From a virus (lineage: Duplodnaviria > Caudoviricetes), in the IMG/VR virus record IMGVR_UViG_3300030397_000563, positions 1-38,417 of that record: a stretch of 38,417 bases of DNA. One strand, 5' to 3'. The translations under genes were made by a program, and so were the position numbers. Shown here piece after piece: positions 1-38,417 of the stretch. Positions within the stretch are counted from its first letter, which is position 1. Each line of letters starts with the position of its first letter. The notes beneath the pieces were generated by a model. It was not told where the DNA came from and ran no database searches. It saw nothing but the letters and a program-made list of their open reading frames with translations.

Positions 1-122
1 TGCCAGCTCAACTTCTAGTGGAGTGACCATTCCAAAGATGGTTGTCCAAGGCTACGCTATAGATATCATCAAGGAGCTCATGGAAACGTTGAGGTGGCAG
101 ATTAAAATAGATGTGAACGATA
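1..122. repeat. Terminal direct repeat (assembly overlap), left copy
   Basis: 1-122 is identical to 38295-38416; indicates a circular or circularly permuted assembly of ~38,294 bp. Confidence 0.97.
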
Positions 123-1657
123 ATTTTTATTTCGAACCTGAAGGATTTGAAAATAACGGGGTCACTCTTACACATGGAAGCAATGGCTTTGCAATAACTA
201 AATGGAATGAAGATAAGACGCAACTGCTTAATAGCGTTCGTGCTATTGGAGGATTCTCTAACAAGGCAACTGAAGAAACTATCGTTGGCACAGGAACAGA
301 GTTCACTCTTACGAACAAGCCAAGTGGAGTGGTTCGAATAACCGTGTCAGGAACAGAGCAAGATCCTTCTACTTTCACTGTAGATGCAGAAGAAAAAAAG
401 GTGACATTCACTAGCAGCAAAACAGATCCTACTTTCTTTTATGCATATGATAGACCTCTTGTTATGAACTATCAAGATGATGCAAGTATAGCAGCTCACG
501 AAGAAGTATTCCAAGAGATAACCGTACCTTCTATTTCTTCATATTCAGACCTTAGACGATATGCACGGAACATTGTAGGATTGTATAAAGATCCTCTCGT
601 CAAAGGTGTAGGTGTGAAAGTAGGATATGACTTCAGCCTAGAGGTAGGAGAAACGATTAATGTAGTTGATAACGTAAGAAACCTTTCAACTACTGCAGTC
701 ATCACAAAATTAGAGTACACTCTAGGAAGAACAAGGATCTTTTTCGGTCCAAGAGACTTCGAACTGATTGACTGGCAAAGAGGTATTGAAGAAAGACAGA
801 AAAAGCTGGAAAGACAATTCCTCAACACTCAGGACGTCGTTTTCGCAAGATCTTTCGAAAGTGATCTGAGCATATCGCTTACGGTTACAGAGACGTGGGA
901 GTTCAACAGTCCAGAAAACAGTTTAATACTTTCTCATAAGAGTCTTGGAAACCTCAGAGATAGCAGGAACGTAGAAGCTGACTGCAGCAGCAACTCAAAC
1001 CACGGAACATGGCAAGGAACAGGAATCGGAGGAAGTCAGTATAACTCTTCAGGCCATAGACTTTTTTGCGGAGCTTTCAACGGAACAGACAATTACGTAG
1101 AAGGCACAGGAAGCCCTTTCTCAAGTGATCCAACAACAGCAACCATAGCCATTTATGCAAACTTTACAGATTTCACTCAAGACATGAGCTTATACAGTCG
1201 AGCCTTTGGTGACACGCTTTATCCCAGACTTTACTATGACCAGAGCGATGACGAGCTCGTATTCCAATACGAACTGGACGGAGTGGTGAAAGCCATTACT
1301 GTAACGAGTTTCAGCTCAAGCTACAATGCAGGAACATGGTACAGCATTATCGCAACTTTAGACAATAGCACAGGAGGAGTACTTTACATTGACAACTCCA
1401 GCGTAGGAACAAATACAGACACAGGAACAAACTTCGACAGCAGTACAAACGCTATAAGAGTAGGCCACGATGCTAACCTCACATCTTATATGAAAGGCAA
1501 GCTGGACGAGTTCTTTATCTGGGAAAGCGTTCTTACCAGCGCAGAAAGAGCCAATGTGATAAGCAAGATCTTCCAAGGCAACAACTTAAAGTTGTATTAC
1601 AGTTTTGATGATCCTGTGCTCGGGGATCAAAGTACGAGCAGGAGTACGGTGACATAA
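2..1657 (+). CDS. Tail tip/hub-like protein with C-terminal LamG (concanavalin A-like) domain; 3' part of a gene starting at 37951 (666 aa joined)
   Basis: Frame is continuous with the ATG at 37951 across the overlap; follows tape measure and distal tail genes; C-terminus has LamG hallmarks (FNGTDNYV, GTWYSIIAT, LYIDN, GKLDEFFIW). Confidence 0.75.
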   Translation, partial: ASSTSSGVTIPKMVVQGYAIDIIKELMETLRWQIKIDVNDNFYFEPEGFENNGVTLTHGSNGFAITKWNEDKTQLLNSVRAIGGFSNKATEETIVGTGTEFTLTNKPSGVVRITVSGTEQDPSTFTVDAEEKKVTFTSSKTDPTFFYAYDRPLVMNYQDDASIAAHEEVFQEITVPSISSYSDLRRYARNIVGLYKDPLVKGVGVKVGYDFSLEVGETINVVDNVRNLSTTAVITKLEYTLGRTRIFFGPRDFELIDWQRGIEERQKKLERQFLNTQDVVFARSFESDLSISLTVTETWEFNSPENSLILSHKSLGNLRDSRNVEADCSSNSNHGTWQGTGIGGSQYNSSGHRLFCGAFNGTDNYVEGTGSPFSSDPTTATIAIYANFTDFTQDMSLYSRAFGDTLYPRLYYDQSDDELVFQYELDGVVKAITVTSFSSSYNAGTWYSIIATLDNSTGGVLYIDNSSVGTNTDTGTNFDSSTNAIRVGHDANLTSYMKGKLDEFFIWESVLTSAERANVISKIFQGNNLKLYYSFDDPVLGDQSTSRSTVT

Positions 1658-1659
1658 AA

Positions 1660-2502
1660 ATGGCTTTAACAGATGACTTGTTTACGGAAATAAAAAACAG
1701 AGTAAAGACAGACTTGCAAGCATTATTTACTCACGGAGCAGTAGGAACTGATTCGACCACTCCTGCAAGCACAGATTCACAACTAGGCGGTGAAGTATTT
1801 AGAGATGCCATAGACGATTTTGACAGTGCAGCTGAGAGTGCAATAACAGCAAGCCTTCAGATAGCTACAACAGAAGCAAATGGGAACAGCATTGCAGAAG
1901 GCGGATGGTTTAGCGCAGACATCCTTGTGGTAGATAATTGTGACACTGCAGACTGGACAGACAATGCAGACATGACCACGAGCCTGAACACTAATGAGTA
2001 CGTGGAGAACGAAGCAGCTCTTAATATCACAAAAGATGGAACTGCAAGCGCAACAGCAAGTACGAGCAAGACTACAACTAGCCGAGACTTCACCAGCAAA
2101 ACATTATCTATATGGATTTACGTAGTTGATTCTGCTGCTTTAAACAAGATGGCCACATCGAACTGTCTTACGATTCGATTCGGAAGCGATGCAAGCAATT
2201 ATTATGAGTGGACAAAGGATAAAGCAGATCTTTCTGTAGGATGGAATTATGTTACAGGACTCACTAGCGCAACTGCAAGTACTACAGGAAGCCCTGTAAT
2301 AACAGCCTGCGATTACACGTACGTTGCTCTTACGGCCACAGGTTCAGCTATAACCTGGAGTGCAGGAGATTTCATCATGGATGACATCAAATTATTACAA
2401 GGCACAATGTACGCAAGAAACACGCTTACGGCAGTTACAAAGACAGATGACATAAACCTGTTCTTGGACACGACTGTAACGATTGCGGTGACGGAGAGCT
2501 AG
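1660..2502 (+). CDS. Putative tail fibre/baseplate-associated virion protein with inserted beta-rich (carbohydrate-binding-like) domain
   Basis: AVGTDSTTPASTDSQLGGE motif typical of fibre/baseplate N-termini; Thr/Ser/Ala-rich; directly after tail tip gene. Confidence 0.55.
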   Translation: MALTDDLFTEIKNRVKTDLQALFTHGAVGTDSTTPASTDSQLGGEVFRDAIDDFDSAAESAITASLQIATTEANGNSIAEGGWFSADILVVDNCDTADWTDNADMTTSLNTNEYVENEAALNITKDGTASATASTSKTTTSRDFTSKTLSIWIYVVDSAALNKMATSNCLTIRFGSDASNYYEWTKDKADLSVGWNYVTGLTSATASTTGSPVITACDYTYVALTATGSAITWSAGDFIMDDIKLLQGTMYARNTLTAVTKTDDINLFLDTTVTIAVTES

Positions 2503-2503
2503 A

Positions 2504-2824
2504 ATGGCAACAGATACGAACTTTCAAAAAATACTGGACGAGCTCAAGCTCATACACAGAGACTATCCAGATCTGCGTTTCGGTGAGATCTTACAAATAA
2601 GCTTGGATCGAATGATGCTTAAGGTGAACAGTGATCTTTCAGACATTTCAAGCAAGAAGATCTTGAACGCGCTTAAAACTTTTAATGCTAAGACGAATGA
2701 GGACAGGACTTCTAGGATTAAGAAGAACAGAGATCTTGTGAAGAGAGAGAAAGAAGTCAGAATAAGGATCGAAGAGAAAAAGAAGGAGTTAGAGAAGGCA
2801 AATGCGAATAAAGTTCAGCGATAA
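2504..2824 (+). CDS. Hypothetical protein (YPDLRFGEI motif, basic coiled-coil C-terminus)
   Basis: 106-aa ORF tightly packed between neighbours. Confidence 0.6.
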   Translation: MATDTNFQKILDELKLIHRDYPDLRFGEILQISLDRMMLKVNSDLSDISSKKILNALKTFNAKTNEDRTSRIKKNRDLVKREKEVRIRIEEKKKELEKANANKVQR

Positions 2825-3401
2825 GCTTAAAGCAAAGATGGCCAGAGAAGGACTCCTATTCTTACTTATAGATGCATTCCACAAGATGAACTGGAAGATC
2901 AGCAAGAAACGAAGTGTGAAGGAATGGCTGCAGGAACAAATCAGACTTATCGAACACATGGAAACACCTACTTTCGAAGGGCATCCTGACCAGAAGATCA
3001 TCAACATTCAGAAGTGGATCATAAAAAACATACGATACATTCCAGACCAGAAGCGATGGAAGACCATAGAGTACTGGCAGAACGTCCAAGAAACCATGAC
3101 ACTAAAGACTGGAGATTGTGAAGACGGTGCAGGACTCATGTACGCCTTAGCTGTGAAGAATAAAGTACCTCCTTACCTTCTTAGTTTTTGGTGCGGTCAT
3201 GCAAGAAATCCAAGAACCAAACAAATGGACGGACACGCTTGCATGAAGTACAAAGAAGACAGTATTTACTTAAGTAGCCTTAAGTATTATGTGGACTGGT
3301 GTTATGCGCCCGTGACAGTTCCCTTCAAGAACAGAGTGGACGAAACACAAGATCCTATTTATGCGAGTAAGTGGTTCGAAATTAACCACCTGGAGATATA
3401 G
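2802..3401 (+). CDS. Transglutaminase-like (Cys-His-Asp) cysteine peptidase, candidate lysis/envelope-degrading enzyme
   Basis: WIIKNIRY, EYWQ...ET...TGDCED (catalytic Cys), GHA (His), YVDW (Asp); located at the end of the late region. Confidence 0.75.
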   Translation: MRIKFSDKLKAKMAREGLLFLLIDAFHKMNWKISKKRSVKEWLQEQIRLIEHMETPTFEGHPDQKIINIQKWIIKNIRYIPDQKRWKTIEYWQNVQETMTLKTGDCEDGAGLMYALAVKNKVPPYLLSFWCGHARNPRTKQMDGHACMKYKEDSIYLSSLKYYVDWCYAPVTVPFKNRVDETQDPIYASKWFEINHLEI

Positions 3402-3404
3402 ACA

Positions 3405-3854
3405 ATGGATGGAATAGAAACGGTACTGGAGATAGGGAAGAATCTTGGGAGTTACGGAACAGTTGCAGCTGCAAGTCTTTACGGACTTTACAAGATAGGT
3501 GAGAAATTACTGACAAAGTATGATAATATGGTTTCTCGACATACTGACCTGCTTAAGCAGAGTTATGAAGAAAGGGCTAAAAGCTTGGAAGGAACTATTG
3601 TAAGTTATAGAGAAGAACTGCATGAAGAAAGACAACTTCTTAGAGAAAACACTAGAGTTCTTAATGGTATTGTAGAAAAGATTGGGGGCGTGACTACAGC
3701 CATAAATGATCTAAGAGTAGAAGTGAAAGATGGAAGACATGATCTTAAAGAAGTAGAAGAAGGGATTGAAGGGGAGATAGGAAAAGCTTGCGATGAGATT
3801 AAACAAGATACTCGTGTTATAAGAACTTATGTGGACCGCATGGGAGGAAGTTAA
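3405..3854 (+). CDS. Membrane-anchored coiled-coil protein, holin-like
   Basis: N-terminal hydrophobic segment (YGTVAAASLYGLY) followed by long heptad-like region; follows the peptidase. Confidence 0.5.
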   Translation: MDGIETVLEIGKNLGSYGTVAAASLYGLYKIGEKLLTKYDNMVSRHTDLLKQSYEERAKSLEGTIVSYREELHEERQLLRENTRVLNGIVEKIGGVTTAINDLRVEVKDGRHDLKEVEEGIEGEIGKACDEIKQDTRVIRTYVDRMGGS

Positions 3855-4222
3855 TGCTTATTGCTTATTTAGATGACACTGTGGAAGACTTGGAATATTG
3901 CAAAACTATGTTAGGTGATATGAAGGGTTGGATTGTTGATACTTACATGGATCACACAGTTTTCAGGAGAGCTGTTAAACTAATTGATTACGATATTATC
4001 TTGATGGATATAAACATGCCTGGGGTGAACGGTTTCGTTTTTGGAAAAAGACTGAACCATCCTAATATTATTTTTTATACTGGTCAAGAGTTGGATTTTT
4101 CTAGAGAGTTAATGCCTGATCTTGAGCATTACCCTATGCGTTCTAAGAATGATTCTATAGATGGTTTGATTAAGCTTATAGAAGATGTTAAAAGAGGAAC
4201 GTGTATCTATGAAAAACACTGA
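3854..4222 (+). CDS. Stand-alone CheY-like response-regulator receiver domain
   Basis: YLDD (D7/D8), ILMDINMPGVNG (phosphoacceptor D52), FYTG (T76), K98; 122 aa with no output domain; TAATG overlap with upstream gene. Confidence 0.85.
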   Translation: MLIAYLDDTVEDLEYCKTMLGDMKGWIVDTYMDHTVFRRAVKLIDYDIILMDINMPGVNGFVFGKRLNHPNIIFYTGQELDFSRELMPDLEHYPMRSKNDSIDGLIKLIEDVKRGTCIYEKH

Positions 4223-4257
4223 ACAATCATATAGTTCATATATGAAGGAGGAACACT

Positions 4258-4530
4258 ATGACATTGCAAACACTAGGAGCGAGCATCCTTACGGCAGTAG
4301 TAAGAAACGGTACTGGATGGTTTCAAAAAGCAGCTGCGGATGGGAAGTTTAGCGACTACGAGAAAAGAAAGCTTTTGGAAACAACCATACGAGTGATAAT
4401 TATCGAATTTTCCGTTTATTATGGGATTGGATCTGCACTCACTCAGATGGGAGTCGATTGGAATCTGATATCTAATTCAGGTTTGAGCTTCCTTATTGAC
4501 TACGTGGTTCAAAAGTTCAAAAGAAAATAA
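4258..4530 (+). CDS. Small membrane protein, possible holin
   Basis: AGGAGG RBS; 90 aa with hydrophobic segments and basic C-terminus (KFKRK). Confidence 0.5.
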   Translation: MTLQTLGASILTAVVRNGTGWFQKAAADGKFSDYEKRKLLETTIRVIIIEFSVYYGIGSALTQMGVDWNLISNSGLSFLIDYVVQKFKRK

Positions 4531-4575
4531 CGGACATTTTATGGGACATTAACGGACATTTTGAGAGACTTGTCC
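4528..4575. repeat. Short direct repeats TAACGGACATTTT x2 with extra GGACA copies
   Basis: TAACGGACATTTT at 4528-4540 and 4550-4562; GGACATT also at 4544-4550; inverted TGTCC at 4571-4575. Confidence 0.7.
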
Positions 4576-4590
4576 TCTATTTCCCTATTA

Positions 4591-4606
4591 ATAAAGTATA
4601 CTTTAT
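4591..4606. promoter_or_regulatory. Perfect 16-bp palindrome abutting the early promoter (putative operator)
   Basis: ATAAAGTATACTTTAT is its own reverse complement and ends just before GAAAGGTTTATATA. Confidence 0.55.
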
Positions 4607-4607
4607 A

Positions 4608-4649
4608 GAAAGGTTTATATATACATAATGTATTGTTTGGGTTGAAAGA
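4608..4649 (+). promoter_or_regulatory. Archaeal-type early promoter (BRE-TATA) with GGGTTGAAAGA element
   Basis: GAAAGGTTTATATATACAT with GGGTTGAAAGA starting 31 nt after the motif start; same architecture at 9880. Confidence 0.75.
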
Positions 4650-4688
4650 TACCCAAAACGGGTGTGGGCTACTTAAAGGAGGTGGCAA

Positions 4689-4817
4689 ATGATAAAGAAA
4701 AACTTTGATTATAAGCTTTCCAAAGGCATTTTTTTAAGCACTTGGGAGAAAAGAATGGAAGAGATAAGGTTTCTTGAAAGTTTAAGAGTTTTACAAAAAG
4801 GAGACGCAGCACAATGA
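4689..4817 (+). CDS. Small hypothetical protein (42 aa)
   Basis: GGAGGTGG RBS; stop overlaps next ATG (ATGA); below ORF-track cutoff. Confidence 0.65.
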   Translation: MIKKNFDYKLSKGIFLSTWEKRMEEIRFLESLRVLQKGDAAQ

Positions 4818-4975
4818 TAATTCAAGATGGTGGGCACACCTATTTCATTGTGGACAAGTACACTGACAAAGAAGGCAACAGGATTTGGATAGGGATAGAT
4901 GGGGTTTCCAGATCTGTTCACCACATAAATACAAGTAAATTCCAAAGAAATGAAAAGGTGGAGATTTTAGAATGA
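4814..4975 (+). CDS. Small hypothetical protein (53 aa)
   Basis: ATGA coupling at both ends; MIIQDGGHTYFIVDKY... Confidence 0.65.
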   Translation: MIIQDGGHTYFIVDKYTDKEGNRIWIGIDGVSRSVHHINTSKFQRNEKVEILE

Positions 4976-5091
4976 TATTTAATTTTTGCAAGGCAAAGAA
5001 GGGAACAATGTTCTATAAACAGGTAGAGGTTAGGTCTGCAGAAGGGTCTGACGGTCAAGTGTTTATGCGTATGAAAAGGAGGCAGTTATGA
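4972..5091 (+). CDS. Small hypothetical protein (39 aa)
   Basis: GGTGGAG RBS; ATGA coupling at both ends. Confidence 0.55.
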   Translation: MIFNFCKAKKGTMFYKQVEVRSAEGSDGQVFMRMKRRQL

Positions 5092-5357
5092 AAATTTACA
5101 GAGTAAGATTGTCATGGGAAGGGATAAAAGAAGTTGAAGCTAAAGACAAAAAAGATGCGGGAAGAATAGCTCAAGAACTCTTTCAGACAGAACCTAAAAA
5201 TGCACAAGTAATGCACGTTTTTCAAATAAGAGGAAATTTACCTTCGTGTGTGGAATGTGATCAAAGATTAAAAACTGCTGAGGATATTGTTTACAAAGGA
5301 AAAGATACTTTATGTTTACAATGTTTTAAAGATATAGTGAGGGGTATAGAAGTATGA
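5088..5357 (+). CDS. Hypothetical protein with EVEA-type N-terminal domain and C-terminal zinc finger
   Basis: AGGAGG RBS; KEVEAKDKKDA; CVEC...CLQC. Confidence 0.7.
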   Translation: MKIYRVRLSWEGIKEVEAKDKKDAGRIAQELFQTEPKNAQVMHVFQIRGNLPSCVECDQRLKTAEDIVYKGKDTLCLQCFKDIVRGIEV

Positions 5358-5464
5358 AATGTGGATTTTGCAAAGGAAGTGGGGAAGCATCGGACAGCAC
5401 GGAAGAACAGGTCATAGTTTGTAGTGCTTGTAATGGGATGGGAACTCATCCAGGAGCGTTATGA
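5354..5464 (+). CDS. Mini DnaJ-type zinc-finger protein (36 aa)
   Basis: MKCGFCKGSG...CSACNGMG: two CxxCxGxG motifs; ATGA coupling. Confidence 0.7.
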   Translation: MKCGFCKGSGEASDSTEEQVIVCSACNGMGTHPGAL

Positions 5465-5586
5465 TGTACACGATAAGAACGAAAGAAGGAACTCCAATAT
5501 GTAAGGGTTTAAGTTTGGAAGAAGCTTGTTTGCTCATATCTGCTATGAATGTAGATGAAGAATGGGTAGTTTGGAGGGAAGCATGA
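5461..5586 (+). CDS. Small hypothetical protein (~41 aa)
   Basis: ATGA coupling at both ends. Confidence 0.55.
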   Translation: MMYTIRTKEGTPICKGLSLEEACLLISAMNVDEEWVVWREA

Positions 5587-5831
5587 CTGATAAAAAGTTG
5601 GAAAAGTATTTAAGAAGTTTTGACAAAGCAAAAGGTTTGGCTCGTAAATTAAGTAGTTTATTCATATCTTGCGAAGTACCTCACAAGGTTGAAATGATTG
5701 AGTACGCACAAGAGCCAGGTATTGCTCAAGCAATTATTTTTAATTTTTATGAAAACGATAAAGAACAGAAAATGGTTGCTTGTTTTACAAGAGAAGGACA
5801 TTTACGTTTTGAAAAATGGGAAGATGAATAA
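5583..5831 (+). CDS. Hypothetical protein
   Basis: GGAGGG RBS before ATG 5583 (preferred over 5562). Confidence 0.65.
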   Translation: MTDKKLEKYLRSFDKAKGLARKLSSLFISCEVPHKVEMIEYAQEPGIAQAIIFNFYENDKEQKMVACFTREGHLRFEKWEDE

Positions 5832-6072
5832 GACTTTAGAGCAAATAATAACGCATGTAGCAATCCCTATAGCTTTGGGAGTGTGCATAGCTACTGCTTA
5901 TGTAATTGGAAGAAGTGACGGGAAGGAAAAAGTGATTAATCATTATCACAAGCATGAGTACAAGCACGAAATAACGATAGAGCATAAGTTTTTACCCCCT
6001 GTTTTTCCTCCAGTCATAGAACCTCACAAAAAGTATGAGAGTGAAGAAGTAAAGTATGGGGGTTCAAGTTGA
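5824..6072 (+). CDS. Membrane-anchored hypothetical protein with His- and Pro-rich tail
   Basis: IITHVAIPIALGVCIATAYVIG hydrophobic helix; start at 5824 overlaps the upstream gene end. Confidence 0.65.
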   Translation: MNKTLEQIITHVAIPIALGVCIATAYVIGRSDGKEKVINHYHKHEYKHEITIEHKFLPPVFPPVIEPHKKYESEEVKYGGSS

Positions 6073-6206
6073 TTGAGACTAAAGATTGTGAGAATTTAAT
6101 GCAGGTGTTTTCTGCTCTTTCAGAATTTTATGCAAGAGATAGCAAAGGAAGAGTGGTGGTTGTTAAGGTGAATAATCGTTTTGAGGTGAGTTTGTATGAA
6201 GGTTAA
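6069..6206 (+). CDS. Small hypothetical protein (45 aa, TTG start)
   Basis: GGGGGT RBS; TTGA overlap; fills the gap between ORFs. Confidence 0.45.
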   Translation: MIETKDCENLMQVFSALSEFYARDSKGRVVVVKVNNRFEVSLYEG

Positions 6207-6525
6207 AGCAACAAAGCAATGCAATAGGTGTGGTTGTGTTTATGAGGTGAACGATCAAACGTTTAGAAAAACAGTTTATCTTAAGAAAGGTCATGTAGCA
6301 GTAGGAGATCCCAAATATAGAGTTAAAAAAATCAAAAGGTTTCTTTTAAGAGATAAAGTTGAAAAGGAAGAATTCAGTTTTAAGTACGTTCTCAAGAAGG
6401 ACATTTTACAACCTATTTTAACTTGTCCTGTGTGTGGAGTAGAAGAAAGCCCCCATGTCCGTGAAGCATACTGTGAGGGATTGGATGGTGTAGATTATTG
6501 GGAGAAGTTAGATGAAAAGAAATAA
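6196..6525 (+). CDS. Zinc-ribbon protein
   Basis: GAGGTGA RBS; CNRC ... CPVC. Confidence 0.65.
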   Translation: MKVKATKQCNRCGCVYEVNDQTFRKTVYLKKGHVAVGDPKYRVKKIKRFLLRDKVEKEEFSFKYVLKKDILQPILTCPVCGVEESPHVREAYCEGLDGVDYWEKLDEKK

Positions 6526-6925
6526 ACAACAAAAACTATTGTTTTATACAAACCCTCGAACTTTTGAGAAAAAACTTCAAGAGATGGAAGAAGTCGAAGA
6601 ACAAGTAGCATGGCTCTTACAAAAAGACGAACACTTACGGAATAATGACAATCTTCTTATCTGGGCTTTTTGGAATGAAGTCAACAAGCCGATCCTTCGG
6701 GGAGTGTGTAAAGACCTCATTGAATTCGGGGAAGAGATCATACCTTATCCTGTTGTTCATCTGGTAAAAGCGGAGAGTATAACGAGGTGTAGGAGGATGT
6801 TGCAAAACACTTTAGGTCTGTTTTTACCTACGGATACTCAAGTAATTGAAGAAAGGAAGATTAGTGAAGCTGCAGTCAAAGAGTGGGCTGAGTTAGAAGG
6901 AGGGAAATTATGGAAGAAACGATAA
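6512..6925 (+). CDS. Conserved viral hypothetical protein (ESITRxRR motif)
   Basis: LRNNDNLLIWAFW...AESITRCRRMLQN resembles a recurrent phage small-protein family; function unknown. Confidence 0.6.
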   Translation: MKRNKQQKLLFYTNPRTFEKKLQEMEEVEEQVAWLLQKDEHLRNNDNLLIWAFWNEVNKPILRGVCKDLIEFGEEIIPYPVVHLVKAESITRCRRMLQNTLGLFLPTDTQVIEERKISEAAVKEWAELEGGKLWKKR

Positions 6926-7116
6926 TCAAAGGAGAGATTAAGGATGCAAAGTTTATAGATATTGAAAATGGTCTGGTTGTGAGACTTGACAAAATGAAGG
7001 ATTTGAGTAAAGAAGTTACGAGATTGAAAGAGATGATCCAAAGGGATATGAAAGATCAATGGTCTTTATTAAGTGAATTGAGCAAGAGGGTTAAAGCTTT
7101 GGAGAAGAAATTATGA
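6910..7116 (+). CDS. Coiled-coil hypothetical protein
   Basis: GGAGGG RBS; heptad pattern. Confidence 0.6.
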   Translation: MEETIIKGEIKDAKFIDIENGLVVRLDKMKDLSKEVTRLKEMIQRDMKDQWSLLSELSKRVKALEKKL

Positions 7117-7277
7117 GAGTTATAGTTGAAGCAAAAGGGGAATATTTTAGTGCAGGGATCACAGACTCAGAAGGTATGACTAATAATGAGGTGTGTATGG
7201 CTGTGGCTTTGTTGGAAAAGATGAAACTGGAATTATTGAGACAGATTTCAAATGAGATAGAGGTGAATAAGAAGTGA
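7113..7277 (+). CDS. Small hypothetical protein (54 aa)
   Basis: ATGA/GTGA coupling on both sides. Confidence 0.6.
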   Translation: MRVIVEAKGEYFSAGITDSEGMTNNEVCMAVALLEKMKLELLRQISNEIEVNKK

Positions 7278-7564
7278 TTAAGCTAAGTTGGATGGATAAG
7301 ATTCGTGCAAGACTTCAAGAATACGCTGAAAAAGACGCTTTAAGTGACGAAATTAAAGACTTTATTGATCCTATCATCAAGTATGGTATGGGTGAAGAAA
7401 TACGTATAGAGAAGGATTTAAAGGATAATGACAGTATTGTGGAAGAGTTGAAAGCTTTTGAAAGATTGCACGGGATTCAAAAAACAAAATTGTTGTATTC
7501 GGAAGAAGAATTTAATATGGAGGAAGAGAAATGCCAAGACCGAGAAGAGAAGGAAAACCAGTGA
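7274..7564 (+). CDS. Hypothetical acidic protein
   Basis: GAGGTGA RBS; GTG start. Confidence 0.6.
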   Translation: MIKLSWMDKIRARLQEYAEKDALSDEIKDFIDPIIKYGMGEEIRIEKDLKDNDSIVEELKAFERLHGIQKTKLLYSEEEFNMEEEKCQDREEKENQ

Positions 7565-7731
7565 TCATGCGTAGTTTTGAAGACATTACTGAACGTCTTA
7601 AGACTTGTGTGTTTTATGAAGAGAATAAGCCAACGTATTTGGTGGTGGAGGACTTGCTTAATTTTTTAGATTTTGTACAAAAAGATCGAGGACATAAGAA
7701 GTTAGTTGAAGAATTTAAAGATTTTTCATAA
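7531..7731 (+). CDS. Small putative DNA-binding (ribbon-helix-helix-like) protein
   Basis: GGAGG RBS; MPRPRR basic N-terminus, beta-strand then two helices. Confidence 0.45.
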   Translation: MPRPRREGKPVIMRSFEDITERLKTCVFYEENKPTYLVVEDLLNFLDFVQKDRGHKKLVEEFKDFS

Positions 7732-7891
7732 TTCCAAAAAAAAACGAAAAGGCACTGAGGTAGTGAGTGTAGGACACAGAAAGGAAGCCACATCCAGTAA
7801 AGCGAGTGAAATATCTATGACCTTAAACAAAACGTGGGGAGACTGCTCACAGTCACCAATGAAGGTAAGTCCAGTATTTTTAATTAAAAAA

Positions 7892-8851
7892 ATGAAATTA
7901 GGAAGCTTATTTAGTGGAATTGGAGGTATAGAAATTGGTTTTAAAAAACAAGGATACAACACAGAATGGTTCGTCGAAAACGATTTATACGCACAAGCAA
8001 TCCTCAAAAAACGTTTTCCCAGCGCCAAAATATATGAAGATATTACGCAAACTGATTTTAGAACAGTACCAAAAGTTGACATCCTTACAGGAGGATTCCC
8101 CTGCCAAGACATTAGCAACGCTGGAAAAAGAGCTGGCATACAAGGGAGTCGTAGTTCACTCTGGAAACATTACCTCCGAGCCATTAACACAATACGACCC
8201 AAAATCGCATTCATTGAAAACGTTTCAGCACTCCTTAACAGGGGACTTGACGTCGTTCTCTGCGACCTTGCCAAGATCGGGTATGATGCAGAATGGCATT
8301 GTGTACCAGCTTCCGCCGTTGGTGCGTTGCACAAGAGGGATCGTATCTTCATCATATGCCACCCCCACGACAATGGATCACTTGCCCCCGAAAAGCGAAA
8401 AAGCATTACTCAAGGAAGCGAGGGTGACAAGAAAGGGAAGAAGCAAGCCGGCAAACCTGAGAGATCAAATCATGAACAGGGACAAGTGGCCTACCCCTCT
8501 TGCTTCGGAAGCAGCAAAGAAACCAACAGGGGGACTCACGAGGGCGGTATGGAAGAAATTTCCAACTCCACGTGCTTCGGACAGCACGGGGGGATATGTT
8601 CAAACAGAAAAGAACAAGACTGGGTACTCAAGTGTGAACAAGAGTGGAGTAAAGAAAGGGGCAAAATTACAGGACGCAATACGCTTCGAGGAGAAAAAAC
8701 CACGTGGGCAGTTGAACCCCCAGTGGGTAGAATGGCTGATGGGATTCCCAATAGGGTGGACAGAATTAAGTGTATTGGAAACGCAGTCGTTCCGCAACTT
8801 GCGGAAGTCTTTGCGAAAGCAATCAAAAAAGAAGGTTTAGAAAAACGATGA
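7892..8851 (+). CDS. DNA (cytosine-5) methyltransferase, alpha polypeptide (EcoHK31I-like)
   Basis: Motif I LFSGIGG, IV GGFPCQD, VI ENV, VIII HKRDRIF, X GNAVVPQ; motif IX not evident in this frame; ATG 7892 precedes motif I. Confidence 0.9.
   Translation: MKLGSLFSGIGGIEIGFKKQGYNTEWFVENDLYAQAILKKRFPSAKIYEDITQTDFRTVPKVDILTGGFPCQDISNAGKRAGIQGSRSSLWKHYLRAINTIRPKIAFIENVSALLNRGLDVVLCDLAKIGYDAEWHCVPASAVGALHKRDRIFIICHPHDNGSLAPEKRKSITQGSEGDKKGKKQAGKPERSNHEQGQVAYPSCFGSSKETNRGTHEGGMEEISNSTCFGQHGGICSNRKEQDWVLKCEQEWSKERGKITGRNTLRGEKTTWAVEPPVGRMADGIPNRVDRIKCIGNAVVPQLAEVFAKAIKKEGLEKR
8034..8840 (+). CDS. Overlapping-frame beta polypeptide of the C5-methyltransferase (motif IX-bearing)
   Basis: +1 frame open 7935-8840 inside the MTase; SATLPRSGMMQNG, repeated (Y/W/F)xTP motifs, GQLNPQWVEWLMGFPIGWT; start codon uncertain (first ATG 8034). 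Confidence 0.75.
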   Translation: MKILRKLILEQYQKLTSLQEDSPAKTLATLEKELAYKGVVVHSGNITSEPLTQYDPKSHSLKTFQHSLTGDLTSFSATLPRSGMMQNGIVYQLPPLVRCTRGIVSSSYATPTTMDHLPPKSEKALLKEARVTRKGRSKPANLRDQIMNRDKWPTPLASEAAKKPTGGLTRAVWKKFPTPRASDSTGGYVQTEKNKTGYSSVNKSGVKKGAKLQDAIRFEEKKPRGQLNPQWVEWLMGFPIGWTELSVLETQSFRNLRKSLRKQSKKKV

Positions 8852-8901
8852 ATTTTTATATCACAAACAGACTGGAACAAGTCCTGATTATGAAAAAGAT
8901 C

Positions 8902-9110
8902 ATTCATAATCGCATTCATAAATAAAATAGGGGTCTCCTGAGAGACCGAAAAAAACCATACCCGCAGAAGGTAAAGATCTCTCAGGTTTATAAACATATA
9001 GGTTTTAATAAATAGCAGACCAAAAAAATAGAAGGGTTAGAAGGGGCTGTAAGCCCAAGATAACCAATCTACACGACCTCTACGTTTTAATTATGAATGG
9101 CATTATGAAT
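8902..9110. repeat. Non-coding element bounded by ~35-bp imperfect inverted repeats
   Basis: 8902-8935 ATTCATAATCGCATTCATAAATAAAATAGGGGTC vs reverse complement of 9075-9110 ATTCATAATGCCATTCATAATTAAAACGTAGAGGTC. Confidence 0.8.
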
Positions 9111-9139
9111 AAACTTTTTACAAAAAAAGGAGGGAAATT

Positions 9140-9319
9140 ATGAAAAAGGAACTAACGCAAAAACAGTATGAGATTGTTATGGATGCTTTGTTTTATTTTA
9201 GAGACGTTGCAACTCATGAAGGAGAAGTCTGTGGTTTGAAGGGAAGGGATAAGAAGGTTATGAATCAGGCGATTGATAAGGTTGTGCGATGGTACAGGGG
9301 GGAGTGGTATGAAAAATAA
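9140..9319 (+). CDS. Small hypothetical protein (59 aa)
   Basis: AGGAGGG RBS; MKKELTQKQYEIVMDAL... Confidence 0.65.
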   Translation: MKKELTQKQYEIVMDALFYFRDVATHEGEVCGLKGRDKKVMNQAIDKVVRWYRGEWYEK

Positions 9320-9372
9320 GAGGGTGAGTTATAAGGAGATGAGAAAGAATAGAAAATTGGGAGAGTGGAAAG

Positions 9373-9540
9373 ATGAAGAAGTACAGATTTGAAATACAGA
9401 ACTGTATAGATGTAGAAGTTGAAGCAGAAAACAGAGAAGAAGCAAGAATGCATCTTGTAGATAACACAATGGACTACGCAGAGGAAATGTGTGATTCATC
9501 ATGCTACATTTCTGACGGGGTGGAGGTGAAAGATGAATAA
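9373..9540 (+). CDS. Small EVEA-type hypothetical protein (55 aa)
   Basis: MKKYRFEIQNCIDVEVEAENREEA, similar to the N-terminus of the 5088 ORF. Confidence 0.65.
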   Translation: MKKYRFEIQNCIDVEVEAENREEARMHLVDNTMDYAEEMCDSSCYISDGVEVKDE

Positions 9541-9880
9541 AAGAGGTAGACCCAGAAATATAGGTAAAGGACATAGTAGCAATAGAAGACACACTATTGT
9601 TTTAAGCGAGTATGCAGAACACGTTTTTAGACAAGTAAGTAAGCAGCGTTTGGCTTATGGTATGAAAAAAAGAGGATGGTTTGACGAATGGGTAAGCAAC
9701 ATGTTTGTTAAAGAGTTTGGAAAAGACTCTGCAGTAGCAAGAGCAGTCATGAAAGAACTACTGGTTGAAGCACAAAGGAACAAGATGGATGCCATAGAAC
9801 ATTATGAAGAAGTAGCAAACAAGTATGCTATTTTGAAGGAACAAATAGAGGTGTTGCCTGAGATTCACATAAAAAAATAG
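9533..9880 (+). CDS. Putative transcriptional regulator (AT-hook-like KRGRPR, RHH-like core, coiled coil)
   Basis: GGAGGTGA RBS; KRGRPR; HTIVLS strand followed by helices. Confidence 0.5.
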   Translation: MNKRGRPRNIGKGHSSNRRHTIVLSEYAEHVFRQVSKQRLAYGMKKRGWFDEWVSNMFVKEFGKDSAVARAVMKELLVEAQRNKMDAIEHYEEVANKYAILKEQIEVLPEIHIKK

Positions 9881-9921
9881 AAGGTTTTATATATACATTA
9901 ACCTTTGGAAGGGTTGAAAGA
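9880..9921 (+). promoter_or_regulatory. Archaeal-type early promoter (BRE-TATA) with GGGTTGAAAGA element
   Basis: GAAGGTTTTATATATACAT with GGGTTGAAAGA at the same 31-nt offset as at 4608. Confidence 0.75.
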
Positions 9922-9923
9922 CA

Positions 9924-10295
9924 ATGACATCAAAAGACAATACTACTATTAAAGAGGAGATATTACAACTCCCTAAAAGCATACACCAAATGGAGTATGA
10001 CTTACTTCTGTTAAACGACAACATACTGGCTCAAGAAGAAAATTTGAAGAGTCAAGAACTGGTTATTTACCAAAAAATCGAAGAGGAAATAGATCCTCTC
10101 ACGGAAAAGAAAAGGTATAGTAACGAGCAAAAAAGACAAGCTGAACTTAAGAAACGTTTAGAAACTAACGGTCTTCACAGGCAAAGTAGTGAAGAGTTAA
10201 AAAACAAAAAGAGGAAGATGGCTGAAATGCGTATTAGTTTAGATACGCTTAAGAGAAAGTTTAGGGCGTACGAAGCCATTCTTAAAAACGTATGA
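9924..10295 (+). CDS. Coiled-coil hypothetical protein
   Basis: 123 aa, helical, YSNEQKRQAE turn motif. Confidence 0.65.
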   Translation: MTSKDNTTIKEEILQLPKSIHQMEYDLLLLNDNILAQEENLKSQELVIYQKIEEEIDPLTEKKRYSNEQKRQAELKKRLETNGLHRQSSEELKNKKRKMAEMRISLDTLKRKFRAYEAILKNV

Positions 10296-10352
10296 ACTGT
10301 TTCATATTCGCATCCATAACCTATAGATCATGGAGTGAAAGGAGAAAAAACA

Positions 10353-10838
10353 ATGAGTTATACAACAACTGTGCTTGGAGTGAGCGAGAAGAATAAAGGG
10401 GTGCAATTATTACATGAAGGTAGCACTCAATGGTTTACTGTGGTGGGTAAAGCTGCAGATTATGTGAAAGCAGATCTTAAAAACGCAACTGTAGATTATG
10501 ATGTAAAGGATGGTAACATCACTTTTATAAGAAAATCTGACACGGGAAGCAGTCCAAAACCTTCTCAACCAACAAGAGCAACGAGTACTTCTAATGAGTG
10601 GAATGAAGATAGAGTTTATCAAATTGTAAGACAGAACAGTAATGAGAGAGCTACAGAAATTTTAGGACTTTTAATCCCTAAAATGAAGTTCGACGTTAAA
10701 GATGTGGAAGATCTTAAACAAAAAGGAAGCGAGATAGTTGAACTCGTTAAAGAGTGGAGTAAAGAACTCACTCAAGATATTATGAGTACAAGGTATGAAG
10801 ATCCTGTCAAAAATGACGGGGTTAATGGAGGGAACTAA
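10353..10838 (+). CDS. Possible ssDNA-binding (OB-fold-like) protein
   Basis: Beta-rich N-terminal ~60 aa with aromatic residues, flexible S/P/T linker, IVRQNS helix; AGGAG RBS; function is inference. Confidence 0.35.
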   Translation: MSYTTTVLGVSEKNKGVQLLHEGSTQWFTVVGKAADYVKADLKNATVDYDVKDGNITFIRKSDTGSSPKPSQPTRATSTSNEWNEDRVYQIVRQNSNERATEILGLLIPKMKFDVKDVEDLKQKGSEIVELVKEWSKELTQDIMSTRYEDPVKNDGVNGGN

Positions 10839-10839
10839 A

Positions 10840-11100
10840 ATGCCAAAGTTTGAACTGAAAGAAATTAAAGAAAGTGTGAAGTATAAGAATGATAAGGATG
10901 TGGCTTCTGAAGAAGTGTGGTCTTACAAGTTTGAAGGGACTACAGAAGAGAACGGAAGTATTAAGCATTTACAACTTGTTCTTAAGACTTCTGAGGAATT
11001 AACGTATAACGTTCATGACCTGTTTGATTTTAAGAAAGTGGGTCGTCAGGAAAAGATTGGAGAGAAAGAGAATGGTGCAAAAGGAAAGAAAAAGAATTAA
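10840..11100 (+). CDS. Hypothetical protein
   Basis: GGAGGG RBS before ATG 10840. Confidence 0.6.
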   Translation: MPKFELKEIKESVKYKNDKDVASEEVWSYKFEGTTEENGSIKHLQLVLKTSEELTYNVHDLFDFKKVGRQEKIGEKENGAKGKKKN

Positions 11101-11383
11101 GTATGTGCAGATTGGAGAACGTTATGCGGATAATGGTCGTATTGCAAAAGCAGAAAACTATCTTTTGGACTTTTTTTTAAACTCTGTTGTTGAACCCGCA
11201 ATTGGAAAAGTAAGTTTTTTCAAGAGGTTGAAACACTCATTTAAAGTTTTATTTTTTCCTAAAATATATAGAGAAAATGTAATTGAGGATTTAAAGTTTG
11301 GTCTGTATTTTAGAATTAAAGAACTTATAGATGAAGATGAGTTCGGAAAGAAGAAGAAAAAGAAAGAGGAGGAGTACTTATGA
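11072..11383 (+). CDS. Hypothetical protein
   Basis: ORF track; ATG 11072 preferred to limit overlap. Confidence 0.6.
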   Translation: MVQKERKRIKYVQIGERYADNGRIAKAENYLLDFFLNSVVEPAIGKVSFFKRLKHSFKVLFFPKIYRENVIEDLKFGLYFRIKELIDEDEFGKKKKKKEEEYL

Positions 11384-11574
11384 AGTGTGAAGAAATATAT
11401 AAGGTTTCTATCATGAAAAGAAATGGTGGGGAAAGGAATAATTATTTTTTTTGTTTGGAAGATGGAAAGGTGTGTTTAGATAAAGATGGAAGATACCTGG
11501 ACAAAGATGCTATGCAGTGGGCTATTGAGAAAATAGAACAAATAACAAAAATGAAAGAAAAGATTGACTTATAG
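11380..11574 (+). CDS. Hypothetical protein
   Basis: GAGGAG RBS; ATGA coupling. Confidence 0.6.
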   Translation: MKCEEIYKVSIMKRNGGERNNYFFCLEDGKVCLDKDGRYLDKDAMQWAIEKIEQITKMKEKIDL

Positions 11575-11584
11575 TCACGTGACG

Positions 11585-11649
11585 TTGGAAGAGATCGCCA
11601 AACCCCTCCCATACTGTTGGGGGGTTGTGAGAGGGGTTATCTCTTCTAA
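11585..11649 (+). other. Long intergenic stem-loop
   Basis: TTGGAAGAGAT/ATCTCTTCTAA and AACCCCTC/GAGGGGTT stems with a 5-nt bulge and G-U pairs on the + strand. Confidence 0.7.
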
Positions 11650-11672
11650 AAAAAGATTAAGGAGGAGATATA

Positions 11673-11951
11673 ATGAACATATCTTTAAAGAACAAGAAGA
11701 AAGAAATCAAAGTCAGCATGGGACGTTTTACAAAACTCCTCATCTTCATATTATTATTGACTTTTATGGGGATGGTTTTCACACTTATAATTTTATCAAT
11801 GGACAAACCTGCAGAACCAACTTATATAGAATTTAATGAAAACCTTACTCAAGTTATCAAACCAACGTTTAATGTGACTACAACTCCTGGAAAAGGTGTG
11901 TGTATTACTCAAGAAAATGTTACGAGGTGTTATGATGGAAAAAAAGAGTGA
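11673..11951 (+). CDS. Small single-pass membrane protein with N-glycosylation sequons
   Basis: AGGAGG RBS; LLIFILLLTFMGMVFTLIILSM helix; NLT, NVT, NVT and a Cys pair in the C-terminal part. Confidence 0.7.
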   Translation: MNISLKNKKKEIKVSMGRFTKLLIFILLLTFMGMVFTLIILSMDKPAEPTYIEFNENLTQVIKPTFNVTTTPGKGVCITQENVTRCYDGKKE

Positions 11952-12126
11952 AGAAAGAGAGTTAGAACTTATGAAGCATACTCATAAGATGGAAGAATTA
12001 AGGTATGAACGAGAAACGCAACGGTTAAAGCACGATCATGATATGGAATTGCATAGGATTAAACGTGCTGATAGTCAGAAACTGGAACAGATGAAACACC
12101 ATTTATTAATGGAGAGTAAAAGGTAA
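11935..12126 (+). CDS. His/Glu/Arg-rich helical hypothetical protein
   Basis: GAGGTG RBS; repeated KHxHxMEL-like units. Confidence 0.55.
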   Translation: MEKKSEERELELMKHTHKMEELRYERETQRLKHDHDMELHRIKRADSQKLEQMKHHLLMESKR

Positions 12127-12131
12127 ATCTA

Positions 12132-13115
12132 ATGGCTGGTTACAATGATCTTGTCATGGGGTACATAGGTAATAAAAGAAAGTTGGTTAAACACATTTTC
12201 AAACATTTACCAAAAGAACACAAGGTATTCCTTGACCTTTTTGCAGGAAGCAACATAGTAGGATTGACAGCTAAAAAACAAGGATACACTGTAATATCTA
12301 ATGATGTAAGTCCTGCAAGTCACTTGTCAGCCAAAGCCCTCGTAGAAAACCACCATTTTCTAATCATGCCACAACTACTTTTCAGGAAAGAAAATCCTCA
12401 AAACACCCTTTTTAGAAGTAATAAAGACTTATTTAAGTTGGATGAAGATCAAGCGATACTTTTTGACAGTATGTTAGACAATGCAGGAAACGTTGCAGAT
12501 CATTATCTTATACTGTGGGTTTACGCAAAGTTCATGCCCTATAACAATCTTATAGATATTAAACAAAAAGATGCAATGACTGAGGGGTATTGGGATGCTA
12601 AAAAGATAGCAGATCATAAAGCTTGGAAAAGAAATTTTAACATGATAAACAAGCCCTTATCCTTTATAGATAAGTACAGGAATATATTTAACAAGCACTA
12701 TTTTAGAAACGGAAAGGAGAACTTGGCTTTAAACCTTGACTGGAGAGAAGCAATTAAAAAAGCCAAAAATACAGATATTGTTTATTGTGATCCTCCTTAT
12801 CCTGGAACAGCAAGTTATGACATTTTTGACTGGGCAAACATCATAGCAACCAAAGGACAAAAGATAACGTATTCTAATGAATGGACATCTAACAAGAAGT
12901 TTTTAACATCTTACGTTGAACTTTTACAAAAAACAAGCAACATAAGAACTTTCATTATGAGCATAGGTAACTGGGATGTGAACGATCTTTTAAGCATAGG
13001 TAGGAAGTATCGTCCAAACATCCAAGTGCAAAAAATAAGTCACAAGTACAATGTGAACCCACACAGTAAAAAGAAGAGTGAGGAACTTATTCTCACCGAC
13101 TTCGGAGGAATATAA
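12132..13115 (+). CDS. DNA adenine methyltransferase (D12/Dam-like, alpha class)
   Basis: YIGNKRKL, LDLFAGS (motif I), ISND, YCDPPY (motif IV). Confidence 0.85.
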   Translation: MAGYNDLVMGYIGNKRKLVKHIFKHLPKEHKVFLDLFAGSNIVGLTAKKQGYTVISNDVSPASHLSAKALVENHHFLIMPQLLFRKENPQNTLFRSNKDLFKLDEDQAILFDSMLDNAGNVADHYLILWVYAKFMPYNNLIDIKQKDAMTEGYWDAKKIADHKAWKRNFNMINKPLSFIDKYRNIFNKHYFRNGKENLALNLDWREAIKKAKNTDIVYCDPPYPGTASYDIFDWANIIATKGQKITYSNEWTSNKKFLTSYVELLQKTSNIRTFIMSIGNWDVNDLLSIGRKYRPNIQVQKISHKYNVNPHSKKKSEELILTDFGGI

Positions 13116-13117
13116 TA

Positions 13118-13801
13118 ATGAAAAAAAGAGAAATGGAAAAGGTTAAACTCACAGATCTTAAACCAAACAAATGGAATCCTAATGAGATGAGTGAAATTGC
13201 TTTAAGAAAGCTTAAGAACAATATTAAAACGTTGGGGTACGTGGACATTATAACGGTTGCAGATTTTCAAGAGGAAAGAGTTATTGTGGATGGAGAGCAT
13301 AGGTGGAGAGCATTAAAAGAACTGGACTATAAGGAAGACATAGACGTTATGGTTCTTAAAAATTATACTGAAGAAGAACTTAAACTTTTAACAATTAATC
13401 TCAACGATCTTAAAGGTGAAAGAAATGAAAGATCTCTTGCTGAAGTTATTGATAGCATAAGCAAACGTTTTGACAGCTTCGCAGACTTGGTGGCTTATGA
13501 CAAAGAAAAACTTAATGACTTGAACAGGTTATTGAAACAACCTTTAGACGGTGTTGACAAGTTACAAGAACAGAAGAAGGCAGAAGATGAAGAAAAACCT
13601 CACTTGTACAGTTTTATGGTGGATGGTGAAAGGTTTGATTTTGTAGTTATGGGTAAGATGGAAAGAGACATTGTAGATTCAGCCCTCAAAAAAAGCAAAG
13701 GTTCGGATAGACATTTTAAATTCTTAAACATATGTAAATTTTTTAATGAGAGGTATAAGGATGAAAAACGCATCGAAGATAGCAAAGAGAAGCAAAAATA
13801 A
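13118..13801 (+). CDS. ParB/Srx-like N-terminal domain protein
   Basis: LKPNKWNPN, IVDGEHRWRA, TINLN motifs. Confidence 0.85.
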   Translation: MKKREMEKVKLTDLKPNKWNPNEMSEIALRKLKNNIKTLGYVDIITVADFQEERVIVDGEHRWRALKELDYKEDIDVMVLKNYTEEELKLLTINLNDLKGERNERSLAEVIDSISKRFDSFADLVAYDKEKLNDLNRLLKQPLDGVDKLQEQKKAEDEEKPHLYSFMVDGERFDFVVMGKMERDIVDSALKKSKGSDRHFKFLNICKFFNERYKDEKRIEDSKEKQK

Positions 13802-14138
13802 AGGAAACGCTTGGGAACGTAAGGTGTATAAGGACTTGCGTGAAATAGACCCTTCTGTTAAGAGAAGTTTAGGTAGTGGGAGTAGCGATGAACCTGCAGA
13901 CATAAGTTTAAGAGAGTATGCTATAGAGTGCAAAAGGTATAAACGCATAACGCTTAAGATGATATGCAATTGGATGAACAAACTTTCTGAAGAAATCAAA
14001 GGTCAAAAAGGAAAGATTCCCCTCATTGTTATGAAGGAAGATTATAAACCTCCTCAGGTTGCTTTTAAAACAAAAAAAGAACCATTAAGCATACAAGATT
14101 ATGATAATTGGTTGGAAGAATTAGGTGAAACCTCATGA
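13761..14138 (+). CDS. Holliday junction resolvase-like PD-(D/E)XK nuclease
   Basis: SKNKGNAWER...PADI...AIECKR. Confidence 0.8.
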   Translation: MKNASKIAKRSKNKGNAWERKVYKDLREIDPSVKRSLGSGSSDEPADISLREYAIECKRYKRITLKMICNWMNKLSEEIKGQKGKIPLIVMKEDYKPPQVAFKTKKEPLSIQDYDNWLEELGETS

Positions 14139-14398
14139 GTGGAATATTTATGGTAATAAAATGCCAAAAATGTGGAATAATACAAGCTACAGAAAGAAGA
14201 ACTACTATGACCCAATATGTTATGAAGTGTAAAGGTTGCAATAAGAGTACCAAACTTCATGATTCAAAAAATGGTTTTTTAAGATCTTGGGTTCTTGCAA
14301 GTACAAAAAACCCTCGAGAAGCAGCACATATAGTTCAAGGATTTAAAAGAAAAGAATATGAGAGAAAAACTAAAGCGAATACCTCGACACAAAGTTGA
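14135..14398 (+). CDS. Zinc-finger protein, DUF1922-like
   Basis: GGTGA RBS; CQKC...CKGC and NPREAAHIV helix. Confidence 0.55.
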   Translation: MSGIFMVIKCQKCGIIQATERRTTMTQYVMKCKGCNKSTKLHDSKNGFLRSWVLASTKNPREAAHIVQGFKRKEYERKTKANTSTQS

Positions 14399-14609
14399 GT
14401 ATGAAGGATCTTCAGGAGCAACCCACTGGTTTAAAGTGTTAAGTTCTAACAGTGGAGAAAGTTACGATGTTCGAGTAGACGTAACATGTTGTTGTAAGTA
14501 CGGTTCTGTAAAAGGTATTCCTAACGGGAAGTTGTGCAGTCATGTAATGTCTGTTATGAAGCATATGTTTTCAGATGATACAAGTTTAGGAAAAAAGGGT
14601 GGTGATTGA
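14358..14609 (+). CDS. SWIM zinc-finger protein
   Basis: YDV...TCCC...LCSHV (CxC-xn-CxH). Confidence 0.7.
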   Translation: MREKLKRIPRHKVEYEGSSGATHWFKVLSSNSGESYDVRVDVTCCCKYGSVKGIPNGKLCSHVMSVMKHMFSDDTSLGKKGGD

Positions 14610-15530
14610 ATGAAAGTTGAGAGACTTATGGAAATAGTGGAAGATCTTCAGGATCTTTTCAAGAAGTATGAGATTTTTGAGTTGGAGGAATTTCTTAAAG
14701 TTATGAACAAATTTTCTTGCCTTTTTAAGGGAAAAGAACCTTTCGAAAGGTCTACAGGAGAATCCTCCGAAAGATCTATAGAAGAAACTGTGGAAGAAGA
14801 CAATGAAGAAGAGGATGAATACGTTGAAGAAGGATCAAGAAGGGAATGGGATGAAAAGTTAGAAGATGAACTTGAAGAAAAAGGAAAGGAAAAATTCCTT
14901 AAAGACAACCCTGACTTTGGAAGTCATAGAGTGGCTATAAAGCATTCTAAAATGCGTGAGAGAAGCAAGTGGATTAAAAAGAACTCTGAGAAGTGGTTTA
15001 ATGAAGAAGCAAAAAACTTTCTAATAGATAATGGAACAACCGATTTTATGCATAGGTATTCTGAAGCAAGAGACAAGCATTCTGCTTTCATAGGTGAAGT
15101 GAGAAAATACCTTGTAAGAAAGACTTCTTACAATCATAAATTAGAAGATGCTTTAGGAAGGTTGGAAAGGGAAGCCATAACTGACAGACTGAACGATGAA
15201 CAAAAAGAATATTTAATGCAGAATGATGCAAGATCTTTTAAGAAAAAGTACGGGAAGTTTAATGCTTCTGAGAACGATCTGGAAAGAGTTAGAAAACATT
15301 TAAGACATAGGAAGAGAACTGAGAAGTATTGGAAGAAGAACCCTGAAAGCGTAGAAGAGGATAGCAAGGTTATGCGTTTGTGGATGGAGAAAGAAGCTCC
15401 TGACAAGAAAGAAAAAGGAAAAGAGACATGTGCTTATTGTTTGCAAAAGAAAATAATTCAGAAAAACGGTCTTTGTGAGGATTGCGTGTTTAATACCAGG
15501 AGGCATGATGAACAAGAAAAACAGAGCTAA
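14610..15530 (+). CDS. Highly charged hypothetical protein with acidic tract and C-terminal zinc finger
   Basis: GGTGGTGA RBS; EEDNEEEDE tract; CAYC...CEDC. Confidence 0.7.
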   Translation: MKVERLMEIVEDLQDLFKKYEIFELEEFLKVMNKFSCLFKGKEPFERSTGESSERSIEETVEEDNEEEDEYVEEGSRREWDEKLEDELEEKGKEKFLKDNPDFGSHRVAIKHSKMRERSKWIKKNSEKWFNEEAKNFLIDNGTTDFMHRYSEARDKHSAFIGEVRKYLVRKTSYNHKLEDALGRLEREAITDRLNDEQKEYLMQNDARSFKKKYGKFNASENDLERVRKHLRHRKRTEKYWKKNPESVEEDSKVMRLWMEKEAPDKKEKGKETCAYCLQKKIIQKNGLCEDCVFNTRRHDEQEKQS

Positions 15531-15846
15531 AGTATGTGCGGATAACTTGGATAAGATAGATTTTAGTATGAACAGTAGGTTAAACACTGTGAAGCTAAAT
15601 AGTAATAATACTTGGGAGCATGAAATGACCAAAGCGAGAATATGTTATGAAGCTGCAAAGAAAGGTTTTATATTTATTACTGAAGCAAGGTTTAAGAACA
15701 AGAGTGGAATAGCTGATGTTTACCTTCCTGAAGTGGACATGGTTTACGAGGTTTTAAAATCAGAGACTCAAGAAAGGTTCGAAAAGAAAGAGTACCCTGT
15801 AAAGAAGATAATTCCTGTGAACGCAGGAGAAACCGTTGAGGTTTAG
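15508..15846 (+). CDS. PD-(D/E)XK-like nuclease
   Basis: AGGAGG RBS; HE..K...ITEARF...IADV...VYEVLKSE. Confidence 0.6.
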   Translation: MNKKNRAKVCADNLDKIDFSMNSRLNTVKLNSNNTWEHEMTKARICYEAAKKGFIFITEARFKNKSGIADVYLPEVDMVYEVLKSETQERFEKKEYPVKKIIPVNAGETVEV

Positions 15847-15854
15847 GAGGAACT

Positions 15855-15980
15855 ATGAAAAAGAAAGAATTTGGAGGTAGCTTGTTAATTTTTGCCTTTT
15901 GGTTGTTTGTGTTTTTTCCTATGGCTATTATTTATTGGGCGGTCAAACAGGTGGAGGTTGAAGTTCCTGAAAAGAGATGA
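15855..15980 (+). CDS. Small membrane protein (41 aa)
   Basis: AGGAGG RBS; LLIFAFWLFVFFPMAIIYW. Confidence 0.7.
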   Translation: MKKKEFGGSLLIFAFWLFVFFPMAIIYWAVKQVEVEVPEKR

Positions 15981-16198
15981 TGGATTCCGTGCTAAAAAAA
16001 GAGGATTTAGAGGTTCTTTTATTATTTGAGATCACAAAGTATGCGAGTGTTTTAAACCCTTTTGAAAGGAAGGAGTGGGCAACACGTATAAATAAGACAA
16101 GTATGGCTTATAAAGATCTTACAGGTGGTTTTTATAGACTTCCTGAGAGGTATAAGCCCTTGTTGAGGAGGATGTATGAAAGAATTGCCAAAGAATGA
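15977..16198 (+). CDS. Hypothetical protein
   Basis: ATGA coupling. Confidence 0.6.
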   Translation: MMDSVLKKEDLEVLLLFEITKYASVLNPFERKEWATRINKTSMAYKDLTGGFYRLPERYKPLLRRMYERIAKE

Positions 16199-16502
16199 AA
16201 CAGACTATTTGAATGATTGCTTAGCTAAATGTTTAGGATCTTACCTTCAAGGAAGTAAGTCTTGTAATGCACAACTTGCTCTTGATATGAAACTGGACGT
16301 TTTAAGACAAGAATATGATGTTTCTTTATATGAACCTTTGAATATGTTTTTTAATTATGCTTTTGCAGAAGAAGGTTGCGTGGGTAGAGTTGATGCATAC
16401 GATAATAAAGTTACAGGTCTTTCAGGGGACACTCTATGTGATAGGGTTAAAGTTTTACTCATTCCAATTATTGAAGAGGACGATTCTGCAGAACCATGTT
16501 AA
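16176..16502 (+). CDS. Hypothetical protein
   Basis: GAGGAGG RBS. Confidence 0.6.
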   Translation: MKELPKNETDYLNDCLAKCLGSYLQGSKSCNAQLALDMKLDVLRQEYDVSLYEPLNMFFNYAFAEEGCVGRVDAYDNKVTGLSGDTLCDRVKVLLIPIIEEDDSAEPC

Positions 16503-16828
16503 AACATGATTTTCATTTAGACGTCTTAATAAATGATTTATCCTTAGTTGAGGAGAAACCTAATGATATAGAGTGGATTATGAAGGAAGGCATATGGATG
16601 CAACAAGGATCTACAGACCGCTTAAAACTCTGCGATATTATCTGTGTGTATTATGGTCAAAGAGCCACGTGCTTAGAACTTAAAAGTAGTAGGAAAAAAA
16701 GAAGTAATGGGATAGAACAATTGTATCATGGGGAACTTTTTGTACGTAAAAACTTAGGCATTTCTAAAATAACCAAGAAGATGGTTTATTATTCTAACAA
16801 AGGGTACAATTGGGAAAACATATTATAA
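16496..16828 (+). CDS. PD-(D/E)XK-like nuclease
   Basis: KH...LCDII...CLELKSS...EQL. Confidence 0.6.
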   Translation: MLKHDFHLDVLINDLSLVEEKPNDIEWIMKEGIWMQQGSTDRLKLCDIICVYYGQRATCLELKSSRKKRSNGIEQLYHGELFVRKNLGISKITKKMVYYSNKGYNWENIL

Positions 16829-16871
16829 ATAATACGTATATTATTCATAGTACGAATAAGATTTTTTTTGA

Positions 16872-16915
16872 GAAAGTATTATATACACGTTATGCCAAAC
16901 ACTCTTTTAAAGAGT
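16872..16915 (+). promoter_or_regulatory. BRE-TATA promoter with downstream 15-bp palindrome
   Basis: GAAAGTATTATATACAC after a T8 tract; ACTCTTT-T-AAAGAGT at 16901-16915. Confidence 0.6.
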
Positions 16916-16926
16916 TGGTATAAAAG

Positions 16927-17217
16927 ATGAATATTAAAGAAAGAGCTGAAAATAGCAATGAAGAAACGATAGTTATTGAAAAAGAGCTGGTAAGCATAAA
17001 AGAACACTTGGCTTTAAACAAGATCCTCATAGGAAAGGATAAAGAAACACAGGGCATAAGTGGAGGATTCTTTAAGATTGTAAATAACACCCTTCAATTA
17101 CACACGTTCACAAAGGTCGAAGACAAAAAGAAATGGCAAAGATTCCTCATGCTGGACGCTTTACCTGAAGAAATTGAAAGAAATAGAAAACTAAACGTGC
17201 TTGAGACCAAAAAATGA
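16927..17217 (+). CDS. Hypothetical protein
   Basis: 96-aa ORF following the promoter. Confidence 0.6.
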   Translation: MNIKERAENSNEETIVIEKELVSIKEHLALNKILIGKDKETQGISGGFFKIVNNTLQLHTFTKVEDKKKWQRFLMLDALPEEIERNRKLNVLETKK

Positions 17218-17823
17218 ATGACGAAGTTTCGAGAAAAAAAAGGATTACGATTAAGGGAATGCAGGATACTGATAAGTAGAGCGTGTAGACCTATTTTCAA
17301 AACAAGACATAAGCAAACCTTTGCGTGTGAGCATTGCAAAGCGTACCTAAATTTCCTTCAATTAAGCATAAAGGAGTGGATAACTATGGAAAAAGAAAAA
17401 AAACAAGAAATCAAAGAAGAAATAACCATTGAATGGTTGAACAAAGACGAGTGCAACGTTACTATGGATGTGGAAAACCCTATTAAAGATAAGGATGGAA
17501 ACACGATAGGAACGAGTTCTAAAAAGAACGTGCAAAAAAGCACAGCAAACGAGATCCTGGAAGGGATAGAAGAAATAAAAGGTCGCATTGTTAAATCTCA
17601 ACAAACCATCAAACAGTTAGAGAAACAATTGGCAGACATGGGAAAAATACCTGAAAAAACCCCAGAGATAGTACGGTTAAAGAAAAACTTGGATTCTTTA
17701 CAAGCAATAATACAATCAGATCAAGCTAAAAACAAGCTTAAAGCACAAGAACTCCAAGTAAAACTGGACAGCGAAGCATTAGAAAAACACAAAAAAATGT
17801 TAGAAGACAGACCAACCAAATAA
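17218..17823 (+). CDS. Zinc finger plus coiled-coil protein (strong alternative start at 17386)
   Basis: C...C...CEHC N-terminus; AAGGAGTGG RBS before in-frame ATG 17386. Confidence 0.6.
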   Translation: MTKFREKKGLRLRECRILISRACRPIFKTRHKQTFACEHCKAYLNFLQLSIKEWITMEKEKKQEIKEEITIEWLNKDECNVTMDVENPIKDKDGNTIGTSSKKNVQKSTANEILEGIEEIKGRIVKSQQTIKQLEKQLADMGKIPEKTPEIVRLKKNLDSLQAIIQSDQAKNKLKAQELQVKLDSEALEKHKKMLEDRPTK

Positions 17824-17921
17824 AAAGCAAACTCTTTCAGATCAGGCATGAAATGAAGAGAACCTCCTAAGTGAAGGAAACAACCTGAGCAAGTTACAAA
17901 ACTGCTCACCCCACCTCCCAA

Positions 17922-18131
17922 ATGACACAAAAACCATTATTCCAAACCATCACAGAAAAACCAGTAAGAAAGAAAGACTCATACTTACGAAACTGTAAAA
18001 GATGCAAAAAAACATTCAACACCCCATACAAAAGAGGAAAAATATGCCCGAACTGTTACGCAAGAAACAACGGAAGATGGGGCAAACACTTCAAAAAACA
18101 AAAAGACACTATAAGAGGTAAGAACAAATGA
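17922..18131 (+). CDS. Small basic zinc-finger protein
   Basis: CKRC...CPNC; ATGA coupling to TerS. Confidence 0.65.
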   Translation: MTQKPLFQTITEKPVRKKDSYLRNCKRCKKTFNTPYKRGKICPNCYARNNGRWGKHFKKQKDTIRGKNK

Positions 18132-18640
18132 AAAGAAAAATTTCCCAAATCCTTCCCAAAACACAATATGATCAAAAAGAATGGGAAGAACCACTTAAAG
18201 GAACGAAATGGTCAAGAGAAGATCGTACAAGAAAGCTTAAAGAGTTAGGTCTTGAGATTGGTTTGTTTAATCTTCACCGTGGTGCTTTGGCTAAAATGTT
18301 AGGGGTGAGTAGAAGAACTCTTTATGATGACATTCAGAGGATTTATGCCAGTGGTGTGGATCGTAAAGCTTTAGATTATGGAACGGTGGATTTAAACAAC
18401 TTGCTTGATAAGAGTATTCGAGAAATACACGATGTGCTTAATAAGGGAAATCCTATGGAGCGGTTGAGGGCGGCTAATGCTGCAGCTTCCATTGTTCAGT
18501 CTAAAACAGATTTCATGGAAAGGTACGGGTTTAAGGACATTATAAGCCCTATAGAGGATAGTAAAATAGAAATCACTTTTAAAGAACCTGAATGGTTGGT
18601 CGAGGGAAGGAAGAATGCTAAAAATGGAAAGCGTAAGTAG
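18128..18640 (+). CDS. terS: Terminase small subunit (HTH)
   Basis: HTH RGALAKMLGVSRRTLYDDI; immediately upstream of TerL. Confidence 0.65.
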   Translation: MKRKISQILPKTQYDQKEWEEPLKGTKWSREDRTRKLKELGLEIGLFNLHRGALAKMLGVSRRTLYDDIQRIYASGVDRKALDYGTVDLNNLLDKSIREIHDVLNKGNPMERLRAANAAASIVQSKTDFMERYGFKDIISPIEDSKIEITFKEPEWLVEGRKNAKNGKRK

Positions 18641-19919
18641 GGAAAGTCCTTCTTATCAACTTCCTTATGAACCTCATGAGAAACAAATGCCTTTTCACAT
18701 AAGTGAGGTAAAGTTTAAAGCAGCTATTACTGGTGTGGGTTTTGGCAAGAGTGCTATGGGATCTAATGAATTATTGTTTAATGCTCTTAAATATCCTAAA
18801 GCCATGCACTTAATTCTTGCACCCACGAGTAAGATCATGCATTATGCCACTCTTGCTCAGTTTTGGAAGTTTTGCCCTAAACAGTTTGTAAAAGCCCATA
18901 TTAAGAGTCAGAACATAATTTATTTAGTTAATGGAGCAAGAATTATTTATCTTACTGCGGACAATGAAAGACACATTGATAGATTAAGAGGTATTGAGAT
19001 AGGTAGTTTTTGGGTGGATGAAGCAAGACTCATGCCAAGTTATGTATGGGAGATCTTGCTCACTCGCTTAAGAGATAAAAAAGGAGCATTAAAAGGGTGC
19101 GTTACTACAACTCCTCATGGTTTTGACTGGCTTTACTGGTACTTTATCAAGAAAAGACATCCTCGAACAAAAGAAGAATTATCAAATTCTAAAGATTATG
19201 AAGTTTTTACAGGAAGTAGTCTGGACAACCCATTCACACCTGAAGAGTACAAGGAAACTTTAGTGAATCAATTCAGCGGTAAGTTTTCCCGACAAGAAAT
19301 TTATGGAGAATTCGTAGGATTTGAAGGACAGGTTTATGACAATTTCAGACACAAACTTCATATGATAAATGAAGAAAACGTACCAAAGAAGATGAAAGAA
19401 TACATTTGCGCCATAGACTGGGGGTTCACAAATCCTATGGTAGGACTCATTATAGGATTTGACAATGACGATAGAGCATACGTGTTGGAAGAATATTATC
19501 GGAAAAGGCAAGAACCAAAGAGTTTGGGAAACTGGCTATTAAAACAAAGAGAAAAATACCCTTTCACTATAGGATACCCTGACCCAAGCGAACCCATGAT
19601 GATCCAACAATTACAAAACATGGGCTTAAACCTTGTCAAAGCATCCAACTCAATAATGCCAGGAATAAACTTTGTTTACTCTATGTTCGAAGTAGCAAAG
19701 GATGGAAAGCCAAGACTTTATGTGCATGAAAAATGCGAGAATCTTATAGATGAAATAAACGTGTACAAGTACGCAAATCCTAAAGAAGGTAAAATGCAAA
19801 AAGAAGAACCTGAAAAAAGTAACGATCACGCTTGTGATGCTTTAAGATATGGTTTGTACACGCACAAAGGAGAAAGAGGTAATTTCACAGTACTGGATTC
19901 ATCAGGCGGAATGTTTTAG
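18615..19919 (+). CDS. terL: Terminase large subunit
   Basis: Walker A TGVGFGKS, Walker B FWVDEAR, coupling motif TTTP, nuclease AIDWG...PDPS...DHACDALRY. Confidence 0.95.
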   Translation: MLKMESVSRESPSYQLPYEPHEKQMPFHISEVKFKAAITGVGFGKSAMGSNELLFNALKYPKAMHLILAPTSKIMHYATLAQFWKFCPKQFVKAHIKSQNIIYLVNGARIIYLTADNERHIDRLRGIEIGSFWVDEARLMPSYVWEILLTRLRDKKGALKGCVTTTPHGFDWLYWYFIKKRHPRTKEELSNSKDYEVFTGSSLDNPFTPEEYKETLVNQFSGKFSRQEIYGEFVGFEGQVYDNFRHKLHMINEENVPKKMKEYICAIDWGFTNPMVGLIIGFDNDDRAYVLEEYYRKRQEPKSLGNWLLKQREKYPFTIGYPDPSEPMMIQQLQNMGLNLVKASNSIMPGINFVYSMFEVAKDGKPRLYVHEKCENLIDEINVYKYANPKEGKMQKEEPEKSNDHACDALRYGLYTHKGERGNFTVLDSSGGMF

Positions 19920-19935
19920 AAAATCATATAAATAA
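19920..19935 (+). promoter_or_regulatory. Late promoter motif (1 mismatch)
   Basis: AAAATCATATAAATAA upstream of portal. Confidence 0.7.
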
Positions 19936-19961
19936 ACTATTCAGGTTTATTATAGTCTCAA

Positions 19962-22232
19962 ATGAAATGGTTCGAACCCGTAAGCAAAGCAGCATCAAAA
20001 ATCCTTAAAAAATATGAGGATATAAAGCTGAATATAGAAAAACAAAAGCGACTTAGTGTTTACCTCAAAGAATTATTAACCCCATACGGGGGAAAGCGTT
20101 GGAGTTCTGATGGCATTCATGTAATGCCTGAGTTCCCTTATGGAACAGATGCCCTTTATGAATTATCTTATGGAAGCGACACTCTCACCATCATTCACAC
20201 AAGTTTAAGACGTGAAATTTTTAGAAACGGTTATGATGTTTTAGAAGCGGACATGACCACAGAACAAGTGACCACAAGCGAAGAAGAAGAAGAAGCAGGT
20301 CAGGTAATGAGTCGTAAAGAAATTCTTGAAATACTTGAAGACATTAATGAGAACGGTCAAAGCATAGAGGACGTGCAAGGAGAGATAGAAGATGACCTCA
20401 ACATTATGGATGACGGTTTTATGCTTTTCTTTTTCGAGTACATATTCAACAGTAAAGGCGAAATTGTAGATAAGGTTTTCAAACAAGCCAAAAGAGGTGA
20501 TCCTCGATACATGGGTCTTGTAATGAACAAGTATGATGAACCAGGATATGACGATGAAGGAAACGAAATCTTAGTAAGTCCTGTAGACCGTACTGAGATC
20601 ATTCTTAAACCTCGAGACAGTAATGAAACAGTTTATGACAAGCACGGATACAAGTGTTATAGAGCTCACTATTTTGGTATGCGAGGAGCAGACAAAGTCT
20701 ACTATTTCAAAGATGAAGTAGCTTTTAAGAGTAAGTTCAGACCCAGCAAGAGACGTGGTAAAAGTCCAGTAATGACTTTATGGCAAAAAACAAGAACGCT
20801 TCTTTTCATGGATAAGTACATGATGGAAATGTACACTCAACAAAGACCTCCTAAAGCAGGTTTGTTCTTTAAAACAGGAAATCAAGAGGGTTTAGAAAAA
20901 GCGTGGGAGACTGCAAAGCTTCGTGCTAACGAAAACCCTCACCACCCAGTAGTTATGGGCGTACCGAATCAAGATAATGGGACTGGATTTGTAGAATTTA
21001 TTGATTTTATGAAATCACTTGATGAAATGCAGTATGGAGAAACCCGTAAAGAGATGAGACAACAAATGGGTGCTTTATACGGGGTAGAACCTGTTTTCCA
21101 AAATGATATTTCTACAAGCGGTGGATTAAACAATGAAGGAATGCAAATCACCGTAACGAACAGAGCAGTAGAACACGCTCAAAACATTCATAACTATTTT
21201 TTGAAGAAACTTGCAGAAGCTATGGGTGCAAAAGGATGGCATATAATGCTCAACCCAAGTGAAGAACAAGATGAAATGGCAGAACTGGAAAGACAACGTT
21301 TAACTCTTGAAAACGGTAGTGCTGCTTTAAGTCTTGGCTTAGAAGCAGAGTATGATGAAGATAGTGGAAAGGTAATTATTAAACCTGGTAGTTTAGAAAG
21401 AAGTAGTTTCCCGTTTGCTGGTTCTCCGTTTGATAGTTCTTCACCCCCCTCGGATAGTGATGCGACAAGCGGAGCTCCAGCAACTCCTGTCACTAACAAG
21501 AATGTGGAGAAGAAGGCAAGAAGTGGTTTTACCAGTATATCTTCAATTCTTAAAAATTCTATAAACAAAATATTTTCCAAACTTAAAGATTACAAAGAGG
21601 AAGACTTGCAACAAGTTGCGAATAAGATAAATCTTGAATTGAGAACTGAAATGCAGGACAAGACTTCCGAAATGTTTAAGAGAGCTTATTCTAAAAACGC
21701 AGATGAAGTCAGTAAAGAGTTAGGGGTCAATTTCGTTTTTGATGTAGTGGATGAAAACGCTTTAGTTGCTCTTGCAAGTCAAAGGGTGCTTAAAGAAGCA
21801 TACGCTGGAATTGCGGACAACCTATCTCAAAAAGTTCATGAAATAATTAGAAAAGCTTATAGGACTCCTAAAGGTTTGAACGTTCAAGAAATAACTGCAC
21901 AAATAGAAGAAGCTGCTAAGGTTGCAGATCATAGGGCTGAGAACATTGCAAGAACAGAAATGGGCAAGGTGAGTGCTGCAGCTCGTAAGAATTCTTATGC
22001 TAAAGCTGAAGGTTCTGAAAACTTCTTATTCAAACACATAGGTCCGAGTGATGACAGAACTACTGGTGTGAGTAAGAGGATTAAAGAACGTACTTCTAAA
22101 GGTGTGTCTTGGGAAGAGTACGTGAAGATTGTTAAAGAGGAGAGTGCTAAGGACTTTCCTGAGTGGACTGTGGATAAAGAATTTCCTGTAAGTCATTATC
22201 AGAGTAGACACACGTTTGTAAGAGTGGTTTAG
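19962..22232 (+). CDS. Portal protein fused to C-terminal Mu gpF/SPP1 gp7-like head morphogenesis domain
   Basis: Position after TerL; GKSP, PPKAGL, MGALYGVEP, GGLNNEG portal motifs; S/P-rich linker; RAENIARTE...GPSDDRTT...HYQSRH. Confidence 0.85.
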   Translation: MKWFEPVSKAASKILKKYEDIKLNIEKQKRLSVYLKELLTPYGGKRWSSDGIHVMPEFPYGTDALYELSYGSDTLTIIHTSLRREIFRNGYDVLEADMTTEQVTTSEEEEEAGQVMSRKEILEILEDINENGQSIEDVQGEIEDDLNIMDDGFMLFFFEYIFNSKGEIVDKVFKQAKRGDPRYMGLVMNKYDEPGYDDEGNEILVSPVDRTEIILKPRDSNETVYDKHGYKCYRAHYFGMRGADKVYYFKDEVAFKSKFRPSKRRGKSPVMTLWQKTRTLLFMDKYMMEMYTQQRPPKAGLFFKTGNQEGLEKAWETAKLRANENPHHPVVMGVPNQDNGTGFVEFIDFMKSLDEMQYGETRKEMRQQMGALYGVEPVFQNDISTSGGLNNEGMQITVTNRAVEHAQNIHNYFLKKLAEAMGAKGWHIMLNPSEEQDEMAELERQRLTLENGSAALSLGLEAEYDEDSGKVIIKPGSLERSSFPFAGSPFDSSSPPSDSDATSGAPATPVTNKNVEKKARSGFTSISSILKNSINKIFSKLKDYKEEDLQQVANKINLELRTEMQDKTSEMFKRAYSKNADEVSKELGVNFVFDVVDENALVALASQRVLKEAYAGIADNLSQKVHEIIRKAYRTPKGLNVQEITAQIEEAAKVADHRAENIARTEMGKVSAAARKNSYAKAEGSENFLFKHIGPSDDRTTGVSKRIKERTSKGVSWEEYVKIVKEESAKDFPEWTVDKEFPVSHYQSRHTFVRVV

Positions 22233-22283
22233 TTATAACATAGTTAGTATATACGTGTCGTTACGAAAACGTTCAATTCTGCA

Positions 22284-22299
22284 AAAGTCATATAAATAA
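22284..22299 (+). promoter_or_regulatory. Late promoter motif
   Basis: AAAGTCATATAAATAA; TATA begins 28 nt before ATG 22319 (leaderless spacing). Confidence 0.8.
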
Positions 22300-22318
22300 G
22301 TTTCCCGAAAAATAAGCT

Positions 22319-22720
22319 ATGGCTAAAAACGAGGATGTTATCTTAAAAGAAATCGACAAGAAAATGGACGATTTTATAGACACAGTCTTTGGAATGAGCC
22401 AACAAGCCCTCGTAGACCAACAAAAGATAGATACGGGAAACCTTCTTAAAAGTGGTAATGTGAGAAGATCTTTCTTGGAAAAAGAAATTATTTATAGTGC
22501 TCCTTATGCGGATGTTATAGAGTACGGGAGAAGTCCTGGAACTATGCCTCCTTTTGAGGTGCTCTTTAAATGGGTGCGTAGAAAACTGGGTGTTCGAAAC
22601 GTGAAAAAGGCAAGAAGTATTGCTTATGCTATAGCTCTTTCTATAAAGAAAAGAGGTATAATGCCAAGCCCTTACCTTTACAACAGCGTTCAGAAAGCCA
22701 GAGGAGAATTTAAACTATGA
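22319..22720 (+). CDS. HK97 gp10-like neck/tail completion protein
   Basis: IDTGNLLKS, YSAPYA..IEYG, PPF, PYL motifs. Confidence 0.8.
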   Translation: MAKNEDVILKEIDKKMDDFIDTVFGMSQQALVDQQKIDTGNLLKSGNVRRSFLEKEIIYSAPYADVIEYGRSPGTMPPFEVLFKWVRRKLGVRNVKKARSIAYAIALSIKKRGIMPSPYLYNSVQKARGEFKL

Positions 22721-24003
22721 AAGAAGAAATACTATTTATAAAAAAACAGTTAGAGAACGATTTGAAACCTTTATCTACTGATGAAGTTCTTTTAATCTTT
22801 GAAACAACAGACGATCTGAGCATTATTAAGAACGCTGTAGAAATGGCTGAAGAAAGACTTTATGTGAGTTGGGGAAGTGTTGAAACCAAAGATAAAGCAG
22901 GGGAACTTATTCCTATTGATTCTTTAGTGCAACAACAAGAAACGTTGCTTAAACGAGGCGGAAGCATAACAGACCAACACAGCAACAGAGTGGTTGGGAA
23001 AACGTGTGCGTACAAAGTTTTAGAACACCCGAAAAGCGGAACGCTGGGAGTTCTTAATTTGAATAAGATTTATGACGATAACAGCTTAGACACTAAAGTG
23101 TGGGGTGAGATTGTTAGTGGTGAAAGAAAAGGCAGTAGTGTGGGAGGAATCAATGAAGGACTTCCAACTATTGGACGGGATGAAGCAGGAAACCCTGTGA
23201 AAGTGCTTGGATCTTTTCAACAAATGGAAACCGCAACAGTTTTTGACCCTTGCAACCCACTTGCTCTTAATGAAGCATTTAGCGTAGTAGCTAAAAGTAA
23301 TGTAGTAAAAGGAAAAGACAAGCTTGTACAAGCAGTTCTTAATAAACTTCCAAGCGTTATTGAGGAAGCATACGAGGAAGCATACCCTGAAGGAAAAGAT
23401 GAAAAAGCAAGTGAAAAGAGCAAAAGTCATATAAATAAGGACGGGGAAAATAATGTTATTAAAACCCAACAAGAAAAAAGGGGGATACCTATGGAAACAA
23501 AAACAGAAGAAAATTTTGATGTAAAAAAAGAACTTTCTGATATTGCTGAAACGATCAAAGGATTTAAAGAAGAAATGGGCAAAATCTCAGAAAAGATAAG
23601 CGTTCTCGAAAAGCAAGATGCTGAAGAGGATGAAAAAGAACCTGAAGTTGAAGAAAAGAAAAAAGTTGCTAAGCAAGAAGCTTCATCCGATATTGAAGGA
23701 GAATCAGATGGTGAACAACCTGAAGAACCTGTCGGAGAGGACAGCAACGATAAAGATGTCTACAAAAAAGTAGAAGAAAGAATGAAAGCTATGGAAGAAA
23801 ACATTACTAAAATGGTTAGTTCCAAGTTAGAAATGGTAAATAAAGCTTCCACACCTAAAATTGGTGGATTTAAAGATGTTAAGAAAGCTGAAGAGTTTTC
23901 ACAAACACCTTTGGAAATCGCTACTGGTCAAAAGAAGCTTTCTATGATTGAAGTGCATAAAGCATTTAATGCACATGAAAAAAATAAGGAAGGTGTGTAC
24001 TAA
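22717..24003 (+). CDS. Prohead protease with C-terminal scaffold region
   Basis: SVETKDKAGE, QHSNRVVG (His), GSSVGG (Ser), PCNP; acidic coiled-coil C-terminus; directly before MCP. Confidence 0.85.
   Translation: MKEEILFIKKQLENDLKPLSTDEVLLIFETTDDLSIIKNAVEMAEERLYVSWGSVETKDKAGELIPIDSLVQQQETLLKRGGSITDQHSNRVVGKTCAYKVLEHPKSGTLGVLNLNKIYDDNSLDTKVWGEIVSGERKGSSVGGINEGLPTIGRDEAGNPVKVLGSFQQMETATVFDPCNPLALNEAFSVVAKSNVVKGKDKLVQAVLNKLPSVIEEAYEEAYPEGKDEKASEKSKSHINKDGENNVIKTQQEKRGIPMETKTEENFDVKKELSDIAETIKGFKEEMGKISEKISVLEKQDAEEDEKEPEVEEKKKVAKQEASSDIEGESDGEQPEEPVGEDSNDKDVYKKVEERMKAMEENITKMVSSKLEMVNKASTPKIGGFKDVKKAEEFSQTPLEIATGQKKLSMIEVHKAFNAHEKNKEGVY
23423..23438 (+). promoter_or_regulatory. Late promoter motif internal to the protease gene
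   Basis: Perfect AAAGTCATATAAATAA inside coding sequence. Confidence 0.75.
23491..24003 (+). CDS. Nested in-frame scaffolding protein (170 aa)
   Basis: AGGGGG RBS and ATG 23491 in frame with the protease, downstream of the internal promoter motif. Confidence 0.65.
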   Translation: METKTEENFDVKKELSDIAETIKGFKEEMGKISEKISVLEKQDAEEDEKEPEVEEKKKVAKQEASSDIEGESDGEQPEEPVGEDSNDKDVYKKVEERMKAMEENITKMVSSKLEMVNKASTPKIGGFKDVKKAEEFSQTPLEIATGQKKLSMIEVHKAFNAHEKNKEGVY

Positions 24004-25127
24004 TGGAATTCACAACTGTAAACCAACTTCTTGAACACTTTTATGGACCTCAACAGGTTATGAAAGCGGATGCTCCAGTAATAAGTACTACTACGGGAGT
24101 TTACAACGCTATTTATGGTGCTCAAGCTTTTAGTCAATTAAACAATGAAGCAAACGCTTTTGCTCTTTTACCTAAACGTCCTTGGACGAAAAGTGGTTGG
24201 AGAGTAATTACTGCTGATGCAGGTTCAAGTGCTGATGGTGGTCTTGCTGAAAACGCAACTTTACCTGACACTACAAAACCTACCTTTGCAGAAATTAGTA
24301 CGAAAGCTAAGCAAGTAGGACACACGTTTGATGTGAGTTTCTTACAAGAAGGATATGTGAACAAAGGCGACGATGCTATTGGTGACATGGAATTCTTAAG
24401 AGGATACTTTGCAACCAAACACGCTAAAGCGATTAACCAACAATTATTAGTAGATGCTGACACCCTTGCAGGTAACAGTTTCGAAAGTATTGATAGGGTT
24501 GCTTTTAGTGCAGCTGCTAACACTGCTTTATCTTACACTTCTGGAGATGAAGACATCTACGGAATTGATAGAAGTGCGAACAGTTGGGCTGATGCTGTAG
24601 TAGACCACAATAGTGGAACTGACAGAAACCTTACTGCTGATTTGATCAGAGACACCCTTGCAACTTTGGAAACTAACGGTGCAAGAACAAACGTTATCCT
24701 TACGGGTAATGATACAAAGTATAAAATCTTTGGATTGTTCGAAAACCAAGTACGTTATCCTGGAGTTTTACAACAGGGACAAGTGGCTCAGATTGGTATT
24801 AATGGTGTGCAGACTGACGCAGGAATTACTGCAGGTGCAAGAGTTGCAACCTTGTGGGGAATCCCAATTTTTACGAGTCAAGCTGTAGCTCAAGACACTA
24901 TTAGTAGAATCTACTTGTTAGACACTACTGAGAACGAAGAAACAGGTGTGCCAAGACTTTTCATTGCCTTGTTATACCCTACAATGTACTTTGAGAGTGG
25001 TATGAGTGCTGCGAACCCAGATCCTTTCGCTGTTGATAGAACAGGAACTGAAGGTATGTACTACACTGCAGGAGAACTTATCTGTACGTTCTTCAAAGCT
25101 CAAGGAAGCATTCGTGACCTCCAATAA
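24003..25127 (+). CDS. Major capsid protein (HK97 fold), archaeal tailed-virus type
   Basis: KADAPVISTTTGVYNAIYG...SQLNNEANAFALLPKRPWTKSGWRVIT, FESIDRV, GELIC..F..QGSIRDL; follows protease. Confidence 0.92.
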   Translation: MEFTTVNQLLEHFYGPQQVMKADAPVISTTTGVYNAIYGAQAFSQLNNEANAFALLPKRPWTKSGWRVITADAGSSADGGLAENATLPDTTKPTFAEISTKAKQVGHTFDVSFLQEGYVNKGDDAIGDMEFLRGYFATKHAKAINQQLLVDADTLAGNSFESIDRVAFSAAANTALSYTSGDEDIYGIDRSANSWADAVVDHNSGTDRNLTADLIRDTLATLETNGARTNVILTGNDTKYKIFGLFENQVRYPGVLQQGQVAQIGINGVQTDAGITAGARVATLWGIPIFTSQAVAQDTISRIYLLDTTENEETGVPRLFIALLYPTMYFESGMSAANPDPFAVDRTGTEGMYYTAGELICTFFKAQGSIRDLQ

Positions 25128-25136
25128 GGGGGCACA

Positions 25137-25152
25137 TTTTTTTCCTTTTTTT
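25137..25152 (+). terminator. Oligo-T terminator after MCP
   Basis: T-rich tract just after the stop codon. Confidence 0.5.
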
Positions 25153-25168
25153 AAAGGAGGAATGATTT

Positions 25169-25687
25169 ATGACTGAAGAAAAACAAGAAACAAATGAAGA
25201 AGTTCCTCAAGAAGAAGGAATGGAAGAGACTGTTGTTGCAGAACAACCCGAAGAAGCGGAAGAAGGATTAGAACCTATGAAATTCAAATGCATAACACAA
25301 ACTCTCAGAGTCGGGTATCACAATGCTCCAAGTGGAGAAACGTATATCCTGAATAAAGGACAGCCCTTTATAGTTCGTAATAAGGAAGACATCAAATATT
25401 TCTTGGAAAACAAGAGATTCGAGAAGGTCGGACTTTTAAGCGATCTCATGGGATCAGATGATGGTGCTAAGGGAAACGATGAAGAAACTGTGCTTAGAGA
25501 AGAACTCGAAGGCTTAAGTGGAATCAGCAAAAAAACCGTAGACACTGTTGTAGAGCTTTATGGAAGTGCTCAGAAAATCATGGACTCTATAAGTGAAGGG
25601 ATGAAGATGGATAACACCATTCCTGAAAAGCAAGCAACGAAAATCTTTAATCATTTTGAAGAAAAACTGAACCGAGGTGAAGAATAA
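25169..25687 (+). CDS. Protein with C-terminal helix-hairpin-helix-like domain
   Basis: AGGAGG RBS; LEGLSGISKKTVDTVVELYG; similar to 34633-35001. Confidence 0.6.
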   Translation: MTEEKQETNEEVPQEEGMEETVVAEQPEEAEEGLEPMKFKCITQTLRVGYHNAPSGETYILNKGQPFIVRNKEDIKYFLENKRFEKVGLLSDLMGSDDGAKGNDEETVLREELEGLSGISKKTVDTVVELYGSAQKIMDSISEGMKMDNTIPEKQATKIFNHFEEKLNRGEE

Positions 25688-26154
25688 TGGGAAACGGATT
25701 AACAGGCGACAACCCTGCTGCGCCACCATACAGTAATGGACCTTATACGTGGGATCAAAAAGTTACTTTTAACAATGGATTGGTAGCAGGTGCTGAATCA
25801 GTAACGCCAAACAATGATGCTGGAACTGCTTCAACAATTACTGCAGGAAGAACTGCGGTGGACGTTCAAGCAGTAACAAACGACGCAAACGATTTTATCG
25901 TATTACCTGCTCTTGCAGATGTACCTGTGGGACACACAATTACGATTGGGTGTAATGCAGGAACGAACTTCGAGCTGAGAACTCCAGCCTCAAGTGGTGA
26001 GAAAATCAACAACGTTGATGCAGACGGAACTCAGGAATACTTGTGTACTGACACCGATGTCGTTGTTTGTCGTAAGATAAGCAACACTGATGGATGGACT
26101 GCACAATCTTTCCAGATTTCAGGAGCAGTCAGAACCGCTGTAACTCCAGACTAG
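25687..26154 (+). CDS. Putative capsid decoration/head-associated protein
   Basis: GAGGTGA RBS; Gly/Thr/Ala-rich beta protein near MCP. Confidence 0.5.
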   Translation: MGNGLTGDNPAAPPYSNGPYTWDQKVTFNNGLVAGAESVTPNNDAGTASTITAGRTAVDVQAVTNDANDFIVLPALADVPVGHTITIGCNAGTNFELRTPASSGEKINNVDADGTQEYLCTDTDVVVCRKISNTDGWTAQSFQISGAVRTAVTPD

Positions 26155-26167
26155 ACACTCTCTAGTC

Positions 26168-26188
26168 TTCTTTTTTTTCTTTTTTTTT
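26168..26188 (+). terminator. Oligo-T terminator
   Basis: Long T tract after the 26154 stop. Confidence 0.55.
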
Positions 26189-26230
26189 GAAGGTTCGAAC
26201 AATCAAAAACCTAAGGAAGGTGAAATAATC

Positions 26231-26386
26231 ATGGCAACTGGAGATATCGAAGTGTACGGGCCTTTCCCTGCAGATGACACTGCAGCAATAGATGCAGGAC
26301 TTACTGGGAACAGTATTGTTGTAGCGGATACTATAACGTCGCATGTCAAAGAGGGAATGGTTTACTTTGTAGTAGTTAAAGCCTAA
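26231..26386 (+). CDS. Small virion-module protein (51 aa)
   Basis: AAGGTGA RBS; MATGDIEVYGPFPADD...; not in the ORF track. Confidence 0.7.
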   Translation: MATGDIEVYGPFPADDTAAIDAGLTGNSIVVADTITSHVKEGMVYFVVVKA

Positions 26387-26404
26387 GAGTAGGAAGAATC
26401 AAGA

Positions 26405-26755
26405 ATGGTAAACCTCGTAAATATGGATATCCAAAGGGGGGACGATTACAGCGTAGCTATTGCTGTAAAGGATGAGAACGCAGCTGCGATTGACATCACA
26501 GGCTGGAAATTCTGGATAACTATAAAGTCGAACGAGTCAGATGCTGATGGTTCAGCGGTGGTGCAAAAAGCAGTGACAAGCCATGATGATCCGACAAACG
26601 GGCTGACAACGGTAAGCCTTTCTAATTCTGATACGGATTCCCTTCTGGGGAAATATTTTTATGACATCCAATTTAAGAAAGCGGATGGTAAAGTGAAAAC
26701 CTTAATGTATGGGGTTATCGATTTCAAGTATGATTATACGAGGACGACATCATGA
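26405..26755 (+). CDS. BppU-N-like Ig-fold adaptor protein
   Basis: IQRGDD...IDITGW...GKYFYDIQ pattern. Confidence 0.65.
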   Translation: MVNLVNMDIQRGDDYSVAIAVKDENAAAIDITGWKFWITIKSNESDADGSAVVQKAVTSHDDPTNGLTTVSLSNSDTDSLLGKYFYDIQFKKADGKVKTLMYGVIDFKYDYTRTTS

Positions 26756-26958
26756 CGGAAGACAATATTACTCTAAGCGTGGAAGATGGGCTGCAGGTAA
26801 CGGTTACGCTGAACGCTATACGAACGGTTAATTACGTGGATGAGGATGAAAAGTTTTATCTGGATGGTGCGAGTGGAACAACATATTTTATATTCAACAG
26901 TACTACACAGAAGGTGGAGATCTTTGTGAAAGGTACGAAAAAGGGGGCATGGGGATGA
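26752..26958 (+). CDS. Small beta-rich virion-module protein
   Basis: ATGA coupling; FYLDG...TYFIFNS...VEIFVKG. Confidence 0.6.
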   Translation: MTEDNITLSVEDGLQVTVTLNAIRTVNYVDEDEKFYLDGASGTTYFIFNSTTQKVEIFVKGTKKGAWG

Positions 26959-28046
26959 AATCTATCTATAAACTATTTCCGCTTCTGCTTATACTTGCAC
27001 TTCTTTCTATAAGTGTGAGTGCGGATAACGAACAATTTGATGATGTGAACTATAACAATTACACTCTTTACAATGTGAGCAACATTACTGCTATAAGGTT
27101 CATTGGTGATGGAAGCCAACTCACAGGCATAACAGGTGCGAACGGAAGTAATATTTTACAGGATAATGCATACAATCATACACAGTTTCATGAGAACGAT
27201 AACCAGCTGAACGTGAATCTTTCATGGTTTCAGACGGCAGTAAACGCCTTAGTAGATTTGAGTAATTACGTAACTCTTTCACTCTTATCGACGAACAACG
27301 CTTCTTTAATCACTTACATTGATGCACAAGATGTGACATTCAATAATTCTGCTATTGCAGACGTGGATGCTAAACTAGGCTCTTACGTAAACGATAGCCA
27401 ATTTGTGGATAACAATGAGACGCTTAAGAATTATACTGATGGGTTGAATGGCACGTGGGAAGACAAGATCTACACTGGCCAAAGTGGAATTATAGCAAAC
27501 ACAGATGGGAACTTTACCATAAACACTTCTTATGTGAATGATTCTGTAGGAACGAACGCAAGCATAGATGCCAGAGTAACACAGAGCTTTCTTCAAGCAA
27601 TTCTGGATGCTGTTTACGTAACTATATCCGTTTTTGAAACGAACAATGCAAGTGTTAAAGATTACGTTGATGGCCTCAATGGAACTTGGGAAGATAAAGT
27701 TTATACAGGACATAGTGGGATAATAGCAAATGCGGATGGAAATTTTAGTGTGAACACGACCTATATCAACGACAGCATAGGGACTAATGCAACAATCGAT
27801 GCACGTGTCACTCAGAGTTTTCTGCAGAACTTACTGGACACTGTTTATGTCAGTCTTTCAAACATTTACATAAGTGAAGTGCAAAACGATACCACTCCTC
27901 AACTGGGTGGAAATCTTGATACGAATGAGTTTAACCTGACAGGAAATCATAGTTTAATATTTGATACGGGCGGTCAGAGAACTAGCAATGGTTCGTGCGA
28001 AGTATTATGGATATTGAACAGTGGAAACACGGTGTGTTTTAACTAG
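26955..28046 (+). CDS. Signal-peptide-bearing, sequon-rich fibre-like protein with a 77-aa internal repeat
   Basis: MKSIYKLFPLLLILALLSISVSA signal peptide; ~26 N-x-S/T sequons; fibre motifs FIGDGSQLTGI and DTTPQLGGNLD. Confidence 0.75.
   Translation: MKSIYKLFPLLLILALLSISVSADNEQFDDVNYNNYTLYNVSNITAIRFIGDGSQLTGITGANGSNILQDNAYNHTQFHENDNQLNVNLSWFQTAVNALVDLSNYVTLSLLSTNNASLITYIDAQDVTFNNSAIADVDAKLGSYVNDSQFVDNNETLKNYTDGLNGTWEDKIYTGQSGIIANTDGNFTINTSYVNDSVGTNASIDARVTQSFLQAILDAVYVTISVFETNNASVKDYVDGLNGTWEDKVYTGHSGIIANADGNFSVNTTYINDSIGTNATIDARVTQSFLQNLLDTVYVSLSNIYISEVQNDTTPQLGGNLDTNEFNLTGNHSLIFDTGGQRTSNGSCEVLWILNSGNTVCFN
27411..27851 (+). repeat. Intragenic tandem duplication, 231-nt (77-aa) period
   Basis: NNETLKNYTDGLNGTWEDKIYTG... 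at 27411 vs NNASVKDYVDGLNGTWEDKVYTG... at 27642. Confidence 0.85.
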
Positions 28047-28054
28047 GAGAAAAG

Positions 28055-28510
28055 ATGGCAGCTGTACCTGATAAATCGAGCGGAGACAACCTTGCACCTA
28101 GTGAATTGTTTAAACTATTTGGTGTGGACACTACAGGTGGTTCAACCACTTCAACGTCTTATGTAAAGATAGGCGAGGTTGCAGTTCCTGCAGGTAAAGT
28201 CGGAACTTATGTGGAAGTTACTGCCATGGTAACGGGTGCAAGTGTGGATGCTGGATCTGCAACGGAAGCAGGAACTTGGGATGTCAGAATAGGAGAAACA
28301 GGATCTGAAGTTAGCAAAGACACCTTTACAGCAGGTGGTTTTGGAGCAGATGGAGGAGGGAGTTTCACCATAAACTATACTATAACTTATTATTACACAC
28401 CAACCAGTGATGAAAAGACCAACGGATTTAACGTTCAAATATATGCCAAGACAGCTGACGCAGGAAGCCCAGCAATGGTAGTTCATCAATTATTAGTTAA
28501 AGGTGTGTGA
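28055..28510 (+). CDS. Putative fibre/spike head protein
   Basis: AGGAG RBS; Gly/Thr-rich beta-sandwich-like sequence (STTSTSYVKI). Confidence 0.5.
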   Translation: MAAVPDKSSGDNLAPSELFKLFGVDTTGGSTTSTSYVKIGEVAVPAGKVGTYVEVTAMVTGASVDAGSATEAGTWDVRIGETGSEVSKDTFTAGGFGADGGGSFTINYTITYYYTPTSDEKTNGFNVQIYAKTADAGSPAMVVHQLLVKGV

Positions 28511-28513
28511 GCA

Positions 28514-31500
28514 ATGCCAAAGAAAGGAAGCAAAAGGATAACAGCAAAAAGAGTTAAGAAATGGGCTAGTCAGAGCTCAGGACCTCTTGGAGTGCTTCTT
28601 ATAGGATTAATCATATTCTTAGGTGCAGGTTACATAGAAGGAGAAATAGATTATAGCCCTTCATGTGCTGGTGATAACTTTTCTGGAGATCCTTGCTGGA
28701 TGGAATTAAGACTATGTATGGAAAAGGACGTTTTCATATATCCAGATCAAGGATACTCGGAGTTGATGAACACGAACGGCTCGCTTGAGGACATACGTCT
28801 TTTAAGAAAGTGGGGTACGGGTTATAGAGAATATGATCTTACTGATACGTGCAAAGGCACATGGTGTGGAGCTCCTCGAGGAGTAAAAGAAGCAGCTTAT
28901 AGTGTAGCCTTAAGAGAAGGCAAATGCTATGATTTACGTGTGGAGGCTTTGAAAGAAGATCCTGAAGAAAATATTTTATGGAGTATTAACCCAGAAGGAA
29001 TATGGGAAGGAAAGAAAGTTTCTGCTGTTTCAACAGGACAAAAGAAAGAGCGAGCAGTCACTTATCCTTCTGAAGCAAGGAAATCTGGACATAAAACCGT
29101 TTCGCTTGCAAGTCCTTCTTATAAAGTAAAGAATCAACCCTTAGGAACGTATAAGGTAACAAGGAAAACAGGCAACGAAAGCTTTTACGATGTTAGAATG
29201 ACAAGCAAGACCATACAAGAGATAGAAAACTATACTTCTTTCAACGGTTCTTTTGAGCAAAGAATAGTGAACGTATCTATACAGACAGTTTGTTTTGTAG
29301 CTGATTTTCAAAGAAAGTCTTATAATGAGACGCTTCCAGACGGTTCTAAGATAAAAAGAACGTATCATGTACCTTCCAATTTTACAGCTTACAAGAATGG
29401 TGAAGAACAAACAGGTCATGAGCTGAGAAGGAGTTTCAAGAAGAAAATTGCTGATGAAGTTAAAGAAGGAGTTTTCAGAAGAGACAGGTTTCAAAGAGGG
29501 GATACTTATGAATTCTGTACGGATTTAGATCCTAGAACGGACTTTCACTTTAAGTTTGGTGAAGCGACCATAGAGTTAGAACAAGAAACCTCACTCACAG
29601 CAAACGTACACTTAGTAAATGTTACGGCAGAACCACAATACACCCATCTGAACATAAGCGATCCCAGTGTTGTTTTTTACACCACATTTGACAAAGAAAA
29701 CAACACACACGTACACGACTATTCTAAAAATAACAATGATGGAACGGTCAACGGAGTAAGCATTGCTTACAACGAAACAGGATATATAGGCCGTAGTGCT
29801 TACATGGACGGAACAACAGACAACGTTATAGAAATAAGCGACTTTGACGAGTTAGGAGATGACGGAAGCTTAAGTGCTTTTATTTGGGTGAATGGTGCTT
29901 CTCAAACTACTAAGGGTGTTCTTGCTCATTATGACAGTAGCGGAAACCAGAGATCATGGCAGTTAAGAAGTGGAAGAAGTGGAAGTGAAGATGAAATAGC
30001 CATTGTTATTAGTGACAATGGAGGGAGTAGCGATCTTAAAGAGTACGAATCAAGCATTACTGCTTTCGATAGCACATGGAACAGTGTTGCTTTTGCTTGG
30101 AACGGTACAAGCCAACAGCTTAATCTTTTTGTTAATGGGGTGAATGATACTAGCGTTCATAAAAGATCAGATAATGATATTACTGACATTCACGACAGTA
30201 CGGGAGTTTACGATATTGGAAGTACCACAAGTGGTGGGACACCTGCTTCTATATTTACGGGAAGTCTTGATATGGCTATGATTTTTAACAGGACTTTAGG
30301 TGTTGATGAAATAGCAAACTTACACAATCAAACACTTCCTTTATTCATTCAAAGCGGAACACAAACATTTGCAAGCTTCCCTCTTAACCTTACTGATGAG
30401 AACGTGTTGAACGTGAGCGTGGAAGGTTATCAAAGGTTTAATGGTACTGATATTTTTTTAGAAGTAGGAGACTGGAACTACACTGAAAGTTATACTTGTT
30501 CTAGCGATCCTGATCTTATATTGTGTCTTCCTATGGATAACAGAACAGAAAATGGGGAGAATGAAACGTTTACTATTGGGCTTTCTCAAAATAATAATGC
30601 AACTGTGCAAAGAGGGACTCCTGATACTGCGGATGGTCGTTTTCATACGGGTTTTAAGTTTGAAGAAACAGATCAAGACGCTTTCTTGGCTGATGTTTCA
30701 CAAATGGATGGACTTGATAGAGGGACTATTAGTGCGTGGGTGAATTACGAAAGTTTTTATGGTGGTAATGAGAACATGCCTATTTCTTCCAGAACTGCGG
30801 GAGGGAATAGAGTTTACTTGAGTTATCCTTCAGGAAGCAACATTCTCATAGGACTTGGAAGTAGCGGAGCTATAGATACAGGTGTGGATACGACAGAAGT
30901 TCCTGTTGGTACTTGGCACATGCAAACTCTAACATGGGATAGTGGAAGTTATGCTTGGTATTTGGATGGTGTTCAAAGAGATACTGGAAGTTATGGAAGC
31001 ACAGTAGACATGGATAACAAAATTGCCATTGGAGGTTTTGACAGCGGGGACACTCTTGGAAGTGGTTTCGAGTTTGACGGTAGTTTAGATCATGTGCTTA
31101 TTTGGAATAGGAGTTTGAGTTCTGATGAAGTAAAGGACGTCTATGTGAATGGGTTTCTTAATTTCACGTATAATAATTATACTCGTTTAACTGCTATAGA
31201 TGGAAATGATAATTCTAGTTTTGATGAGTTTACCGTGCGTAACAGTAGCACTGAATTCGAATTAAAGTTTAATCTTACAAGCAATGATAATAACAGTTAT
31301 AGTCCTAGCTTAGGAGATGCTAACATCACTCTTGGATTCGAGTTCGTGCCACCACCACCTTTAGAAGCAGGAGCAGGAAAGAACATTACAAGCGAACCCT
31401 TATACCATCACTTAAACATTACAAACGAGAATATTTTGTTTTACATGCCTTTTGATGGAGACAACAACACAGACGCTTATGACTATACTTCCTATAATGA

Positions 31501-33346
31501 AGACGGAACAGTAGTCAGTGCTAACACATCTTCATCTGGAATTATTAGCAACAGTCTCGGACTTGATGGTTCTTCAGGTTATGTAGACATCCTTGATAGT
31601 GCAACAGGAGGTCATACTTTCACAGATTTAGGACAGAACATTACAGTTAGTGCTTGGATTAATCCCGTAGACACTTCGGCAACAGGAAGTTTTTGGTTTG
31701 GAGGAGAAACCATTATAGAATTAAGAGATGAGGGGAGTTCTTCTGATGTTCCTTTTTCTATGGGAACTCATGATAATAAGCTAAGTCTTGGTGTAGCTAC
31801 TGCAGGGGTTTCAAACTTTCATAGAGTTACGAGCACAAACAATCTTACAGAGAATGAATGGCAACAAGTAGGTTTTACGATTTCAGGAAATAATTATAAG
31901 CTTTTCATTAACGGTGTGTTGAACGGTTCGGGTACTCTTACTCCTACGGGTGACCGTGCAGTTAATGACACAGCTGCAAATTTCCAAATAGGGGTGAGAA
32001 GCAGGAATAGTGGACAGAAAGATTCTAACTTTTTCGGTGGCCTTATTGATGAAGTGATTATTTTCAACAGTAGCTTAACTGAAAGTGATATGGGAAACAT
32101 ATACGATTTTTCTTTGCCTAAATTCTCAAAAAGCGGAGAATTAAGTTATAAGAGCAGTCCTATTAATGTTACAACAGAAGATAGAATCAATTACACCTTT
32201 GAAGCCTATAACAGGTTTAACGGTACAGAACTTAAAATAACCCATATGTGGTGGAATTATACAAAAGGATACAATGAAACACCTGATGAACTTCTTGCAT
32301 ACTACCACTTTGACAATAGAACCGATCTTGGAGAAAACAACACGTACTTTATAGATTCATCAATATATGGAAATAATCTCACGGCAAGTGGAGAAGCAAG
32401 TTTTAATGCAACAGGAAGATACCATACAGGATTAGGTGTCGATGGAGTAAATGATTACGCATCTCTTTCTGATGGGGGAGATATTAGCCTTGATCTTTCA
32501 GATAACTTTACCATATCATGGTGGTATAAGCACGGAAAACACAACGGTTTGTATGAAACTATGATTTCTAAAAGGGTTGCCAACACAGACACTTCTAATT
32601 ATCAATTTTACAAACACGTAACCACCAACCAGCTCAGGTACTATAATGGTATTGCCGAGTACGAGTTCGACCACGTAATAGGACAAGATACTGATTGGAC
32701 ACACTTATTATTAAGCATGGACACTGAAGGCACAGATACGTTAAGCCTTTACGTAAACGGAGTGTTTGATAGTAGTGTGAGTGCTAGTCCTGGAAGCGTT
32801 AATAACGGTGATTTCTGGGTGGGCTATTTCGACCATGCAAGCCAAGACGAGTTCTTTAATGGAAGTATTGATGATATAAGGATACTGAATAGGAGTTCAA
32901 CTGCTGAAGAAGCAGAAGAACAATACCTTATTGGAAACTTATTATACTTACGTAACGAGACACAGTCTTTTAATGCTTCTGATGCGAATGATAATTTTAG
33001 TGTGAATAGTTTTCCTCTTGATCCTAGTACGCAAGAACACCACGCACTCATAACTTTTGAATCTAATAATGAACAATCATATTCTCCACTAACCACTATA
33101 GCACAGCCCGTGTTCACTCCTTTTCAGGGAGGAGGTGCTCCCCCTGCAGACTCTTGCACGTACACTTCAGGAGCTCACACTTACTTATGCGAAGATAACT
33201 GTAACATTGCAGTGACGACAGATTTTAATCAGAACAGTGTTCTCGTGCAAGGAAACGGGACTTTTACAGGATTTAAGAACTTGTTTAATTATTCGTCTTT
33301 CGAGCTCGTAAGCCTTCCTCAGACACAATGTCACATGCATTCGTAG
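28514..33346 (+). CDS. Giant membrane-anchored/secreted protein with four LamG domains (two duplicated modules), sequon-rich
   Basis: Basic N-terminus then GVLLIGLIIFLGAGYI; four LamG repeats ending GSLDMAMIFNRTL, GSLDHVLIWNRSL, GLIDEVIIFNSSL, GSIDDIRILNRSS; Cys-rich N- and C-terminal domains. Confidence 0.85.
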   Translation: MPKKGSKRITAKRVKKWASQSSGPLGVLLIGLIIFLGAGYIEGEIDYSPSCAGDNFSGDPCWMELRLCMEKDVFIYPDQGYSELMNTNGSLEDIRLLRKWGTGYREYDLTDTCKGTWCGAPRGVKEAAYSVALREGKCYDLRVEALKEDPEENILWSINPEGIWEGKKVSAVSTGQKKERAVTYPSEARKSGHKTVSLASPSYKVKNQPLGTYKVTRKTGNESFYDVRMTSKTIQEIENYTSFNGSFEQRIVNVSIQTVCFVADFQRKSYNETLPDGSKIKRTYHVPSNFTAYKNGEEQTGHELRRSFKKKIADEVKEGVFRRDRFQRGDTYEFCTDLDPRTDFHFKFGEATIELEQETSLTANVHLVNVTAEPQYTHLNISDPSVVFYTTFDKENNTHVHDYSKNNNDGTVNGVSIAYNETGYIGRSAYMDGTTDNVIEISDFDELGDDGSLSAFIWVNGASQTTKGVLAHYDSSGNQRSWQLRSGRSGSEDEIAIVISDNGGSSDLKEYESSITAFDSTWNSVAFAWNGTSQQLNLFVNGVNDTSVHKRSDNDITDIHDSTGVYDIGSTTSGGTPASIFTGSLDMAMIFNRTLGVDEIANLHNQTLPLFIQSGTQTFASFPLNLTDENVLNVSVEGYQRFNGTDIFLEVGDWNYTESYTCSSDPDLILCLPMDNRTENGENETFTIGLSQNNNATVQRGTPDTADGRFHTGFKFEETDQDAFLADVSQMDGLDRGTISAWVNYESFYGGNENMPISSRTAGGNRVYLSYPSGSNILIGLGSSGAIDTGVDTTEVPVGTWHMQTLTWDSGSYAWYLDGVQRDTGSYGSTVDMDNKIAIGGFDSGDTLGSGFEFDGSLDHVLIWNRSLSSDEVKDVYVNGFLNFTYNNYTRLTAIDGNDNSSFDEFTVRNSSTEFELKFNLTSNDNNSYSPSLGDANITLGFEFVPPPPLEAGAGKNITSEPLYHHLNITNENILFYMPFDGDNNTDAYDYTSYNEDGTVVSANTSSSGIISNSLGLDGSSGYVDILDSATGGHTFTDLGQNITVSAWINPVDTSATGSFWFGGETIIELRDEGSSSDVPFSMGTHDNKLSLGVATAGVSNFHRVTSTNNLTENEWQQVGFTISGNNYKLFINGVLNGSGTLTPTGDRAVNDTAANFQIGVRSRNSGQKDSNFFGGLIDEVIIFNSSLTESDMGNIYDFSLPKFSKSGELSYKSSPINVTTEDRINYTFEAYNRFNGTELKITHMWWNYTKGYNETPDELLAYYHFDNRTDLGENNTYFIDSSIYGNNLTASGEASFNATGRYHTGLGVDGVNDYASLSDGGDISLDLSDNFTISWWYKHGKHNGLYETMISKRVANTDTSNYQFYKHVTTNQLRYYNGIAEYEFDHVIGQDTDWTHLLLSMDTEGTDTLSLYVNGVFDSSVSASPGSVNNGDFWVGYFDHASQDEFFNGSIDDIRILNRSSTAEEAEEQYLIGNLLYLRNETQSFNASDANDNFSVNSFPLDPSTQEHHALITFESNNEQSYSPLTTIAQPVFTPFQGGGAPPADSCTYTSGAHTYLCEDNCNIAVTTDFNQNSVLVQGNGTFTGFKNLFNYSSFELVSLPQTQCHMHS

Positions 33347-33357
33347 ACGAGAGGTAG

Positions 33358-33373
33358 AAAGTCATATAAATAA
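33358..33373 (+). promoter_or_regulatory. Late promoter motif
   Basis: AAAGTCATATAAATAA; TATA begins 27 nt before ATG 33392. Confidence 0.8.
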
Positions 33374-33391
33374 AAGTGAGAAGAAGCTAGG

Positions 33392-34027
33392 ATGGCAACA
33401 TATTGTACAGCGGACGACGTGAGAAGAGTCTTACAAGTCGATTTCGATTTTAGCAGTCAAAAGCTTCCTACAGATACAGATGTGGAAGCAAGCATCGAAG
33501 AAGCTGAGGACGAGATAGATCAAGAAACCCAGCATGCATGGAGGGCTGTAACTGTAACTAATGAGTTTTATGACATTCCTATTCAAGCCTACAGAGAAGG
33601 TGTAGGAACACCCATTCACCTAAAGCATAGAAATGTTCGAACGTTAGCATCAGGAAGTGGGGATAAGTTAGAAGTGTGGGATGGGAGTAGTTATGAGGAC
33701 TGGCTCACGACAAAAACAGAAGGAAGAGCTAACGATTACTGGCTGGATGAAGAATTAGGCATATTATACATAAGACGTTATTGGAAATATTACTGGAAGA
33801 AGGCCATAAGAATGACTTACAGGTACGGAGAAAGCACAGTACCAAAGGACATAAGAAAGGCCACAGCTATGCTTGCAGCTATAGATTTTATCATGAGCGA
33901 TGATCTCAGTGCGTCTCTGAACGAAACAGGGGACAGTATGCGTGTGGGTCACGAGTCTAGAATTGAGATTATGCGTGAGAGAGTGGAGAAGATCATACGA
34001 AACAGGCGAGAAATACCTGTATTCTAA
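33392..34027 (+). CDS. Head-tail adaptor/connector protein
   Basis: YCTADDV...IEEAEDEID...TYRYG...VPKDIRKAT pattern. Confidence 0.8.
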   Translation: MATYCTADDVRRVLQVDFDFSSQKLPTDTDVEASIEEAEDEIDQETQHAWRAVTVTNEFYDIPIQAYREGVGTPIHLKHRNVRTLASGSGDKLEVWDGSSYEDWLTTKTEGRANDYWLDEELGILYIRRYWKYYWKKAIRMTYRYGESTVPKDIRKATAMLAAIDFIMSDDLSASLNETGDSMRVGHESRIEIMRERVEKIIRNRREIPVF

Positions 34028-34061
34028 CTCAAGGTAGCCATAATGGTTTTTGGCATGATCG

Positions 34062-34107
34062 GGTCAGGAGAGGTTTAGCATTTCCTCTCTTGGCCTTTTT
34101 TTTATTT
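34062..34107 (+). terminator. Hairpin plus T-tract terminator
   Basis: GGTCAGGAGAGG / CCTCTCTTGGCC stem followed by a T run. Confidence 0.7.
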
Positions 34108-34109
34108 AG

Positions 34110-34125
34110 AAAGTCATATAAATAA
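34110..34125 (+). promoter_or_regulatory. Late promoter motif
   Basis: AAAGTCATATAAATAA immediately after the terminator, upstream of tail genes. Confidence 0.8.
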
Positions 34126-34193
34126 GATTTCTCAGTATGTTACATTGCCATGTGTGTCCGTGTGGAAAAAGAGCATAGCAAGCAAACAAGAAA

Positions 34194-34628
34194 ATGGCCT
34201 CAAATCCGTATCAAGTAGTGATAGACGTTCTTAAAGATAATTGGGACAGTGGAAACACTAATGGGATCATACCTATTTTTCGAGAAATAACGGACCAGAA
34301 AGGGTTTCACTTTGGCCAAAGCAGAGACTGGATCTTCATTCACAGAAGCCTTCCACTCAGAGAACCTGCAGGAGTAGGCACAGGAGCAAAGCACAAACAC
34401 GAGAACATGCGTATAGATGTCCGAAGCAAAGGAGATGAAGCACATTTCTTAAACGTGGTTGCAGAAGTGGAAAGAGTCATGGACAGCAAGATAAACGTTT
34501 TCTTAGTCGATACGAACTGGACGCAAATGCTCACAGATGGGGACTGGGAAGATAAAAGCGACAAAGGTCAAAACACATGGAGAATGCTCATACCTGTAAA
34601 ACTATCAGCATACGCACAAGCGAGGTGA
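34194..34628 (+). CDS. Tail terminator/completion-like protein
   Basis: 144 aa between adaptor and tail tube; alpha/beta pattern (MRIDVRS). Confidence 0.55.
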   Translation: MASNPYQVVIDVLKDNWDSGNTNGIIPIFREITDQKGFHFGQSRDWIFIHRSLPLREPAGVGTGAKHKHENMRIDVRSKGDEAHFLNVVAEVERVMDSKINVFLVDTNWTQMLTDGDWEDKSDKGQNTWRMLIPVKLSAYAQAR

Positions 34629-34632
34629 AGAA

Positions 34633-35001
34633 ATGGATGAAAAAAAAGTTAAAGTTAGAAGCCTGCAACCGAACGTGAAGGCAAGCCACTTTGGAGATCC
34701 AACTTACGAAATACATTTCGAGGATAATGAACCTATTCTCATGAGTGAAAAGATCGCGGATCACTTAGTAAAGGACAACCCTGGAATGTTTCAGAAAGTC
34801 GGGGCTGCTTCTAAAGTAAAGAACGATTTTGAAGAAGAAGTTAAAGAGATAAAAGGCATTGGAACAAAGAGCGCGAAGGACATAGTTACTTTGTACCCGA
34901 ACAAACAAGACCTTTTAAGAGCTATAAAAGAAGGATCACACATCCCTCTTGATGACAACATAGCCAATATATTATTGGAAAAATACGGTGGTGAATCATA
35001 A
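34633..35001 (+). CDS. Protein with C-terminal helix-hairpin-helix domain
   Basis: GAGGTGA RBS; VKEIKGIGTKSAKDIVTLY. Confidence 0.65.
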   Translation: MDEKKVKVRSLQPNVKASHFGDPTYEIHFEDNEPILMSEKIADHLVKDNPGMFQKVGAASKVKNDFEEEVKEIKGIGTKSAKDIVTLYPNKQDLLRAIKEGSHIPLDDNIANILLEKYGGES

Positions 35002-35921
35002 TGACATATCCGAGCACAGTAAAATACCTATTAATAGGGCAAGAGACCAGCTGGGCAACAGGAGGCACAGCCGATAAAGATTGCGGATTAAGGATTGCGG
35101 ACATATCTACTCCTGTAACGAAAGAACTTATTGAAAGTCAAGGAATGAGTGACATAGCAGTGCAAGAAGTAAACCTAGGATTGGAAGATCCTGGATTAGA
35201 AGTGTCTGGAGATTTCCAACACGGAAGACTTCTCGAGTACGTTTTTGGTACTGTGGCTCATGCAACAACGAGCAGTGATACAAAGCACACGTTCACGATA
35301 AACAACACTCCACCGAGCATGAAAGCAGAAGTGGGAAACAACTTATCAACTGACGTGACAAACACGATTATAGGATTACTTGTGGAAAGTGCAGAGATAA
35401 GAACTGCTCTTAATGAGAACGTCCAATTAAGCGTGACACTCAAGGGTAAAAGCCCAGATGATGGAACAAGTGCTAGTACTGCAGTAACGAGCAGCCTTCC
35501 TGTTTTCCCTCACAGTCTTGTTGATGTGGAAATAAACGGGGCAAGCGCAACGGAAGTGCAAGAAGCAAGCATTACCATCGAGAAAGTAGTTTCAAGAAGT
35601 GGTGGAATTGGAAGCAATGTTTACCAGCAAGGACACGGAACGAGCATCAGATTTACTTATTCCGCAAGACTAGGTTTTCAAAGCAACACGTTCCACGAAC
35701 TATTTAACGACGATACAGTGCACACGTTTAAGATCCAAGCAGATAACGGTGTAGTTTTAGGAAGTGGAAGAAGAGAGATAAGCATCACTCTTGGAAGTTG
35801 TGTACAAACAAGCTTTAATGAGATCTCAACAGTGGGCGAACTCACCTTTATTGAGATAGAAGGATCAGGAACACTGACTGAAGCGTTTAGTGTTGATAAC
35901 ATCGCCAGCGGAAGCTGGTAA
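35001..35921 (+). CDS. Major tail (tube) protein
   Basis: GQETSWAT N-terminus, HTFT, beta-rich 306 aa; precedes chaperones and tape measure. Confidence 0.8.
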   Translation: MTYPSTVKYLLIGQETSWATGGTADKDCGLRIADISTPVTKELIESQGMSDIAVQEVNLGLEDPGLEVSGDFQHGRLLEYVFGTVAHATTSSDTKHTFTINNTPPSMKAEVGNNLSTDVTNTIIGLLVESAEIRTALNENVQLSVTLKGKSPDDGTSASTAVTSSLPVFPHSLVDVEINGASATEVQEASITIEKVVSRSGGIGSNVYQQGHGTSIRFTYSARLGFQSNTFHELFNDDTVHTFKIQADNGVVLGSGRREISITLGSCVQTSFNEISTVGELTFIEIEGSGTLTEAFSVDNIASGSW

Positions 35922-35938
35922 AAGATCGGAGGAAAGAA

Positions 35939-36295
35939 ATGGAAATTAAAGTAAAGAAAGACGGAAAAGAGTACTTAGTACAAGCAGGTAACCCGAAAGG
36001 GAAACACACAAAGAAAGCGTTTAAGCTTTTGTGTGGGATGGAAACCGAAGGCAAAGAGTTCAGCGCAATAGAAGAATACACCACGTATCTGGATAAGATA
36101 GCGGTGGAGTGTTGCACTGTAAGCGATGGAAAAGAATCGACAAGCATGAATATGGAATGGCTTGACAACCTTGAAGATGAAGAGAAAAACAAGATCATTG
36201 TTTTCTTTCAGGAAAAAGTTCAAGGCAAATTCGATTTTATGAAGTCCTCGCTGAAGCAACCAAGTATTGCGCCAACGGACACGGATGGATCGTAG
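35939..36295 (+). CDS. Tail assembly chaperone (gpG-like)
   Basis: Between tail tube and tape measure; GGAGG RBS. Confidence 0.65.
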   Translation: MEIKVKKDGKEYLVQAGNPKGKHTKKAFKLLCGMETEGKEFSAIEEYTTYLDKIAVECCTVSDGKESTSMNMEWLDNLEDEEKNKIIVFFQEKVQGKFDFMKSSLKQPSIAPTDTDGS

Positions 36296-36303
36296 ACACG
36301 CTC

Positions 36304-36486
36304 ATGAAGCCAGGAAATCCCTGGCACTCTTATAAAAAAGAGATATTGGAGCGTCTGCAGGAGTTCCACATTAGTATGGCCTTCGGATGGACACCCGAGC
36401 AGATCCGAAGTTTAGACGAGGACGACAGGATGGCATATGTTATGATGCTTAAGGGAAACAACGAGGAGATAAAAAAAAGTGGCTGA
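36304..36486 (+). CDS. Tail assembly chaperone gpT-like segment, probably expressed via -1 frameshift
   Basis: FGWTPEQIRSL motif; -1 frame is open from 36166; no clear RBS. Confidence 0.6.
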   Translation: MKPGNPWHSYKKEILERLQEFHISMAFGWTPEQIRSLDEDDRMAYVMMLKGNNEEIKKSG

Positions 36487-37501
36487 ACTGAAGTTTAAGA
36501 TACTGGGTGATATGAAGAAGCTTAAAGAAGATCTTCGAAGCCTGATGAAAGACAAGTTTAAGATAAATGTACGTGGAGGGCCGAATGCTACAGGTGCAGG
36601 AGAAGGTCCAGGTGCAGCTGGAGGCGGTACGAATAAAAGAATCGCTTCTAACACGGGAAAACTTGTCGGACTTTTAGGAATCATCGCTGCTTTTCTTACA
36701 GGACTCAAGCCAATAATGGATGTTATTCAAGTGCTTTTTGGTATTGCAACAGTGGCTATACTTAAGCTTTTCAAATTCTTTAAAGAGAACGCTGCTAATA
36801 CGATAGAGCTCATAAGGAACGTGCTTTCCTGGATTGGTAAGGCATGGACTGCAGTTAAAGAAGTGGCCAAGAGCATTTGGGATTTCGTAAAAGATCCTCT
36901 TAAGAACATTTGGAACATGATTAAAGGGCTTGCAAAGGCCGTATGGGATCTTATGAAGGCAGGATTTAAGTGGGTTGTTGATAAGATCAAAGAATGGTGG
37001 GGAAACGGGATACAATGGCTCAAAGATCTTTGGAATGCGATTGTAGAAATGGCTGGAAAGCTTGGAGATCTTCTCGAAAAAGGATGGGGGATATTTAAGG
37101 AATGGCTCAAAGCGTTATGGGAGGGGATTAAAGCACTTCCTGGTTTTATTTGGACTAAGATGAAGCAAGGTTTCCAATGGATAAAGGACGGTGTAAAAGA
37201 TGTCTGGGACAAACTTGTAGATATAAAAGATAGTGTCGTGGACTGGCTTTCTAAAGCGGTAGATGCTATAAAGAACATCAACCCGTTTAAGAGAGAGACT
37301 AGCGTGCAGGATGCTATCATTACAAAAAGAGGTGATGTAATAAGAACAGATCCTCAAGATACAATCATAGCCACTAAAAACCCTGGGGGCATGGGTGGAG
37401 GAACGGTTAATTTTCACTTTCATGGAATAGGTATGGATGAGGCTATGGAGAAAATTAAGAGAGAGCTGGGAGCTAACAAGTTCACAGCCACGAGGTTTTA
37501 A
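36479..37501 (+). CDS. Tape measure protein (short)
   Basis: GAGGAG RBS, GTG start; hydrophobic segment then ~11-residue Trp/Phe periodicity. Confidence 0.8.
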   Translation: MAELKFKILGDMKKLKEDLRSLMKDKFKINVRGGPNATGAGEGPGAAGGGTNKRIASNTGKLVGLLGIIAAFLTGLKPIMDVIQVLFGIATVAILKLFKFFKENAANTIELIRNVLSWIGKAWTAVKEVAKSIWDFVKDPLKNIWNMIKGLAKAVWDLMKAGFKWVVDKIKEWWGNGIQWLKDLWNAIVEMAGKLGDLLEKGWGIFKEWLKALWEGIKALPGFIWTKMKQGFQWIKDGVKDVWDKLVDIKDSVVDWLSKAVDAIKNINPFKRETSVQDAIITKRGDVIRTDPQDTIIATKNPGGMGGGTVNFHFHGIGMDEAMEKIKRELGANKFTATRF

Positions 37502-37954
37502 ATGGCTGCAACAGTAGACGCAACAATCACAAACGAAGCAAGCAGTAAATCTTATCAGTTTAGAGCTCTTGCACCTTTAAGTGACAGAACGAGCCAAGTA
37601 CCACTTATCGTTCCATTAGTAGGAACTTCACCTGCTAACACGGTAGGATTCAGATTTCTTGGGCAGACAGGAGCATTCACCATTCAGTTTGCAGTATTTG
37701 ATGATGGAGCAGACGCTTCGAATGGGACTCATGGTTCTACAGTGACAACTGTAGCCGAACAGATAGCTTATCTTAAGAATAACATTTTTACTCCTGAGTT
37801 CGATACGTTCTGGACGTTCACACAAGCTGTCTTTGCTCCTTCTGGAGCGACCTGTTTTATACAGGATCTTGAGTTTTTGAATGAAGCAGGTAAAGGAGCA
37901 GTTGTTATAGGAACGATGAATATAGTTCTTGCAGGTTTGGGAGCTGTTCCATGA
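37502..37954 (+). CDS. Distal tail protein-like
   Basis: 150-aa beta-rich ORF directly after the tape measure gene. Confidence 0.55.
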   Translation: MAATVDATITNEASSKSYQFRALAPLSDRTSQVPLIVPLVGTSPANTVGFRFLGQTGAFTIQFAVFDDGADASNGTHGSTVTTVAEQIAYLKNNIFTPEFDTFWTFTQAVFAPSGATCFIQDLEFLNEAGKGAVVIGTMNIVLAGLGAVP

Positions 37955-38416
37955 CTGAAAATCTTCGCTTGTTTAAGGGTGTTACAGAGCTCAATTATAG
38001 CAGTTTCACTCTTGTCAAAAGCAATGATCACATAGTGAACACTGCAAAAGCGGAGATAGAAGGCAATGCTAACGTTACGAACAGCAGCGTTTTAGACTTT
38101 AAAGCAAGTGATGGAAGTACGAAAAGGTTCACAGCCAAGATCAACCAGATAACAAAAGACAGGCTCTGGGAGCTGGAACTTTTCTCAAACGGTTACGAGC
38201 TCAACAACTTATACGTAGAACAAGTCTATGTGAACAGAAGCCCAGAATACATTGTAGAAGACATTATCACGAATCATACTCAAAACCTTACTTATGCCAG
38301 CTCAACTTCTAGTGGAGTGACCATTCCAAAGATGGTTGTCCAAGGCTACGCTATAGATATCATCAAGGAGCTCATGGAAACGTTGAGGTGGCAGATTAAA
38401 ATAGATGTGAACGATA
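37951..38416 (+). CDS. Tail tip/hub-like protein, 5' part (continues at window start)
   Basis: ATGA coupling; MTENLRLFKG... reads without a stop into YASSTSSGVTIPK, the frame of 2-1657. Confidence 0.8.
   Translation, partial: MTENLRLFKGVTELNYSSFTLVKSNDHIVNTAKAEIEGNANVTNSSVLDFKASDGSTKRFTAKINQITKDRLWELELFSNGYELNNLYVEQVYVNRSPEYIVEDIITNHTQNLTYASSTSSGVTIPKMVVQGYAIDIIKELMETLRWQIKIDVND
38295..38416. repeat. Terminal direct repeat (assembly overlap), right copy
   Basis: Identical to 1-122. Confidence 0.97.
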
Positions 38417-38417
38417 G

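Follow-up and report, generated by a model that had tools for sequence, protein, structure and literature searches.

The analysed stretch of DNA (hereafter the window) is 38,417 nucleotides long, and Pfam- and PHROG-type searches recovered in it the terminase, portal, capsid, adaptor, tail tube and tape measure genes of a siphovirus. The two ends of the window share a 123-base overlap containing a single mismatch, and the record is listed as linear and 45% complete. Family searches detected no integrase among the scanned ORFs. Inside the block of particle genes, between the capsid gene and the head-tail adaptor, lies an ORF encoding a fibre-like protein together with several neighbours (Table 1). 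Upstream of this module there is a terminator-like element but no clear promoter. A TATA-like element recognised by eye at 33366-33373 precedes the adaptor gene by about 25 bases, and the tail genes may therefore have their own promoter after the module. No RNA holder was listed among the sequencing runs. Elsewhere, a transglutaminase-like protein (2802-3401) and a lone response-regulator receiver (3854-4222) are encoded after the tail genes. Two long overlapping frames on one strand (7706-8851 and 7935-8840) both match DNA methyltransferase families and possibly represent a two-part or frameshifted methyltransferase.

Table 1. Features of the slot between the capsid and adaptor genes, in window coordinates
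Feature	Position	Strand	Basis or remark
Major capsid protein, left slot border, sequon control	24003..25127	+	PHROG, capsid matches
Hairpin with long T run, terminator-like, upstream of module	26148..26189	+	Sequence scan
phrog_1084 protein, BppU-like only through homologue, no signal peptide or sequon excess	26405..26755	+	PHROG
Mini-fibre candidate, 68 aa, non-exported	26752..26958	+	Weak tip-profile match (E 0.041)
Fibre-like protein, 363 aa, predicted exported, 26 sequons	26955..28046	+	Hydropathy, sequon counts
Predicted cleavable signal peptide, residues 1-23	26955..27023	+	Hydropathy 2.75; cleavage site by eye
Fibre-shaft motif 1, residues 49-59	27099..27131	+	Common to non-exported phage-fibre-like proteins
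77-aa repeat 1	27384..27614	+	Repeat alignment
77-aa repeat 2; its six sequons align with those of repeat 1	27615..27845	+	Repeat alignment
Fibre-shaft motif 2, residues 312-322	27888..27920	+	Common to phage-fibre-like proteins
C-terminal tip, one sequon and Cys pair	27972..28043	+	By eye, resembles the tips of P0005 and of two cell fibres
Beta-sandwich protein, 151 aa, no signal peptide	28055..28510	+	Homologue in tail-end region of L009
Partner (1610 aa) with four LamG domains, 57 sequons and a hydrophobic segment, either anchor or signal, at the N-terminus	28514..33346	+	Hydropathy, Pfam
Unnamed C-terminal Cys domain of partner	33116..33343	+	Common to related viruses and cell chromosomes
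Head-tail adaptor, right slot border	33392..34027	+	PHROG

The start of the fibre gene overlaps the stop of the mini-fibre gene, and an in-frame ATG at 26949 would add two residues. The fibre had no Pfam or NCBIfam match, and PHROG was matched only at E about 0.01. Its N-terminus consists of basic residues, a hydrophobic core (the hydropathy value in Table 1 being a 15-residue mean) and V-S-A/D at residues 21-24. Signal-peptide calls are heuristic and rest on hydropathy; in the fibre, the cleavage pattern fits as well. A hydropathy scan revealed no second hydrophobic segment (maximum 1.64), and no membrane anchor follows the signal. The protein contains just two cysteines, Cys348 and Cys361. 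The signal-like start, the Cys pair and the presence of both fibre motifs agree with the original prediction made from the bare sequence. The family tip profile did not match the tip. Monomer fold prediction reached a pLDDT of 30 and was unusable, and Atlas look-ups gave leads only (top scores 0.84 and 0.76).

The number of sequons, estimated at about 26 in the original prediction, was confirmed as exactly 26 among 49 asparagines, nearly threefold the chance number: shuffled sequences contained 9.1±2.6, and none of 2000 shuffles reached 26. Serine or threonine occurred 26 times at N+2 versus 4-12 times at the seven other offsets between -4 and +4, and only four of 29 aspartates carried one at +2. 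N/S/T composition alone as a cause of the sequon density was thus rejected, by both the shuffles and the specificity for N+2. No excess was found in the capsid protein (3 vs 3.0 expected) or the tube (2 vs 3.4), the comparison proposed originally, nor in the portal (4 vs 4.2) or the non-exported, LamG-bearing tail hub of the window (7 vs 7.0). Among 62 window ORFs, sequon excess with z>3 was observed in three: the fibre, the partner (57 vs 24.2 in shuffles) and a small ORF at 11673-11951. Exactly these three also exceeded an N-terminal hydropathy of 2. The hallmarks which the partner has in common with the fibre had been overlooked in the original prediction. The ORF at 11673-11951 lies in the early region and encodes a 92-aa protein with a membrane segment and four sequons (z 3.7); similar small genes are present in the related loci L002 and L078.

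The repeats, with a period of 77 residues, are identical at 58 of 83 positions, and 36 of these 58 positions differ by a synonymous codon change. Judged from their sequences, the repeats are old and conserved. That sequons are kept between them while their residues change was borne out for the most part: all six sequons of repeat 2 are also found in repeat 1, four of them with S/T swapped at +2, and a single S/T swap lies outside sequons. Two sequons of repeat 1, at residues 146 and 159, are absent from repeat 2.

As for the neighbouring genes, Pfam BppU_N was not matched by the window protein itself (26405) and was matched by its homologue in L016 (E 2.6e-4). An anchor-like N-terminus is located in the separate gene 26752, by its likeness (by eye) to the starts of the fibres of L016 and L001. 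A fold search with the 28055 product gave no match at E<=0.001, and a fold search with the Cys domain of the partner found no solved relative. Neither the fibre nor the Cys-domain partner belongs to a family in Pfam, PHROGs or NCBIfam, and the domain at the partner's N-terminus and the Cys domain of L015 had no match in 50,697 GenBank phage records. Among the loci searched, the partner N-terminal domain was restricted to viral ones.

We then asked in which homologues sequon excess and export signals occur. A search of 1.84 billion representatives returned 40 matches besides the fibre itself. Most of them had only the two short shaft motifs in common with it, without signal and without sequon excess. 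The body of the fibre was matched by P0005 and P0018, and these two, together with P0041, have both a signal and an excess; P0005 was not found in the viral contigs searched. All three database matches with strong sequon excess have a hydrophobic N-terminus, while none of the 36 matches lacking one shows an excess. The same coupling was observed in 61 related loci (430 non-redundant ORFs of >=150 aa, 21 ORFs cut at the 5' end being excluded), where z>3 was reached by 18 of 35 ORFs with a hydrophobic N-terminus versus 5 of 395 others, two of these five falling just under the hydropathy cut.

Aspartate or glutamate at -2 was not enriched, being present at 4 of 26 sequons of the fibre and 2 of 57 of the partner. 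The sequons are therefore not of the bacterial PglB type, and glycosylation by PglB was rejected as unlikely; the sequon types follow a table in PMC2952790. The accessible text of the same source places the action of AglB on the outer face of the membrane. Because sequon excess tracks export signals, acidic residues are not enriched at -2 and AglB acts outside the membrane, the fibre is likely to be exported and N-glycosylated by the AglB of an archaeal host, as predicted originally, a prediction that the present analysis supports as a strong inference.

The host of the window virus is likely a tiny symbiotic archaeon. The nearest annotated capsid proteins are those of the archaeal viruses HCTV-5 and HVTV-1 (38-40%), and the relative whose capsid is most similar (77%) is a contig assigned to a Ca. 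Pacearchaeota bin, the genome of which we take to belong to the class Nanoarchaeia. From this one binned contig we infer a symbiont of the Pace-/Woesearchaeota type. Binning alone is weak evidence of host, as a 48% capsid relative from the same scan is filed in a Bacillota bin. Only a quick tree of capsids was built. The capsid profile matched two of 401 genomes; one match was the binned contig, the other a distant copy, so that no provirus backs the host assignment. AglB was detected in four of five candidate host-type genomes.

Next, the slot between capsid and adaptor genes was compared across the 21 loci that span it (L079 and L080 representing one virus). An exported sequon-rich gene was present there in seven loci and none in 14. 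Absence from the slot does not equal absence from the genome, since in L079, a locus outside the profile training, the fibre and Cys-domain partner follow the portal gene, and in L081 and L090 hydrophobic-start genes follow the hub gene. The position of the pair thus varies between viruses, following either the capsid gene or the portal, and exported genes also occur near the tail tip (L081, L090 and L110). In every virus examined, they nevertheless lie inside the particle gene block, and they are variable between sister viruses. The order BppU-like gene, mini-fibre, exported fibre is common to the window and L078, where a mini-fibre-like gene likewise precedes the exported fibre. In L016, the corresponding place behind a BppU-like gene is taken by a non-exported fibre. 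Altogether, the BppU-like gene accompanies an exported fibre in the window and L078, and non-exported genes in L016 and L001.

Further genes of the slot and its surroundings were also recorded. A third hydrophobic-start slot gene encodes a zinc-peptidase-like domain (PF07737) in L009 (7188-7862) and a protein that is protease-like by eye in L014 (9003-9695). Very long sequon-rich ORFs (z 5-14) are present in the head gene region at L104:1-7059, L096:15158-19831 and L109:2-2779, the last being related to the partner of the window. The slot of more distant relatives holds a different exported set, which includes type I membrane proteins. Seven of these were found just after capsid genes (L085:5491-6327, L101:13507-14322, L105:11388-12272, L106:9101-9760, L107:7011-7670, L110:5884-6597 and L111:9436-10305). 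They consist of a signal, a Cys-rich linker, a C-terminal membrane segment and, in most, a conserved His-rich cytoplasmic tail, and each is preceded by an exported sequon-rich protein. Two of them had no informative Pfam match. Given its conserved inner tail, such a protein could link capsids to the membrane.

Gene pairs of the same kind were detected on cellular chromosomes. A profile of four viral Cys-domain rows matched 12 of 301 genomes, and a wider profile including ten cell rows matched 16 of 301. In the 13 genome regions examined around the Cys domain, a signal-bearing fibre-like gene was adjacent to the Cys-domain gene in nine and close to it in two; two regions (G097 and G189) are cut off, which leaves any such gene out of view. 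The tip profile matched 13 of 301 genomes, six of them outside its training set, and in these six the fibre lay directly before the Cys-domain gene in three and close to it in one. G154 was rejected as a false tip match, and the fibre of G293 has no sequon excess. The pairs are flanked by housekeeping genes (PolD, Cdc6, L11, Spt5, RFC and others), and no terminase was found by a search of five pair-bearing genomes. The chromosomes in question likely belong to Nanoarchaeia. Homology is clear between the partners of viruses and cells (E 4e-30 and 8e-24) and also holds for some of the fibres (E 1e-16 and 1e-10). The viral N-terminal profile matched one of 39 and one of five genomes, only at the generic shaft motif. 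On several chromosomes (L046, L049, L052, L072 and L073), an identical series of additional exported genes comes after the pair, which suggests a putative larger conserved surface apparatus.

In the window, the pair appears as a signal-bearing fibre near a signal-bearing Cys-domain gene, with one 151-aa gene in between. The window fibre used alone as a query matched none of 401 genomes, and BLASTP against 12 cell fibres gave no match. Links to the cell fibres were obtained only via P0018, L015 and motif profiles. When 1310 proteins were ranked with profiles built without the window fibre, it came directly behind the family members (E 3e-6 and 0.002), the underlying motifs having been drafted with the window fibre in view. 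Shuffle tests of the pairwise alignments with cell fibres gave modest scores (z 1.1-4.0), which carry no weight as proof. The window fibre's own tie to the cell fibres is at the level of motifs and through intermediates only. Considered as a set, the window genes are likely a viral copy of the gene pair residing on the probable Nanoarchaeia chromosomes.

From the related pairs on archaeal chromosomes, it follows that the protein is likely a cell-surface attachment fibre rather than an ordinary one mounted on particles within the cell. The explanation ranked first, for which we see an even chance, is that fibre and partner form a virus-borne surface adhesin displayed on the infected cell. It is preferred because the pair persists in cells that gave no terminase match, moves as a block and does not depend on a BppU-like gene. 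The type I membrane proteins in the slot of more distant relatives are also in its favour. The host would export the fibre through Sec, the signal would be cleaved and AglB would add glycans outside the membrane. The fibre would form a trimer and bind the partner, whose N-terminal segment would hold both in the membrane and whose LamG domains would bind glycans. Both proteins would be expressed together with the particle genes. The infected symbiont or its remains would then stick to cells where new symbionts sit, and the progeny would be released near its targets. Several observations count against such a display: the placing of exported genes within the particle block suits a part of the virion, the fibre at the corresponding place of L016 is non-exported, the window fibre by itself matched neither genomes nor cell fibres, many partners have a cleavable-looking signal and no anchor, and no integrase was found among the scanned ORFs that would indicate a long-lived carrier cell. 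Remodelling of the infected cell surface had been one of two fates proposed in the original prediction. It gained support from the chromosomal pairs and, like the other fate, stays a proposal.

The other fate, incorporation into the virion, is possible but less probable. Here, the fibre, once exported and glycosylated, would attach to the capsid, neck or tail while virions are being released or afterwards; the virion would then be completed outside the cytoplasm and bear an adhesin of the symbiont's type. We keep this alternative alive because of the constant placing of exported genes in the particle block, whether after the capsid gene, after the portal or near the tail tip, and because of the non-exported fibre which follows the BppU-like gene in L016. 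The gene order conserved between the window and L078 and the missing membrane anchor of the fibre are also in its favour, as is HFTV1, in which glycan-binding head decorations are described for an archaeal tailed virus (10.1101/2024.12.09.627619, in the parts available). Against it stand the presence of the pair in cells where no terminase was found, the anchor-like N-terminus of the partner, the 14 loci with no such gene in the slot, and the stretch following the signal, which by eye resembles a shaft repeat and not an anchor domain. The specific route suggested originally, docking via the BppU-like neighbour, found no support: within the locus stretches examined, the BppU-like profile gave no match near the fibre in L009, L014, L015 and L079, i.e. 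in four of six fibre-bearing viruses. If virions were loaded after release, one might tentatively picture a virus clade that took over the fibre with which its DPANN symbiont host attaches, lets the cell export and glycosylate it, and mounts it on released virions, which would thereby cling to the larger cells colonised by new symbionts. The fibre family would then shuttle between viruses and the chromosomes of symbionts, a scenario we hold with reserve.

It is unlikely that the exported glycoproteins merely shield the infected cell or serve as released decoys, masking receptors or capturing competing virions (superinfection exclusion), with no adhesive role. Export, heavy predicted glycosylation, variability between sister viruses and the terminator-like element upstream of the module would fit this; four LamG domains and the fibre motifs nevertheless point to binding, no integrase was found among the scanned ORFs, and the cell copies reside in clusters of other exported genes, as a structural appendage would. 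Least probable, and hardly to be expected, is a recently captured host gene that inherited its signal and sequons and is functionless for the virus: while the patchy distribution and the presence of host-type modules are compatible with it, pairs of this kind are retained in numerous divergent viruses, the repeats carry many synonymous and few non-synonymous changes, and the partner N-terminal domain occurs only in viral loci among those searched.

Returning to the display of the pair on infected cells as the preferred explanation, we compared the window genes with known systems. With its signal-like start and no family match, the fibre does not look like a cytoplasmic protein with an N-terminal virion anchor and was therefore not filed as a virion fibre; its predicted mode of action is that of a surface glycoprotein of archaea, assembled from parts of phage fibres. 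The turret head protein gp31 of HFTV1 is a trimeric, glycan-binding head decoration of a siphovirus with a proposed role in first attachment (10.1101/2024.12.09.627619). The window fibre resembles such head decorations and fibres of tailed viruses in its shaft motifs, common to phage-fibre-like proteins, but has a signal peptide in place of the anchor; the terms "signal peptide" and "sequon" were not found in the searchable text of that source. The HFPV-1 spike, SSV1 and SSV19 provide AglB-glycosylated proteins of enveloped archaeal viruses (PMC10384203, accessible portion). Host glycosylation at the membrane, here predicted, is the likeness, whereas those viruses bear membranes and the window virus has a siphovirus capsid, portal, terminase and tail tube.

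Among bacterial viruses, temperate phages such as lambda encode lysogenic-conversion proteins (Lom and Bor in lambda), exported proteins of the cell envelope, within the late gene block; these are not known to be N-glycosylated. The window genes are alike in encoding predicted exported proteins from a late gene block and differ in that no integrase was found among the scanned ORFs.

Auxiliary genes for surface attachment in CPR/DPANN viruses, as far as covered by the available part of PMC12647753, comprise glycosyltransferases, nucleotide-sugar genes and, in CPR phages only, lectins. The idea that viruses of symbionts supply functions of surface attachment is common to that work and ours, but the window carries a predicted exported fibre pair of a kind also found on chromosomes. 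TafC (NF052521; PMC11821415), a Tat-exported subunit of the haloarchaeal tafi fimbria, is a surface-filament protein; the partner matched it through LamG domains only (E 1e-25, far below the cut-off), and the fibre had no TafC match. Viral fibres about as large as those of the host are mentioned for a spindle-type virus in the available text of an Asgard preprint (10.64898/2026.08.12.739948). In the accessible parts of PMC10384203, 10.1101/2024.12.09.627619, PMC13437554, PMC11329633, PMC12647753, 10.64898/2026.08.12.739948 and PMC2952790, the pair is not described. The literature searched, with most subscription papers and supplements outside its scope, contained neither exported sequon-rich fibres in tailed archaeal viruses nor the pair.

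For the attachment of Pace- and Woesearchaeota to their hosts, the pair represents a concrete candidate apparatus, composed of a phage-fibre-like glycoprotein and a partner with a new Cys domain, common to the chromosomes of these archaea and to their likely viruses. Display of the pair on infected cells would mean that viruses are able to alter the adhesion partners of a symbiont. Its presence on virions would imply that part of tailed-virus assembly takes place outside the cell, contrary to textbook accounts.
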